A stretch of 64,000 bases of DNA from an uncultured Candidatus Binatia bacterium (GTDB lineage: Bacteria > Desulfobacterota > Binatia > UBA9968 > CAXXLF01). This document shows positions 1-64,000 of the stretch, piece after piece. The stretch lies in assembly GCA_965218425.1 (NCBI GenBank), contig OZ244621.1, forward strand, positions 2,016,001-2,080,000, written 5' to 3'. Made by a program: the position numbers and the translations under genes. Under the pieces are notes generated by a model that was given only the letters and a program-made list of their open reading frames with translations, was not told where the DNA came from and did not search any database. Within the stretch, counting starts at the first letter, position 1; every line of letters starts with the position of its first letter.

Positions 1-326
1 TACAAGCCGTTGGGCTTCTTGCGCATTGCAAACTGCAACGCGATGAGGCCATCGGCACCCGTTATGTTCTGGACGAGAAAGCGGGGGTTTCCCGGGAGAT
101 ACTTGCGTATGTGCACCGCCGCCAAGCGAGAGCTAATGTCCTGCCCCCCTCCAGGTCCATATCCCACAACGATGGTGATGGTCTTTCCCTTGTAGTGCTT
201 CGCGAGCTTGTCTTGATTTTGGGCCTCCGCCGTTGCACCGGTGAGGGTCAGTCCGCCGGTGTTCAAGGGAAACATGACGGCCACCACCAGTGAAATAAGC
301 AGCTGTTTACCTGTTATACGCTTCAT
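1..326 (-). CDS. Tripartite tricarboxylate transporter substrate-binding protein (TctC/Bug family), N-terminal part; runs off the window
   Basis: Manual translation MKRITGKQLLISLVVAVMFPL...HYKGKTITIVVGYGPGGGQDISSRLAAVHIRKYLPGNP shows a signal peptide and the Bug-type motif K-T-I-T-I-V-V-G-x-x-P-G-G-G-x-D. AGGAGG RBS upstream. Confidence 0.85.
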   Translation of the reverse strand, partial: MKRITGKQLLISLVVAVMFPLNTGGLTLTGATAEAQNQDKLAKHYKGKTITIVVGYGPGGGQDISSRLAAVHIRKYLPGNPRFLVQNITGADGLIALQFAMRKKPNGL

Positions 327-541
327 TGATCTCTCCTCCTTTTTAGGTTGAGATGGCACACGTGGTGCAACCGCGGAGCCGGGCATTCATTCGTAACTCC
401 GAATGCACCAACGTTGGAGGACTGACTGCTATCACATTCTCGTTTAATCCGTCAAGATTCCTTGACACCCCATATCGCCTATGGTAACGCGATGCTAAAT
501 TCTCTATATACCAGTCAAAAATATCCGCGAAGGAGTAGTCC

Positions 542-1555
542 ATGGCCGGTCTAAGACTCAGCTTTATCACGGGAGACCACGAGCGAGTTAAGCCTCTTTT
601 GGATGGGAGGGTAAAGGTGGAAGGCGTCGAGGAGATCACCACCACTATTTCGGATCCCTCCGTAACCTTCTGGCGCCAACTCACGTTCGAAGAGTTCGAG
701 ATCTCCGAGATGTCCATTTCCTCGTATTTGATCGCCCGGTCCAAAGGTATGGACATGATTGCCCTCCCTGCCTTCCCCGCGCGCCGTTTCATGCATACGG
801 GGTTGTCCGTCCACACGGACTCGGCGAAAGAACCGGGCGACCTCGTTGGGAAACGAATCGGCGTGGGCGACTACCAGCAGACCTCATCTCTCTGGACCCG
901 TGGCGTCCTGGAGCATGACTTTGGCGTCTCCCAATACAAAGTGGAGTGGTGGATGGAAAGATCTGAAGGCCTTAGTCACGGTGGTGCCACGGGTTTCACG
1001 CCTCCGCCGGGCATAAACTTCCACCGCATCCCAGAGAACAAGAGCCTGGCTACTATGCTCGTTAACCACGAGTTGGACGCTGCCCCGGTGGGCAGAGCCT
1101 TCCAACGAGGAGGTAACATTGTTGACCGTTCCACCCAAATTCGCGCAACGGGCGCGGATTGGAGCAAGGTGAAGCCCCTGTTCCCCGATCAGATGGCCGA
1201 AGGCAAGAGGTTCTTTCAGAAGCATGGCTATATCCCTGCCAACCACACCATTATCATCAGGGGAGATATTCACAAGAAGCATCCTTGGCTGGCGTTCAAC
1301 CTGTACTCGGCACTGATAGAGGCTAAAAAATTGGCAGAGGAAACCTTGGCGGAGCGTATACCGGCGAGCCTTGTGTTCGGCCGCGAATACTTGAAAATGA
1401 CCCGGGACATCTTCGGCAACGACCCGTTTCCTTACGGGATCGAGGCAAACCGGAAATTCCTCCAGACCACCATCGACTGCTCTCACGAACAGGGCTTGAC
1501 CCCAAGGAAGGAGAGGATCGAGGATCTATTTGCTCCCAGCACCTTGACCGTTTAA
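542..1555 (+). CDS. 4,5-dihydroxyphthalate decarboxylase-like protein (periplasmic-binding-protein fold)
   Basis: Motifs RVKPLLDGRVKVEG, FEISEMSISSY, ALPAFPARRFMH, LVGKRIGVGDYQQT and DPFPYGIEANR are typical of the Pht5/OphC family. Adjacent to a Rieske oxygenase. Confidence 0.75.
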   Translation: MAGLRLSFITGDHERVKPLLDGRVKVEGVEEITTTISDPSVTFWRQLTFEEFEISEMSISSYLIARSKGMDMIALPAFPARRFMHTGLSVHTDSAKEPGDLVGKRIGVGDYQQTSSLWTRGVLEHDFGVSQYKVEWWMERSEGLSHGGATGFTPPPGINFHRIPENKSLATMLVNHELDAAPVGRAFQRGGNIVDRSTQIRATGADWSKVKPLFPDQMAEGKRFFQKHGYIPANHTIIIRGDIHKKHPWLAFNLYSALIEAKKLAEETLAERIPASLVFGREYLKMTRDIFGNDPFPYGIEANRKFLQTTIDCSHEQGLTPRKERIEDLFAPSTLTV

Positions 1556-1576
1556 GCTAGTAGTGAGGAGAAACCC

Positions 1577-2839
1577 ATGCTAAGCGCACAAGAGAACGAG
1601 GAGTTGACCCGCGTTGGTCCCGGCACTCCCATGGGAGAGCTGCTGCGCCGCTATTGGTTCCCTGTTGCCACCTGCCAGCAACTTAACGAGAACCCGGTCA
1701 GGTCAGTCCGCCTGCTCGGCGAGTCACTCACACTCTTCCGCGACCGTCAGGGACGCCTGGGTCTCATCGCTCAGCGCTGCGCCCACCGTAGCGTTGACCT
1801 GAAGTACGGTATCCCCGAGCAAGAAGGACTCCGTTGTCCCTACCATGGGTGGATGTATGACACCACCGGCCAGTGCGTCGATCAACCGGCAGAAACCCCT
1901 GAGACGACTTTCAAACAGCGGGTCAAGCTAAAATCCTACCCTGCGCAGGAGATGGGAGGCTTGATTTGGACCTACCTGGGCCCCAAACCTGAACCGCTGC
2001 TGCCGCGGTGGGACCTGTTCGTAATGGACAATGTCTTTCGTCAGATTGGCACCACCGTCGTACCCTGCAATTGGCTCCAGTGTCAGGAGAACTCCGTGGA
2101 CACCGTCCACACCTCCTACGCCCACGGCAGGTTCGGTCTCTACGCGGTAGAGCGCCTCGGCATCACCGATCCTCGCAAGGTCAATCAGTTTCAAAGAATC
2201 AGTCGGCCCCATAAAAAGATTGCCTTTGATCGGGTGGAGGTGGGGATTCAGAAGCGTAGGTTAGTGGAAGGGGAAACGGAGGAATCCCAGCAGTGGAAGA
2301 CCGGCCATCCTCTGGTTTTTCCGAACTATGTGCGCATCGGACAACCCGGCTATTCAGAGTTCCAAATTCGAATCCCCATAGATGATACCCACACCTGGCA
2401 CCTGGGCTACCATGTTCACTTTCCTGGTCCCGAGGTGGATGTGCCACCGCAGGATCCTGTCCCGTCCTTCGAGGTTCCCATCAGGGACCTCCCCGACTAC
2501 ATCGTCGGCCAGGACATGGTGGTCTGGCAGGCGCAGGGTGATATCGTGGACCGGTCAAAGGAAAGGCTCGCGGAAACGGACAAGGGCCTCGTCATGTTCC
2601 GTAAGATGCTGATGGAGCAGATCAAGATCGTCCAGGAAGGCGGCGACCCCATTAATACCATCCGCGACCCGGCCCAAAACGAGCGCATCGACCTCGAGAT
2701 GGAAGACTATAGGGGCGTGCGGAAATACCAGAAGGGCGGAGTATTTTACGGGAACCAGGGAACGTTCAGTCCTGTACTGGAACAGCTGGACGAATTAATG
2801 ACCAAGGGCGCAGAGGGTTTAAAACGCGCCGGACGTTAA
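1577..2839 (+). CDS. Rieske non-heme iron aromatic ring-hydroxylating oxygenase, phthalate 4,5-dioxygenase-like alpha subunit
   Basis: Rieske motif CAH...CPYHGW, mononuclear iron motif ENSVDTVHTSYAH, and N-terminus LTRVGPGTPMGELLRRYW. Confidence 0.9.
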   Translation: MLSAQENEELTRVGPGTPMGELLRRYWFPVATCQQLNENPVRSVRLLGESLTLFRDRQGRLGLIAQRCAHRSVDLKYGIPEQEGLRCPYHGWMYDTTGQCVDQPAETPETTFKQRVKLKSYPAQEMGGLIWTYLGPKPEPLLPRWDLFVMDNVFRQIGTTVVPCNWLQCQENSVDTVHTSYAHGRFGLYAVERLGITDPRKVNQFQRISRPHKKIAFDRVEVGIQKRRLVEGETEESQQWKTGHPLVFPNYVRIGQPGYSEFQIRIPIDDTHTWHLGYHVHFPGPEVDVPPQDPVPSFEVPIRDLPDYIVGQDMVVWQAQGDIVDRSKERLAETDKGLVMFRKMLMEQIKIVQEGGDPINTIRDPAQNERIDLEMEDYRGVRKYQKGGVFYGNQGTFSPVLEQLDELMTKGAEGLKRAGR

Positions 2840-3101
2840 TCGGCAGGCAGTGGGCACTTGGCGGCAATCAGGAATAGAGAAAGACAACAAGCAGCTGGCA
2901 AATAACAGCAAAAAAATTCAGTTGGCAATCAGCGCTCTCGCGCTGGTTTTTGCATATCGGAGCAGGATTTCCCGGGTGAAGTGATCATAGAACCAAGCAT
3001 TCTACCGATTTCGTCGTGCTGTGAACCTGCTGCTTTCTGTCTTACCGGGCATCGTGACTCAGTACTTTCTACTCCCACGCTGAGAGCTGATGGCTTATTG
3101 A

Positions 3102-4055
3102 TCACTTCCCGAGGACAGCGCGGATTGCCTCTGCAATACGTGATCGTGAAGGGCTGATATAGTCTTCCAATGGTTCACTGTAGGGGACCGGCACATCCAG
3201 GGTGTTAACCCGCTGGATCCCTGCTTTGAGCTTGTGGAAACCGGTCTCCACGATCCTCGCTGAGAGCTCCGCCGCTACTCCACAACTCTGGTGACATTCG
3301 TCCACGATCACCACCCGTGCGGTCTTTTCCACCGATGCCATGATGGCTTGAAAATCCAACGGAACCAATGTCCGCGGATCCACCACCTCCACATCCGTGC
3401 CTTCTCGGGCAAGACCCTCGGCAACCGTAAGGGAGCGCTGCACCATATATGAGGTGGCGATGACCGTGACATCCTTTCCCACGCGCTTCACATCCGCTTT
3501 ACCGAGGGGTATCGCCTCGTCCTCCTCGGGGACCGGTCCCCGGATTGAACCGAGGGCCCTGTGATCAATGAAGACGGTAGGGTTATTCGAGTTCACCGCG
3601 GATTTCAGCAGTCCCTTCACATCCCGCGGAGATGCAGGTAGGACAATTTCCAGGCCGGGAGAATTCCAGAACATGGCCTGCGGGCTGTGCGAGTGTTGCG
3701 CGCCGCCTCCACCTCGCAGCCCATGGGACATGTGAAAGACCACCGGCGTCTGCGTCTGTCCACCTGACATATAAAGGGCGTTGGCCGCCTCATTGACTAT
3801 CTGAGGCCAGGCCTCGAAGACGAAGCTACCGTTACCAAGGTCCACAATGGGTCGAAGCCCGGCCATGGCTGCACCGATACCAAGACCAGCGGCCCCCAGC
3901 TCCGAGATGGGCATGGAGGCGACCCTGTCGGGATACCGTTGTTGGATCTCTCTATAGGATCTGAGACCCCGGGCCATCAGATGAACCTTGTCCTCGGCGG
4001 CAAAGATCTCACGCAGTGCCTCTTGCTTCGCCTCGCTATACGTCAATTCACGCAT
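3102..4055 (-). CDS. 2-oxoacid/acetoin dehydrogenase E1 beta subunit (ThDP-dependent)
   Basis: Motifs PISE, GAAMAGLRPIV, GAQHS, GKDVTVIA and EVVDPRTLVPLD. Confidence 0.9.
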   Translation of the reverse strand: MRELTYSEAKQEALREIFAAEDKVHLMARGLRSYREIQQRYPDRVASMPISELGAAGLGIGAAMAGLRPIVDLGNGSFVFEAWPQIVNEAANALYMSGGQTQTPVVFHMSHGLRGGGGAQHSHSPQAMFWNSPGLEIVLPASPRDVKGLLKSAVNSNNPTVFIDHRALGSIRGPVPEEDEAIPLGKADVKRVGKDVTVIATSYMVQRSLTVAEGLAREGTDVEVVDPRTLVPLDFQAIMASVEKTARVVIVDECHQSCGVAAELSARIVETGFHKLKAGIQRVNTLDVPVPYSEPLEDYISPSRSRIAEAIRAVLGK

Positions 4056-4097
4056 CGTCTTTAATTCTTAGCTATCAAAGGACCTTAGGAAACCAGC

Positions 4098-4445
4098 TAT
4101 TAACCGCGGATCTTCGCCGATAATGATTCACCGCAGAGGCGCAGAGAAATTCATTTTTTGTCCGTCGGGAGACGACGACAAACAAAAACATGCCTCTTCT
4201 AAAGACGAGGTGTTTTGCCCAATTGTGGTCTCCCGATCGGGCAAAAATTTTTGCCTCAGCATACTTTGCGTCTTTGCGGTGAGAGTCTTAAAAAATCCGT
4301 CGTCCATAATCCTTCCCAGCCTGATCGCCACCTACCGCCCTGTGCATGCTGTTTGCGCTATGCGCTTTGCTGTTCTAAATCTATGTCCATCCGCGTGAGC
4401 CTGCGGTTAATAACTTTTTTCGGTCTTGGCGTCTTGGCGCGAAAA
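4098..4445. repeat. Composite nested inverted-repeat island between E1 alpha and beta, containing twin-hairpin element copy 1
   Basis: TATTAACCGCGG (4098) pairs with CTGCGGTTAATA (4401). TCACCGCAGAGGCGCAGAG (4128) pairs with CTTTGCGTCTTTGCGGTGA (4264). Two hairpins lie at 4155-4246. Confidence 0.8.
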
Positions 4446-4466
4446 ACAAATCCCTGCGCCTGAGAC

Positions 4467-5480
4467 TTAGATAAATACATCCTCCAGTGCCACCTCCGGC
4501 GCGGGACCGGGGCTAGCCAAGGCAAATTTGATTGCCCGGTCAATGGCCGCCCGTGCATCAAGCTCCAACTGAACGATCTCTTCTTTGGTCGCCTGTTTTG
4601 CCTCCACGAGCTCGCGGATGAGTATCAAAAGCGGGTCTTCGTCGCGGTACCAGTCCCGTTCGGCCTCGGGGACCGGAGCGAGATTCCAGGCCAGGGAGGC
4701 GTCGGTAGGAAAGGGTACCCTAGGTGAATTTGTCGCGCTGCCCGGAAAACGAATGGTTTCAGCCTCGATGAACTGAGGTCCTTCCCCGGCGCGGATTTTA
4801 CGGATGGCTTGCGATGCCACGTTGTGGACCGCGCCAAAATCCCTACCCTCCACCCGTACGGAGGGGATTCCATAGGCTGACGAAATGTTGGTCAGCGGAT
4901 TTGCCGCCATGCTCGTCGGTCCTTGTGGTTGGCTACGGCTCAGCATTGCGTTGTTCTCGCATAGATAAAGCACCGGTAACTTCTGAAGGGAGGCCAGGTT
5001 AAAGGCCTCCACTGCCGCGCCTTCCTCCAAGGCCCCGTCACCGAACAGGCACAGAGCCACGGCGTTGTTTTTTTGTGCCCTCATGGCATAAGCCGCGCCT
5101 GCCGCCAGAGGGATCATTCCCGCCACGATGGCAGAGGTGTGGAGTATTCCCAGTGAAGCGACAGTGGTATGAAAGGTCCCGCCCTTGCCCTTGTTGTAAC
5201 CGTCACGCCGTCCAAGGATCTCGGCCATCAGGCGTCCTGGCTCCGCTCCCCGTGCCAGGAGGTGACCATGGTTGCGGTGGGTACTGAACACATAGTCTCG
5301 TGCCTCCAGACAGAAGAGCACCGGGACTCCTATGGCCTCCTGTCCAATATAGAGGTGGTATTCGCCCCTGAATCGTCCTTCCCCATAAAGGCCCACAAGG
5401 GCCTCCTCAAAATGACGAATCAGGAACATCTTACGACAAGACTGTATGAGAACATTTTTTGGCAGATTCGCTAGCATCAC
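4467..5480 (-). CDS. 2-oxoacid/acetoin dehydrogenase E1 alpha subunit (ThDP-dependent)
   Basis: Motifs HLYIGQEA, STHRNHGH, GKGGTFH and the ThDP motif GDGALEEG...CENN. Confidence 0.9.
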   Translation of the reverse strand: MMLANLPKNVLIQSCRKMFLIRHFEEALVGLYGEGRFRGEYHLYIGQEAIGVPVLFCLEARDYVFSTHRNHGHLLARGAEPGRLMAEILGRRDGYNKGKGGTFHTTVASLGILHTSAIVAGMIPLAAGAAYAMRAQKNNAVALCLFGDGALEEGAAVEAFNLASLQKLPVLYLCENNAMLSRSQPQGPTSMAANPLTNISSAYGIPSVRVEGRDFGAVHNVASQAIRKIRAGEGPQFIEAETIRFPGSATNSPRVPFPTDASLAWNLAPVPEAERDWYRDEDPLLILIRELVEAKQATKEEIVQLELDARAAIDRAIKFALASPGPAPEVALEDVFI

Positions 5481-5499
5481 CCTGCCCTTTTACCCCCAA

Positions 5500-5530
5500 C
5501 TGATAGGCCCAAGGACCGAACCTTGTCAAG
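5500..5530 (-). promoter_or_regulatory. Putative sigma70 promoter of the E1 alpha/beta operon
   Basis: Minus strand reads TTGACA-N18-TATCAG. The 31 bp are 25/31 identical to 7581-7611. Confidence 0.55.
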
Positions 5531-5856
5531 GTCTCTGTCCACTGTCGGAAATGAGTTATCCCCCTTTTCGCTCCTGTTGTAAAGCCCTGCAGGAGAAACC
5601 TCACTGCAAATACACTAGTGGTTTTACGAGTTGACCGGATGGGGAGAGGTTGCTATCACAATAAGCACAATCAGCGTAGAACCCAATGCTGACGGCGCTC
5701 TTGCAATAATTTATTGGGTCTTGCTGCACTTGCCTAGGGAATCCGCGATTTAGGGACTATGCGGCATGGGGGTAACAGGTATCGGGCGCCTGAAAGAACG
5801 AGCCGACGATCTCAGGACTCTTTTGCAGGTAGCGAAGCCTTCCCACCACAGCCCGA

Positions 5857-6273
5857 TGCAAGATAAGGTACGCTTTAAGGCCTACCCGGGGAGGAACTGG
5901 GGGGCTTGATATTCGTATAATGGCTCCCCGACCGGCGCCGCTCCTTCCACGATGGGACATTCTGGTTTGGAAAAACGTCACCAGGGAAATTAAAAAGGTC
6001 ATGCTGCCCGCCAACGGGCTCCAGTGTATGGACAACTCACTGGACCCCGTTCACTTCCAGTGGCTCCATCGCTTGTTCCGCAAGATGGTGGAGGAGCAGA
6101 TCAAGACGGTGGAAAAAGGTGGCGATCCGATTAACGTGCACCGGGACCCCGCCAAAAACCGGTGCATCACCCTTGCCACCGAGCACACTTACTATCCGGG
6201 ATACACGAAAACGGGCGGGCCCTTTGCGGACAAACCCTTGGTTCCACCAGAGGTGGAGGCCGATCTAAAGTAG
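5857..6273 (+). pseudogene. Remnant of a Rieske oxygenase paralog (Rieske domain and central catalytic region deleted)
   Basis: PLLPRWDILV...LQCMDNSLDPVH is fused directly to LFRKMVEEQIKTVEKGGDPIN; these match two distant segments of 1577-2839. A frameshifted KVRFKAYP/EELGGLI segment lies upstream. Confidence 0.8.
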
Positions 6274-6280
6274 AGCCAGG

Positions 6281-7540
6281 TCAGGCGCTGTACTCCACCG
6301 GCATGGGCACCTGATGCGTAAGGCGCACGTCTTTTCCGGTGCGAGACGATTCCATAAGGCCAGTGATGAGTTCGAGGGTGGCCATACCCCAGGCTCCGTC
6401 ATGGTACACGGGAGTGCCGTTTACCACCGCATTGTAGAGTTCTAGCAAGTCCTCAGTGCCGGCCCGGTACTGAGTCTCGCCCATATCGAGGTCCTCCTTA
6501 CCGCTATCGCGGTAGATGTATAACCCAAACTTGGACTGCCGCAGCTCACCCCGCTCGCAGGTGGCAATGAGGATCCCCAGGTTCGCCGGCACCCAGGGCT
6601 TGCGCTCCTTCGGGCGCTCGCGCCAGGTGCGGCGCTCGTGTTCCGATCCGATGCGGAGGTCCTGCTTTGCCGCAAACTCGTTTCGGGTGCCCGCCTTTAT
6701 CTGCTTTCGCACCTCGATCCTCTGCTCCGGGGTATAGCGCTCCAGGATTCCTCGCTCATCACCCCAGGGCACCAGCTCAGCGGTCATGGTATACCCGTAT
6801 CCGCCGTTCACCACGATGGAACTCACTCCGCTTTCAAACTCGATAAACGCAGAGTAGTAGCCTGGCGCCGCGCGCTCGGGCCACCAATTACCCACGGTGC
6901 CGCGGATGGTTTTGGCCATCCCACCGCCCAGGAGTCGCACCGAGTCGAGCTGGTGAGGTCCCTGCCGGTAGAGGAGTCCCCCACCGCGCGACTCATCCAG
7001 CTCTTCAGGTTGGCGCGCCTGAAGCATCCAGTCCGTGTAGGTAAAAATATTGACGGCCTTGAGAGGCCCTAGCTCGCCCGACTGGATGATGCGCCGCATT
7101 TGCATCACCGGCGGGCTGAACCCAATGGTGTGACCGCACAGGAGCTTGACGTTGTTTTTCGCCGCGGCCTCCACCATCTGCTCGGCTTCCACCATGTTCA
7201 ATGCCATGGGTTTCTCCGAAACCACGTGCTTTCCCGAGTTTGCCGCAAGCACCGTGTGGGGGAAGTGGAGGTAGTTGGGTGTCGACACCCAGACTGCGTC
7301 CACATTGGGGTCCGCGCATAGACCCTCGGGGCTGTCATACACTTTGGCTTCCGGATACCGCTTGGCAAAAGCTTCCCGGACCTCGGAGCTAATATCCGCT
7401 CCCGCCACCAGATGGATCTCCGGTATGGACTCCATCTGGGGCATGATCTGGGTCGCACCCACGCCGATCCCAATGATACCCATTCTGAGGGGCTTCGTCG
7501 GCCCTCCAACCTTCGAGCCGGACTGTTGGGCTGCCGTCAT
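6281..7540 (-). CDS. Gfo/Idh/MocA oxidoreductase, phthalate 4,5-cis-dihydrodiol dehydrogenase-like
   Basis: Rossmann GIIGIG, DAVWVSTP, GKHVVSEKPMA, YTDWMLQARQPEELD and GPHQLDSVRLLGG resemble Pht4/OphB. Confidence 0.85.
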   Translation of the reverse strand: MTAAQQSGSKVGGPTKPLRMGIIGIGVGATQIMPQMESIPEIHLVAGADISSEVREAFAKRYPEAKVYDSPEGLCADPNVDAVWVSTPNYLHFPHTVLAANSGKHVVSEKPMALNMVEAEQMVEAAAKNNVKLLCGHTIGFSPPVMQMRRIIQSGELGPLKAVNIFTYTDWMLQARQPEELDESRGGGLLYRQGPHQLDSVRLLGGGMAKTIRGTVGNWWPERAAPGYYSAFIEFESGVSSIVVNGGYGYTMTAELVPWGDERGILERYTPEQRIEVRKQIKAGTRNEFAAKQDLRIGSEHERRTWRERPKERKPWVPANLGILIATCERGELRQSKFGLYIYRDSGKEDLDMGETQYRAGTEDLLELYNAVVNGTPVYHDGAWGMATLELITGLMESSRTGKDVRLTHQVPMPVEYSA

Positions 7541-7580
7541 GTCGTCTCCTTATTCCTATCCCACATTCCCTCGAAGCTAC

Positions 7581-7611
7581 CTGTTACGCCCAACCCCGGA
7601 ACCTTGTCAAG
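7581..7611 (-). promoter_or_regulatory. Putative sigma70 promoter of the Gfo/Idh/MocA gene
   Basis: Minus strand reads TTGACA-N18-TAACAG; near copy of 5500-5530. Confidence 0.55.
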
Positions 7612-7974
7612 ACTGACCGGGCTATTCAATCGTTGCCGACAGATTGCTCAACCGAAAGACCTCAGAAAACCGGCTATCAGCTCGCTAGTGCTGAGGACTG
7701 AGCGAGAACAGTAAAGAGACAGCAGACTATGGACAACGAACTTCAGACTCCCGGTCGTCAATCCCCCAACCCCAGTAAGAGGTGACCAGTCGGTAGCCGC
7801 CCGTCCCGTAGTCGGTTTGCGCTTTGCGCCTTGCTATTCCCATCGTCTGCTTAAATCTCCGGTTAATTGCTCCTGCTCGTTTCCCAATTACTCAGTACTT
7901 GCTCCTCAGCACTGAATTGTGCTTTGCGGGCTTGGCGTCTTAGCGCGATAAACTTCCTTAATTTGGAGTGGAAA

Positions 7975-8047
<73 letters not shown>

Positions 8048-8183
8048 GCGCTAGCAAGGTTGGCTACTCGGTCATTTCAACCGAGTTGGGGCTTTCTTGT
8101 TAGCATGCAGCCGACCGATTTTGCAATATCTTTTCACCGGTGGCGCCGTTAAACTATCTGGATTGGCCACCGCAACAACCCTG

Positions 8184-8400
8184 CTATTTTACCCCCGCCA
8201 ATTTCTTGTACATCTTAAGGGTCTTGGGAGAGGTTTGCGACAGCTGCTTCATGTCCGCCTCGATTTTCTGCCACGATGAACGAGACACGATTATCCCCCG
8301 ACGCTCCGCGTCTTTTTCAAACTCTGGGCTATTGAAGGTCTTTTTGAACGCCTCCCGAAGGATTGCCAGTCGCTGCGGTGGCACTCCCGGCGTGGGCACG
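8184..8400 (-). pseudogene. C-terminal fragment of a TctC/Bug-family binding protein
   Basis: PGVPPQRLAILREAFKKTFNSPEFEKDAERRG is typical of the Bug C-terminus. No N-terminal part is present. Confidence 0.65.
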
Positions 8401-8536
8401 GAATGAGATGGGGCTGGAGAAACGGCTATGAGCCCAAGGGGGTGCAAAGCGAGGCGAAACTGGCGCGATGAATAGTAATCAGGTCCTCCGAAAAAGAGAA
8501 ACAGAGTACCGATTATTAACAGAGCATAGCTGATGG

Positions 8537-9496
8537 CTAACGTTTCAGATCGTTGGCTTTCTTTTCGATGAAGTCAATGATTTGGCCTTCGAGGTGGGCG
8601 CTGTCGAGGGCGTTGATTTCCTGGACGCAGGTGGGGCTTGTTACATTGATTTCCGTTACATAATCGCCGATAACATCAAGACCGACAAAATAGAGACCCA
8701 ATTTTTTAAATGGCTCGGACAGGACACGGCAGATCTCACGATCTCTCGACATGATCTTGGCCCGGACGGAGTCGCCCCCTACGTGGAGGTTGGCCCGGGT
8801 TTCGTCCTCCTTCGGCACTCGCAACACCGCTCCGATGGGCTCGCCGTTGAGCACGAGAACCCGCTTGTCCCCTATACGTATCTCAGGAAGGTAGCGCTGG
8901 CCCATCACCGGAGTCTTCCCCTCCACCGTAGCGAGTTCCAACACAGCGTTCAGGTTCCGATCCTTGAGATTAAGGTGGAAAACCCCTTGTCCACCACAGC
9001 CCTCCAAGGGCTTCACGATCATCTCGCCGTCTTGTTCCTCCATAAATTCTTTCAGGCGCGGGATGCTGCTGGTAATAATGGACGGCGGAATGATCTCAGG
9101 AAAGTTGAGAGCGTAGAGTTTTTCCGTGGCTTCCCTGAGGCCCATTGGATTGTTCACCACAAGACATTTCCGATGGTCAACAAGGCTTAATAGGTGGGTT
9201 GCGAAAAAGTAGTTGAGGTCAAAGGGTGGGTCTTTACGCATCAATACGACGTCAAACCATTCGAGAGGTTGTGTGCCGGCCGTCCCGAACTGGAAGTGAG
9301 GGTTGGCCCGGGCGACGTTGATCCTGCGAAACTGTGCTACGGGCGTCGCGTTCCTAACATATAGATCCTGTTGGCCCATGTAATAGATCTCATGCCCCCT
9401 GGCCTGTGCCTCGAGCATCAGGACAAAGGTGGTGTCCTTTTCGATGTCGATCTTCTCGATCGGATCCATTATGATGCCAAATCTTAAATTAGACAT
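8537..9496 (-). CDS. gshB: Glutathione synthetase
   Basis: Motifs IMDPI...KDTTF, MRKDPPFD, NLHVGG and EINVTSPT. Confidence 0.96.
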   Translation of the reverse strand: MSNLRFGIIMDPIEKIDIEKDTTFVLMLEAQARGHEIYYMGQQDLYVRNATPVAQFRRINVARANPHFQFGTAGTQPLEWFDVVLMRKDPPFDLNYFFATHLLSLVDHRKCLVVNNPMGLREATEKLYALNFPEIIPPSIITSSIPRLKEFMEEQDGEMIVKPLEGCGGQGVFHLNLKDRNLNAVLELATVEGKTPVMGQRYLPEIRIGDKRVLVLNGEPIGAVLRVPKEDETRANLHVGGDSVRAKIMSRDREICRVLSEPFKKLGLYFVGLDVIGDYVTEINVTSPTCVQEINALDSAHLEGQIIDFIEKKANDLKR

Positions 9497-9731
9497 ATCA
9501 AGTCAGCCCTCAGCTATCAGCTAAGAAGTGTTGAGTGTTAAGTCTAGGATGCAGGGGGTTGGGTATGAGGTGCTGGAAGCCGGACATTTCGGTCGAGCAT
9601 TATCCGGGTTAAAGGTTCGATCGGCCCTATCTCATGTGTCTCCCTGCGCCCGACGTCCCATCTCCTTTCACTTTCTTCCCTACCCTCCACACCTATTACT
9701 CAGTCCTCAGCACTCGCTACCCAGTGCTAAT

Positions 9732-10490
9732 TCAGAGCTGGCCTTCGAAAGAAGGGCTACCTCTCCAGTCTCTTACGACCCAGGTGCGCGCAAGCAGATC
9801 ATGCCATGCTCGCTTTTCACGGCTCAGGAGAATCCACAAAAACCCAACCCCGAAAAAGAAGAACAACACACAACCAAACCATCGCACCACGGCCTGAGGG
9901 TAGGAGACGGGGGATTTGTTAGCGCCCACAACCCTTAATCCCAGGATCCACTTCCCAACGGTGGTTCCCGCCATCCCGTGCAACAGGACAAAGTATCCGC
10001 TCACTAGAAAAAACCAAGACAGAACAAAGAATTGCAAAAAGGAGACGAATCGGTCAAACGTAACCGTCTGGTCATGCGCCGTGAGCCCGACGCTATAGCC
10101 GACATAGAGCATATAATAGAGAAGGTATGAAAAAAGAGCCACAACTACCATGTCAATGTAAAAGGCTATGACCCTGCGGTGAAATCCTCCCCAACGGACC
10201 TCTCCGGCTTTTACTTCTTCGCTCTTAAGTATCCCATGGAGTCGATCAAACTCCTCATCGATTTGAAGCTTCACTCCCAACGGGCCTTGAGGACGAATCG
10301 TCGGTTGTACCGGGACGGGCACTGGCTTTTCCACCGAAGCGCTTTCAAGAGAAGCGCTCTCAGCGTCTTTCTTTTCACGGGTTTGGGACACACCACTGGA
10401 CCTCGCACGCTCCGTGGCCCAATCGGCCCCGCAGCGCTTGCAGCTGTCTAAATTGTCAAAGGTTAAAAATCCGCACTTAGGACACTTCAT
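9732..10490 (-). CDS. RDD family membrane protein with N-terminal zinc ribbon
   Basis: CPKC...CKRC, GFHRRVIAFYID, GTTVGKWILGLRVV and AWHDLLARTWVV. Confidence 0.88.
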   Translation of the reverse strand: MKCPKCGFLTFDNLDSCKRCGADWATERARSSGVSQTREKKDAESASLESASVEKPVPVPVQPTIRPQGPLGVKLQIDEEFDRLHGILKSEEVKAGEVRWGGFHRRVIAFYIDMVVVALFSYLLYYMLYVGYSVGLTAHDQTVTFDRFVSFLQFFVLSWFFLVSGYFVLLHGMAGTTVGKWILGLRVVGANKSPVSYPQAVVRWFGCVLFFFFGVGFLWILLSREKRAWHDLLARTWVVRDWRGSPSFEGQL

Positions 10491-10604
10491 GACATTGAAC
10501 CTATGCTAATGTAACTGACGCCACACAGCAAGCCCGGGTATTTTACTCTCAGCTTCCAGCTGTTCGCTAAATAGGACAGAGTATATAGGAGAAAATCAAG
10601 GGGA

Positions 10605-10810
10605 ATTACCGCAGACTCACGCAGAACAACACGGACAAAGATTTTTTCACCGCGGATTAACGCGGATAGTTTATCGCGCCAAGACACCAAGCGCGCAAAG
10701 AAAGGCGATCTTCTATTTTTTCCGGACCTGGCGGCCCGTGCGGCTTTGCGCCAGTCGCCTTTTCTGTCATCCCTTCTTGCTGTTTCCTGCTCACTGCCTA
10801 CTGCCAACTG
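10605..10810. repeat. Composite intergenic repeat island (CGCAGA/CGCGGAT/CGCCAAG units and TGCCTAC heptamers)
   Basis: TCACCGCGGATTAACGCGGAT, CGCGCCAAGACACCAAGCGCGCAAAG...GCGGCTTTGCGC and ACTGCCTACTGCC; the same units recur in other gaps. Confidence 0.7.
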
Positions 10811-11561
10811 GATTCACCGCGTTCCCCAGGTCGCCCCAGAGATACTGCACGATGGCGAGAACCGCAACAGCGACGGTCTCGGTCCTCAGAATTCTTTTTC
10901 CTAACTGGACGGTGTGGAAGCCGTGATGGGAGGCCCGTTTCACCTCCTCCGTGGTAAACCCTCCCTCGGGACCAATCACCAGCAGGAGCGAAGATAAATG
11001 TTCTCGCTCCGCTTGCAATTGACTCAAGCCCAATACCGACTCCTGCGGACAAAAGAGGATTTTCAAGTCACAGGACCAGTCTTTTTGAATCACCTCATCA
11101 AAGTCGCAAAACTCCAGGATCTGTGGGATCCTGGTTCGCCCGGATTGTTTCGCGGCACTGACGGCGATCTTTTCCCAGCGGGAACGTCGCTTGTGCATCT
11201 TATCCCCAGTAAGCCGAGGTACCGTGTAAGAAGAAAAAAAAGGAAGGACTGCCTGCACCCCCAGCTCCGTTGCCTTCTCCACCACCCAATCCATCTTCTC
11301 ACCCTTGCCCATGGCCTGTGCTAACGTGACATCCAGGGGCGACTCTCGCCTTGGCTGGTAGGAACGCAGGATTTCCAACTCTGCGACCCGGGTGCCGTAG
11401 GCTTGGATGATCGCCTCGTGCTCCCGTCCGTCGTCGTCAAAAAGGGTCACGCTGTCGCCTGGCTTTAAGCGCAGCACTTTCTTCATGTGTTCAAATTCGG
11501 GTCCGGTGAGCGTCTCCTTCTTGCCTTGGATATTTTCTTTGGCGAGGTAGAAGCGGGCCAC
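10791..11561 (-). CDS. rsmE: 16S rRNA m3U1498 methyltransferase
   Basis: Motifs HMKKVLRL, EKATELGV, IGPEGGF and LGKRILRTET. Confidence 0.95.
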   Translation of the reverse strand: MARFYLAKENIQGKKETLTGPEFEHMKKVLRLKPGDSVTLFDDDGREHEAIIQAYGTRVAELEILRSYQPRRESPLDVTLAQAMGKGEKMDWVVEKATELGVQAVLPFFSSYTVPRLTGDKMHKRRSRWEKIAVSAAKQSGRTRIPQILEFCDFDEVIQKDWSCDLKILFCPQESVLGLSQLQAEREHLSSLLLVIGPEGGFTTEEVKRASHHGFHTVQLGKRILRTETVAVAVLAIVQYLWGDLGNAVNPVGSRQ

Positions 11562-11563
11562 CT

Positions 11564-12430
11564 TTAAGCCTCTCGATTAAACACCAATGTCACCCACCCC
11601 TTGCTACTCTTTTGACGAAGGAGGACGAATGGTTTTTTGAAGCAGCCCATCACTTCGTCCAACTGCGGTGTCAGGATACCTGAAATAATTAGATAACCTC
11701 CACGGGCCACTCTCTTTTTGAGCACGGAGGCGAGACCGACAATCACGTCTGCCGTTAGATTCGCAACCACGAGCGTGAAGGGACGGCTAATACGCTCCGG
11801 TCCCGAGTTGGTCAGGGAAACCGCCTTCCCTACCCCATTTCGGCGCACATTTGTCCGTGCAACCTTGAGGGCAATGGGATCGTTGTCCAGAGCAAGAATC
11901 TCTTTAACTCCCATCTTGGCCATGGCAATAGCCAGTATCCCCGATCCGGTTCCCACATCAAGGGCGTTCGTAATTCGAGGGCAGGCGCGTACGACGCCTT
12001 CTAGAAATTCCAGACAACCACGCGTGGTGGCATGGGTACCTGTGCCGAAGGCCATGCCCGGTTCGATCTGGATCACTTTGCGCCGCGTGGTCTGTACTGG
12101 AATAAGCCAGGGAGGAGCAATCAAAAACCCCCTGGCGACCTTTTGCGGCGTGAAGAACCTGCGCCAGGAGTTGTTCCAGTTCTTATCTTTCAATACCGTC
12201 CAACGCAGCGAGTATCTGGTGTCTTCGGGATAAATCTCATTGATACCTCTCAGGAAGCGGCGGATATCGCCTTTAAGCGTGGAACCGCCGCCTGCGGAAG
12301 GGAAAAATGCACGCACTTCGTTTTCCTTGAGGACGACTCCAGGAGATCCCCTCTCGATGAGGAAGTTGGCAATGGTGTCCAGGGCCGCCGGCGCCGCCTT
12401 GAGGGAGAGCTGCAACCACGAGGTTGTCAC
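11564..12430 (-). CDS. prmA: Ribosomal protein L11 methyltransferase
   Basis: Motifs IEPGMAFGTGTHATT, LDVGTGSGILAI and VVANL. Start placed at GTG 12430 because the longer ORF runs into repeat DNA. Confidence 0.93.
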   Translation of the reverse strand: MTTSWLQLSLKAAPAALDTIANFLIERGSPGVVLKENEVRAFFPSAGGGSTLKGDIRRFLRGINEIYPEDTRYSLRWTVLKDKNWNNSWRRFFTPQKVARGFLIAPPWLIPVQTTRRKVIQIEPGMAFGTGTHATTRGCLEFLEGVVRACPRITNALDVGTGSGILAIAMAKMGVKEILALDNDPIALKVARTNVRRNGVGKAVSLTNSGPERISRPFTLVVANLTADVIVGLASVLKKRVARGGYLIISGILTPQLDEVMGCFKKPFVLLRQKSSKGWVTLVFNREA

Positions 12431-12449
12431 AGAAGAGTTATGACATAGG

Positions 12450-12615
12450 CGGCGCGAAGGCGCAAAGGACGCCAAGACAGAATAGCGCGCAGAGGGCAAG
12501 GCGAGGACGGGGGAAGTAAGACAGTAGGCACTAGGCAGTGGGCAAAACACTAAGAATTATTAACCGCAGATTTACGCCGACTGGAATACAGCAAAGGGCA
12601 TGGCACATAGCGTTT
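12450..12615. repeat. Composite intergenic repeat island
   Basis: GCGCGAAGGCGCAAAGGACGCCAAG, GTAGGCACTAGGCAGTGGGCA, TTAACCGCAGATTTACGCCGA and GCATGGCACATAGC. Confidence 0.7.
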
Positions 12616-12688
12616 TTTTTGTATTACTGAACGAAAAAAAGGGGTGGGGAGTCTATTTAAGCCCACGGAGCGGCGGCTGGCCTTTGAA

Positions 12689-13831
12689 TCAATCGAGCAG
12701 CTTGCCAGTCCAAAGCTCGTTTAGGAATTGGATCGGCGGAATGATCTCCGTTCCGTCATCGGCCCTGCGACGCCTCCTTTCCCGACATATCACGATCTTT
12801 CTCTTCAGTTTCCGTTCCTCGCTCAAGGCATACAATCCCTTGTAGTCGCGCGGAGACACTCGGGCTTTAGATTTCACTTCAATACCGACCTCGTCTCCCA
12901 CCAAAAAATCCACTTCGAATTGGGAACGACTACGCCAGTACGTAAGCTCATGGTTGAGTCTGTGATAATCCAGAAAACTTCTGAGTTCCAAAAATATGAG
13001 ATGCTTTAAGGCTCGGCCGTAGGCATCTGAGCCCTCTTCGATTACGGTAGTCCGTTTTAATATGTTAGCGACGCCAACATCGAAAATGTAGAACTTGGCG
13101 GTGACGACCGGCTTGCGCTTGGAAGTCTTCCGATAAGCCGGAAGCTGATGTCCGACCAATGTGTCTTCCAAAATCTGATAATGCTCTCGAACGGTTCTAG
13201 GCGGAAACCCCGCGTCGCTCGCAACTGCAGTAAAGTTAACCTGTTCTCCGCTGGTGAGACCAGCTACTTCAAGGAAGCGGGAAAAATTCTCAATCGACCG
13301 GGTCAAACCCTCAGCTCTGATCTCCTCCGTGAGATAGGTGCCAACGTAGGCTTTTAAGTCTTCCTGGTAATGCCTGGAATCAACTATAGCTGGTAGGCTG
13401 CCGCGATTGAGCCGATCCACTAACCTTGGTCTGCTCAGCTCGGCTGACACTAGCGGATGGAGGCGGCAGATCCATGCGCGCCCGCCGAGAAGATTTGCGG
13501 CGCCTCGTTTAAGCTTTCTTGCACTGCTCCCGGTGAGAATAACCCGCAGTTTCTTATTCCGCTCAATTAACAGCTGGATCTCATCAAGGAGAGCGGGAAG
13601 TTTTTGAATTTCGTCGACAACGACTAGTAGCTGTTGGGGATTGAGTGTTTGTCGCAGGTATTCCGGACGAGCGCTAAGTTCACGGAATGTATCGGCTTCC
13701 AGAAGGTCGTAAAAGGCAGCTTCTGGGAAGGTCTCGCGCACCAAAGTACTCTTGCCAGTCTGGCGGGGACCGAAAAGGAACACGGATTTGTGCTTGATGA
13801 TTTCCCTAAGGTTGAGAATCCGTTTGTACAT
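12689..13831 (-). CDS. AAA+ ATPase with DUF4143 and C-terminal PD-(D/E)XK-like domain
   Basis: Walker A GPRQTGKS, DEIQK, LTGSSARKL, KFYIFDVG and EVDFLVG...IEVK. Confidence 0.9.
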   Translation of the reverse strand: MYKRILNLREIIKHKSVFLFGPRQTGKSTLVRETFPEAAFYDLLEADTFRELSARPEYLRQTLNPQQLLVVVDEIQKLPALLDEIQLLIERNKKLRVILTGSSARKLKRGAANLLGGRAWICRLHPLVSAELSRPRLVDRLNRGSLPAIVDSRHYQEDLKAYVGTYLTEEIRAEGLTRSIENFSRFLEVAGLTSGEQVNFTAVASDAGFPPRTVREHYQILEDTLVGHQLPAYRKTSKRKPVVTAKFYIFDVGVANILKRTTVIEEGSDAYGRALKHLIFLELRSFLDYHRLNHELTYWRSRSQFEVDFLVGDEVGIEVKSKARVSPRDYKGLYALSEERKLKRKIVICRERRRRRADDGTEIIPPIQFLNELWTGKLLD

Positions 13832-13960
13832 TCCGGCAGCTACATTGCCAGATTTCATGAAAATCCGCAAGTATATTGCCGAATTGTATAGATATGTTTT
13901 TCGAGACACCGCTTGATGAGCTTGTTGGAAAGCAATCAGCAAAAATAGTGGAAAGGGTAA

Positions 13961-14185
13961 TTAACAACTGGCGATTTTTCGGCAAACTTCAGACCAGGGA
14001 ATAGGCTTGACCTTTCCTGAGTCGAGATTCTTCAATTGGCGATCAATTTCGGCGTGCCAAGCTGTTTCGGCGTCTTCGTCAACTTCCCGGTCGAGGCTGT
14101 CGAAAAGAAACCCTGCAAGTGCCACTCTAGCTTCAGGAGGTAATTTTAATGTCACTTTTAGAAGATCATGTGGGTCCTGTTTCAT
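13961..14185 (-). CDS. Putative addiction-module antitoxin component (TIGR02574-like), orphan
   Basis: LKLPPEARVALA...LFDSL...AWHAEIDRQL...GKVKPIPWSEV. Confidence 0.8.
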   Translation of the reverse strand: MKQDPHDLLKVTLKLPPEARVALAGFLFDSLDREVDEDAETAWHAEIDRQLKNLDSGKVKPIPWSEVCRKIASC

Positions 14186-14239
14186 ATTCCGCATCATACA
14201 CATGGGGTCAATTCGATTCAATCTTTCAAAAAAAGGCAA

Positions 14240-14580
14240 AGAGCATATAGCGGAACGTCTCGCGCAAAGACGCAAAGGACACCAAGTCTGGAGAACAAAT
14301 ATTCACCGCAGAGACGTCCCTCGACTGGGCTCGGGACCCTGAGCTTGTCGAAGGGCAGAGGGCACCGAGAGAAACCCGAGATCAGTCCTCAGAGGTCAGA
14401 GATTAACTAGGAAAATCAACTTTCTGTTTGTCGGGAGACGGCGACAAACAGAAACATCTATCATATGAAAGATAACGCTTTTGCCCAATCGTCGTCTCTC
14501 GATTGGGCAAAATTTCTTTCTTTGGCGCCCTTTGCGCCTTCGCGCATGTGCTCTTTTCTGCGCCATGCGCTTTGCTTCTT
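14240..14580. repeat. Composite repeat island with a REP-like palindrome and twin-hairpin element copy 2
   Basis: CGCGCAAAGACGCAAAG, TCACCGCAGAG, CCCTCGACTGGGCTCGGGACCCTGAGCTTGTCGAAGGG and TCAGAGGTCAGA. Two perfect 13-bp hairpins at 14421-14454 and 14479-14512. Confidence 0.8.
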
Positions 14581-14755
14581 GCTGTCCGCAGTCCCGTGGT
14601 TAATAGTCTGTAGTCCTATCTTCGCTCCGATACTCAGTACTGTTGGACGCTTCGCGCTCTCCCAATACCCCTTTATTTTAAGAACGTTTTGGAATAGATT
14701 ACACGGGCGTATCCGTACCGTCGGGGGATACAACCTATTGTATCGGGAGGGTCCC

Positions 14756-15667
14756 ATGCTTCCTGAGCATGATAATTTCTACGATGTTTTCTCCAAGGCC
14801 AAAAGGATTAAGTTCCGTTGGCCCGAGGGTAAAAGGCTGTGCGTCAACCTGACGGGAAACCTTGAGGCCTGGACCGAAACGCCAGATCCCAAGCTCAGGA
14901 GGACCCGCCATGTGGGTGGGACATCACCCCTAACCGCAGAGGATCTTAGGTGTCGCTACGATTTCAGGACAGCTAGCGAGAACGACTATGGAGGAAGGAC
15001 TGGAGTGTGGAGGATCTTGAGAATACTAAAAAAGCATGGACTGCGGGGATCTTTCAACGTTAATGGATTGGCCACCATTAGATACCCCGATGCAGTAAAG
15101 AACGTGCATGCCGACGGACATGAGATCGTTGGACATAGCTACGCCGAAGACATCCAGCTGGTCCAATTGTCGAAGGAGCAAGAAAAAGAAGAGATCCGGA
15201 CCTGTATCAAGATTTTCCAGGACATGGTGGGAGAACGCCCCTACGGGTGGCTGACTTCCGGTATGAGACATACCGAATATACCTTGGAGATCCTGGCTCA
15301 GGAGGGTTTCCTGTGGCACGGGGACGCGGTCAACGACGATGTCCCTTATCCCATTGATATCCACGGGAAAACTATTATGGAGCTACCGTACCGCAACTCC
15401 ATCAGCGGTCTCAACGATACCGGCATGTATCGAAGCGGTAGGACGGCGAGGGATATACTCCAGGCCTTCAAAGATGAATTCGACGTGCTCTACGAGGAAT
15501 CCCAAACCGAGCCGAAGATGCTGACCCTGGCCATGCACTGCCAGATGGCTTTTCCGGCCACGGGGAAACTCTACGATGAGGCCATCCAATACGCCAAGTC
15601 TTTCCCCGATGTCTGGTTTGCCCGAAGGATTGACATTGCCCGCTGGATCTTGGAAAACAGGCGATGA
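14756..15667 (+). CDS. Polysaccharide deacetylase/PuuE-like (NodB domain) hydrolase
   Basis: Motifs WPEGKRLCV, DYGGRTGVWRIL, GHEIVGHSY, GERPYGW and LAMH. GGAGG RBS before ATG 14756. Confidence 0.85.
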   Translation: MLPEHDNFYDVFSKAKRIKFRWPEGKRLCVNLTGNLEAWTETPDPKLRRTRHVGGTSPLTAEDLRCRYDFRTASENDYGGRTGVWRILRILKKHGLRGSFNVNGLATIRYPDAVKNVHADGHEIVGHSYAEDIQLVQLSKEQEKEEIRTCIKIFQDMVGERPYGWLTSGMRHTEYTLEILAQEGFLWHGDAVNDDVPYPIDIHGKTIMELPYRNSISGLNDTGMYRSGRTARDILQAFKDEFDVLYEESQTEPKMLTLAMHCQMAFPATGKLYDEAIQYAKSFPDVWFARRIDIARWILENRR

Positions 15668-15694
15668 AACCTCCTCGCATAGAAAGGTAGACCA

Positions 15695-16750
15695 ATGGCG
15701 GAAGAGAAATCCATCGAGCGTAAATCTTGCTATGAGCTTTTCCTGGAAAATGAGGGGTTGCCCGTCATCCGGGATTTCTTCATTAAAGACGTTCGCAGGG
15801 TTCCGCTGGAACGGTGGGAGCGAAAGGGCGGTTACGGAGTTTACTTAAATCTTATTGGAACCGGCAATATCAATGACGCCTACATTTGTGAGATCCCGCC
15901 GGGGAAAAACCTCAATCCGGAGCGGTGCCTTTTTGAGGAGATGATCTATGTGGCAAGCGGCCGGGGAGCAACCACGGTTTGGCAGGACAACGGACAAAAG
16001 CAGACCTTTGAATGGCAGCAGGGTAGTCTCTTCTCCCCGCCCATAAATACCTGGCGCCAGCATTTCAACGGCAGCGGCGACACCCCTACCCGGTTTCTAT
16101 CGGTCACCAGCGCGCCCGTGGTGATGAACCTCTTTCACAATCTCGACTTCGTCTTTAATACCCCCTTCTCCTTTAATGATCGCTTCGATGCCCAAGAAGG
16201 CTATTTTTCCGGAAAGGGAGAGTCCTATACACAGAGGGTTTGGGAAACCAATTTTGTCCCCAACGTTGCCACTTTTCCTCTCAAAGAGTGGAAGGAAAGG
16301 GGTGCGGGAGGGACCAATATTAGGTTTGAATTATCGGATAATACCATGGCCGCCCATATCTCCGAGTTTCCTGTGGGCACCTACAAGAAGGCCCACCGTC
16401 ACGGGGCGGGAGCCCACGTGATTATTATCGGGGGCAAAGGGTATTCACTCCTATGGCCAGAGGGGTTCCCCATCGAGAGATACGACTGGCAGGAGGGAAG
16501 CATCGTTGTACCTCCGGAATTATGGTTCCATCAGCACTTCAATGCCGGTGCAACTCCGGCCCGCTATCTCGCGCTGCGTTGGGGAAGCAGGAAAAACCCA
16601 TTTCTCACAGAGTTCAAGACCGATGAGAGCGTCAAGGAGGGCGGAGACCAGATCGAGTATGAAGACGAAAACCTTCAAGTTCGTACCATGTTCGAAGAGG
16701 CCGTCCACAAAGCAGGTATCGAAAGCAAAATGGCAAAATTCTATGTTTAG
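15695..16750 (+). CDS. Bicupin-domain protein (gentisate dioxygenase-like fold)
   Basis: Two cupin repeats (EEMIYVASGRG...WRQHFN and KAHRHGAGAHVIIIGGKG...WFHQHFN). Confidence 0.8.
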   Translation: MAEEKSIERKSCYELFLENEGLPVIRDFFIKDVRRVPLERWERKGGYGVYLNLIGTGNINDAYICEIPPGKNLNPERCLFEEMIYVASGRGATTVWQDNGQKQTFEWQQGSLFSPPINTWRQHFNGSGDTPTRFLSVTSAPVVMNLFHNLDFVFNTPFSFNDRFDAQEGYFSGKGESYTQRVWETNFVPNVATFPLKEWKERGAGGTNIRFELSDNTMAAHISEFPVGTYKKAHRHGAGAHVIIIGGKGYSLLWPEGFPIERYDWQEGSIVVPPELWFHQHFNAGATPARYLALRWGSRKNPFLTEFKTDESVKEGGDQIEYEDENLQVRTMFEEAVHKAGIESKMAKFYV

Positions 16751-16811
16751 AAAATGACTCGCGGTTAATTGATCTTAACGATCGAGGCTATGCAGAACAA
16801 AGGAGGGATCT

Positions 16812-17834
16812 ATGGCCAGATCTTTTGAAGTTATTGATGCCGATGGGCACATCACTGAGGGGGACGATGCGGTCAAAGAGTACATGGAGGCTCCCTACCG
16901 CAACCGTCGCGTGACCATCTACCCAAGGGACAACTGGGACCGCTCCATAGCCGGGACGCTGGGAACCAGTGCAAAAGATGCCCGGAGTTGGCTCGACGCA
17001 ATGGACCAAGCGGAGTTGTCCACTTCGGTTCTCTTCCCCACCAGCGGTCTAGGCTTCGGTTGGATTCGTGAGCCGGATTTTGCCGTCGCCTTAGCCCAAG
17101 CCTATAACAACTTCGTCGCAGAAAAATTTCAGAAGGAAAGCCCAAGGTTAAAGGGGGTGGCCCTGGTGCCGTTCCAGGACGTGCCCGAGGGAGTCAAAGA
17201 ATTACGCCGGGCCGTTAAAGAATTGGGATTGGCGGGCGTGATGCTTCCCGCAGTGGGACTACGAAAGCCCTTAGGTGACCAAGACTATTGGCCCATTTAC
17301 GAAGAGGCGGAAAAACTGGACTGCATGTTGGCCGTGCACGCTACTGTCCGTGGTCCTCACTACTTCGGTGCCGACCTGTTCGATCAGTTCATCGACGTGC
17401 ACACCCTATCCCACCCATTTGCCCAGATGATGCAGATGACGAGCATCATCATGCGAGGGGTCATGGAAAGGTTTCAAAAGATTCGTATCGCCTTTATGGA
17501 AGCGGGCTGCACCTGGGTCCCATACTGGATGGGTAGAATGGATGAAGAATGGGAAAAACGCGGTGCGGCGGAAGCGCCCCTGTGTAAGAACAAACCCAGC
17601 GAATACATCAAGAGCGGCCGGGTCTACCTCCATGCGGAGGACTACGAACCCCTCGTGGGCGCCACGGCAGAAATACTGAATCCAAACACACTCTATTACG
17701 CCTCGGATTGGCCCCACTGGGACAGCGAGTTTCCTGAAAACATCGATCACCTGGCAAACCGTAAAGATCTGGACCCTGACGCCATAAAATGGCTACTGGC
17801 AGACACGGCAAAGAGGCTATACAAGCTGCAATAG
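16812..17834 (+). CDS. Amidohydrolase_2 family metal-dependent hydrolase/decarboxylase
   Basis: Motifs IDADGH, WPIYEEAEKL..AVH, IAFMEAG and YASDWPHWD. Confidence 0.88.
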   Translation: MARSFEVIDADGHITEGDDAVKEYMEAPYRNRRVTIYPRDNWDRSIAGTLGTSAKDARSWLDAMDQAELSTSVLFPTSGLGFGWIREPDFAVALAQAYNNFVAEKFQKESPRLKGVALVPFQDVPEGVKELRRAVKELGLAGVMLPAVGLRKPLGDQDYWPIYEEAEKLDCMLAVHATVRGPHYFGADLFDQFIDVHTLSHPFAQMMQMTSIIMRGVMERFQKIRIAFMEAGCTWVPYWMGRMDEEWEKRGAAEAPLCKNKPSEYIKSGRVYLHAEDYEPLVGATAEILNPNTLYYASDWPHWDSEFPENIDHLANRKDLDPDAIKWLLADTAKRLYKLQ

Positions 17835-17844
17835 TTATTACGGA

Positions 17845-18010
17845 GTAGAGAGTGGTGGAGGACTGAGCATCGGAGCAGAGGGCGAGAGGACTCGCGCAAA
17901 GACGCAAAGGACGCCAAGTCCGGAAAAGATCGAAAACTGTCTTTCTTTGCGGCCTCGGCGTTCTGGCGCGAAAAGCAATCTGCGGTAATCGGTGAAATTC
18001 GGCGGTTAGG
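17845..18010. repeat. Composite intergenic repeat island
   Basis: CTCGCGCAAAGACGCAAAGGACGCCAAG paired with CTTTGCGGCCTCGGCGTTCTGGCGCG, plus ATCTGCGGTAATCGGTGAAATTCGGCGGTTA. Confidence 0.7.
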
Positions 18011-18048
18011 TAATATATTACAGGATTTAAAGAGAAGGGAGTAGGAAC

Positions 18049-19836
18049 ATGGCTGAGACACGCAGTGAAGCTTTCGATCAAAGGTGGGGAACTTATCATG
18101 CGGAGGCCTGGTCCGATGCGATTGTCGCGTCCATGAAGCTGGGTGGTATTGACAACCTATACTTCGTTTCCGGGTCTGAGACCGCCTTCTATCAGGAAAG
18201 CATAGCAAAGGCCCATGAACGGGGGTGGCCGGCGCCGCGACTCATAACCGTGCTGCACGAAGGGGTGGCGTTGAATGCGGCCCTGGGCAACTCAATGGTC
18301 ACAGGCCAGCCGGCAGCCACCTCAGTACACGTGGACGTTGGAACCTTCAATTACGGGGGGGGCATACACACGGCATGGCGCGGGTCGTATCCAGTGCTCA
18401 TGACCGCCGGCAATGGGCCCCGTGCCTATCCGGGTTCCATGCCGGGCGCGCGTAATAGCGCAGTCCAATGGATCCAGGAGCCGCGGGATCAGGGAGAAAT
18501 CTTGCGACAGTACACAAAGATGGACCACCGCATGGAGCACGAGGACAATCCCGGATACATGGTAAGCAGGCTGTTGCAGGTGGCCATGAGCGAACCGACG
18601 GGGCCCGTCTACCTGACGTTGCCTCGGGAGTCGGCCATGCTGCCTATGCCGGGGACCACACGATTTCCTACCCGGGACGAGTTGGGTCTCGCCCGCCCCG
18701 CATGGCCGGACCCGAGCGATGCGCGAAAAGTGGCTGAGTGGCTCATCAAGGCGGACAACCCGCTGGTCATCACTTCGAACTCCGGTCGAAACCCGGAGTC
18801 GGTGCAAGACCTGGTGCGACTGGCCGAGCTTTTGGGACTCCCCATGCAGGAGGTAGGTCGATCGGCCGATCAGATGAATTTTCCCACGACCCACCCCCTT
18901 TACAAAACAGGTCCCAATCCCCAGGACGCCGACGTGATTTTAATATTGGAATCGCCTGTCCCCTACATCCCTCCGGCGGGGAACCCCAGGCCCGGCACAA
19001 AGATTGTATGGGTCGATGCGGACCCGGTCCTCTCACGTTACAAGACTTTGGATACTCAGGCTGACCTATGGCTGCCTGTCACTGCGGCTGCGGCGGCCCG
19101 TGCGATTTGCGAAGCCGCAACCGGCATGCTCTCGCAGAGTGACATGACCCGAATCTCAGACCGACGCGCCCGGATGGAAGAAAAAAAGCGTGAGATGAAC
19201 GCCGCAATAGAAAAGCAGGCCCAGGAGGCCGGCAAGCGCAAGCCCTTACATCCTCGTTGGGTCGCCTACCAGATGGGTAAGATCCTGGAACCGGACAGCA
19301 TCCTGCTCGACGACTCACTGAGCAACTCGCGTTCCGTGCAAACCCATCATCATCGGGACAAGCCCGGAACCTATTTTAAGAGTGGCGGGTCTTCCGGCGG
19401 TTGGGGAAGCGGCGCCGCGTTCGGCGCAAAACTGGGCAAGCCCGATAGCGACGTGGTGCTCGCCACCGGAGACGGGTACCTGATGTTTGGCAGCCCCATC
19501 TCGGCCTTCTGGTGCGGGGCCCATTATAAGATGCCGTTTTTAACTGTGGTTTTCGTCAACCGCTCCTACACCACGGGTACGAGCAACGTGTCGCTTACCT
19601 ACCCGGACGGAGTAGTGGCAAAGTCCGGCAATTTCGAGGGTGGCGTCTTCGACCCGCCGCCTGATTTTGCCAAGCTGGCCGAGGCGGCAAATTGCTTTGG
19701 AGAGACGGTGCGTGAGCCGGAAGAAGTGGCGCCCGCTCTGCAGCGTGGATTGAAGCATGTACACGACGGTACGCCCGCGCTGGTTGCCATGATGCTGCCC
19801 ACGCCCATGGAGGAAAGTCAACTCGCGAAGAAGTGA
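18049..19836 (+). CDS. Thiamine pyrophosphate-binding enzyme (acetolactate synthase/benzoylformate decarboxylase superfamily)
   Basis: Catalytic LHE, GPVYLTLPRE, ThDP motif GDGYLMFG...VFVN and PDFAKLAEA. Confidence 0.9.
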   Translation: MAETRSEAFDQRWGTYHAEAWSDAIVASMKLGGIDNLYFVSGSETAFYQESIAKAHERGWPAPRLITVLHEGVALNAALGNSMVTGQPAATSVHVDVGTFNYGGGIHTAWRGSYPVLMTAGNGPRAYPGSMPGARNSAVQWIQEPRDQGEILRQYTKMDHRMEHEDNPGYMVSRLLQVAMSEPTGPVYLTLPRESAMLPMPGTTRFPTRDELGLARPAWPDPSDARKVAEWLIKADNPLVITSNSGRNPESVQDLVRLAELLGLPMQEVGRSADQMNFPTTHPLYKTGPNPQDADVILILESPVPYIPPAGNPRPGTKIVWVDADPVLSRYKTLDTQADLWLPVTAAAAARAICEAATGMLSQSDMTRISDRRARMEEKKREMNAAIEKQAQEAGKRKPLHPRWVAYQMGKILEPDSILLDDSLSNSRSVQTHHHRDKPGTYFKSGGSSGGWGSGAAFGAKLGKPDSDVVLATGDGYLMFGSPISAFWCGAHYKMPFLTVVFVNRSYTTGTSNVSLTYPDGVVAKSGNFEGGVFDPPPDFAKLAEAANCFGETVREPEEVAPALQRGLKHVHDGTPALVAMMLPTPMEESQLAKK

Positions 19837-20067
19837 TTTATCGAACGGCGCGAGATGTGACCGGGTGGTTCCGCGCGGCGCACAGGGCGTAGGTAAAAGC
19901 GGACGCCGGGAACCGGTGATCCTGGCGCTTTGCACTTGGCCATCTGCGATAACCTACGGTTAGGTATCCCGGAACTGAATCAGGTTATTCTCCGCAATAG
20001 AAAAGTTTTTGTTTGTTGTCGTCTCCCGACAAACAATAAAGACAAGAAAAGAATTCAGCATCAGCCA

Positions 20068-20205
20068 TGTGGTAGCCCGGGTTTTACGGACACCCAAAAA
20101 GGGGACAGGATCCCCGAAGGAGGTGTTCGATGGGCAGGCAAAGGCGGTTCACCCGGGAGTTTAAGTCGGAGGCCGTGCGGCTTTTAGAGGCTGGAGCGCG
20201 GCCCC
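20068..20205 (+). mobile_element. IS3-family left end with truncated orfA
   Basis: Terminus TGTGGTAGCCCGGGTTTTACGGACACC, RBS AGGAGG, then MGRQRRFTREFKSEAVRLLEAGARP, which resembles an IS3 OrfA start. Confidence 0.7.
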
Positions 20206-20616
20206 TTTTTCATGTTACCTGACCCCGGTTTTAAGTGAGATGTGGCGGGATGAGCTGGGATGATGTGGGATGAGACCCTTGTTTTCAGGGGTTTGAACGC
20301 CCGCCCCGATTTAACGGCCCTTTCAGGCTCAGTTTCCGAGCCCTAAACGGCCCGGAAAATCCGGCCGGTTTATGGCCCATTTCCAATTATTTCCATCCGC
20401 CCACGGAGACTCTGCGGGAGCAGAGACTGGAAATCAACGACTTAGAGTGGATAGAGTGGACCGGGATCGGGACCAAACAGCTTGAGTCGGCAATACCTCC
20501 AAGGGTTGTGACGGCATCCGAAAGGTTCGAGATGATCTTCCGGTGGCGGCATGCGCCGAGGGCGACTGAGGGTCCGGCGAGAGGCGCAAAAGACGACATG
20601 GCCGAGCCGCTCCACG

Positions 20617-20694
20617 TCATGCGACGGCGGCCTGGATGCGTCGGGCAATCTGCGATCCGGACAACCCAAACACCGGGGCGTCCTGGCGGATGGC
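20617..20694 (-). pseudogene. Short fragment resembling a Cre-like tyrosine recombinase
   Basis: AIRQDAPVFGLSGSQIARRIQAAV resembles the segment preceding the H-x-x-R box. Only 25 aa long. Confidence 0.35.
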
Positions 20695-20755
20695 GGTCCG
20701 AGCCGTCCGGTAATATGGAGTTGCAATCATATGTATTATCTACCATATTATAAGG

Positions 20756-21117
20756 GTGAGCTGGGTTGTTGTGATTGCCGACGAGTTCGAGCCGGAGTTC
20801 GACGAGCTGCCCGAGGACGTGCAGACAGAGATTCTGGCGTCGTCGCGTCTCTTGCAGCAGTTAGGTCCACAGCTTGGGCGGCCTCGGGTGGACACGCTCA
20901 ACGACTCGGGCCACGCGAACATGAAGGAACTGCGGTTCAGTGCGACGACGGCCAGTGGCGGGTGGCCTTCGCCTTCGATACAAAACGGAAGGCCGTGCTG
21001 CTTGTGGCGGGAGACAAGTCCGGAGGGAGCGAAAAGCGGTTCTACCGGAGGTTGATCCACAAAGCGGATGAACGTTTCGACGCGCATCTAGCCCGTTTGA
21101 AGAAGGAAGGAAAATAA
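20756..21117 (+). pseudogene. Frameshifted RelE/HigB (phage Gp49-like) toxin
   Basis: GPQLGRPRVDTL...NMKELRF in one frame continues as GQWRVAFAFD..RKAVLLVAGDKSG in another; the shift is near 20944. Confidence 0.88.
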
Positions 21118-21119
21118 CC

Positions 21120-21413
21120 ATGGCTGTGAACGTCGAGGAGAAAATCAAGAAGCTGAGCCCCGCTCGGCGCAAGAAGGTCGTGTCCCGCGCGGCGGAGCTG
21201 CTGGCCGAGGAAATGACACTGCGCGAGCTGCGCAAGGCGCGCAAGCTCACGCAGGTCCGCGTCTCGCGGCTGGAGAAGCGCAGCGACTTGCTGCTTTCCA
21301 CGCTCCGGAAGACGGTTAAGGCGATGGGCGGCAACCTGTCGCTCGTGGCCGAATTCCCGGACCGTGCCCCGGTCGTGCTCTCGGGCATCGCCGAGGACGA
21401 TCCGCGCGCTTAA
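21120..21413 (+). CDS. XRE/HigA-type antitoxin, HTH apparently internally deleted
   Basis: LRELRKARKLTQVR joins directly to VSRLEKRSDLLLSTL...AMGG; about 10 residues of the HTH appear absent. Confidence 0.8.
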   Translation: MAVNVEEKIKKLSPARRKKVVSRAAELLAEEMTLRELRKARKLTQVRVSRLEKRSDLLLSTLRKTVKAMGGNLSLVAEFPDRAPVVLSGIAEDDPRA

Positions 21414-21469
21414 ATCAATATGAAGAGGCTAAGCGAACATTGACCTGCCCCCAGGAGTGGTACCACCCT

Positions 21470-22375
21470 TTAAGTTAGAGCCGGAATTATCTGGAGTCCA
21501 GCCCATGGGGATGAATTCCCAGCCTGCGCTCTGGGCAGAAAGGCCTCCGGTGCCGGAGAACGATAGCCCAGGGCGCTGTGAGGCCGCCGCTGGTTATACT
21601 CTCTTCTCCATCTTTCGATCAGCACCTGAGCTTCCCTCAGGGTTTCAAACACCTCCCGGTTGAGCAGCTCATCCCTGAGTTTTCCGTTAAAACTCTCCAC
21701 GTAGCCATTCTCCCAAGGACTGCCAGGCTCGATGTAGAGTGTCCTGACACCAATGGCCTTGAGCCAGTCCCGGATAGCCTGAGCCGTAAACTCGGGGCCA
21801 TTGTCGGACCGAAGGGACTGCGGCACGCCCCGTTCCACGAATAGCTCCGCTAACCGTTCCAGCACATCCCGGTGATTCATCCGTCTGGCCACATCAATCG
21901 CCAAGCACTCCCGGGTGTATTCATCCAGGATGCTCAACAGCCGAAAGGCCCGACCGTCTTCGGTTCGCTCGTGCACGAAGTCATAACTCCACACATGGTT
22001 TCGATGCGCCGGTCTCAGGCGAATGCAGGAGCCATCAGTCAACCGGAGCCTCCCTCGCTTAGGCTGACGGCTGAGGACTTTCAGCCCTTCCTGCCTCCAG
22101 AGCCTCTCCACTCGCTTGTGGTTGACCTTCCACCCCTCCCCACGCAGCATGGCCGTAATCCTCCGGTAGCCGTATCGCCCGTATTCGCTGGCCAGCTCCA
22201 TCATCCGAGCCACTAGTCTTGCTTCCTCTTCCGGGATCTCTCGGACTCTTCGTTGCGTCGATCGCGGCTGTCCCAACACTTGGCAAGCCCGGCGTTCGGA
22301 GACTCGATCAGGTCCCAATCTTTCTCTGGCCCATATCACCGCTCGTCTCCTCTTCGCCGGGCCTAGAAGTTTCCC
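21470..22375 (-). CDS. IS3 transposase OrfB (DDE/rve), expressed by -1 frameshift
   Basis: [31 protein letters not shown] and [11 protein letters not shown] triad intact. Confidence 0.93.
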
Positions 22376-22641
22376 GAGGACACTTCCTTCAGGATCTGGT
22401 TGTCCAGCGATAGATCCGCCACCAGCTTCTTCAACCGCGCATTCTCCTTGTCCAAGGCCTTGAGCCTCTTGGCCTGATCCATCTTCAGGCCTCCATATTC
22501 CTTCCTCCACCGGTAGTAGGTCTGCACGGTTACCCCCACCTGCTTGCACACCTGGCCCACCGCCTTCCCTTGGGCCAAGCTCACCTCCGCCTCACGCAGC
22601 TTGAGGATAATCTGCTCGGCCGTAAATCGCTTTCTTGCCAT
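22363..22641 (-). CDS. IS3 transposase OrfA (HTH, leucine zipper)
   Basis: [20 protein letters not shown]...[11 protein letters not shown]...[15 protein letters not shown]; ends at slippery site G GGA AAC. Confidence 0.93.
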
Positions 22642-22791
22642 CCTTGCCTCCTTCCTAAAATCAAAATCCCTAACATTTCACCTGGACTCGTTTTAGGGGG
22701 CAAGGTCAGATGTTTATCGACAACGTTGATCTTACCGTAGGCAAAGAGGTCTTGGAGACGCGGCAAGGATGTCTAAGATTGGGCGCTGTCC

Positions 22792-22830
22792 TGCCTCCGA
22801 CCCGGGTTTCACGGACAGTTAATTAAGCCA
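22792..22830. mobile_element. Isolated IS3-type terminal repeat
   Basis: TGCCTCCGACCCGGGTTTCACGGACA shares CCCGGGTTT(T/C)ACGGACA with the end at 20068. Confidence 0.55.
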
Positions 22831-22871
22831 CACGTTTGATCGAGTGGAGGCGATGATGGGACTTCGGCTTG

Positions 22872-23150
22872 TCAGGCGACCCTGCGCGTGATGGCCTCGC
22901 GCAAGCCTTCCAGCAACCCCTCGAGATGGGCCATGCGCTGGCGGAGCTCGTTGGTTTCCTGGCGAAGCTGCTTGATGTCGTCGCGCACTTCCTGGCGAAG
23001 CTGCTTGATGTCGTCGCGCACTTCCTGGTGAAGCCGCTCGATATCGTTGCGCACTTCCTGGCGCAAGCTATCGATATCGCGCCGCAGCCAGACGAACAAG
23101 CCGATTATCAACGCGGCGAGTCCGATGAAGCCGCCGATCTCAATGCTCAT
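22872..23150 (-). CDS. Small membrane-anchored coiled-coil protein with 11-aa repeats
   Basis: N-terminal TM segment (IGGFIGLAALIIGLFVW) followed by LRQEVRDDIKQ repeats. Confidence 0.75.
   Translation of the reverse strand: MSIEIGGFIGLAALIIGLFVWLRRDIDSLRQEVRNDIERLHQEVRDDIKQLRQEVRDDIKQLRQETNELRQRMAHLEGLLEGLREAITRRVA
22956..23087. repeat. Intragenic 33-bp tandem repeat, 4 units
   Basis: TTCCTGGCGAAGCTGCTTGATGTCGTCGCGCAC occurs twice exactly, followed by two degenerate copies. Confidence 0.9.
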
Positions 23151-23287
23151 GCCGTCACTGTTTAACACGCAGCGCGCTAAAATGCCAGATGTCCCCAAAG
23201 GATCGCGGATATGACGTTCATGGCGGTTCGGCCTCTATTCAGACCGCCGCTGGCGCAGACGCCCCCCATTGTCCCATCCCCTAACCT

Positions 23288-23700
23288 CTATCCGTTCGGG
23301 GGCGTTCCCCAACACGACCCGCTGGCCCGTAACCACTCTCGCGCCATCCGCTCGGCCTCAACGATCTGGTTGCGGGTCATCTTTACCTTCACTTCATCAA
23401 GGGTCGTGCGAGCGGGCTCATACCCACTGGAAGCGGCGAGGGTCAACCACATGTAGCCGCGCACATAGTCCTGGGGAACTCCTTTGCCCAGGCCGTGCAT
23501 AAAGCTGAGATTGTACTGTGCCTGGGCTAATCCCTGATCAGCCGCCAAGCGGTACCAGCGCAGCGCTTTGGCGTAGTCCTGAGGCGCCTCGTTACCGTGG
23601 TAATACATGAAGCCGAGGCCGAGCTCCGACGGGGTGAGTCCCAGCTCGGCTTGCGTTTTACAGGCTTCGAGCCGCGCCGCCGGCTCAAGAGTCTCGTCAA
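23288..23700 (-). pseudogene. Sel1-repeat protein, 5'-truncated or degenerate
   Basis: LGFMYYHGNEAPQDYAKALRWYRLAADQG and GKGVPQDYVRGYMWLTLAA; no credible start before the inverted repeat at 23739. Confidence 0.75.
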
Positions 23701-23738
23701 AGCATTTAAAAAGTCGGCCTGCCTCACTCTGAGCCCTT

Positions 23739-25079
23739 GGGGTCAGACCTTGACATTTGACATGACCCGACTGCAAGGAAGGTAAAGATGCCCTGGGACG
23801 GACATGGAAACTTCAACCGCACCGACGGCGTGCACACCGCCGGCGACGTGTGGGAGCAGGGGCGCGCGGCGGGCCGTAACGTGCGCTCCGACGATCAGGA
23901 CATCCATGACCAAGACCTGGCGGGGGGCCTGGAAAACCGCCTTGCCCGCGACGGCCGGAACCAGCCGACGAACAATCTGCCCATGGGCGGGAACAGGCGC
24001 CTGAACGTCGGTAACGGCGGGAGCCGGGCCCAATACCCCTCCATAGCCCAGATCCAGGACCGGTCCTTGACCTTCGTAATGGCCAATGGGGTGAGCGGCG
24101 ACGGCGACACGATAGGGCTTTCCCCCACTCCTGCCATAGCTCTTCTTTGCCGAGAGACGTGGGCGAGGGTCCAGCGCTAGAGCACCGGGCACGGCGAGCT
24201 TCGGGAGGAATTGTTTATGACTGCTTGCGATGCTGAACGGCCCCGCCCTTTCGATCCAGCGCGGATAGAGCAGCCGGCTAACGCAAGAGTTGATATCGAT
24301 ATCGGGGAAATTCAGATAATGGAACAAGCAGTCCAGGGCAACTTGCAGGCGCTATTACAGACGGGCGAGACAACGTCAACGTTCAGTGTCGCGACAAGCA
24401 TGGGGAAAAACTCATGTTGCTCGATGAAGAGCGCGCTCTCCTCCAGTTATTTCGCCCGGCTGGCGCGCTCGAGAAGATCTCTTCCCGAGTTTGCGCCCCG
24501 GCTAACCTGACCTCTCGGCTGAACGTCACTTGCCTCAGGCAGTTAACGCGAACCAACAACAAAGAGGATGGATCAATCACCCTATACAAACGGCGCCTGC
24601 AGAAAGAGGGAAAGCTCGACGCCGTCATCGCCGACACCATGCGCGACATTATGATTAAGTTAAGGCAGGGGTATCCTGTGCATAGTGACAGGGCGCAAAG
24701 GGCACTTCAGGCACATGCTTATTTTCAGCTCCAATACCCGGCGGCAGAGCACCCAAGCGCCGGTGTCAAACCGTTAAGCCGCTATAATGGACGCTCTCAA
24801 CGGGATTTTGAGTATCCCAAAGGAACAACTTTTTTTGAGCCTGTGGACAACTCCCAAAATAAAACGCGCCCCCACCCACTAAAAAATAATCCAGGCAAAA
24901 GTATTCAACTATCGCAGCCCATCTATTCTCCTTTTGCAACATCTCCCACCGCCAGCACGGCCCATGTCTTCCAAGCCACGATGAACTCCAAGTTGCCCCA
25001 CAGGCCCCTGAACGATTTCGCTCTGCTCATTTTCGTCGCCTCCCTGTCGCAGGAATGTCAAATATCAAGGTCTGACCCC
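23739..25079. mobile_element. 1.34-kb segment bounded by 25-bp inverted repeats (non-autonomous element candidate)
   Basis: GGGGTCAGACCTTGACATTTGACAT (23739-23763) and ATGTCAAATATCAAGGTCTGACCCC (25055-25079) are 24/25 complementary. Confidence 0.65.
23788..24180 (+). pseudogene. N-terminal fragment of a phage tail-fibre/virion-like protein
   Basis: MPWDGHGNFNRTDGVH...DLAGGLENRLARDGRNQPTNNLPMGG resembles recalled podovirus tail-protein N-termini; truncated at 130 aa. Confidence 0.55.
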
Positions 25080-25445
25080 GTAGCCATCGCCTAACAACGC
25101 GGGGCTCTGAGGGGAGCGAGACGTAAGGCCGTGGGCATCGAACGTTCAGCTTCAGATATTCACCGGCTTATTGCTTGCGGCCGGAGGTTCGCTCCACGAG
25201 GAGCCCTGAAGCTTTGGAGGTTCATGAGAGCGAATGCCCAATGGGTCGCTGCGGGAGTCCCGCGGAGCGAAGGAAGTCGCCGAAGCCCAAAGTAACAGGG
25301 ATGGAGAATATGTAAATTTTAGCTTCCACAGTCGGACACGATCGAGGAGATGATTCTGAACAAGACCTGAATTCGGCTTGACTGCCTGGATGGGGGTGTG
25401 GGAGGATCCGGGTGCTCAAATTTATGGCGCAAAGGAGACGGATAA

Positions 25446-26447
25446 ATGGAACGGTGTGCAATTGACATTCATCATCATTATCTCCCCCCGGGCACCCTGG
25501 AGAAAGCAAAACGCAACAAAGAAGCTTTAGGAATGACCTTCAGTGAGACCAAAGAAGGTCTGACCACGCTTCAATTCGCGAATGCCAAAGCTTTTACTGC
25601 TCCTGCCGATCTCGTGGGGTTGGAAAATAGGCTTGCGATGATGGACAGAGAGGAAATTGCGGTCGCCGCTCTCGAACCCCATACGGCAAGTCTCGGATAT
25701 CCCCTGGATGGTCAGAAAGGAGAGGCCTGGTGTCGTCTCTATAACGAAGGTCTGCACGAACTCGTCAAGCGATACCCGGATCGGTTTGTTGCATTGGCCG
25801 CCGTTCCCTTGCAGGACGCCACCCGGGCAGGGGCGGTCCTGGAACATGCCATGAAGGAGCTAAATTTCAAAGGTGGTTACATAGGTTCAAACGTGAACGG
25901 TAACTATTATAATGGCAAAGAGTTCGACCCCTTTTGGAAGAAGGCGGAGGAGCTGGATGCCCTGATCGTGATGCATCCGGAGGACGTGGCCGGGGCTGAG
26001 CGCATGCGCGCCTATGGCATGTCTTTGATTTGCGGCAATCCGGCGGATAGCGCCCTTTCCATAGGACTCATGTGCTTTAGCGGGGTATTCGATCGGTTTC
26101 CTAATCTAAAACTGTGTGTCCTGCATGGTGGAGGTTTTTTCCCCTATCACCTGGGTCGCTTTGATCAGGGGCATGCCGTTCGTAGCGGTTCACGCACCGC
26201 CGAGGCCTCTTTACCTCCGAGCGCTTACATGAAGAAAAACCTTTATTTTGATACCCTCGTCTACCGTCTGGACACCCTTGATTATCTGCGACGATTGGCA
26301 GGAAATGACCGCCTAATGGTCGGGACCGATTACCCCTATACCCTGGGAGATTGGACGGCGGTGAAGAAGGTTCTGGAACTGGATTGCTCGGAGGCAGAGA
26401 AACGGGAGATCTTGGAGGGGAATGCTAAACGATTGTTGAAACTCTGA
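25446..26447 (+). CDS. Amidohydrolase_2 family, ACMSD-like decarboxylase
   Basis: Motifs IDIHHH, FWKKAEELDALIVMHP, GVFDRFPNLKLCVLHGGGF and GTDYPY. Confidence 0.88.
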   Translation: MERCAIDIHHHYLPPGTLEKAKRNKEALGMTFSETKEGLTTLQFANAKAFTAPADLVGLENRLAMMDREEIAVAALEPHTASLGYPLDGQKGEAWCRLYNEGLHELVKRYPDRFVALAAVPLQDATRAGAVLEHAMKELNFKGGYIGSNVNGNYYNGKEFDPFWKKAEELDALIVMHPEDVAGAERMRAYGMSLICGNPADSALSIGLMCFSGVFDRFPNLKLCVLHGGGFFPYHLGRFDQGHAVRSGSRTAEASLPPSAYMKKNLYFDTLVYRLDTLDYLRRLAGNDRLMVGTDYPYTLGDWTAVKKVLELDCSEAEKREILEGNAKRLLKL

Positions 26448-26540
26448 GCGAGCTTTGAGGGGCATTGACAGATAAAATTCTATATCTAGGTATTTTCTGC
26501 GGGAAAAGCCAGAAATGCGCGGAACCGAAAGGAGAATGAA

Positions 26541-27041
26541 ATGAGCCAAACGACTCCCGTACAGGTAAAAAAAATAGGTCACGTAGTCTTCAATGTCAGT
26601 GACATCGAGCGTACCACAAAGTTCTGGACGGAGATAATGGGCTTTCATGTCTCTGATCGAAACGAGCGGGGCATGGTGTTTCTCCGCAATGCTTCCGATC
26701 ACCACACCATTGCGTTGGCACCGGCCCGTGAGAAAGAACTGCCAAAAGATGGGCATGTCGGGTTTAGTCATTGCGCCCTGGAGGTGGAAAGTGTCTCTCA
26801 GCTTTTCAAAATTCGCGAGTTTCTACGCGCCCGAGGGGTTACGATAAAGTATGAGGGGCGAAAGGGACCAGGATGCAATACTGGTGTGGAGTTCTTGGAT
26901 CCGGACGGGTTTACTATTGAACTCTACGCCGCCATGGACCAGATCGGTTGGGACGGTAAGAGCCGTCCGGCCAACGAGTGGCGCCGGGCAAAGACCCTCG
27001 AGGAGGCGGTTGAAAATCCCGTACCTGGCGTTCAGTACTGA
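26541..27041 (+). CDS. VOC/glyoxalase (extradiol dioxygenase-like) protein
   Basis: Motifs IGHVVFNV, FLRNASDHHTIAL, HCALEV and FLDPDGFTIELY. Confidence 0.88.
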   Translation: MSQTTPVQVKKIGHVVFNVSDIERTTKFWTEIMGFHVSDRNERGMVFLRNASDHHTIALAPAREKELPKDGHVGFSHCALEVESVSQLFKIREFLRARGVTIKYEGRKGPGCNTGVEFLDPDGFTIELYAAMDQIGWDGKSRPANEWRRAKTLEEAVENPVPGVQY

Positions 27042-27058
27042 TTCCTAGACCAAAGTCT

Positions 27059-27100
27059 GCTACCCGTCTCGTGGATTGAGGGGGCGGGCGGCTTTTTCTT
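27059..27100 (+). terminator. Possible intrinsic terminator
   Basis: GC-rich imperfect stem GCTACCCGTCTC...GAGGGGGCGGGCGGC followed by TTTTTCTT between convergent genes. Confidence 0.45.
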
Positions 27101-27108
27101 GGCGGATA

Positions 27109-28122
27109 TTATTGTTTCCCTCCTCTCCGACTCAACCTGCCGGTAATAAGCCCTACGACCACAACCGCTAAAAATAGAACCAGGGCGCGAAGCGAAATGG
27201 CTTTAGGGGGCTCTACCCCCGTTACTGAGACGACTTTTTCCGCCCTAATGGGATCCCTTCCCTTCAACTCGGCAATGCCACTGACCCTGTGGGGGGAACC
27301 GTCAACAAAGTGAAACTTGAAATTAAGATTCCCCTTAGTTTGGAGTCTCTTCAAGGAGAAAATCTGTTCCCCCTTTTCCAACTGTGTGATTGCCAGGGTA
27401 AGGTGAGTTGGGTAGGGCAATCCCGTCTTCGCTTCCGATAGCCGCCACCGAATTTGACTCAACTCTCCCACAGTGGCTGGACTTACCTCCAGTCGAACGA
27501 CAAATTCCTTATCTCCTGCCACCTTCGTCGTTGATTCTTGAGCCGTGGCGGAACAGATAATCGGCACTGACCCTACCAGAAATAGGAGGCCACCCGTTAT
27601 ACGAGATTCTCCACTCCGGAGAGTAAACAACCGTCCAACCATAACTCCGAATAAGAAGAGACCTGTGAGAAAAATCCCCAAGTAAAAAAGCTTGGTTCGG
27701 CTTTCTTTGATGGGCAGCGAAAAGACTCGCTTAGCCGTGTTTCCTACACTGTCAACTACTCCCGCCTCCAATCGGTAATCTCCGCGGATAGGAAATACGT
27801 ATTCCCATTCCACGTTCCCCGTAACAGCCGGCATTTCCATCTCCAGTAGGGGAGTCCCCTCCACCTGAGGAAAGTCTGTGGAAAAGAGCCAACCTCGAGG
27901 CGGCGCATATAGACGAATCTGAAGCTGAGACCCATCCATTGCCTTTCCAGCGCTATTGTGGAAAGTCAGAGTCAGTTTTGTCGGTTTGGTGAGGGGACGA
28001 ATGTTATCGAGACCGGGCTGGATCTGTAGATCGATCGTGTTGGCTCCCGCCTCAGTATGGGGAAAACTGAGGGGTGAGACTGCCAGAAGAAAAATTAAGA
28101 CAAGGAACCTAGTTAATGACAA
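27109..28122 (-). CDS. Exported/membrane protein with two repeated (beta-rich domain + TM) units
   Basis: Signal peptide; TM segments end in G-x-x-x-G-R-L twice (FGVMVGRLF and VGLITGRLS). Overlaps the upstream CbtB-like gene. Confidence 0.7.
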   Translation of the reverse strand: MSLTRFLVLIFLLAVSPLSFPHTEAGANTIDLQIQPGLDNIRPLTKPTKLTLTFHNSAGKAMDGSQLQIRLYAPPRGWLFSTDFPQVEGTPLLEMEMPAVTGNVEWEYVFPIRGDYRLEAGVVDSVGNTAKRVFSLPIKESRTKLFYLGIFLTGLFLFGVMVGRLFTLRSGESRITGGLLFLVGSVPIICSATAQESTTKVAGDKEFVVRLEVSPATVGELSQIRWRLSEAKTGLPYPTHLTLAITQLEKGEQIFSLKRLQTKGNLNFKFHFVDGSPHRVSGIAELKGRDPIRAEKVVSVTGVEPPKAISLRALVLFLAVVVVGLITGRLSRRGGKQ

Positions 28123-28301
28123 GGAACCACTGCCAGTGCATGGCGAAAGTCATGAAGGGCATCGTGAATGGGCGGATAGGTTGCGACTATGAGGAGATAG
28201 AGGATCCCTCCAGTTAGGGCGAGAAAAAACATCGATTCCAGCAAAAATGCTAGACGTTCAGGAAACGCAATTCCAAATACTGCATCAATTGCTTTCTCCA
28301 T
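28113..28301 (-). CDS. CbtB-like small membrane peptide (putative cobalt transporter subunit)
   Basis: One TM helix followed by IHDALHDFRHALAVVPCH, matching the CbtB H-D-x-x-H-D-x-R-H...P-C-H signature. GGAGG RBS. Confidence 0.8.
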   Translation of the reverse strand: MEKAIDAVFGIAFPERLAFLLESMFFLALTGGILYLLIVATYPPIHDALHDFRHALAVVPCH

Positions 28302-28415
28302 GGGGCATTTCCCTCCCTTACGACGAGGCTATTTTTGCCCTAATAGGCGCTGGCTGTCAAGCAGGGGATGGGTAAATTCTTAACCCCACGGCCTTTGCTA
28401 ATAGGTATGATATTT

Positions 28416-29198
28416 TCAGTGCATCTGAAGTTTTCTAACGATTTTTCCTGCCACCGACGCATTGATCCGCCGCAAGTTGAGGCGAATCAGAAACACCTTG
28501 ACCCGATTCCGCCATCCATTAATAAGGGAAGCCTTTTTCCCCAGGCTTTTGAGCGCCTGTGTGACCACTGGTTCCACGGGCATGTCCATCACGCCCCTGA
28601 TTCCAGCAATCTGATGAAACTCTGTTCTGGTCCCTCCCGGGCACAGGGCCATTACATCCACCCCATGTTCCTTGAGTTCGTACCAAAGGCCTTCCCCCAG
28701 AGATAGATCGAAGGCCTTGGTGGCAGCGTAGTGCGTCATGTACGGTGTGGCAAGGAAGCTGGAAGTGGAGGAGACAATGATGATTCCTCCTCTTTTTCTT
28801 TTCACCATTTCCCTTCCCAGTTCGTGGGTCAAGATCAATGGGGCCCGGCAGTTCACTGCCAACATTTCGATCTCTTTTTCAAGATCGGTTTGTAGAAACG
28901 CTCCCGTTATTCCAAACCCGGCGTTGTTAATCAGAAGCCCCACATCGAGGGATTGAACGGCAGGACGAATGGCGGTCATAAAGTCCGGTCGGGCGAGGTC
29001 CACTGATAGGGTCTTTACCTCCACAGGGTGTTTTGCTTTCAACTCTGCCGCTAATTTATCCAACCTGTCTTGTCGCCGTGCGACCAGAATCAGATTGAGT
29101 CCTTCTCTGGAGAGTTGGCGGGCAAATTCGGCCCCTATGCCTGCAGAGGCACCGGTAATGAGAGCCCAGGGTCCATATTTTTCTCTAATTGAATTCAT
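28416..29198 (-). CDS. Short-chain dehydrogenase/reductase (DltE-like)
   Basis: Motifs TGASAGIG, NNAG and YAATK. Confidence 0.93.
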   Translation of the reverse strand: MNSIREKYGPWALITGASAGIGAEFARQLSREGLNLILVARRQDRLDKLAAELKAKHPVEVKTLSVDLARPDFMTAIRPAVQSLDVGLLINNAGFGITGAFLQTDLEKEIEMLAVNCRAPLILTHELGREMVKRKRGGIIIVSSTSSFLATPYMTHYAATKAFDLSLGEGLWYELKEHGVDVMALCPGGTRTEFHQIAGIRGVMDMPVEPVVTQALKSLGKKASLINGWRNRVKVFLIRLNLRRINASVAGKIVRKLQMH

Positions 29199-29339
29199 GG
29201 AAAGCGAAGATATTGCCCGCCAAGACGCGAAGCTCGCAAAGAGAGTTCTTCTTTAAAAAATTGGCGTTCTTTGCGTGTTTGCGCGAGTTGTCTTTTTCTG
29301 ATTTCATAAATTGCATTCAACGGACGATTTCGAATATGG

Positions 29340-29906
29340 TTACGTTTTGAACCCAGCGAACAGAGGTAACGGGTAAAGGACATGGTCGCCGTCTATTCGG
29401 GCCTCTGCTGTGAGCTTATGGGACTGGAGTCTCCCAGGGTCCATGATGTGTTGAGAGGTGATGTCCCGGGCGAGGAGATGATCGCACAAGAGGCGCCGGT
29501 GGCATTTCCAGAAGAGCTTCTCTGCGCACATGATCGTTGTCCGCTGACTTCTAACGAATCCAAGTAGGTCTTCGATGCCCTGGCGAAATTCTTGGGTTAA
29601 CATGTGATCGGCGTAGTTACGAAAGGCAGTATTCTCAAGTGCCTGATTAGGGGAGGGTGTTTTACCCACAGTAGGTCGGCGTCCCCCCAGAGGCTCTAAC
29701 CAAGAATATCCGATGTTGTTACGGTCTAGTTCTTCTTCCAGGCTACCACCATTGAAATGAGAGAACTCCCTTGAGATGGGGAAACGTCGGATATCTACCA
29801 GGGCCCGGATCTCGAATTCCTTCAACAGGGCGAGAAAATCCGCCAGGGACCGGTTGGAGTGTCCAATGGTGAAAATCTCAATGCTTGTGGGATCGGTGGT
29901 TTTCAA
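29340..29906 (-). CDS. DUF488 family protein
   Basis: Motifs FTIGHSNR, LVDIRRFP, LGGRR, FRNYADHM and MCAE...CHR. Confidence 0.9.
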   Translation of the reverse strand: MKTTDPTSIEIFTIGHSNRSLADFLALLKEFEIRALVDIRRFPISREFSHFNGGSLEEELDRNNIGYSWLEPLGGRRPTVGKTPSPNQALENTAFRNYADHMLTQEFRQGIEDLLGFVRSQRTTIMCAEKLFWKCHRRLLCDHLLARDITSQHIMDPGRLQSHKLTAEARIDGDHVLYPLPLFAGFKT

Positions 29907-30207
29907 AAATTTAGGGGTGAACTAATATTAGCCCGCAGGGGTGAAATCTGTCAATTGACCGCTGTAGGCAAAACCCTCATCCTACACCAGGGGGTGATGA
30001 GCCATAGACGTATACAGCCACTCCTACCAGGAGCGGTGCCCAGAGTCTGCCGCCAGATCAGGTGGGTTGGTATTTTTTCTCGGGTGTATCCGCCATGTTA
30101 AGCCTCTATCCCTTGGAACAGGTGGCGTCAGATGAAGGTTCCCATGCGGTTCGATCCTGATCACTATTGCTCCAAAGCTCTCACAATCATGCGGGTTGAG
30201 ACATGGG

Positions 30208-30498
30208 CTAGCGGGTCCGGTTGTACTCGTAATCCTCGCGCTCGGCTCTGCCCACCCGAAGCTCGGGTAACAGCGAAGGACGGGTTTGGTTCAGTTTTGC
30301 GTGGGCGTCCAGAGCTGCCTGATCAGTCCAGCGCTCCAGCAGAACCAATTTGTCGGGATTCACCACGTTCTGCAAGGCCTCGAATTGTTCACAGCCGGGC
30401 TCTTTCATAATCTCTGCGCAGCGAGCACGATACGCTTGCGCCAGCTCTGAACCTTTCCCCGGTGCCGCTGTGATCGTTACAATAAGTCGAACCGCCAT
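30208..30498 (-). CDS. ABM (antibiotic biosynthesis monooxygenase/putative quinol monooxygenase) family protein
   Basis: Motifs AAPGK, EPGC and LLERWTDQAALDAH. GGAG RBS. Confidence 0.88.
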   Translation of the reverse strand: MAVRLIVTITAAPGKGSELAQAYRARCAEIMKEPGCEQFEALQNVVNPDKLVLLERWTDQAALDAHAKLNQTRPSLLPELRVGRAEREDYEYNRTR

Positions 30499-30596
30499 AA
30501 AGTCTCCTCCGTGTGCTGATGGTCGGCGAGATTTTCTGCAAGGGAGCGGGTTTGAACAGGTGAATTAAGCCTCTCTGCTGAAATTTGTCAAGACGT

Positions 30597-31355
30597 CTAA
30601 GCCTGATCCTGCACACCAACGCTCCCGCGATATGATAGCAAAAAACACCAGACGGCGAGCGATGCCAACAGATGCTTCATGGAATGACCGCTTATGGTTC
30701 CCGTTGCTTCGAAAATCCACACGTCAAAGTGTTCGGCGATTTTTGACAATACGTAGGTAACCAACATCCACCACAAGAACGACGATCGCAAGCTCCCCGA
30801 GGGGTATAAGATAAGAATCAGCGGTATGAGCACCATGGGGAGAAATTGGACAAGACCGTAAGCTCGCAGATCACCGTTGCCTTGTAATTCCGAGAGATGC
30901 CAATATCCCACGGACGCTGCACCTACGACGATCAGCGGCCAAAGAAGAATTTTTCCGGCACGACTCGATACGCGATTTTCAATGATTGTTGAGAACAGGG
31001 CCATGAAGACAATGGTCATAGGCAGGCGGTCCCAGGTCAGGGTTGGCGTTGACGGTGCCAGGTGATAGTAAGCCGAGCCCATCCCCACCAAAACTACACC
31101 AAGGCAAACGATCAAATATCCCGTCCGTAGCGCAGCTGCTTGAGAACGTCTCGGCAGCCCAAATAAGCCTACCAGGACAAAGGGTATGTTGGTGACGACA
31201 TTGCAAAAGTTTGAAACGGCAAAGAGGATGCGATCATCGGCAAACCGATGGTAAGCAGGGTCTTGGGGTATCCGTGGTATAAATAGCAAACCGATCACCG
31301 CCACCGCCGCAATGGTCAAAACGATCCACAGTCTCCATCCGTCGCGTGGGTCCAT
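30597..31355 (-). CDS. Alkaline ceramidase-like (CREST superfamily) membrane hydrolase
   Basis: Motifs QDPAYHRFADDR, GSAYYH, WDRLPM and SGHSMKHL. Confidence 0.85.
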   Translation of the reverse strand: MDPRDGWRLWIVLTIAAVAVIGLLFIPRIPQDPAYHRFADDRILFAVSNFCNVVTNIPFVLVGLFGLPRRSQAAALRTGYLIVCLGVVLVGMGSAYYHLAPSTPTLTWDRLPMTIVFMALFSTIIENRVSSRAGKILLWPLIVVGAASVGYWHLSELQGNGDLRAYGLVQFLPMVLIPLILILYPSGSLRSSFLWWMLVTYVLSKIAEHFDVWIFEATGTISGHSMKHLLASLAVWCFLLSYRGSVGVQDQA

Positions 31356-31357
31356 CT

Positions 31358-31720
31358 CTACTCTAAAATCAGATTACGTCCGCCCAAGAAGATTACCCCA
31401 ATAACCACGGTGAGCCGGTGAATAATGACCGGTGACCAAAGGGAAATCGAGTAAATATAGGACAAACTGCGGGCCATGCCCAGACAAGACCCCACAACAA
31501 GAAAATACGGATCTAAAAAGAGTTCCCGGGCGCCTTTGTTGATGGTAAGCGCATTGAGGGGATGCCATGCAACGAATAATGTTGAGCTTATGAGTGACAT
31601 CACCAGGACATATTTAGATCCTCTTCTTTTGGCATTATTGGGAATTAATAGTCCGCGAAAGAAGGATTCTTCGAAGAATGCGGGAAATACAAAAGCGTGA
31701 AAGGCAAGAAGAAGGCAAAG
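31358..31720 (-). pseudogene. CPBP/Abi (CAAX protease) family fragment
   Basis: FPAFFEESFFRG, FVAWH and SLWSPVIIH; the N-terminal part is unclear or degenerate. Confidence 0.6.
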
Positions 31721-31872
31721 CTCGAATCGATCACATGTAGCTTGAACAAACCAGAGTTCAGGCCCACGATGGCTGCTATCAAACCGTGTATGATTAAGGT
31801 AGCAACCATAGAAAACTTTACCGAACGCAGGGGGGGTAATCCCGGCCACGTAATTGTTTCTCTGGTATTCTC

Positions 31873-32080
31873 TCATGGTGAGCGGGTTGCTAACCAAAAT
31901 GCCCATGGGCATATAAGTGCCGCGACAATCATGCCCAACCATGAAGCCCACATGGCAAACCACCAGGGCCTAAGTTGAAAGGCCCAGCTGTTCACAACGC
32001 GGAGCCCATGCAGGACAGCGACAACGCCAAAAATGGTACCAGATAAGACCAGATAAGACCAGATAAGCGCGCCTGTTCGT
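31873..32080 (-). CDS. Small two-TM hypothetical protein (start uncertain)
   Basis: YLVLSGTIFGVVAVLHGLRVV...WASWLG..VAA hydrophobic pattern. Confidence 0.45.
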
Positions 32081-32385
32081 ATTCTGCCTCTAGTCTGTCC
32101 GTCGCTGACACCGTAGACTAGCAAAGAAACTATCTTAGCCTTACTAAGAAACTATGTCGGCCAACTTTAATCCATTTATTCTATCATGGGCTACAATAAC
32201 TGACCATCCGGACTATTTACAGTTCTACCTTCTTGATTCACTAGGCCCAATCTATGTTTATTGTTATAGGGTCCCTGAGCTCTTTAAGCGTGTTTAAGAA
32301 GGGTATAAGCTTACGGGCAAATCAGAGAACAGGCATCCAGCGACTTACATACTTCCATCGGCTGAACTTCAACTAGGAGGCGATC

Positions 32386-34977
32386 GTGAGTGAGCAGGAG
32401 AGAGTGTTGTTACCAGATGATGTCCGTCCCAAAAAATACCGGGTGACCTTAACACCCGACCTCACCCAGTGCACATTTAGCGGTAAAGTAGAGATCGAGG
32501 TGCAGATTCAAAAATCCACTTCCCGTGTCGTGCTTCATGCCGCCGAGTTGGAGCTAAAATCGGGAGAGCTTCAGCAAAACGGTGCCACACGGGTCCCTGC
32601 TAAGATTTTCCCGGACGAGAAGGCGGAAACAGCAACCTTTGAATTCGGGGACTCCCTCGCCACCGGGCCAGCCACCCTCAGTATCGATTTTACCGGCACG
32701 TTGAATGACCAGATGCGGGGGTTGTACCGCAGTGAATACCTTATGGGTGGCGAGAAGCGAACAATGGCAGTGACCCAATTTGAGGCTACCGATGCCCGCC
32801 GCGCGTTTCCCTGCTGGGATGAACCTGCCACCAAGGCCACCTTTGAGGTGACCCTGGTGGTTCCTGCGGACCGCGTGGCAATTTCCAACATGCCCATTGT
32901 GGAGACGAAGACCGGTCAAGGCGGGCTGAAGGCAGTCCGGTTTGCCGAGTCCCCTATCATGTCCACCTACCTTGTGGCGTTCATCGTCGGCGAGTTTGAC
33001 TATGTAGAGGAAAAGAGCCGGGAAGGCGCGCTGGTGCGGGTCTATACACCCCTGGGGAAAAAAGAGCAGGGCCGGTTCGCATTGGACGTCGCTAGTCGAA
33101 CCCTTTCATTCTTCGACGAATACTTCGGTATTCCATACCCGTTACCGAAGATGGACCTGATCGCCATTGCGGACTTTGCCGCGGGCGCTATGGAAAACTG
33201 GGGTGCTGTCACCTATCGAGAGACGGCGATACTCGTGGATCCGGAACAGTCTTCGGAGGCCACACGGCAGCGCGTTGCAGTGGTCATCGCCCATGAATTG
33301 GCCCACCAATGGTTTGGTAATCTCGTGACCATGGAGTGGTGGACCCACCTCTGGCTCAATGAGGGGTTTGCCTCGTGGATCGAGTATCTGGCCGTGGATC
33401 AACTCTTTCCCGAGTGGCGAATGTGGACTCAATTTGTCTACGGCGATTTGAGCCGGGCGCTGGATCTTGACGGTCTGGAGAACACCCATCCCATCGAGGT
33501 AGAGGTAAAGGACCCCAATCAAATCAGCGAGATCTTTGACGCCATTAGCTACAGTAAGGGATCGTCGGTCATTCGTATGCTGGCGGCCTATCTGGGCGAA
33601 GAGAACTTTCGCCGCGGGTTGCATGGCTACCTAAGCCGGCATCAGTACGGCAACGCTACTACCGAGGACCTATGGCAGGCCCTAGGGGAAGCTTCTGGGA
33701 AACCCGTTAAGGAGATGATGGATACATGGACCAAACAGGGAGGCTATCCGGTTCTGTCGGTGCAAGAAAAAGACGGATCTTTAAAACTCAGCCAAGCCCG
33801 TTTCTTTCTCAGTGGGATCCCACGGAAAAAGAAAGACGCAACGCGGTGGTCAATACCGGTTGGAGTTATCGGTTCCGACATGTCTCAAGAGACTTTTTCC
33901 CTCTTGGGTAAACCGTCCGGTCAAATGAGTTTAACAGGCCAGAAAAATGGCTGGGTCAAGGTCAACAATGGGCAGACGGGTTATTACCGGGTGAAATACT
34001 CGACGGCCATGATGACAGGGTTGAGTCGAGCTGTTGAAGCCATGGAGCTATCCCCTGAGGACCGTCTCGGGCTGGAAAACGATGCCTTTGCGCTGGCAAG
34101 GGCTGGCCTGCTCTCCACTCAGCATGCCCTCAATCTGGTGGCCGCTTATAAGAACGAAACGGATTACACGGTGTGGGCCGACCTCTCCGCCGGACTGGAT
34201 GAGTTGGATGCGCTGCTGTGGGGGGATCCCTGTTACGGGAACTTCGAGGCCTTTGCGAGAAGTCTCTACGGTGGTGTGGCAGGTCGAGTCGGATGGGAAA
34301 AAAAGGCAGGGGAATCTCATCTGACAACCCTTCTTCGTAGCCTGGTCATTAGTGAGCTGGGCGGGTACGGTGATGCAGAAACCATTGATGAAGCCAAGAA
34401 CCGTTTCGCATGCCTTCAAAGGGATCCCAAGAGCCTCCCTCCCGACCTGCGTTTCCCCGTCTACCGGTTGTACGTGGAAAATGGCGATGAGACTTCCCAT
34501 GAGGCGGTGCTCGATCTTTTTCGTAAGGCCGACCTGCACGAGGAGCGGCTCCGTTGCCTGCGCTCCCTGGGCTACAGCCAAAAGCAGGAATTGCTCCAGC
34601 GCACACTAGAGTTCTCCCTTTCGTCGGAAGTGCGTGCACAGGACACACCTCTGCTGGTGGGTAGCGTTGCCGCCAATGGCCCGGGTCGTGATCTCGCCTG
34701 GAATTTCCTCAAGGGGCAATGGGCCGAGTTGGACCGTCGCTACGGTAAGGGAGGTTTCCTCCTGGGCCGTGTGATCTCGTCCACCACGTCCAATTTTTGT
34801 TCCGAGGAAAAAGCCAGGGAGGTGGAGGAGTTTTTCCGTTCCCATCCGGTGCCGGCCGCTGAAAGGACCATCCGCCAGTCAGTGGAGCGTATTCGTTCCA
34901 ACGCCATGTGGCTACAGCATGACGGCAAGCCTATTCGTCAGTGGTTGGAGCGCGCGTCCGAGTCCAAAGTCCGATGA
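32386..34977 (+). CDS. pepN: M1 family Zn aminopeptidase (puromycin-sensitive/ERAP1-like C-terminal domain)
   Basis: Motifs TQFEATDARRAFPCWDEP, GAMEN, HELAH-x18-E (LWLNEG) and ISYSKG. Confidence 0.93.
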   Translation: MSEQERVLLPDDVRPKKYRVTLTPDLTQCTFSGKVEIEVQIQKSTSRVVLHAAELELKSGELQQNGATRVPAKIFPDEKAETATFEFGDSLATGPATLSIDFTGTLNDQMRGLYRSEYLMGGEKRTMAVTQFEATDARRAFPCWDEPATKATFEVTLVVPADRVAISNMPIVETKTGQGGLKAVRFAESPIMSTYLVAFIVGEFDYVEEKSREGALVRVYTPLGKKEQGRFALDVASRTLSFFDEYFGIPYPLPKMDLIAIADFAAGAMENWGAVTYRETAILVDPEQSSEATRQRVAVVIAHELAHQWFGNLVTMEWWTHLWLNEGFASWIEYLAVDQLFPEWRMWTQFVYGDLSRALDLDGLENTHPIEVEVKDPNQISEIFDAISYSKGSSVIRMLAAYLGEENFRRGLHGYLSRHQYGNATTEDLWQALGEASGKPVKEMMDTWTKQGGYPVLSVQEKDGSLKLSQARFFLSGIPRKKKDATRWSIPVGVIGSDMSQETFSLLGKPSGQMSLTGQKNGWVKVNNGQTGYYRVKYSTAMMTGLSRAVEAMELSPEDRLGLENDAFALARAGLLSTQHALNLVAAYKNETDYTVWADLSAGLDELDALLWGDPCYGNFEAFARSLYGGVAGRVGWEKKAGESHLTTLLRSLVISELGGYGDAETIDEAKNRFACLQRDPKSLPPDLRFPVYRLYVENGDETSHEAVLDLFRKADLHEERLRCLRSLGYSQKQELLQRTLEFSLSSEVRAQDTPLLVGSVAANGPGRDLAWNFLKGQWAELDRRYGKGGFLLGRVISSTTSNFCSEEKAREVEEFFRSHPVPAAERTIRQSVERIRSNAMWLQHDGKPIRQWLERASESKVR

Positions 34978-35011
34978 GTCGCAGACCGTTCGGGTTATAG
35001 GGTCAAGCGCC

Positions 35012-38000
35012 ATGCGAGTTGTTTTAGGTCCCTTCCATCCGGATTTAGAAAATGCGTTGGTGGATGAGGTCCTCGGGCATCGAAAAAAAAATCTCCTTTC
35101 CCCGCTCTTGATCTTGGTCCCATCGGATCCCCTCCTTCATCGCCTAAAGATCCTCCTGGCCCGTGAGCGCCAATTGAACCTCCTCAACGTTCACATTCTA
35201 ACCTTTTACCAGCTTTCCAGACGTTTGTTAGAGGAAAATCACCAAGCTTTGGCACTTCCGTTGCGCGACGATGCCTTTGCCGAGGAAGCCCTGAGACACA
35301 TGATTCAGACGGATTTTCAATGGGAATCGGTTTTCTCTGGAATCGAGGCAAGGGAAGGTGGTTGCGGCGCTCTCTGGCAGACACTGCGCGATCTCAAAGA
35401 CGCCAAGGTGGATTACCAACCCACTATGGATGCGTTGGCGGAAGGGTATCTTAGTTCACCGGGCGTGACGAAGCTTCGGGATCTCTTTCGACTCCATGGA
35501 GAATACTCCTCTAGCGCGCGTGATTGGGGCATTCGAGACTATACGGACCTGGATGCCTTGGCCACCGAACAAGTGCCCTCCTCTGAGTATCTCCAACAGT
35601 TTTCGGCCATTGTCTACTACGGATTTTACGACCTCACCCAGATACAGCTGGACCTCTTCCAAACCGTGGCGCGCCACTACCCTACCACGTTACTGTTCCC
35701 ACTCATCCCAGGTCATCCCGCCTGGGCATTTGCCCAGCGTTTTTACGATCGTCATGTGCAAACCCTAGTGACAGGATCCCCTGTGGTTTCCACCGCCGGC
35801 GCTGACTCTCACAACGCTTTTGCCGCTATCCATCTTCGTCTCTTTAACGAAGAGGCGCGGGAGGCTCCAGAGATGGGTGGTTCATGCACGATTGTAAACT
35901 GCTCTGGTCAGAGAGACGAGGTCCTTACCACGGCAAAGGAGATCCTCAAGCTTGTTACCCATAAGGGCCTGGCCTTTGATGAAATAGGCGTGGTGGTACG
36001 TTCCCTGGATTCTTACCTGCCTTGGTTTAAAGACATATTCACTGATCATGGGATTCCCATGGCAGGTTATGCGAAGGGATCCGTCCTTCCATTCCCGTTG
36101 GTCAAGGCGGTTGTTCTCCTCACTGGGGTGTTATCAAAAGATTACCTTCGCTCGCATGTAATGGATCTGATCTCTTCTCCTTATTTTGATCTCCGGCCCT
36201 ATTGTGGAGAGAAGGTTACCCCTAGGAGCGACCTATGGGACCCCATGACACGTCGCTTGGGAATCACCAAAGGATTCGAGTCATGGCGTCGCCTGGAGCG
36301 CTATGTGGATCGGGGAATAGCCTTGCCACGCCAGGGCGATGAGGATGAAGAGCCAAGCGTAAGATCGGTTTCCCCAGAGCAGATCAAGATCCTCTTGACC
36401 ATCGTCACTGAGCTGCATGGAGATATGGCAAAGCTGCCCGGGGAAGCGTCGTGGTCGGAGTATGCCAACCGTTGGAAGGAGCTGCTAAACAAATATCTTG
36501 GCCTTGAAAAACGTGAGACGCTCTCAGCTCCCCCTTCTCTAGAGGAGCAAATCGTTGAAGTGATCTTGGACACATTGGAGGATCTGGTGGGCCTTGACGG
36601 TCTTGCTCCCCATGTAGGCCATTTGCATTTTCTACGGACGTTTCAGCGCTGGTTAGATCGCGCCAGCGTCCCCGTAACCGAGTGGAATCTTCCCGGTGTT
36701 TCCGTGTTGGATGCCATGTCGGCGCGTGGTCTTTCCTTTCGCGCCTTGTTCATCCTGGGTCTCAACGAGGGGATCTTCCCCCGTACCATTCGAGAGGACG
36801 CCTTTCTGAGGGATGCGACGCGCAGGAGTCTGGAGACGGTATTGGGTTATAAAATCAGCGAGAAGCTAGCAGCCTATGACGAAGAAAAACTCATTCTGGC
36901 CCTTCTGGTGGGTGCGGCGCGGGAATCCCTTTACTGTTTCTACCGGCGTTCCGAGGAAGGCGGCAGGGCACTGACTCCTTCCTGGTACCTGGGTGAGATC
37001 CGGCGGGCAGTATGGGGTCCCGAAACGGTCACGGCCTCTGTTAACGAAGAGGAATGCCCAGTTCAAGAGAGAAGCATCCCGCGAGGGATACTAGAGAGGG
37101 AAAAGGTGTCTCCTTTCGATGAAGCTCAGTGGCTCACGCCCAATGAGCTTGCCGTCTGTTTGGCCCTGCAGGGGCAGGACCCTGTCCCGGTACTCAAGTT
37201 GGCGGCGCAACCGCTGGGGATCCATAGTCGCGGGTTGAGGTCCATGCAACTATTGGAGGATCCTCGCCGGTCATTGGATCAACTGGACGGAATGATCGGG
37301 CCTGTCCCTGACTACTGGCAACGCTTGTTGGAAAGGGGGATTTCACCCACCGCCTTGGAACGCTATGCGAGGTGTCCTTACCAATATTTTGCCGCCGATA
37401 TCCTTGAACTCCACGAGATGGAAAGGCCGGAGGAGGTCTCTTCTTTGGGCCCCTCGGTCATAGGCCAACTCTCTCATACGATTCTCAAGTCCCTCTACAT
37501 CCAACTTATGGAGGAAGGGTATTTCACGAGGGAGCCGTCCAAAGGCGAATGGTCGAGTCGATGGGACGAGTTAACTCACAAGGCATTCTCGGATTATGCC
37601 GCGGAAAATCCGGTGGGCTATCCGGTGGCATGGGAAGTTTTGGGGGAGGAGCTGAGTCGTCTTCTACATCAAGTAGTAGAACAGGACCTCGACGAACTGG
37701 GTGTGTCAGGATTCCGACCCATGGCCTTTGAGCCGCAATGGAGGGGACGCTTAGAAGATGGATGGCCCGATCCGTTGGGTCGTCTCCCCATTGTGGGTTC
37801 GCCGGACCGGGTGGACTATGAACCATCAAAGTCACGCTATCGGGTAATCGATTACAAGCTTCGGATGGGAAAACGGGAATCGGCAGAAGATCACAATCTC
37901 CTTCAATCCGCCCTCAGGGGTAAGCGACTCCAGCTTCCCCTCTACATCCTTTTGGCGGCGCAGCATGCTCAGGCCGGGAAAAGAGGCAAGATACCGGCCA

Positions 38001-38317
38001 AAATTCACGGGGCTTTTTATCTGATCGCACCGCGCTGGCTGAACGGGCCGCTGGCTATTGAAGAGTTCCCTGAAAAGGGCTGGGATGATCCGTACAAGGA
38101 AAGACTCCAGGAAACCCTGGGATTTCTCCTAAAGGGAATTCAGCAGGGTCGATTTTTTATTTCTCCCGGTGATCATTGCAGAAACTGTGACGTGAGAGCG
38201 GCCTGCCGTAGAAATCACCGACCTTCACTTTGGCGTGCCGAAAAAGACCCGGCGGTGAGGTCCCATGGTGAATTGAATGAACAGAAAGCGGCGCTCACGC
38301 AAGGGAGACGCGGGTGA
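35012..38317 (+). CDS. addB: AddB/RexB-like inactive-helicase + PD-(D/E)XK nuclease subunit with Fe-S staple
   Basis: ARGLSF..LFILGLNEGIFP, SPTALERYARCP, G.PDRVD...VIDYK and HCRNCDVRAAC. Coupled to addA. Confidence 0.82.
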   Translation: MRVVLGPFHPDLENALVDEVLGHRKKNLLSPLLILVPSDPLLHRLKILLARERQLNLLNVHILTFYQLSRRLLEENHQALALPLRDDAFAEEALRHMIQTDFQWESVFSGIEAREGGCGALWQTLRDLKDAKVDYQPTMDALAEGYLSSPGVTKLRDLFRLHGEYSSSARDWGIRDYTDLDALATEQVPSSEYLQQFSAIVYYGFYDLTQIQLDLFQTVARHYPTTLLFPLIPGHPAWAFAQRFYDRHVQTLVTGSPVVSTAGADSHNAFAAIHLRLFNEEAREAPEMGGSCTIVNCSGQRDEVLTTAKEILKLVTHKGLAFDEIGVVVRSLDSYLPWFKDIFTDHGIPMAGYAKGSVLPFPLVKAVVLLTGVLSKDYLRSHVMDLISSPYFDLRPYCGEKVTPRSDLWDPMTRRLGITKGFESWRRLERYVDRGIALPRQGDEDEEPSVRSVSPEQIKILLTIVTELHGDMAKLPGEASWSEYANRWKELLNKYLGLEKRETLSAPPSLEEQIVEVILDTLEDLVGLDGLAPHVGHLHFLRTFQRWLDRASVPVTEWNLPGVSVLDAMSARGLSFRALFILGLNEGIFPRTIREDAFLRDATRRSLETVLGYKISEKLAAYDEEKLILALLVGAARESLYCFYRRSEEGGRALTPSWYLGEIRRAVWGPETVTASVNEEECPVQERSIPRGILEREKVSPFDEAQWLTPNELAVCLALQGQDPVPVLKLAAQPLGIHSRGLRSMQLLEDPRRSLDQLDGMIGPVPDYWQRLLERGISPTALERYARCPYQYFAADILELHEMERPEEVSSLGPSVIGQLSHTILKSLYIQLMEEGYFTREPSKGEWSSRWDELTHKAFSDYAAENPVGYPVAWEVLGEELSRLLHQVVEQDLDELGVSGFRPMAFEPQWRGRLEDGWPDPLGRLPIVGSPDRVDYEPSKSRYRVIDYKLRMGKRESAEDHNLLQSALRGKRLQLPLYILLAAQHAQAGKRGKIPAKIHGAFYLIAPRWLNGPLAIEEFPEKGWDDPYKERLQETLGFLLKGIQQGRFFISPGDHCRNCDVRAACRRNHRPSLWRAEKDPAVRSHGELNEQKAALTQGRRG

Positions 38318-41300
38318 TGTCAAGCGGTTTAGCCGACGGATTGGAACGCCAACGGGCCGCCACCACTTTCGACCAGAATATTGTCGTTACGGCAGGTGCC
38401 GGTACAGGAAAGACAGCCTTGCTGGTGAATCGACTGGTTCATCTCTTGATGCGCTCGCCTGACCCTGTGAAAGTGGACGAGCTTGTGGCTTTGACGTTTA
38501 CCAATAAAGCCGCCGACGAGATGAAAATCCGCTTGCGCCGGCGTCTCCGAGCCTATGGTGCCGTCAGACTTGATCAGGAACCTCTAGATACAAACCAAGC
38601 GGAGGTACATCGAGAAGTCCAGGGTTTTATGGAACGCTACCACCTGGGAAAAAAGGAGATCGACGGTCGCGCCAAGGAAGCGCTTCGTCATCTAGAGCGG
38701 AGCGAAATCGGCACTATCCATAGTTTTGCGTCTAGCCTCCTTCGACTGTACCCCCTTGAGGCGGGACTGGACCCACAGTTCGGCGAGGATGACGGGGCTG
38801 GTTTTGAAAGGCATTTTGACGAAAGCTGGAATCTCTGGCTCGACCGTGAGCTTTCTTCCCGGGGACCCCATAGGGAATCCTGGAAGGAGTTGCTGCGGAA
38901 GCTCCCTCTTGAGCGTATCCGTGAGCTGGCCTATGGATTGAGTCCGGAGACTGTGGACCTCCCTCGACTGGTCCAGCTAGTGCAGGGTCAAAAAGAACTC
39001 CAGTTGCATAGAACCTGGTTAAAAGACCTGGAACAAAAGGCCTCACGCCTCATAGAACGACATCCTGGGAATCGATCCGTTGAACAACAGGTGCGGGCTT
39101 CCAGACAAATGATTCGTGAGTTTTGCGCGCGGGGATCCGTTGGCTCCGGCGTCCTAGAGGCGGAAAGGGAACTCCTTGCCTCCGGAAAACCCATTACAGG
39201 TACAGGTCCCAAGGGTTGGAGTGAAGAGGAGGTGGAAGAGGCCAGGGGGTTGATTCGAGTGGCGCGTTGCCTGATGGGCATCGATCGGCAACTCTTGGGG
39301 CTTCTTTGTGATCTTGTGATCCCCTTTGTGGGGAGTTGCCGTGAGACTTTTGTCAGGGCCGGATTTATTTCATTCGATGGTTTGCTGGTGCGGGCAAGGC
39401 AGCTGTTGCGGCAACACCCGGAGATCCGGGAAGAGCTCAAGGGGCGGTTCAAGGCGATCTTGGTGGACGAGTTTCAAGATACGGATCCGATCCAGTGCGA
39501 GGTCCTGCTCTACCTGGCTGAAAAGAAGGGACAACAGGCTCAAGACTGGCGCAAGATCAGGCTAGAGCCGGGAAAGCTTTTTGTAGTGGGTGACCCAAAG
39601 CAGTCCATCTATGCCTTTCGGCGTGCCGACATCGAGGCCCATCTGCGCGTTGTTCGTGATGTCATACAAAAACAGAACGGCATCGAGTGTACTCTAACGA
39701 CAAGTTTTAGAAGTCATGAAGGGATTCTGGACGTGGTGAACGGCGTCTTCGCTCGTCTCATTCAAGCGCGTGAGACACTTCAGCCCCCCTATGCGTCGAT
39801 TCATCCGTTGGAGGAACCCGTGAGGGAAACAGCGGACCATCCATCGACACAGCTTCGCCATGTGGAGATGCGCAGAGTTGAAAGTGATGAGAATCTAAAC
39901 GCCGCCGCCGCGCGCCGTCTGGAGGGGGAGTCCCTCGCCCGCTGGCTTGCCGAAGAGGTTCTGGATAAAGCCGTGATCGTCCATAAGAATCAGACCCCGG
40001 TGCCGGCCAAGGCGGGACACGTGGCTATATTGATGCGCTCGCTGGTTAACGTGGACCAGTATCTGGAACCGCTGCGCAGGCGGGGAATTCCCTTTGTGGT
40101 GGAGGGTGAAAAGCACTTTTACGCCACGCAGGAAGTGATCGACATGGTGAGCCTGCTCCGTGCCATCGAAAATCCCTACGACCGACTGGCATTGGCGGGG
40201 GTGCTTCGGTCTCCACTGGGGGGACTCAACGACCGAGAGCTCTATGAACTCCACCAGCAGGGGCTCTTGGATTATCGTGCGGTGGCCTGGCCCAAGGGGC
40301 TACCCAAAAAAGGCGTTGCCTTCCGAGTCCGGGGTCTCTATCCCGTTCTTCTTCGACTCCATCGTGAGACTCGCCTGCTTTCCGTGGGAGACGCGGTAGG
40401 TGAAATCTTTGGCTCGCTGCCTGTGATGGTATTGGCCGCCAGTTCCCACCATGGGGAGCAGCGAGTAGCCAACCTAGAAAAGGTTCGTCTTCTGGCGGAG
40501 GAAATGGGACGGGAGGGACCGGCGACGTTGAAGGCGGTTATTGCCGCCTTAGAAGAGCGGGTGTCTGAGATGCAAGAGGAAAGTGAAAGCAGTCTCGTCG
40601 AAGAAGGCGTGAATGCGGTGAAGATCCTGAGCGTCCATAAGGCCAAAGGACTGGAGTTCCCGCTGGTGATCCTGGCCGGTTGCCAGGCGGGGGTGAACCG
40701 CCTGGCAAGTGAGCCCGTGGAGGTTTACCATGACTGGTCCACTGACCTGGTGGGTCTCCATGTGGATGAACTGTGGAGTCTGTCGGGGATTTTCCTTGAT
40801 GGAAAGAAAAGGCTCCGTGAACAGGAAGAGCAAAAAAGGGTATTCTATGTGGCTGCAACCCGTGCCCGCGAGCACTTGACTCTTTCCTGTGCCGCGACGA
40901 AGAGAAGGACACCCGGGAGCTTTCTATCTCTGCTGGAGGAGGCCACAGGGGAGATCCAGTCAGCCGCCGGGTCGAGAACCTTGAGTGCTGGTGCTGGCAA
41001 GATCAAGTTGCAAAGCCCACGGGAATCGCTAGAGCCGCCGGGCTCCGTTGATAGCGGGTCCAAGAACAAAGCAATGGAGTTCGACAGCGGGAGCTACGAA
41101 AAGTCGGTTCAGCAACGGCAAAAACGGTACCAGGAAACCATGGAGACCCCCCTCATTGTCAATCCCACCTTGCTCAAGAGAATGGAGCAAGACATATGGG
41201 ATCAGGACCCTCATGGCCGCAATGATCGTGGACTGAACGAGGAGGCCCTCCTCATAGGTGAGTTGGCCCACGGATTTCTTCAATGTTGGGATTTCTCCCA

Positions 41301-41778
41301 GGACCATCCGTATTCTCGTGATCACCTCTTATCTTTCCTAGACCGAAGTCTCCTTCAGCGTGGTGACCATGATCACCTGTCCGTTCAGAGGGAGCTTGAA
41401 GAGATATTTCATGTGTTTTTCAATTCCTCCGCTTACCAGGAGCTTAAAAGCTCTCACATCCTTGGACGGGAGCTTCCCCTGTTGATTCCCTGGGGGAATC
41501 AGATCATGGAGGGGGTCATGGACGTGCTCTACGAAAGAGAAGGCGAGCTCTACGTTGCAGATTACAAGACCGATCGTGTCCAGGGTCGGGATCTCACCCA
41601 GGTAGTGCATTCCTATGGCCACCAGGCCCGCATTTACAGTGAAGCCGTTCACCGCTGTATGCAGAGGGATGTAGTCGAATTTAAAATCGTTTTATTGCGA
41701 TTGGGAAAGGCAATTCCGATAAAAATAGAAACAGGGTCCTCGGTCTACGCAACACAAGAAGACAAGGAGGGAGTATGA
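38314..41778 (+). CDS. addA: AddA-like UvrD/SF1 helicase + RecB-type nuclease
   Basis: AGAGTGKT, LTFTNKAA, VDEFQDT, VGDPKQSIYAFRRA, HKAKGLEF, YVAATRA and GVMD...ADYKT. Confidence 0.9.
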   Translation: MMSSGLADGLERQRAATTFDQNIVVTAGAGTGKTALLVNRLVHLLMRSPDPVKVDELVALTFTNKAADEMKIRLRRRLRAYGAVRLDQEPLDTNQAEVHREVQGFMERYHLGKKEIDGRAKEALRHLERSEIGTIHSFASSLLRLYPLEAGLDPQFGEDDGAGFERHFDESWNLWLDRELSSRGPHRESWKELLRKLPLERIRELAYGLSPETVDLPRLVQLVQGQKELQLHRTWLKDLEQKASRLIERHPGNRSVEQQVRASRQMIREFCARGSVGSGVLEAERELLASGKPITGTGPKGWSEEEVEEARGLIRVARCLMGIDRQLLGLLCDLVIPFVGSCRETFVRAGFISFDGLLVRARQLLRQHPEIREELKGRFKAILVDEFQDTDPIQCEVLLYLAEKKGQQAQDWRKIRLEPGKLFVVGDPKQSIYAFRRADIEAHLRVVRDVIQKQNGIECTLTTSFRSHEGILDVVNGVFARLIQARETLQPPYASIHPLEEPVRETADHPSTQLRHVEMRRVESDENLNAAAARRLEGESLARWLAEEVLDKAVIVHKNQTPVPAKAGHVAILMRSLVNVDQYLEPLRRRGIPFVVEGEKHFYATQEVIDMVSLLRAIENPYDRLALAGVLRSPLGGLNDRELYELHQQGLLDYRAVAWPKGLPKKGVAFRVRGLYPVLLRLHRETRLLSVGDAVGEIFGSLPVMVLAASSHHGEQRVANLEKVRLLAEEMGREGPATLKAVIAALEERVSEMQEESESSLVEEGVNAVKILSVHKAKGLEFPLVILAGCQAGVNRLASEPVEVYHDWSTDLVGLHVDELWSLSGIFLDGKKRLREQEEQKRVFYVAATRAREHLTLSCAATKRRTPGSFLSLLEEATGEIQSAAGSRTLSAGAGKIKLQSPRESLEPPGSVDSGSKNKAMEFDSGSYEKSVQQRQKRYQETMETPLIVNPTLLKRMEQDIWDQDPHGRNDRGLNEEALLIGELAHGFLQCWDFSQDHPYSRDHLLSFLDRSLLQRGDHDHLSVQRELEEIFHVFFNSSAYQELKSSHILGRELPLLIPWGNQIMEGVMDVLYEREGELYVADYKTDRVQGRDLTQVVHSYGHQARIYSEAVHRCMQRDVVEFKIVLLRLGKAIPIKIETGSSVYATQEDKEGV

Positions 41779-42029
41779 AGCTTTCGGTTAAATCTTTGAC
41801 CATCACATCAGCCGTCCTGTGGGGAGGCGTATGTCTGTTCGTCGCCCTGCTCAACGTCATTTGGCCCGGTTATGGCAAGGCCTTTCTCGATGTCATCGGT
41901 TCCATCTATCCGGGATACGAGGTAACGGGGTCCCTAGGTAGTGTCATTGTGGGTACTCTCTACGCCACGTTGGATGGGGCCGTGGGCGGCGCCCTATTTG
42001 GCTGGATCTATAACTTCTTTGCCAATTGA
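41775..42029 (+). CDS. Small two-TM membrane protein
   Basis: Hydrophobic 84-aa ORF with SIYPGY loop, AGGAGG RBS and ATGA coupling to addA. Confidence 0.75.
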   Translation: MKLSVKSLTITSAVLWGGVCLFVALLNVIWPGYGKAFLDVIGSIYPGYEVTGSLGSVIVGTLYATLDGAVGGALFGWIYNFFAN

Positions 42030-42216
42030 AAGTTGGTTTTACAGCTAACGGCGGTAGTGTGACCGACGCCGCAAATCGATATCGGGAGCCACCCAGTTTA
42101 AGCGACATGGTCGTTCGGACTGACGGAACCGAAAGGTCCGAGCTAACGTCTTTTCAACTTCGGCGGGCCGGGGAAATTGGGTTGCCTTTTGATCCATCAA
42201 TAGTCTAAACTCGGCC

Positions 42217-42651
42217 GTGATGAACTTGCCGTTTTTGACCCGCTACAGTACAAGCCTCTGGATTCGGTTTCTCCGCTTCAACCTCCACTCCGGTAAGAAG
42301 CTCCAGGAGGATCTGGAGAAACAGGGACTCACCCCCCCGCAGTTTTATGTTCTGGCGACCATTGGCTATCTGGGAGGAGTCCCCTTTAACGAAATTGGTG
42401 CAAAAATGATGGTGACGGTGAGTAACCTGACAGGCATCGTGGACCGGCTGGAAGAAAAGGGAATCGTGGCCAGGGAGCGGGATAAACACGACCGTAGAGT
42501 GATCCACGTCAAACTTACAGAGAAGGGGAAGAAACTCTACAAGGTCTCCGTTGTTACTTTTGAAAATAGCGTGTCGAAATTCTTTTCCCCTCTAGATAGA
42601 TCCCAGCAAAAAGAGCTTTCCACCCTTTTGCGTAAATTGCTCGGCGCCTGA
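42217..42651 (+). CDS. MarR family transcriptional regulator
   Basis: GLTPPQFYVL, NLTGIVDRLEEKG and DRR...LTEKG. Confidence 0.93.
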   Translation: MMNLPFLTRYSTSLWIRFLRFNLHSGKKLQEDLEKQGLTPPQFYVLATIGYLGGVPFNEIGAKMMVTVSNLTGIVDRLEEKGIVARERDKHDRRVIHVKLTEKGKKLYKVSVVTFENSVSKFFSPLDRSQQKELSTLLRKLLGA

Positions 42652-42679
42652 GACGACTCCTGCCCATAGGTTCCCATTG

Positions 42680-42732
42680 TTGACAATTGGTTAAAGGTCA
42701 AATAGTTTATATGTGATTATTTAACACGTTAA
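42680..42732 (+). promoter_or_regulatory. Sigma70 promoter plus palindromic operator candidate for the phosphorylase operon
   Basis: TTGACA (42680)-N17-TAGTTT (42703). Palindrome TTAAC-AC-GTTAA at 42721-42732 just downstream. Confidence 0.6.
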
Positions 42733-42854
42733 CCTATGGTCAGTGAGGCATGAATCTCCTTGATCCTGTAGTGAGGGAGGCCGTTAATTGAATTCCTTCA
42801 TGACGTTGCTACGGACGTAAGTTAATAATTTTTATACTAAGACGGTATAAAAAG

Positions 42855-43592
42855 ATGCGCAAAGAACCTCATTTTACGCCGGAGAGCTTGCTCAGTCGGA
42901 TCAATTTTAAGCCTGGAAGTCTGGGAACAATGGCACTCATACCCGGTCCGAAGGAGCGGGCCAAGATGCTGCTCGAAAATCTGGAGAATCCTTGTAAGAG
43001 CTTTACTTTCTTGGATCATGAGATGCATACGGGTTCGTGCAACGGGAAACGGGTGACCGTGGGAAATGGTGGGCGCTATGCGGCTGACACGGCCATCACA
43101 ACGGAACTACTCTGTGCAGGCGGTGTTGAATCGCTCATTCGAATAGGCAGCTGTGGAGCCTTGAATAGGAATGTGAAGATTGGTGACCTTGTCATCGTGA
43201 CAGGAGCCATTCGCGGTGAAGGCACATCGCCCTATTACGTGCCGCAAAATTTTTCAACTGTCCCCCATCCGGAAATCGTCCAGGTGCTGACTGAAGCCGC
43301 CAAAGCATTTGAGGTCACGACACACCTGGGCTGGGTGTATACAACAGATGCTTTGTTTCAAGAAACTCCGGAGCTCATGGACGGATTGGAGCGGCAGGGC
43401 ATCTCTGCCATTGATATGGTTACGTCATCTTTTCTCACCGTCGCTCAAGTTCGTAACAAAAAGGCGGGTGCCATCATGGCTGTTTCCGACGAGTGTTTCA
43501 GCGGGAACTATGGATTTCGCGACCCACGTTTTATCGATGCGGAAAACAAGATGATGGATGTGGCCTTCAAGGCCATCCAACTCATGAGTTGA
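42855..43592 (+). CDS. Nucleoside phosphorylase (PNP/UDP_1, DeoD/Udp-like)
   Basis: Motifs IPGPKERA, IRIGSCGAL, AIRGEGTS, TTDALF and AVSD. Confidence 0.88.
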   Translation: MRKEPHFTPESLLSRINFKPGSLGTMALIPGPKERAKMLLENLENPCKSFTFLDHEMHTGSCNGKRVTVGNGGRYAADTAITTELLCAGGVESLIRIGSCGALNRNVKIGDLVIVTGAIRGEGTSPYYVPQNFSTVPHPEIVQVLTEAAKAFEVTTHLGWVYTTDALFQETPELMDGLERQGISAIDMVTSSFLTVAQVRNKKAGAIMAVSDECFSGNYGFRDPRFIDAENKMMDVAFKAIQLMS

Positions 43593-43598
43593 CACCCC

Positions 43599-45107
43599 AT
43601 GGAGCAAAAAAGCCCGTTGTTCGCACCGGTGATCTGGGAAGGCGATCACTTCAGGATACTGGACGAGACCCTTCTCCCTTGGGAAACACAATACGTTACG
43701 GTAAACGAGGTGAGCCAGGCCATTGGCGCCGTGAAGGAGATGAAGACGCGGGCATTTGGCCAGGTGTTAACTTTTCTTTACTCTGCCGCTTTGATGGCGC
43801 GAACCACGAAGGAACGAATCCCCGAAGAGCTTGGAGGCCGCCTCAAAGAATTAGCCAATCGATTTTCGGAAGCTCGCCCGACCTTTAACTTTAAAAGGCA
43901 TACCGTCTTCTTTGATGAGTGCTTGAAAGAATTCCCCGCTGGTGAGGAGGTGGGGACCTGGTTGGAAAACAAGATCCATGAACGGATCGCAACGATTCTT
44001 AAGGCCAGAGACGGTAGAGCGAAGAGGGTTGCCCAATTGCTACCCAGTTCCTGTCGGCTCATGACCCATTGCAATATCAGCGGTGAGCTGGTGGCCATAG
44101 GCGAGTACTGCAAAGCCATGGGAAAGGATTTTAATGTTATTGCGACGGAAACCCGACCCTATCTTCAAGGGTCCCGGCTGACCGCTTGGGAACTGGCTCA
44201 GTCCGGCATTGGCGTGAAATTGATCCCTGACTGTGCCACTGCGCAGGTCATGTCCAAAGGGGAGGTAGATGCGGTGCTTGTGGGTTCAGATCGATGCGCG
44301 CAAAACGGTGATATCGTCAATAAGGTGGGAACCTATCCCCTTGCCTTGATGGCGAAGGAATACGGTATCCCGTTTTACGCGCTGGTCCAGGATCCTGGCC
44401 ATTTACCCGCGGGTAGATATGTTTCCATTGAAGAGCGACCCGTGGCCGAGTTGCTTAACTTCCAGGGTCGTTCCATTACTCTCGAAGGGGTCCGGGGAAG
44501 ATATCCTGCCTTTGATGTAACCCCTGCGGTTCTCATCTCCTATATGATCCGTTATGACGGAGTCTACACACCCGCGAGCTTTAGGGAGAAGTTTCAGCAA
44601 GGCTCTTCAGAAGGGGGAATTGAAACGAGGGGCAAAAAGCGGCTAGTCATCGTTTACGGTGTCCCGCGCAGCGATGACTATGCCCAGCTTTCCCACACCC
44701 TCAGGGATGAACAGGCGGATGGTTTTTTAATACCCGAAATGCGCCCCCAACTTTGGGGGGCCCAGGAGGTTGCACGAGAACTCATACAACGGGGAATGTC
44801 CACCACCCTGATCTCAGATAATATGATGGGTATCTTCTTTGCCCAGAAAGAAATTCGATGTGTTTATCTCTTTTATCAAAAGCTTGATGAGATAGGACCG
44901 GTGGGAATTTGTGGATCTTTGCTGACCGCACGTCTTGCGCAGGTTCACGAAATACCCGTAAAGTTGCTCAGATCTGGAGAGACCCAACAGCGGCCATTGG
45001 ACGACACCGTGACCACTTTTGTGGGGAAACGGGTTTGCCCGGAAGGAGTATCGCCTTATCCCATTGAGAAAGAAAGGATACCCTGGGCCCTGTTAAAGAA
45101 TACTTGA
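43599..45107 (+). CDS. MtnA/eIF2B-family sugar-1-phosphate isomerase with a C-terminal duplicated domain
   Basis: ILDETLLP, ARPT, THCN, ETRPYLQGSRLTAWEL, GSDR..NGD..NKVGTY and FDVTP, plus about 160 extra residues. Confidence 0.85.
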   Translation: MEQKSPLFAPVIWEGDHFRILDETLLPWETQYVTVNEVSQAIGAVKEMKTRAFGQVLTFLYSAALMARTTKERIPEELGGRLKELANRFSEARPTFNFKRHTVFFDECLKEFPAGEEVGTWLENKIHERIATILKARDGRAKRVAQLLPSSCRLMTHCNISGELVAIGEYCKAMGKDFNVIATETRPYLQGSRLTAWELAQSGIGVKLIPDCATAQVMSKGEVDAVLVGSDRCAQNGDIVNKVGTYPLALMAKEYGIPFYALVQDPGHLPAGRYVSIEERPVAELLNFQGRSITLEGVRGRYPAFDVTPAVLISYMIRYDGVYTPASFREKFQQGSSEGGIETRGKKRLVIVYGVPRSDDYAQLSHTLRDEQADGFLIPEMRPQLWGAQEVARELIQRGMSTTLISDNMMGIFFAQKEIRCVYLFYQKLDEIGPVGICGSLLTARLAQVHEIPVKLLRSGETQQRPLDDTVTTFVGKRVCPEGVSPYPIEKERIPWALLKNT

Positions 45108-45125
45108 AGCGGGGCTATCGTATTG

Positions 45126-45716
45126 ATGAACACTATAGAGCGTGACATCATTTATTGGGGGCGAAGCCTTTATGAGCGCAAGCTCATCACCGGTTGGGGC
45201 GGCAATATCAGCCGGCGTATGGGCAAGAATCGTTTCTTAATCACAGGAAGAAATTCCCCGCTGGGGTTTTTGACGCCAAAGGACCTGGTGGAGATCAATG
45301 GAGAAGGTGCGCCGGTGAAAAAGATTCAGACACCTTCCAGCGAATCTCCCCTTCACCTGGCGGTCTACAAAGAAACGGACGCCATGGCGGTGATCCACGT
45401 CCATCCACCCACCATCGTGGTGTTTTCTCTTGCTAACGAAAGCTTCATTCCCTTGAGTTGGGAGGAGAGGTACATCCTTAAGGAAATCCCCGTTGTGCCC
45501 CAGCACACCCCTACCGTGAAGGACCCGACTCAAGTGGTGGAAGTGATACGCAACCGCCCCATCGTCATCCTGAAAGGCCACGGGACGATTGCTCGAGGAA
45601 AGGATCTTAGGGATGCCTTTCTTCTGACCGATCTACTGGAGGGCGCGATCCACTGCCAGTTTTTGAAAGACGGGATGTCCTCGGAGGAACAGGGTTCTAT
45701 TGGGAAACAAGGTTAA
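45126..45716 (+). CDS. Class II aldolase (FucA/adducin family)
   Basis: GGNIS, PSSE..LH, HVHP and LKGHG (Zn ligands). Confidence 0.9.
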   Translation: MNTIERDIIYWGRSLYERKLITGWGGNISRRMGKNRFLITGRNSPLGFLTPKDLVEINGEGAPVKKIQTPSSESPLHLAVYKETDAMAVIHVHPPTIVVFSLANESFIPLSWEERYILKEIPVVPQHTPTVKDPTQVVEVIRNRPIVILKGHGTIARGKDLRDAFLLTDLLEGAIHCQFLKDGMSSEEQGSIGKQG

Positions 45717-45734
45717 TTGAGGGAGGATTTTACC

Positions 45735-47267
45735 ATGGCGATTGATTCCAACCAAGCGGGATTTTTTGTTGGAGAAATATTAGAGCATACTGCCAAGCGA
45801 TACCCGGACAAGACCGCATTGATTGCCAAGGAGGGGGAGTTGACCTTCTCGCAGGTGAATGAGAAAGCCAGTTGGATCGCAGGTCATCTGCAGGCGGAAG
45901 GGATCAAGCCGGGCGACCGTGTCGGTTTGTTCCTGCTCAACTCCATTGCCTTTGCCCTCTGCTACTACGCGATCCAAAGGATTGGAGCGGTCTCCGTAGT
46001 CTTGGATGCACGTCTAAAGGGAAAAGAGCTTTCCGGGGTTCTGCAGGATGCCGACCTGAATCTTTGTATTACCCACCAGCGTCTCATGCCTGAGATCTCG
46101 CCCATTGTGGCGGAGCTAAAAAAGGTCCCACTATGGGCGGTTGAGGGTGAAGGAGAGCAAGCGTTTGAAAAAAGACTATCGGCGCCACCAAAGAATCTTG
46201 TGCAGACCAAGATTACTCCCGACCAAGACGCGGTGATTCTTTACACCTCGGGGACCACAGGAGAGCCCAAAGGGGTGCTGTTGAGTTACGTTAACTTGAC
46301 TCAATTCCCCTATTGTATGGGCCAGGTTTGGAAGACCGACGAGAAGACCGTCTTGGGCTGCGTCCTCCCCATGTCACATATCTCGGGTCCCATCTACTGC
46401 AATGAGATCATCGACAAGGGAAGTACCATGGTCATCTTCGACCAGATGAATCCCATGACCCTATTGGAAGGAATTCAAAAGCACCGGGTCACCTTCTTCC
46501 ATGGCATCCCTATAATCTTCCAGCTCCTCTTAGGTGTCCCCAATCTGAAATCCTATGACACCAGCAGCGTTGAGATCGTTGGCATGATGGGAATGTCGGT
46601 CCCGTTGCCGCTCATGCGTGCCTTCAAGGGCGCACAACCTCACATTAAAGCGATGCAGGGTTACGGTCTCACGGAAACTTCGCCTCTGATAACGGGCACT
46701 GAAATTCCAGACGCGGATCAAAAACTGGGCAGCATCGGTAAACCGGTTCCTGGAATTGAAGTAAGGATCATCAATGAAAAAGGTGATGACGTAGGTGAGG
46801 GAGAGGAAGGAGAGATTATTACTCGGGGTCCACATGTGATGAAAGGGTACTTCCGCAAAGCCGACGCCTCAGCGGAGAGAATACGCAAAGGGTGGCTCTA
46901 CACCGGCGATATCGCAAGGCGCGAAGGGGACGGCTATTTTTATCACCTGGGAAGAAAGGACGACATGATCATTACCGGGGGGATGAACGTCTATCCGGCC
47001 GATGTTGAGAACATATTGTATGAATTCCCACAGGTGCAGGAGGCAGTGGTTTTTCCCATTCCGGAGCCCAAGAGAGGAAACGTCATTGGAGCGGCCGTGG
47101 TGCCGCGCCAGGGACAGTCCCCAAATGCAAAAGAGATTCTTGCCTATTTGCGTTCGAATCTGGCGGCTTTTAAGGTGCCTCAAGAGGTGAAGATCCGTGA
47201 GTCCCTGCCCCGAACCTCCACCGGCAAAGTCATTCGAGATGCCTCCGTGCTGCTCTCGGACGGCTAG
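45735..47267 (+). CDS. AMP-forming acyl-CoA ligase (FadD-like)
   Basis: YTSGTTGEPKG, GYGLTE, LYTGD, GRKDDMI and PRTSTGK. GGAGG RBS. Confidence 0.93.
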   Translation: MAIDSNQAGFFVGEILEHTAKRYPDKTALIAKEGELTFSQVNEKASWIAGHLQAEGIKPGDRVGLFLLNSIAFALCYYAIQRIGAVSVVLDARLKGKELSGVLQDADLNLCITHQRLMPEISPIVAELKKVPLWAVEGEGEQAFEKRLSAPPKNLVQTKITPDQDAVILYTSGTTGEPKGVLLSYVNLTQFPYCMGQVWKTDEKTVLGCVLPMSHISGPIYCNEIIDKGSTMVIFDQMNPMTLLEGIQKHRVTFFHGIPIIFQLLLGVPNLKSYDTSSVEIVGMMGMSVPLPLMRAFKGAQPHIKAMQGYGLTETSPLITGTEIPDADQKLGSIGKPVPGIEVRIINEKGDDVGEGEEGEIITRGPHVMKGYFRKADASAERIRKGWLYTGDIARREGDGYFYHLGRKDDMIITGGMNVYPADVENILYEFPQVQEAVVFPIPEPKRGNVIGAAVVPRQGQSPNAKEILAYLRSNLAAFKVPQEVKIRESLPRTSTGKVIRDASVLLSDG

Positions 47268-47424
47268 GGGCGTTCAGTTGCTTCGAAGGGACTTGATGAG
47301 CCGAAGGAGAGACTTTTCGTGTAACCAAATTGGGTCATGGTAGAACGGAGTCGGATAGATAATGCTGTCTATCTATATGGATGCCCCGCGAACGTATACA
47401 CGAGTCGGCTCGATGGCTGGTTAC

Positions 47425-47511
47425 CTACAGCTCTGGGACGGCTCTGGCAGCATGCCAGACTCTGGTAATTTCAATTATCTGTTCTTCGGGCTTGATTCTG
47501 TACACGATTCG
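47425..47511 (-). pseudogene. C-terminal fragment of a RelE/ParE toxin
   Basis: Manual translation RIVYRIKPEEQIIEITRVWHAARAVPEL*; an in-frame stop lies just upstream. Confidence 0.65.
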
Positions 47512-47624
47512 ACTTTACCATTTCGCGGTCGCACGGCAAGACACAGGATGTCCACCGGCTCCTCAGTCGCCGCCGTTCTATCCAGGGTATTCCAATGCCG
47601 TGGGGTGAGTTTCTCGCACGGGGT

Positions 47625-48650
47625 TTACAGGGGAGGCTTTGATTCCGGGGAGGGAGATTCATCCTGCGAGGTGTTAACGAGTGCTCTTCGTCTCAAACGT
47701 GCGACCTTTTCGCGCGGTTCCCTGATATTCTCGCGGATGCCAAGCCAATTCCATTGATCCGGATACTGACGAACCATCTTCTCCAGGTGGCCTGAAAACA
47801 GGGTTACATTGGCCGTCACATCCTCCCGTAAAGCTCCCGTCTGCTGAAGTTGAAATTCAGGACTAATCTGCAGGGTCAGCCGGTTCTCTTGGTCACGGGT
47901 CATAAACATCGGTAAGAGTGATGCGCCAGCGCGCATGGCTAAAGTCACCGGACCTCGTGGGACAGGAAAACGCTGGCCAAATATCTCCACTTCGGGTCCA
48001 CTGGTTTTCAACTCGTCCGCAATCATGAGGACCACTTCATTTGCTTTTAATGCTCTAAGTACCTCTTGAACCGCCTGCCTGCGGGGCCGTGCCGAGATGG
48101 TTTTGATCCTTACCCGATGGCGGAGATCGTCCATCAAACGAGCAAACCCCTGATCCTTTGATTGCTTCACCACCACATTGAATGGGTATCCTTCCGCTTC
48201 GAGACGGGTACCGATCAATGTAAAGGTTCCCAGATGAGCGCTCAGCGCGATGACTCCCTTCTTTTTTTCCAGAGCTCGTTTTAGGTGTTTCTCTCCCACA
48301 AGGGTAACCGTAGAGCGAATCCTCTCTTTGGGGGCATCAATAGCCATGGCCGTTTCTTGAATTCCCCGGGCAAAGTTCCGCCATGCCTTGCGCACTAGTT
48401 CTTTTCTCTCCTTTCCGGTTGGAAACTCTTTACTCATGACAATGGAAAGATTTTGTTCCATTCGCTTTGGGTATTTCCAAAGAAGATGGGCTGTAAGGTT
48501 GGCCCCAACTCGAATGAATGTAGATAGAACGCTTTGCGGGGTCCAGGGGAGTAGCCGAACAAACCCCCTTACAAAGAATTCCCCTATTCGATATCGCAAC
48601 CAATAGGAATAATTTCGCAGCCCTTTTTTGATTTTAGTGGGTTGGGCCAT
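47625..48650 (-). CDS. Lipid A acyltransferase (LpxL/HtrB family)
   Basis: GVIALSAHLG, ALKANEVVLMIAD and YPDQWNW. Confidence 0.85.
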   Translation of the reverse strand: MAQPTKIKKGLRNYSYWLRYRIGEFFVRGFVRLLPWTPQSVLSTFIRVGANLTAHLLWKYPKRMEQNLSIVMSKEFPTGKERKELVRKAWRNFARGIQETAMAIDAPKERIRSTVTLVGEKHLKRALEKKKGVIALSAHLGTFTLIGTRLEAEGYPFNVVVKQSKDQGFARLMDDLRHRVRIKTISARPRRQAVQEVLRALKANEVVLMIADELKTSGPEVEIFGQRFPVPRGPVTLAMRAGASLLPMFMTRDQENRLTLQISPEFQLQQTGALREDVTANVTLFSGHLEKMVRQYPDQWNWLGIRENIREPREKVARLRRRALVNTSQDESPSPESKPPL

Positions 48651-48695
48651 GTGTAATAGGTTGGATCTTACGAAGGAATTTGGTGAATCTTAGTG

Positions 48696-48729
48696 AAAGG
48701 CGGTGGCCAAACTTCTCCACCGCCTTTTT
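48696..48729. terminator. Intrinsic terminator hairpin
   Basis: AAAGGCGGTGG-loop-CCACCGCCTTT, an 11-bp perfect stem flanked by A/T runs, downstream of the isc cluster. Confidence 0.7.
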
Positions 48730-48746
48730 GATTTGGTTAATCCGCC

Positions 48747-49202
48747 TTACCGGCCTGCCGCTTTACGAATTCTCCGCACAGAACCGCGGGACACAAGGGA
48801 GCTCTTTTTCCGCCCCCTTTTCTGAGCCAATCGATAGACCTGAGCCTTGGGGCGTTTGGTCACATTTTTCTCTTTCCACCGCTGGAGCCCCTCTCGGATG
48901 TACGTGGGATTCAGACCAAGGGACTCACAGATATTGTCAAAGGAAAAGAGCCACTCGGTGGTCTCCGCGCTAATCCACTGTTCCGCCTCCCGCAACAGGC
49001 TCTTCCCGCGAGCGTCTCGAGTGAACGCGTACTTCTGAAAACAGGCCACCGCATCTTCCAGGACGGACAGCATGAGCTTTTTTTCCGGCTCTAGGTGCGT
49101 CTTCCTGCGGACGGTCTCAAGGTACTGGGCTGGAAGGACCGTGTCAGGTTGAAACAGAGAGGCTACCTTCTCTTCCAAGCTCAGGCTTGATTCATATGTC
49201 AT
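48747..49202 (-). CDS. Hypothetical protein with basic C-terminus
   Basis: Clean ORF with GGGAGG RBS; contains EPEKKLMLSVLEDAV and FSFDNICESLGLNP. Confidence 0.7.
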   Translation of the reverse strand: MTYESSLSLEEKVASLFQPDTVLPAQYLETVRRKTHLEPEKKLMLSVLEDAVACFQKYAFTRDARGKSLLREAEQWISAETTEWLFSFDNICESLGLNPTYIREGLQRWKEKNVTKRPKAQVYRLAQKRGRKKSSLVSRGSVRRIRKAAGR

Positions 49203-49260
49203 AAAAACCACCTCCCTTTCGGCTACGGCCTGTCAGCAATTAATTCTCCAAGGGGCCGTT

Positions 49261-49644
49261 TCATGCCGCATTCGAAAGAGAAGCCGACGACAGCGCCCCG
49301 GAGGGAGTCAGCTTCGCATCTGCTAAGGTCGTACGCGCAAAAGTATCGATTATTTTTCGTTGGATCTCACTCCAGACCACTAATCCGGTGTATGGTTCGT
49401 CCATAAGAACGTTGAGGGTGATTTTGTGGTTGGGTCGCGCCAGGCTATAACCTCCATCATCGAAGCCGCGTTTGGATTTGACCAGTCCACTACGAGTCAG
49501 GTTTTGGATGATCTTTCCCAGGAATTTCCTTGGGAGACCTTGGTTCTCAGCGATTTCCCCGCTGGAGCGCTTCTTTTCCCGGTCCTGAGCGGCAAGGCAG
49601 GTCGCCGCACGTATGGCGTAATCTACTTTTCGAGGAATCTGCAT
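49261..49644 (-). CDS. Rrf2 family regulator lacking the Fe-S cysteine segment
   Basis: DYAIRA, EIAENQGLPRKFL and GLVKSKRG..GGYSLAR; no Cys triad after ITL. Confidence 0.8.
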   Translation of the reverse strand: MQIPRKVDYAIRAATCLAAQDREKKRSSGEIAENQGLPRKFLGKIIQNLTRSGLVKSKRGFDDGGYSLARPNHKITLNVLMDEPYTGLVVWSEIQRKIIDTFARTTLADAKLTPSGALSSASLSNAA

Positions 49645-49657
49645 GAACCCCATAGAA

Positions 49658-50851
49658 TTACCTCGTGGCCCCCACTGCCCTTGCCTGATCACCCACCTTC
49701 CCCAACGTTGAAAGACCCTGTAACCTTTTGACGATTCCCGGCATCTTTTCGTTTACAAAATCCACTTCTTCCACTGTATTATAGCGGCTCAGACTGAATC
49801 GCACCGCTCCTTGAATCCATGTGGGTGGCACCCCCATGGCCCTCAAGACATGTGATGGCTCCACCGATCCGGCCGTGCAGGCAGAGCCGGTGGAAGCGCA
49901 AATCCCGAATTCATCAAGAAGAACCAAAATTGCTTCTCCTTCCAAGAATTCAAGGCTCACGTTGAGCGTATTGGGAAGCCGCTCCCCTCGATGACCGTTG
50001 ACCCGGCAACCCACACTCGACACCAAGGACTTTTCCAATCGATCACGCAGGGCCTGCACCTGTTTCGTTTCTTTTGCAAGATTCTTGCGAGCCAGTTCGG
50101 CTGCCTCCGCCATTCCTATGATGCTTGCCACGTTCTCAGTCCCGGCCCTACGGTCCCGTTCCTGATGCCCGCCCACAATAAACGGACGGAAGGTGATACC
50201 CCTTTTTACATAAATGGCGCCCACCCCTTTGGGGGCGTGAAATTTGTGACCCGATAGGGTGAGCAAATCCACCGGACTATTTTTCACATTCAAAGGGATT
50301 TTTCCCGCCGCCTGCACCGCATCCACATGAAAGGGTATCCCTTTGGCCTTGGCAATCTCGCCCACGGCTTCAAAGGGGAAAATGACTCCGGTCTCATTGT
50401 TGGCGGCCATGACGGAAACGAGTGCCGTGTCGTCGCTCAAGGAATCCTTGAGTTCGTCCAGATCCAACACCCCATCCCCATCCACGTGAAGCCAGGTCAC
50501 GCGATATCCCTTCTTTTCGAGCTGCTGACAAAGACCAAAGACAGCGGGATGCTCCACCTGGGTCGTGACGATGTGGCGTTTTTCCGGGCGTGATTCGAGA
50601 ATGCCTCGGATGGCGGCGTTGTCGCCTTCAGTGCCACAACTGGTGAAAACCACCTCGATGGGATCAGAGGCCCCCAATAAAGCCGCTATTTTTTCCCTTG
50701 CCGCTTGAATCCTTCGCCCCACCTCGCTACCAAAACTATGGATGCTGGACGGGTTACCGTAAAGTTCCGTTAGGTACGGCTTCATGGCCTCAAAGGCCTC
50801 AGGCGCCACCCGTGTGGTGGCGTTATTGTCGAAATAGATTTGAGATCCCAT
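49658..50851 (-). CDS. nifS: Cysteine desulfurase NifS
   Basis: YFDNNATT, FTSCGTE, SGHKFHAPKG and STGSACT. Confidence 0.9.
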   Translation of the reverse strand: MGSQIYFDNNATTRVAPEAFEAMKPYLTELYGNPSSIHSFGSEVGRRIQAAREKIAALLGASDPIEVVFTSCGTEGDNAAIRGILESRPEKRHIVTTQVEHPAVFGLCQQLEKKGYRVTWLHVDGDGVLDLDELKDSLSDDTALVSVMAANNETGVIFPFEAVGEIAKAKGIPFHVDAVQAAGKIPLNVKNSPVDLLTLSGHKFHAPKGVGAIYVKRGITFRPFIVGGHQERDRRAGTENVASIIGMAEAAELARKNLAKETKQVQALRDRLEKSLVSSVGCRVNGHRGERLPNTLNVSLEFLEGEAILVLLDEFGICASTGSACTAGSVEPSHVLRAMGVPPTWIQGAVRFSLSRYNTVEEVDFVNEKMPGIVKRLQGLSTLGKVGDQARAVGATR

Positions 50852-50871
50852 AGGACTCCGGTTGCCCTACT

Positions 50872-51201
50872 CTAAACGGCAAATGAAGACCCACAACCGC
50901 AGGTCCGCTTTACATTTGGATTTTGGAAGACAAATCCCGATTGCATCAGGGTTTCCTGATATTCCAGTTCCGTACCCGTTAAATAGAGGAGGCTCTTTGT
51001 ATCAACGATGACCTTGGCGCCGGCATTTTCGAAAACGCGATCACCGGGTTTTGGGTTGTCGAAATCCAGCTTATAGTGAAGACCCGAGCATCCCCCGCCC
51101 ACAACTTTGACGCGCAACCCCTGGTCTTCTTTATTTTCAGAGACCATCATTCGTTTTATTTTGTCGGCAGCTTTATCGCTGATGGTAACTGCGGCTGACA
51201 T
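50872..51201 (-). CDS. iscA: A-type Fe-S carrier protein
   Basis: GGGCSG and NPN...TCGCGSSF. Confidence 0.92.
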   Translation of the reverse strand: MSAAVTISDKAADKIKRMMVSENKEDQGLRVKVVGGGCSGLHYKLDFDNPKPGDRVFENAGAKVIVDTKSLLYLTGTELEYQETLMQSGFVFQNPNVKRTCGCGSSFAV

Positions 51202-51228
51202 ACCTAGGGCCTCCTGTGGAACGAGAGT

Positions 51229-52461
51229 CTAAAGGGTCCCTTCCTGTAGTTTCGAATTAGCTGCCCGATGCTTCGAAACATCCGGCTTCGCCCCGCCAAA
51301 AGGCGAGGACAAATCACGCAAGCGCGAGACTTCTTGTGCTACCCGGTCAATGGTGTAATCCACTTCTTCTTCGGTATTAAATCGGCCAAGGCCAAAACGG
51401 ATGGAGGCGTTGGCCAGGTCTTCCTTGACCCCCAAGGCCCGAAGTACATGGGAAGGTTCAAACACCGCCGAGGTGCAGGTGGAACCCGAGGAGACTGCAA
51501 TCTCCTTTAAACCCATCAGTAAAGATTCTCCATCCACACCTGCAAAACTCATATTCAGGTTGCCGGGGAGACGGTGAGTGGTGTCCCCATTGAGAAACAC
51601 CCCGTCAAGCCGGCTAAATATCCCTTCCTTAAGCCTCTCCCTCAAACGGTTGAGGAGAGGTCCTTCGTCCGCCATTTGATCTTGGGCCAATTGGCAGGCC
51701 TTACCGAATCCGATGATGCCGGGGACATTCAGAGTTCCGGAACGCACCCCCTTTTCATGTCCGCCGCCATGGATGATCGGGGTGATACGGATCCTTGGTT
51801 GTTTTGCCCTTACATATAGAGCGCCAATTCCTTTCGGGCCATAGATCTTGTGTGCTGAGAAGGATAATAGATCGATTCCCATTTCGGTTACGTCCATGGG
51901 AATTTTTCCTACTCCCTGGGTTGCATCGCAATGGAAGATAACACCTCTTTCCTTAGCGATTCGTCCAATCTCTGCCAAGGGATGGATCGTTCCTATCTCG
52001 TTGTTTGCCGCCATGATAGAGATAAGAATGGTGTTTCCCTTGATTGCTTCACGTAACCTTTCCTTATCCACGAAACCAGAGGAATCCACAGGGAGATAGG
52101 TAACCTTATAACCCTGTCCCTCCAACGCCTTGCAACTGTCCAAAACCGCTTTGTGCTCCGTGGCACAGGTTACGATATGGTTTCCTTTCTCCTTGTATGA
52201 CTCTGCAATTCCAATGATGGCTAAGTTGTCCGACTCAGTAGCTCCACTGGTGAAAACGATTTCCTGGGGAGACGATGCGCCTATTAGCTGTGCAATTTGC
52301 TCTCTTGCCTCATCAACTCCGGCCTCAGCCTCCCAACCAAACTGATGGTTTCGACTTGCGGCATTGCCAAACCTATCACAAAAATAGGGCAGCATTTCAT
52401 CCAACACCCTAGAATCAACCGGGGTAGTTGCATGATTATCCATATATACAGGTATCTTCAC
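51229..52461 (-). CDS. iscS: Cysteine desulfurase IscS
   Basis: [29 protein letters not shown] and SSGSTCTS. Start at GTG 52461. Confidence 0.92.
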
Positions 52462-52473
52462 CGTATCTTCCCC

Positions 52474-52556
52474 CCTGCTGATCAAGTTTAGTCAACAGGA
52501 GATACAAATTCAGACTTATTGGGTCTTATATATACGATGCCGACTGTGATGTCAAG
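52474..52556 (-). promoter_or_regulatory. Promoter and Rrf2/IscR-like operator candidate for the isc cluster
   Basis: Minus strand TTGACA-N17-TATATA, and imperfect palindrome CCTGTTGACTAAACTTGATCAGCAGG resembling IscR type-1 sites. Confidence 0.5.
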
Positions 52557-52592
52557 GCCATTTCTCATAAATTGGGTATCAAATGGTACATT

Positions 52593-55142
52593 TTAAACTA
52601 TTGTTTTATTTTGCTTCTTGAGTATTTTGCTTAGAAATTTTCCAGTGTACGATTTTGCTGTAGACGATACTTCTTCAGGTGTTCCTTTCGCTATAATTTC
52701 GCCTCCAGATTCACCGCCAGCAGGTCCTAGGTCAATAATATAATCAGCCGACTTGGCTACGTCCAGGTTGTGCTCAATGGTGATTACCGTATTTCCCAAT
52801 TCGGTAAGCCGGGTGAGTACCTCCAGAAGCTTCTTAATGTCAGCAAAGTGGAGCCCGGTGGTGGGTTCGTCAAGGATGTATAACGTTTTTCCTGTGGATT
52901 TCTTGCTTAATTCTCGAGCTAACTTAATACGTTGCGCCTCTCCTCCGGATAGTGTCGTGGCAGATTGCCCGAGGTGAATATAGCCCAGGCCCACATCTCT
53001 CAACGTTTCTAGTTTAATCCTTATTATTGGAATATTTCCCAAAAATTCCAGGGCCTGATTCACCGTCAGGTCTAAAACCTCCGAGATGTTCATGCCCTTA
53101 TACAGCACATCCAATGTCTCCCGGTTGTATCGGCGCCCATTGCAAACTTCACAAGTCACAAAGACATCGGGCAGGAAGTGCATCTCAATTCTAATAATCC
53201 CGTCTCCAGCGCATGCCTCACATCGACCCCCCTTTACATTGAATGAGAACCTGCCGGGTTGATATCCCCTCATCCTTGCATCGGGCAGTTGGGCGAAGAG
53301 ATCACGTATATGACTGAAAAGACCTGTAAAGGTGGCGGGATTGGAACGTGGAGTCCGTCCAATGGGGCTTTGATTGATATTGATGACTCTATCGAAATGT
53401 TCCCATCCCCCGATATCGTCGAAGCTCAGCTCCTTTCTCTTGGAAGGGAGCATCCGGGGGGCCAATGCTTTGTACAATGTATCCACCACTAAACTGCTCT
53501 TTCCCGAACCGGACACTCCGGTAACACAGGTCATCGCGCCAACCGGGAATTCCACGGTAATCCCCTTAAGATTATTTTTTCTAGCCCCTTTGATGATCAG
53601 GGTCCTGCCATTGCCGCGACGACGATGGCCTGGGGTGGGGATCACCTTGCGGCCTGAAAGGTAATCACCCGTTAAGGATTGAGCGGATTCCATTATCTCA
53701 TGGGATGTCCCTTGCGCGACCACCTCCCCACCGTTCACACCAGCCCCCGGTCCCATGTCGATGACATGATCGGCCTGAAGTATCGTCTCCTCATCATGCT
53801 CCACCACCAACACTGTGTTGCCTAATTCTTTGAGATCTTTGAGGATGGCCAGCAGGCGGGTGTTGTCTCTAGGGTGAAGCCCGATGGTGGGCTCATCAAG
53901 GATATAGACCACACCAGCAAGTCCAGATCCGATTTGGGTAGCGAGTCGAATCCTCTGTGCCTCTCCTCCCGAGAGGGTGGAAGAGCCGCGATCGAGGCTT
54001 AAGTAATCCAAACCCACCTGGTCGATAAAGTGTAGTCGACTGCTTATCTCCTTCAATATCCTCTGGGCAATGGTCTCTTCCTGAGCGTTGAGTTTCAGAT
54101 CAGAAAAAAACTTGAGGGTCTCTTTGATGGGAAGAGAGCTCACCTCTGCAATGTTCCTATTGCTTATCTTTACATGGAGACTCTCCATTCTGAGCCGCGT
54201 CCCGTTGCACTTTTCACAGGGACTGGGATTCAACGGTAGCTGAGCCTCTTCGGCCAGGGTTTCAGGATTGATTTTGCTACCCAGCCCACCGCATGCCGGG
54301 CACGCGCCCTGAGGACTGTTGAACGAAAACATGCGCGGACTGATCTCCGGGTACGATACCCCGCACTGAACGCAGGCGAATTTCTGGCTGAAGAGCATGG
54401 TCCTTGCGCCGTCTTCCCTTGTGCCGGATTGGATCTCTATCTTGATCACTTCATTGCCGTGACGGGAGGCGACCTCGAGTGAATCCGCCAAACGCTTTTC
54501 CATACCAGACCGCAATACGAGACGGTCCACCATCAAATCGATACTGTGGGGGACTTCCTTTTTAAGCCTGATGTCCTGATCCAGTTCGTGAATTTTCCCG
54601 TCAACTTTGATACGCAGGAAGCCGGCTTTGGCCAGGTGCCTAATCTCTTGACGGTATTCGCCTTTTCGTTTCACGGCGATGGGCGCCAGGATATGAATGC
54701 GGGTTTGCGGCGCAAAGGAGAGAACGCGGTCCACTACCTGTTGAATGGTCTGGGCGGATATTTCGTTTCCGCAGGAATAGCAGATGGGTCTACCAATCCG
54801 AGCGAACAGGAGCCTCAAGTGATCGTAGATTTCCGTAACCGTGCCAACGGTTGAGCGTGGGTTACGGCTCGCGGTCTTTTGCTCAATGGAGATGGCGGGG
54901 GAGAGCCCCTCAATGGAGTCCACATCGGGTCTTCCCAGTTGCTCGAGGAATTGGCGAGCATAGGCCGACAGGGACTCCACATAACGTCTCTGTCCCTCTG
55001 CATATATCGTGTCAAAGGCGAGTGAAGACTTGCCGGATCCAGAAACGCCGGTGACGACTACGAGGCTGTCACGAGGGATCTCAAGGTCAATGTCCTTTAA
55101 GTTATGGACCCTTGCCCCCTTGATGACGATCTTACCTGGCAT
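52593..55142 (-). CDS. uvrA: Excinuclease ABC subunit A
   Basis: Two GVSGSGKS Walker A motifs, two LSGGEAQR signatures and zinc fingers; only 849 aa. Confidence 0.96.
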
Positions 55143-55149
55143 CTCTTAC

Positions 55150-55230
55150 GTTAGCCGCAGATTAAAGCAGATTGGGGAACAGCATAGCGCAAAGAGCATG
55201 GCGTGCCTTGCTTCTTTGCGCGAGTCATCT
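55150..55230. repeat. Composite intergenic repeat island
   Basis: GTTAGCCGCAGATTAAAGCAGAT, AGCATAGCGCAAAGAGCATGGCG and CTTTGCGCGAG. Confidence 0.65.
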
Positions 55231-55269
55231 TTGCTCAGGTTCCGGGATCCGAAATCCGACGGAAAATTT

Positions 55270-56634
55270 CTAATATTGTTGATCTTTCTGCAGCTCGTGC
55301 AATTTCCCTTCGATGATTTCACGGTACTGATCGAGCCGGGCTGCGCTCTTGGCTTCAAACCGCAGGACCAGTGCAGGTTGGGTGTTGGAAGCACGGATGA
55401 GACCCCAACCTTCGGGAAATTCGACTCGGACGCCGTCTACATCCACAACCTCATAGTGCTGGCGGAAATATTCCTTGGCCTTTTCCGTAAGACTAAATTT
55501 CAAGTCGTCCGGACAGTCAATCCGAATCTCTGGGGTGGACACGCTCTTCGGAAGATCGGCGAGTAGCGTCGACAAAGGGCGACCCGCTTGAGCTAAGATC
55601 TCAAGGAGGCGCAGGGAGGCGTATATGGCATCATCGTAACCAAAGTATCGGTCGGCAAAAAACATGTGGCCGCTCATTTCACCGGCCAAAAGCGCGTGGG
55701 TCTCCTTCATTTTGGCTTTGATCAGTGAATGGCCTGCCTTCCACATGATGGGCACTCCACCCCTCAGGGAAATGTCATCGAAGAGTCTTTGGGAGCACTT
55801 GACCTCGGAGATAATGACGGCCCCCGGATTTTTTTTGAGGATTTCTCGGGAGAAGAGGATCAAGATCTCATCCCCCCAGAGAATATTCCCGTTTTCGTCC
55901 ACGGCTCCGATACGGTCTCCATCGCCGTCATAGGCGATACCTAGATCCGCTTTTTCCTCTCTCACTTTTCCAATGAGGTCTTGGAGATTGTCTGGAATCG
56001 TAGGATCCGGATGATGAATGGGAAAAGTTCCATCCGGGATGCAGGCCACTTCCCAGACGGTGCAGCCTAATTGACGCGCTATGGGTGGCGCCACGGGTCC
56101 CGCCACTCCACTTCCGGCGTCCAGGACGACTCTTAGGGGGCGTTGCAAGGTGGGGATGTCGCGTAGAACATGCTCTTCGTAAACTGGAATAATGGCATAA
56201 CTCTCACTCTTTCCTCCCCCTCGCTCCCGGTAGTTTCCGGCCTCCATTTTTCTCCCCAGCTCTTGGATCTGGGAGCCGAAAAGGGTGTCTTTCCCAACAC
56301 AGACCTTGAATCCGTTGTACTCAGACGTGTTGTGGCTGGCGGTGATCTGGACGCCCCCGTCTAGATCGAGGTGAAAGAGTGAAAAATAAAGGAGAGGAGT
56401 TGGACAAATGCCGAGGTCATAGACATGAAGACCAGTAGAGCGGAGGCCTTCGATCACTGCGTTGGCGTAAACGTTGGATGTGGGGCGGTAGTCCCGTCCC
56501 ACGGCTACACGCTTGCCACCCTTTTCGCTGATGGTTGTTCCGTGTACCTTGCCGAGGAGCCGGGCAAATTCCTCATCAAAGTCCTTTTCCGCCAGACCTC
56601 GAATATCATACTCGCGGAAGATATATGGATTCAT
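55270..56634 (-). CDS. Phosphomannomutase/phosphoglucomutase (AlgC-like)
   Basis: [26 protein letters not shown] and RASNT. Confidence 0.94.
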
Positions 56635-57644
56635 TTCTTTGGTCCCCTTTTTCTACGCGCGAGTTTGGATGCCAGTAAAATGGCTTCTTTCATACTTGTT
56701 CCGTCAGCCTTGTTTTTTCCAGCAATACCGTAGGCTGTACCATGATCGGCCGAAGTCCTTATGATGGGAAGGCCCAGGGTAAGGTTAACGCCGTCGACAA
56801 AATGAAGCAACTTGAGTGGTCCTAAACCTTGGTCGTGATACATGCAAACCACCGAATCGTAGTCGCCCCGGGCTGCCTGATAGAATAAGCTGTCGGCCGC
56901 GAAGGGGCCATGGGCTCGTACCCCTTGCTGCCGAGCGTCTTTTACCGCGGGGTGGATCACTTTTTTTTCCTCCAAGCCAAAAATTCCCTCCTCACCGGCA
57001 TGGGGGTTTAAGCCGGCAACGGCAAGGCGAGGACGGGGGATCCCAAAGTATTCACGCAGCGCCTTGTGGGTGAGCACCAACGTCGACCGCACCTTGCTTC
57101 GAGTGACCGCCTCGCTGACCTGGGTCAAAGGAAGGTGGACGGTAACGAGAACCACCTTCAAATTCCTCCCCAACAGCATCATCCGGCATTCTTTTGTCCG
57201 GGTCATCTCCGCGAGCATTTCTGTATGTCCCGGATAGCGGTGTCCTGCCAGGTGGAGGACTCTCTTACTGATGGGTGCCGTCGCCAATGCATCGGCGGTT
57301 CTACCAAGGACGAGCTCCACGGCAGTGCCAATATAGCGGTAGGCCGCCTCACCGCAAGGCCTAGACGGGTAGCCGGGTCTATAGTCTTTGCGAGAGAGTT
57401 TGGTGAGAGATAGAACGGGTACCATGCCTTGATGCCTCGGCAGAGAATGCCCAATCTGCCAGGGAACTAACTTAAAGGGTTGTTTTGTCTCCCGCCTTTG
57501 GGTGAATTGAAGAACTCCAAGGTCCCCAATAATTAGCGGATGGCATGCATTTCTAACCTCCGGGCGTTTGAGGGCCTTGAGGACCACTTCTGGTCCTACG
57601 CCTGCAGGATCACCTATGGTGATAGCCACAATGGGTTTGGCCAT
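56631..57644 (-). CDS. pdxA: 4-hydroxythreonine-4-phosphate dehydrogenase
   Basis: GDPAGVGPE, PGHTE, LNPHAGE, MYHDQG and RTSADHGT. Confidence 0.95.
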   Translation of the reverse strand: MAKPIVAITIGDPAGVGPEVVLKALKRPEVRNACHPLIIGDLGVLQFTQRRETKQPFKLVPWQIGHSLPRHQGMVPVLSLTKLSRKDYRPGYPSRPCGEAAYRYIGTAVELVLGRTADALATAPISKRVLHLAGHRYPGHTEMLAEMTRTKECRMMLLGRNLKVVLVTVHLPLTQVSEAVTRSKVRSTLVLTHKALREYFGIPRPRLAVAGLNPHAGEEGIFGLEEKKVIHPAVKDARQQGVRAHGPFAADSLFYQAARGDYDSVVCMYHDQGLGPLKLLHFVDGVNLTLGLPIIRTSADHGTAYGIAGKNKADGTSMKEAILLASKLARRKRGPKK

Positions 57645-57660
57645 CTTAACTTTCTTCTCT

Positions 57661-57800
57661 TACCCCGTGCCGCAAAATGCAGGTTATGTACCGTCCATCG
57701 ACCCGGGGCTCCCATCCACCTGAGACCCAGACGAAGGGTCGGCGGGCTGGGATGAGTTTCCTAATCTTATCCAGTTGGCCCTGGAGAGTTACCCGGGGTA
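57661..57800 (-). ncRNA. Candidate structured RNA in the surA-pdxA spacer
   Basis: Closing stem TACCCCG/CGGGGTA encloses three hairpins; no known family recognised. Confidence 0.35.
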
Positions 57801-57895
57801 TTAGACCGGTTTAGAAAGGGTTCGCCCGTCCAATGCTTTGGAAATGAAACCCTGGATTTTTCGGAATCGTTTAGCTCCTGGCAAGCCTCAGAGTC

Positions 57896-59188
57896 TCAAG
57901 GCGCCTTTGGCTGAGCCGTCCCTTCAGCCGGTGTGCTGGGCTCTGATAAGATGATAAAGTCATCGTCTGACCCGGTAGCCGACTCGGTTTGAAAAATCGG
58001 CTTACCTAATATACTGACGGTTCTCTCATCAGAGGTGAACTCCCCGTCCTCATCCTCCACCGGCGTGGATTTGAAGATGTAGGAAAAAGGGTTGAGTTTG
58101 CTCAATAAACTCCGTTCTTTAGGTTCCCTATTAGCCGCGGAGGCCATAAGGGCGTCCACCGTGCCCTGCTTCGTCTCCTCCGCACGAAAAACCACTCCAG
58201 GCACCTTTACGTCCACCTGATGATTTCTCCTTAGATCCGATTTGAGCCACTTCAAGAACTGTTCCTCTGAAACTTTGGCGTTGAGATCGGCCTTTATTTT
58301 TTCTTCAACTGAAGAAAGGGGCATTACGGTTCCGCGATTGCGGTCTTGCACCTCGAAGAGGTGAACCCCGAGACTCGTGCGGATGGGCTGACTGATATCC
58401 CCAACAGACATTTTGAAGGCCGCATTAGCCAGTTCACTGATTAGGCTGGCACGGTCCACCCAGCCAATTTCTCCCCCCTCGGAAGCCCCGGCGCCCTGAG
58501 AGTGTTTACGCGCTAGTTGAGCAAAGGATTCTCCGGCAAGGGCGAGTTTACGAACCTCCAGAGCCCTTGAGACCACTGCCTTTTCTTTCTCGGGGGTTGG
58601 AGGATCTGGAATTTGAAAAAGGATATGCCGCAGGCGGATTTTGTCCTTAGTGCGAAACTTGTTCTTGTTTGCTTGGTAGTATCGATTGACGTCTTCGGGG
58701 GTGATGGTTATTTTCTCTTTGACCTGCCTTCTGACCAATTTTTCTCTTTCCATCTGGGAACGTATGGATTCCCGGTATCGCTTCATATCCATGCCATCCC
58801 GGCGCAAGACCGCGACCAATTGGGCCTCTGTCAAGCCGTTTTTTTCCACAATCATTGCGATGAATCCGTTGATCTGTGCATCGTCCACGATTATCCCCAG
58901 TCGCTTGGCTTCAGCCGAAATGAGTTTATCCGTGATAAACTGTTCCAATATCGCCAATGATTTTGAGTCTTGGCTCATCTTGGAGAGCTCATGGGTGGGC
59001 ATTTTCGCGCCCGTCTTGGTCTTCGCGTATTGATCAAGGTCGGAAAGGGTATGTGGATCGCCGTCAACCACCACCACCACTTGTTCAACCAGCATCGCCA
59101 GGAGAGGAGTGTGGATTGGCAAAAGGAGGATCCACAGCGCCATGGAAGCGTGAATGACAGCAAGTCTAAATCGTAATTGACTGGTCAA
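57896..59188 (-). CDS. surA: SurA-like parvulin peptidyl-prolyl isomerase/chaperone
   Basis: Signal/TM segment, SurA N-domain and parvulin motifs RLRHIL, FAQLARKHS, GGEIGW and GDISQPI..SLGVHL. The mfd-surA-pdxA order supports the call. Confidence 0.82.
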   Translation of the reverse strand: MTSQLRFRLAVIHASMALWILLLPIHTPLLAMLVEQVVVVVDGDPHTLSDLDQYAKTKTGAKMPTHELSKMSQDSKSLAILEQFITDKLISAEAKRLGIIVDDAQINGFIAMIVEKNGLTEAQLVAVLRRDGMDMKRYRESIRSQMEREKLVRRQVKEKITITPEDVNRYYQANKNKFRTKDKIRLRHILFQIPDPPTPEKEKAVVSRALEVRKLALAGESFAQLARKHSQGAGASEGGEIGWVDRASLISELANAAFKMSVGDISQPIRTSLGVHLFEVQDRNRGTVMPLSSVEEKIKADLNAKVSEEQFLKWLKSDLRRNHQVDVKVPGVVFRAEETKQGTVDALMASAANREPKERSLLSKLNPFSYIFKSTPVEDEDGEFTSDERTVSILGKPIFQTESATGSDDDFIILSEPSTPAEGTAQPKAP

Positions 59189-59218
59189 CCCTAGGCCCTC
59201 CTTTCCCTAATTAAATAG

Positions 59219-62200
59219 CTAACATACCTGATGGAGCTCTTGCAACATGGCCATCACCTCTTGAATGATGTTGCCCCAACCCTTGCCAGCAGGGGCGAAG
59301 GAGAAACGCCCGTCGGGAGAGAGCCGGTAGCGACCACCATCGTTGTTGATGAGTTTGAGCAGGCTGTTCACCTCCACGGGAGATTCGGCGTGAAAGAGTA
59401 GTGAGACCCTACCTTGTTGATAGCTAATCCGCTCCACCAGACACTCCTTCAGGGCTCGTCGGAGATCCATGACTTTAAAAAGGTTTTGTACCACCGGGGG
59501 GAAAGGTCCATAACGGTCCTGGAGTTCTTCTTGGATGGTCACCAACTCCTGGCTGCTTCCCAAGCCGGCTAACCGTTTATAGAAAAACAGTCTCTGATTT
59601 GTGTTGGGGATGTAATTAGCCGGGAGATAGGCTGGAATTCCCATTCGGATCTCCGGTTCCAGCCTGGGCACGACACCTTCCCCTTTGAGCCCCTTGACAG
59701 CTTCTTCCATCATCTGGGTGTATAGCTCTAAACCGACCGCGGCAATGTGGCCGGATTGCTCCTGTCCCAGGAGGTTTCCGGCCCCCCGGATCTCGAGATC
59801 GTGAAGGGCCAGCTTAAAACCTCCTCCCAGCTCGTCGATTTCTTGGAGTGCCATCAGTCTTTTCTGGGCATCGCGGGTGATGGTTCGTTCTCCCGGAATG
59901 AGGAGATAGGCGTAGGCTCGTTGGACCGATCGCCCCACGCGACCACGGAGTTGATAGAGCTGCGCCAACCCAAATCGATCTGCTCGGTTAATAAAAATGG
60001 TGTTGGCATTGGGGAAATCCATTCCCGATTCTATAATGGCAGAACAGACTAACATCTGAGTTTGGTTCTCATAGAAATCCACCATGGCCTTTTTGAGCTC
60101 TTTGGCCGGCATCTGGCCATGGGCCATCCCGATTTTAACCTCCGGAATCAGATCCATGAGTTTCTGGGCCATGCGATAGATGGTCTCCACCCGGTTGTGG
60201 AGGAAGAAGACTTGACCCCCCCGGTTGATCTCCCGGAGCACCGCGTCCCGGATGACGCCCTCATCGTACCTTGTGATGTAAGTACGAATGGCGAGTCTCC
60301 CGGCAGGTGGGCTCTCGATGATACTCAGGTCGCGGATGCCGATGAGGGACATATGAAGCGTACGTGGGATGGGCGTAGCCGTGAGGCTCATCACATCCAC
60401 CAATTGCCGCATCTTTTTCAGCCTCTCCTTGTGGATGACTCCGAATCGGTGCTCTTCGTCCACCACCATAAGCCCCAGGTCCTTAAATTGAACGCTTTTT
60501 TGGAGCAGGCGATGAGTGCCGATCGCAATGTCTACGAGCCCTTTGGTTAAGCCCTGAAGCACCTGCTGACTCTCCTTGGAGCTCACAAACCGGTTGAGGA
60601 TCTCGATCCTAACCGGATATCCGTTGAAGCGTTGGCGGAAGGTTTGCAGGTGTTGTTCTGCGAGAATGGTGGTAGGGGCCAAGACACCCACCTGTTTGCC
60701 GTTCATCACTGCAAGGAAGGCGGCCCTGAGGGCTACCTCGGTCTTTCCATACCCCACATCTCCGCATATCAGCCGATCCATGGGTTTCTTTTTCTGCAAA
60801 TCGGTGAGGGTTTCCTCGATGGCTCGTTCCTGGTCCGGGGTCTCCTCGAATTCAAATGAGGCCTCGAACTCACGGTAGAGTTGATCGGGTGCTAGATAGG
60901 AATTCCCCTCATGGACCTCCCGCACCGCATAGACGGCCATGAGATCTTTGGCCATGGCTAGAATCGACTTCTGAGTCTTTACCTTAACCTTTTCCCAAGA
61001 GCTTCCGCCGAGACGGTCCATGGAAGGGGGGGGGGCGTCACCGCTGATGTATTTCTGAACCAGGTTAATCTGATGTATGGGCAAATAAAGACGATCTCCT
61101 CCCTGATACTCCAGGTGGAGGAATTCGCCTTCAACTCCCGCTACCTTGAGAAATCTGAGTCCGCGATAGATTCCCACCCCGTGATCTATATGGACCACGG
61201 CATTGTCCTGCTTGAGTTCGCTCAGACTAGTAATAAAATGACTCGGGTGTGTCTTTTTCTTGAGCCGGTGAGATCTCTTTTTGGTGCCGAGGACTTCATC
61301 TACGGTGATCAGGATGAGCCCGTCCTCGGGCAATCGAAATCCCCGCGTTAGGTTTCCCACGACAAGCGCACGACAGGGCCCTTCACGGGCGAGCAAGGAA
61401 GGGAGCGGAGTATCAACCAATGGCACCTCCACCTCATAGTGTGCCAATAGACTCTGGATTCTGGTTGCCTCGCCCTCGGTAGGGGCCACGAAAACGACTC
61501 TTTCCTGCTGCCAATTCTTAAGATGGTTGATTAAAGGGACCAGTGAGGTTTCTCTGCTCGGGTGTGCCGAGATTTCCTGATGGAGGTCTGTATTGAGATG
61601 AGATTTTAGGGTCAGCACAGGCGCGCTGGATTGCCCTCGGGGCCGAAGGATATCGAGTGGCTCGCAGTAAATCCGGGCAAAGGCGGTGAGACTCTCCCGC
61701 CACTCCTCCTTGTTCATGTACAGTCTTTCTGTTGGGGGAGTGAGGCGACCTTCTTCCTTGGCCTTGGCGCCACGTTGCCAAATCAGCTTTTCGTACCGCT
61801 CCACCTCCTCCTCCAGTTGGGATTCTTGGTCGAGCCAGAGCAGGGACTCGGGGGGCAGGTGGGAAAATAGGGGGACCAGATGCTGGTAAAAATAGGGCGC
61901 GAGAAGCTCCATGCCCATAAAGGGGGCGCCACTCCTCAAAGATTCCACAAGGGAGTTCTTCTGTTTGCTTACCAAGTCCAATTCCTCAGCCCGTTCCTCG
62001 ATATCCCTGAGGATTCCTTGAATTTGTTTGGATCGAAGAGAAAACTCCTTCATGGGCAATAGTATGAGCTCCTGATGCTGCAATACGGACCTCTGGGTGG
62101 AGGGATCAAATTCCCGAATGGATTCTAGGTTGTCCGCAGAAAATTCCAGTCGCACGGGTCGAGGGTAGGCTGGTGGAAAGATATCGACGATTCCTCCACG

Positions 62201-62734
62201 GACGCTAAGGTCTCCGCGTTCTTCCACCAGGGGAACACTCTGGAAACCCCAGCCAATCAGATGCTCCAGCAGGTGCTCCCGTGAGATTTCCTCTCCAACC
62301 ACGAGGTAGCGGTAGGAGTTTTTAAAATCGTCCTTGGGGATAACCCTTTGCAGAAGTGCCGCAGGGGTGGAGACGAGAATGGGGGCGCGTCCTTCGATCA
62401 GGTGGTAGAGTCCTTCAAGTCGAGCCGCCACCAGTTCCAGGTGGGGTGAAAGGGCTTCAAAGGGTAGGACATCCCAGGATGGAAATAGATGGAGCCGCTT
62501 TTCCATAGGGGAGAGCCCTTCCTCTTCACCGAGAAAGAAGGCCAGGTCTTGGTATAGAACCTCGGCTTCCCTGGTGGTGGCGGCGATCAAAAGAATCGGA
62601 CGTTTTGTCTTTTCGGCAAGAAACGATAGGAGGTAGGCCCTGCCGCCACCCTTGAGGCCGTGGATCCTTTTTTCTCCGGTCCACTCTCCACCCATGAAGG
62701 TGTCGAGCTTTTCCTGCAATGGTGAATGGGTCAT
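59219..62734 (-). CDS. mfd: Transcription-repair coupling factor
   Basis: RGGIVDIFP, VVHIDHGVG, CGDVGYGKT, DEEHRFG, TATPIPRT and QLRGRVGR. Start at ATG 62734 overlaps the upstream stop. Confidence 0.96.
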   Translation of the reverse strand: MTHSPLQEKLDTFMGGEWTGEKRIHGLKGGGRAYLLSFLAEKTKRPILLIAATTREAEVLYQDLAFFLGEEEGLSPMEKRLHLFPSWDVLPFEALSPHLELVAARLEGLYHLIEGRAPILVSTPAALLQRVIPKDDFKNSYRYLVVGEEISREHLLEHLIGWGFQSVPLVEERGDLSVRGGIVDIFPPAYPRPVRLEFSADNLESIREFDPSTQRSVLQHQELILLPMKEFSLRSKQIQGILRDIEERAEELDLVSKQKNSLVESLRSGAPFMGMELLAPYFYQHLVPLFSHLPPESLLWLDQESQLEEEVERYEKLIWQRGAKAKEEGRLTPPTERLYMNKEEWRESLTAFARIYCEPLDILRPRGQSSAPVLTLKSHLNTDLHQEISAHPSRETSLVPLINHLKNWQQERVVFVAPTEGEATRIQSLLAHYEVEVPLVDTPLPSLLAREGPCRALVVGNLTRGFRLPEDGLILITVDEVLGTKKRSHRLKKKTHPSHFITSLSELKQDNAVVHIDHGVGIYRGLRFLKVAGVEGEFLHLEYQGGDRLYLPIHQINLVQKYISGDAPPPSMDRLGGSSWEKVKVKTQKSILAMAKDLMAVYAVREVHEGNSYLAPDQLYREFEASFEFEETPDQERAIEETLTDLQKKKPMDRLICGDVGYGKTEVALRAAFLAVMNGKQVGVLAPTTILAEQHLQTFRQRFNGYPVRIEILNRFVSSKESQQVLQGLTKGLVDIAIGTHRLLQKSVQFKDLGLMVVDEEHRFGVIHKERLKKMRQLVDVMSLTATPIPRTLHMSLIGIRDLSIIESPPAGRLAIRTYITRYDEGVIRDAVLREINRGGQVFFLHNRVETIYRMAQKLMDLIPEVKIGMAHGQMPAKELKKAMVDFYENQTQMLVCSAIIESGMDFPNANTIFINRADRFGLAQLYQLRGRVGRSVQRAYAYLLIPGERTITRDAQKRLMALQEIDELGGGFKLALHDLEIRGAGNLLGQEQSGHIAAVGLELYTQMMEEAVKGLKGEGVVPRLEPEIRMGIPAYLPANYIPNTNQRLFFYKRLAGLGSSQELVTIQEELQDRYGPFPPVVQNLFKVMDLRRALKECLVERISYQQGRVSLLFHAESPVEVNSLLKLINNDGGRYRLSPDGRFSFAPAGKGWGNIIQEVMAMLQELHQVC

Positions 62735-63102
62735 TGAGTAAGGAACCAGCACAACCGGATCTTGGGTGTCCGAGCCCGCGGGACGGCGGAGTTGGTCTCG
62801 CCGGCCTCCATCCGATTTGTCCATTTTTCCATGGAACGAATCAAGGATTTGACCCTGATCCCCAGGTAGGCGGGCTTATAGTTCTCGAGCCTAATGATGG
62901 CCAGGCGGACCATACGAACCGGGCCGGTGATCTCCCCAAATTCGTGGAAAATCCTGCAAGCCGCCGCTAGCTGCACCAACCCCTCCAGGAAAGGCTTGTG
63001 CTCCTCATCGGTGTGAAGGTAAAGATCCTCCAGGGATTCGTGGCATTCGAAAAAGCGACCGGCGTTAAACAAACCAATGCCTTCTTTCAGTCGAGCGTCC
63101 AT
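62731..63102 (-). CDS. DUF309 family protein
   Basis: GIGLFNAGRFFECHESLE and GLVQLAA. Confidence 0.85.
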   Translation of the reverse strand: MDARLKEGIGLFNAGRFFECHESLEDLYLHTDEEHKPFLEGLVQLAAACRIFHEFGEITGPVRMVRLAIIRLENYKPAYLGIRVKSLIRSMEKWTNRMEAGETNSAVPRARTPKIRLCWFLTQ

Positions 63103-63326
63103 TTTTCGTAACCTGGGTGACCCAAAATAAATCTAGCAACTCTCACCCCATGGCTCAAGGGTGAAGTTTGAGCTGTATGGGCAAACAGGGTCACTGTATT
63201 ACGCTTGATATCGGCTCGGGCTTCAACTAATATCCGGTACTTCTATTCAGGGGACAATATGCCGGAAGATCCGGATTCCAACCCTACAGGGAAGGACCCA
63301 GAGTTAAATCCAAGAGGAACAAAACC

Positions 63327-64000
63327 ATGTCATATCCGAAGGTGAAAGATAGAATAGAATCGTCACTGGATCACTACTGGGGAGGTATCAAAGAGCTGGT
63401 TGAGAATTATTTTTCCCACCCGAGATCCATGGAACAGGACGTTTACTGGTTGAGGGTCACCCTGTACAAAGAAATTAAATCCGTTCCTAAAATTTTACCG
63501 GTTCTCCAAGACCAGTATTCCAAGCTGGACCAAGAAGTAGACAGACACCTCTACGAAGGAATCGCCTACGAGTTGGCCGATGAGATTAAACATTACCGTT
63601 TGTTGGCGGACACTCTCGAATGGTTGACGGGTGAAAAGGTGGTTGCCAATCAATGTTCCCCGTCCCCCCAGCAGACTAAGCTGGAGGAGTTGCGCAAAAA
63701 CCTTGCGGAAGACCTTCGAATGGCTCCTCACCTCAATGTGGCCCATGAGACTGTGTTTGCATCGGTGATGAAAAACATATCCGGGGGAGAGCTGGAAAAA
63801 AGAATCGCTGATTCCTACCGACAGGTATTTTCCGATGAGGTAAATCACTACGAGCTGGGTTGGAAAGAACTACAGGCGGGTCATCTTGACGGTGAAAAAT
63901 TGGAACGGATCATCGCGGCGAATAAAAAAGTGGCCAGGCAGTATTTGGTGATGCGCAATGAGCTATTCGGAAACGTCCTGTCTGAAGAGAGACTCAAGGA
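63327..64000 (+). CDS. Ferritin-like (diiron four-helix bundle) protein, runs off the window
   Basis: Manual translation MSYPKVKDRIE... stays open to the window end and contains two D-E-x-x-H motifs (DEIKH, DEVNH). GAGG RBS. Confidence 0.7.
   Translation, partial: MSYPKVKDRIESSLDHYWGGIKELVENYFSHPRSMEQDVYWLRVTLYKEIKSVPKILPVLQDQYSKLDQEVDRHLYEGIAYELADEIKHYRLLADTLEWLTGEKVVANQCSPSPQQTKLEELRKNLAEDLRMAPHLNVAHETVFASVMKNISGGELEKRIADSYRQVFSDEVNHYELGWKELQAGHLDGEKLERIIAANKKVARQYLVMRNELFGNVLSEERLK

Follow-up and report, generated by a model that had tools for sequence, protein, structure and literature searches.

The window, the whole stretch of 64,000 nucleotides of DNA from an uncultured Candidatus Binatia bacterium that was analysed, contains a marR gene followed by an operon of four enzyme genes. 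The five ORFs were confirmed and all are intact with catalytic residues kept. Gaps between the phosphorylase, isomerase, aldolase and ligase genes are 6, 18 and 18 nt, and the Pfam domains in gene order are MarR, PNP_UDP_1, IF-2B (two stretches), Aldolase_II and AMP-binding plus AMP-binding_C. The features are as follows.

42217..42651, + strand: MarR-family repressor, probable regulator of the operon and of unlinked B12-radical-SAM (rSAM) genes (PF01047, E 1e-16)
42680..42708, + strand: sigma70-type promoter TTGACA-N17-TAGTTT, from sequence, with the -35 at 42680-85 and the -10 at 42703-08
42717..42736, no strand: predicted palindromic operator, family consensus ATAGTTAA-N4-TTAACTAT, from the operator matrix
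42855..43592, + strand: DeoD/Udp-fold, hexameric-type nucleoside phosphorylase of a distinct subfamily (245 aa)
43599..45107, + strand: MtnA-like isomerase with second C-domain (502 aa)
45126..45716, + strand: class II aldolase (196 aa from ATG)
45735..47267, + strand: acyl-CoA/acyl-ACP ligase, ANL family (510 aa from ATG; 516 from TTG 45717)

Positions 42100-47400 are found in a single contig of three public runs with zero differences, runs which may be the source of the assembly, and a single RNA run yielded one identical contig of 291 nt, too little to show expression. The five genes, promoter and palindrome described in the sequence-only reading are real, as judged by ORFs, Pfam, sequence and matrix scan. 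A consensus promoter scan did not list TTGACA-N17-TAGTTT, the -10 of which matches at only 3 of 6 positions; a -35/-10 pair is present at the equivalent position in 22 of 28 relatives.

Assignment of the phosphorylase (P0002) to the DeoD/Udp rather than the MtnP type, made initially by inspection, is upheld by profile models, with no match to MTAP and matches to DeoD/Udp below their cut-offs. DMV replaces the ribose-binding EME in the window protein, in 62/62 relatives and in 7/7 further relatives. Equivalents of Gly20, Arg24, Arg87, Ser/Thr90, Met180 and Asp204 are kept, and no conserved equivalent of Arg43 or His4 was observed in the alignments. In PfPNP, Glu184, Arg45 and His7 are the ribose-site Glu and the second-subunit Arg and His, and loss of the Arg43 equivalent cripples the enzyme (PMC3885546); its absence here renders adenine release by this phosphorylase itself insecure. 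Arg74 was rejected as a stand-in for the lost phosphate-binding Arg43, as it aligns with Met64/Val66 and several relatives have Met or Leu there. Elsewhere the genome encodes an MTAP of the canonical kind, scoring above the TIGR01694 cut-off, and a canonical MtnA, which already cover plain salvage.

The isomerase comprises a catalytic part (aa 1-335) and a non-catalytic second C-domain (aa ~345-502), the latter being a separate gene in distant relatives. Self-BLAST (E 2e-6), hhalign (99.2%) and the predicted structure agree on the domain duplication originally noted in this protein, model residues 370-501 aligning to the C-domain of yeast MtnA (Z 11.6, rmsd 2.2 over 122 aa). Fold likeness and a pTM of 0.84 suggest that the second C-domain may serve as a pseudo-dimer partner. 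The best fold match of the model is B. subtilis MtnA (Z 27.6), with sequence scores under the MtnA cut-offs (260.6 vs 271 and 229 vs 279). The catalytic Cys158 and Asp231 and also Lys242 are each present in 80/80 members of the family alignment and Arg51 in 78/80, and the phosphate residues Arg51, Arg93 and Lys242 are kept. RAFGQ is found instead of RGAPA and a 7-residue loop is deleted; in MtnA this motif and loop line the methylthio pocket. On sequence comparison, both phosphorylase and isomerase are remodelled around the ribose, family-wide.

The catalytic Glu73 and the three metal-binding residues His91, His93 and His152 of the aldolase (PF00596) are present in the window and kept in 74-75 of 76 relatives. 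The window genome has lost both the SCP2-like tail, carried by the aldolase in 75/76 relatives and missing from the short aldolases throughout the window's genus, and the CCG Fe-S oxidoreductase, an extra gene in 27/32 Binatia-type loci that is absent from the same genus. The ligase, read earlier as an addition to the DHAP shunt, is indeed conserved with the core, in 30/32 Binatia-type loci with both misses ending at contig edges. It forms its own orthologous clade, with orthologues in 27/61 Binatia genomes and in 0/28 of the family lacking the operon, and is of the FadD/feruloyl rather than the Acs type, the nearest solved structure being feruloyl-CoA synthetase. In a tree built by a quick method and having long branches, Binatia ligases join one deltaproteobacterial ligase, and Binatia and Omnitrophota ligases are not shown as orthologues.

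The operon, including the ligase, is conserved in Ca. Binatia. The isomerase family and an rSAM family each occur in 31/33 genomes of families f1 and f2 and both in 0/28 genomes of family f3, the relatives counted throughout being kin and not independent. The rSAM gene was lost together with the operon in one Binatia genome, G002 (97% complete, 2 contigs), in which the operon is broken off inside the isomerase and both ligase and rSAM are absent. G007 (96% complete, 260 contigs) retains the operon but gave no match to the rSAM family, and in G087 the rSAM is present with no phosphorylase match. In distant relatives, Omnitrophota and Desulfobacterota-type MAGs, the module consists of phosphorylase, isomerase and aldolase-SCP2 with an aldehyde dehydrogenase (ALDH) and the B12-radical-SAM enzyme, often accompanied by a type II PKS. 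Distant loci of at least 11 kb (n=34) contain the aldolase in 34 cases, ALDH in 34, B12-rSAM in 29, phosphorylase in 27, PKS genes in 25 and ligase in 19; the phosphorylase gene is missing in the locus at 13/48 distant loci and the ligase in 15/34 long ones. An aldehyde oxidoreductase accompanies the module in nearly all relatives, which argues that the 5' fragment, rather than the base, becomes the acid. The original proposal allowed either; the 5' fragment is favoured, and a base that is a carboxylic acid is not supported.

Association with the radical SAM family is close. In a 200-genome phylum sample, the rSAM family was detected at E<1e-110 in 11 genomes, 10 of which also encode the module isomerase, with the rSAM within a few genes of the isomerase in 7 of those 10. 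The distant genomes checked each contain 4-9 B12-rSAM matches, yet only one clade of these accompanies the module. All 60 aligned members of the rSAM family share CxxxCxxC, and a B12 domain is present; no motif separating adenosylating from other B12-rSAM enzymes was found in this alignment. In the window's own genome the partner is unlinked to the operon (C1:13927-15393) and is followed by a TRAP transporter, and in Binatia the rSAM is often followed by an SDR, a FAD oxidase, a haem-oxygenase-like protein and an O-methyltransferase. In G088, marR, ligase and rSAM lie in one run, its MarR and ligase best-matching those of the window, the MarR reciprocally. The module is bound up with a single B12-radical-SAM family: in distant phyla the linkage is in cis, and in Binatia it is in trans, via a shared operator. 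A bacteriochlorophyll role for the rSAM was rejected: among NCBIfam models the family matches BchE best, but TIGR02026 scores only 207-209 bits against a cut-off of 481 (two family members scanned), and the gene neighbourhoods concern nucleoside trimming and PKS rather than tetrapyrroles. In G001 the rSAM is followed by an ALDH identified as 2-hydroxymuconic semialdehyde dehydrogenase, which was not counted as support.

The shared operator was detected with a matrix trained only on operon promoters, those of 28 relatives. The site at 42717-42736 scores 14.8 bits, the top matrix site of the 64-kb window and 6th in the genome, and a weaker site at 42702-42721 (9.6 bits) overlaps the -10. marR lies upstream of the operon in 28/32 Binatia-type loci, and conservation of this putative site across relatives favours the earlier suggestion that MarR acts on the palindrome. 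In 19/20 loci the best site of the whole locus lies no more than 150 nt from the start of the rSAM, and because of this the operon and rSAM genes probably form one MarR regulon. Upstream regions of rSAM genes beat all 30 shuffles in 33/37 cases, control upstream regions reached 12 bits in 1/145, and in 4/5 whole genomes the operon and rSAM sites are both among only 3-4 matches. Whole-genome match counts are no higher than those of a reversed-pattern control, the rSAM operator of the window's own genome is moderate (12.0 bits, rank 45), the other top sites of that genome lead to no coherent genes, and in G039 neither operator site is found within 3 mismatches. The matrix is uninformative in AT-rich distant genomes.

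Tying of the module to a radical SAM enzyme also bears on the sequence-only reading of an operon that on its own breaks down a nucleoside from outside, which is not supported in that form. Degradation of a modified nucleoside taken from outside the cell, with an acid as its base or 5' fragment, MarR being induced by the CoA ester and the rSAM having no biosynthetic role, is in our estimate very unlikely. MarR control, the TRAP transporter after the rSAM, the lack of any PKS aromatase match in 61 Binatia genomes (0/61, in a run that had no positive control) and operator-like sites preceding UbiD-family genes in G037 and G035 are consistent with it, although the last count for little because UbiD matches number ~60-75 per genome. 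However, no nucleoside transporter is present in any Binatia operon, the other fixed member of the regulon is a radical SAM enzyme, often with the oxidative and methylating neighbours described above, and distant phyla carry the module inside a type II PKS cluster. A similarly low probability is given to the window operon being a decaying remnant of an ancestral pathway, with narrowed or no function. In its lineage the Fe-S gene and the SCP2 tail are missing, as are close orthologues of the FAD oxidase and O-methyltransferase; compared with G001, deletions have removed one rSAM paralogue and most of a UbiD gene; and G002, with its broken operon, is of the same family. Yet the five ORFs are intact with their catalytic residues, identity to G001 is 88% for the isomerase and 94% for the ligase, and a genus-level rSAM paralogue with its operator site is retained.

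We put at about even the chance that an acceptor is C-adenosylated by the rSAM and then stripped of adenine and DHAP by the operon enzymes, so that acceptor-CH2-COOH is left to be activated, the operon being the trimming half of a two-part pathway under one MarR. The B12-rSAM would link the adenosyl C5' with R, the acceptor, to form R-CH2-ribosyl-adenine. On the basis of homology and of the catalytic residues retained, the phosphorylase would then release adenine, the isomerase produce the R-ribulose-1-phosphate and the aldolase cleave it to DHAP and R-CH2-CHO, in keeping with the DHAP-shunt-like logic seen in these three genes at the outset. R-CH2-COOH would be formed by an aldehyde oxidoreductase: an ALDH in the distant clusters, in most Binatia probably the CCG Fe-S protein, and here an unlinked enzyme. 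The ligase would then convert the acid to its CoA or ACP thioester. The net effect would be that ribose C5'-C4' supplies a carboxymethyl group to R. The SCP2 tail suggests that R was hydrophobic in the ancestral system, the window genome having a reduced version without the tail; this argument covers the relatives and not the window copy, since its genus lost the tail and the Fe-S gene.

The closest known system is the DHAP shunt, or 5-deoxyribose salvage, described as MtnP or MtnN plus MtnK/DrdK, followed by MtnA/DrdI and Ald2/DrdA (PMC6079011, PMC12632272). Common to both are a phosphorylase, an MtnA-like isomerase and an aldolase of class II in one operon, paralogues of methionine-salvage enzymes, with DHAP and an aldehyde as expected products. 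The module differs in its hexameric-fold DMV phosphorylase in place of MTAP, in an isomerase with altered motif, deleted loop and extra dead C-domain, in the aldolase-SCP2 fusion of relatives, in a fixed oxidoreductase and ligase, in MarR instead of the DeoR-type MtnR and in its obligate link to one B12-rSAM family; nor does the operon contain a kinase such as the nucleosidase-plus-kinase variant has. The same enzymatic logic is reported to act on 5'-fluoro-dAdo in the Streptomyces cattleya fluorometabolite pathway, yielding DHAP and fluoroacetaldehyde (PMC6079011). There too adenosyl transfer is followed by phosphorylase, isomerase and aldolase to X-CH2-CHO and then the acid, but X is fluoride, whereas here it is probably carbon and hydrophobic, with a B12-radical-SAM partner. 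For C-C bond formation at adenosine C5', the precedent is SinC of sinefungin synthesis, a B12-rSAM reported to C-adenosylate arginine from AdoCbl (10.64898/2026.05.21.726688), set beside the partner enzyme by its B12-binding and radical SAM architecture; sinefungin retains adenosine, and its cluster is described as having a cobalamin adenosyltransferase. In the fluorometabolite pathway, fluoride is added by polar substitution. An unsystematic look noticed no cobalamin adenosyltransferase gene in the present clusters, unlike the sinefungin cluster. Most members of the B12-rSAM class are presumed to be methylases in the account of PMC13142503.

Co-regulation and co-location tell less for trimming than they might, as both are expected for by-product clean-up too. 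The co-regulated rSAM may make much 5'-deoxyadenosine (and SAH), which the operon would convert to adenine, DHAP and acetaldehyde, then acetate and acetyl-CoA or acetyl-ACP, usable as a PKS primer, a DHAP shunt with an oxidative tail. We regard this, the main rival to trimming, as possible though unlikely. Known DHAP shunts, as reported, perform the first three steps on 5'-dAdo with paralogues beside canonical salvage (PMC6079011), the shared operator and the linkage, whether in cis or in trans, are explained equally well, the lost His4 equivalent suits a 5'-deoxy substrate, and AntG, a ligase, has been proposed to charge the ACP of a type II PKS that is primed with acetyl and whose CLF also has no Gln (PMC6638757). 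By-product salvage leaves unexplained the SCP2 tail, the family-wide remodelling of the isomerase, the FadD/feruloyl-type ligase and the adherence of the module to one clade amid several B12-rSAMs, and the window genome already has canonical MtnP, MtnA and many class II aldolases elsewhere. The substrate is probably other than 5'-dAdo or MTA, as first suspected.

Extended to all lineages, trimming would amount to a widespread, mostly anaerobic C-H carboxymethylation, a reading to which we give a somewhat less than even chance. Adenosine would be attached by the rSAM to an inert acceptor, hydrophobic or aromatic, and repurposed salvage enzymes would trim it back until a two-carbon acid arm remains, with adenine and DHAP recycled. 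In Omnitrophota and some Desulfobacterota the activated acid would serve as primer for a type II PKS, with MMPL/LolA-like proteins possibly exporting the product, and in Binatia it would feed the MarR regulon with its O-methyltransferase, oxidase and UbiD, possibly towards an undescribed cofactor, quinone or envelope lipid. A hopanoid version, trimming of adenosylhopane, was rejected: no squalene-hopene cyclase was found in the own genome (no match to TIGR01507), and the HpnG model scores 30 bits on the phosphorylase against a cut-off of 187.

If correct, adenosine would be a removable two-carbon donor for C-C bonds at unactivated carbon, which would be new enzymology for the B12-radical-SAM class, large and for the most part without assigned function, and might offer biocatalytic access to aryl- or alkyl-acetyl thioesters. 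Genes mis-annotated bchE and mtnA in several uncultured lineages would gain a function (a bchE homologue is among the genes reported in Binatota; PMC8262859), and the conserved type II PKS of small-genome anaerobes a handle. Were by-product salvage correct, the module would still be a new oxidative, ligase-terminated variant of the DHAP shunt, of modest interest. No description of the module was found in a literature search with little coverage of subscription papers. The type II PKS set of the distant clusters is complete, consisting of a KS with Cys, a CLF without Cys, ACP, aromatase and cyclase. The CLF carries Arg or Lys at the KS Cys position in 7/7 rows, a position reported to be the Gln for starter decarboxylation in ActI-ORFII (PMC6638757); in PKS-bearing anaerobes the thioester may prime a PKS whose CLF has no starter-making Gln.

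The sequence-only reading had described marR and four enzyme genes as a nucleoside catabolic operon resembling the DHAP shunt, and these ORFs are recovered where it placed them, the four enzyme genes being spaced 6, 18 and 18 nt apart:

42217-42651, marR (Pfam MarR)
42855-43592, phosphorylase (PNP_UDP_1)
43599-45107, isomerase (IF-2B, twice)
45126-45716, aldolase (Aldolase_II)
45735-47267, ligase (AMP-binding)

The operon is real. It would work like the DHAP shunt but differs in that the phosphorylase does not qualify as MtnP, so that no membership is assigned. A passage-level literature search returned no description of this system. Close homologues with names are Ca. Binatia proteins. The operon stretch is present without differences in three public runs; unless the assembly was itself built from these, the short aldolase is therefore no assembly artefact. 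Outside the operon, 41775-42029 (+) encodes a membrane protein of 84 aa that matches holin_4 weakly (57 bits against a cut-off of 70) and lies behind a helicase-nuclease pair at 34919-41778 that we take to be AddAB-like.

In a set of 61 genomes from the order, members of the isomerase family are present in 31 of the 33 from families f1 and f2 (28 near full length, 3 fragments) and in none of the 28 from f3; the two f1 and f2 genomes without it are 78% and 87% complete. A scan of genome contigs gave 599 matches, and our counts rest on 80 loci among the matches listed, of which 32 carry the fused isomerase, accompanied by aldolase in 32, phosphorylase in 29, marR in 28 and a CCG/4Fe-4S oxidoreductase in 27. 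The proposed pathway had depended on the ligase being conserved with the other genes across genomes, and this is borne out by its presence in 30 of these 32 loci and of an orthologue in 27 of the 61 genomes (0 of 28 in f3). An SCP2 tail is found on 75 of 76 relatives' aldolases among the matches listed, the 76th being split. The window's genus has neither the Fe-S gene nor the tail, and a six-frame search of this genome detected no SCP2-tail homologue. Convergent to the ligase lies a PF03279 acyltransferase (lipid A/PIM-type; 47625-48650, minus strand), likewise in G003 and as a remnant in G002, while in the distant genome G176 one is co-oriented directly behind the ligase (L252:15073-15972); it may provide the acceptor step for the acid once activated, or lie there by chance.

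The isomerase domain is indeed duplicated, the extra 160 residues forming a second, non-catalytic MtnA C-domain that matches yeast MtnA chain 1w2w_B (Z 11.6, rmsd 2.2 over 122 residues; predicted model of the whole isomerase, pTM 0.84). As R15Pi of the same family is described as dimerising via its C-domains (PMC5789824), the extra domain probably takes the place of a partner subunit. Catalytic and phosphate residues are retained. RA[F/V/Y]GQ stands instead of RGAPA in 78 of 80 isomerases among the matches listed, and a loop of 7 residues present in the genome's canonical MtnA is absent, as it is from the genome's R15Pi-like paralogue; this motif position and loop presumably line the methylthio pocket of MtnA. 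Canonical MTAP and MtnA are encoded elsewhere in this genome. The phosphorylase, numbered as in E. coli DeoD, retains equivalents of Gly20, Arg24, Arg87, Ser/Thr90, Met180 and Asp204, lacks those of Arg43 and His4, and carries Leu or Ile in place of Phe159; DMV replaces EME here, in 62 of 62 relatives and in another 7 of 7. In PfPNP, Glu184 binds both the 2'-OH and the 3'-OH, His7 and Tyr160 flank the 5' pocket, and Arg45Ala leaves activity nearly gone (PMC3885546). The aldolase retains Glu73 and three His, and the ligase is FadD/feruloyl-CoA-synthetase-like, scoring under every curated cut-off shown.

A B12-radical-SAM family (rSAM), unlinked to the operon in Binatia, occurs in 31 of 33 f1 and f2 genomes and 0 of 28 in f3; no match was found in G007, though the operon is present. 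The member in this genome (contig C1:13927-15393) is 41-43% identical to distant members and forms one clade with them (45 rows, support 99; FastTree, two outgroups). In most Binatia one paralogue heads a run of rSAM, SDR, GlcD-like FAD oxidase, haem-oxygenase-like protein and O-methyltransferase, adjoined in several by TonB-type uptake genes; the oxidase may partner the operon's CCG protein. A bchE homologue has been reported for Binatota (PMC8262859). Relative to G001 (L179:7851-11098), a deletion in this genome has taken out one rSAM paralogue together with most of a UbiD gene, the junction (C1:2340400-2340515) retaining an operator-like site. In G002 (L058:8000-11800) the operon is broken within the isomerase and its remainder, aldolase and ligase included, is deleted; rSAM is lost too, marR is divergent and the promoter is retained. 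Both deletions would fit an operon that is a decaying remnant, an explanation we consider improbable.

Downstream of marR, a -35/-10 pair is recognised by pattern in 22 of 28 relatives, and a palindrome comes after it. A matrix built from the 28 operon promoters only (consensus ATAGTTAA-N4-TTAACTAT) scores the window palindrome (42717-42736) at 14.8 bits. With this matrix, 37 distinct rSAM upstream regions were each compared with 30 shuffles, and 33 score above their best shuffle. In 19 of 20 rSAM loci (12-19.5 kb) the top site anywhere in the locus is no more than 150 nt away from the rSAM start; among other upstream regions, 1 of 145 reaches 12 bits. This genome's own rSAM is preceded by a weaker site (12.0 bits, rank 45). 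Whole-genome pattern searches gave 3-4 matches each in G035, G037, G043 and G059, both operon and rSAM promoters included, and 10 in G039 with neither among them; match counts alone are no higher than the reversed control. In deltaproteobacterial G065, with a MarR homologue beside the phosphorylase/isomerase/aldolase-SCP2 module, tandem sites precede both the module and a lone rSAM. MarR is predicted to bind the operator. Operator-like sites also lie 50-80 nt from UbiD-family genes (L224:9362-10859 in G037; L225:7997-9496 and L226:8303-11022 in G035); UbiD-like matches number about 60-75 in this genome.

The other 48 of the 80 loci among the matches listed come from MAGs labelled Omnitrophota, Planctomycetota and deltaproteobacteria and one Methanosarcinales bin. 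Among the matches listed, 34 distant loci span at least 11 kb; aldolase-SCP2 and aldehyde dehydrogenase occur in all 34, B12-radical-SAM in 29, phosphorylase in 27, PKS genes in 25, ligase in 19 and a separate C-domain gene in 15. The PKS genes make up a full type II set (KS, CLF, ACP, START aromatase, PF04199 cyclase, SDR). The KS has Cys in 11 of 11 rows, a position at which 7 of 7 CLFs have Arg or Lys (five further CLFs: Arg or Lys in 4, Gly in 1). Omnitrophica KS-CLF pairs have been catalogued (PMC10132072), in passages from which this gene context is absent. Some deltaproteobacterial clusters hold the module alongside MMPL, LolA-like and DUF1302 genes. In a phylum sample of 200 genomes, 11 have the rSAM family (E<1e-110); the window's isomerase query (E<1e-60) matched 5 of these and no other genome, and an Omnitrophota query matched 5 additional rSAM genomes (10 in all), so that absences in this sample are weak, the window query at its threshold having missed half. 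In 7 of the 10, a few genes at most separate rSAM from the module. G088 has marR, ligase and rSAM side by side, and its MarR and ligase have the window's as best match; no phosphorylase match was found in G087.

The best reading, which we hold with middling confidence, is that rSAM would adenosylate an acceptor R, that adenine and then DHAP would be removed, and that the remaining fragment would be oxidised and activated to R-CH2-CO-S-CoA/ACP. Precedents are SinC (10.64898/2026.05.21.726688) and ArsS (PMC13598754) for adenosylation and the fluoro-dAdo route (PMC6079011) for the trimming logic. Its main rival, dedicated salvage of 5'-dAdo to an acetyl unit, has AntG as precedent (PMC6638757) and fits linkage and regulation equally well but does not account for SCP2, the pocket changes or the type of ligase; we regard it as a lesser, tentative possibility. 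Catabolism of an outside nucleoside is quite unlikely.

Further genes were observed in the distant clusters. A class IV aminotransferase-like gene occupies the phosphorylase's place, just before the isomerase, in 8 of 13 distant phosphorylase-less loci among the matches listed (L100, L112, L115, L117, L118, L124, L134, L140). Behind the PKS operon, L241:1902-6648 (G201) and L248:2624-7412 (G262) encode a glycyl radical enzyme, its activase and another same-clade rSAM; the enzyme falls in no curated subfamily, related models including arylacetate decarboxylases. In PKS clusters, a conserved small protein (~85-90 aa; no NCBIfam match) is encoded between rSAM or ligase and a ketopantoate-reductase-like gene (L199:16071-16343, L201:2899-3150, L255:8734-8997). 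Six of the 34 long distant loci among the matches listed (L100, L116, L125, L137, L140, L205) contain, with the module, an LsrF-like thiolase paired with a Zn-dependent dehydrogenase; this genome has homologues that are 54% and 62% identical (C1:864818-866751). LsrF-type thiolysis after C4 oxidation of ribulose-1-phosphate would presumably yield DHAP and acyl-CoA directly, and the pair is a possible bypass of aldolase, aldehyde dehydrogenase and ligase.
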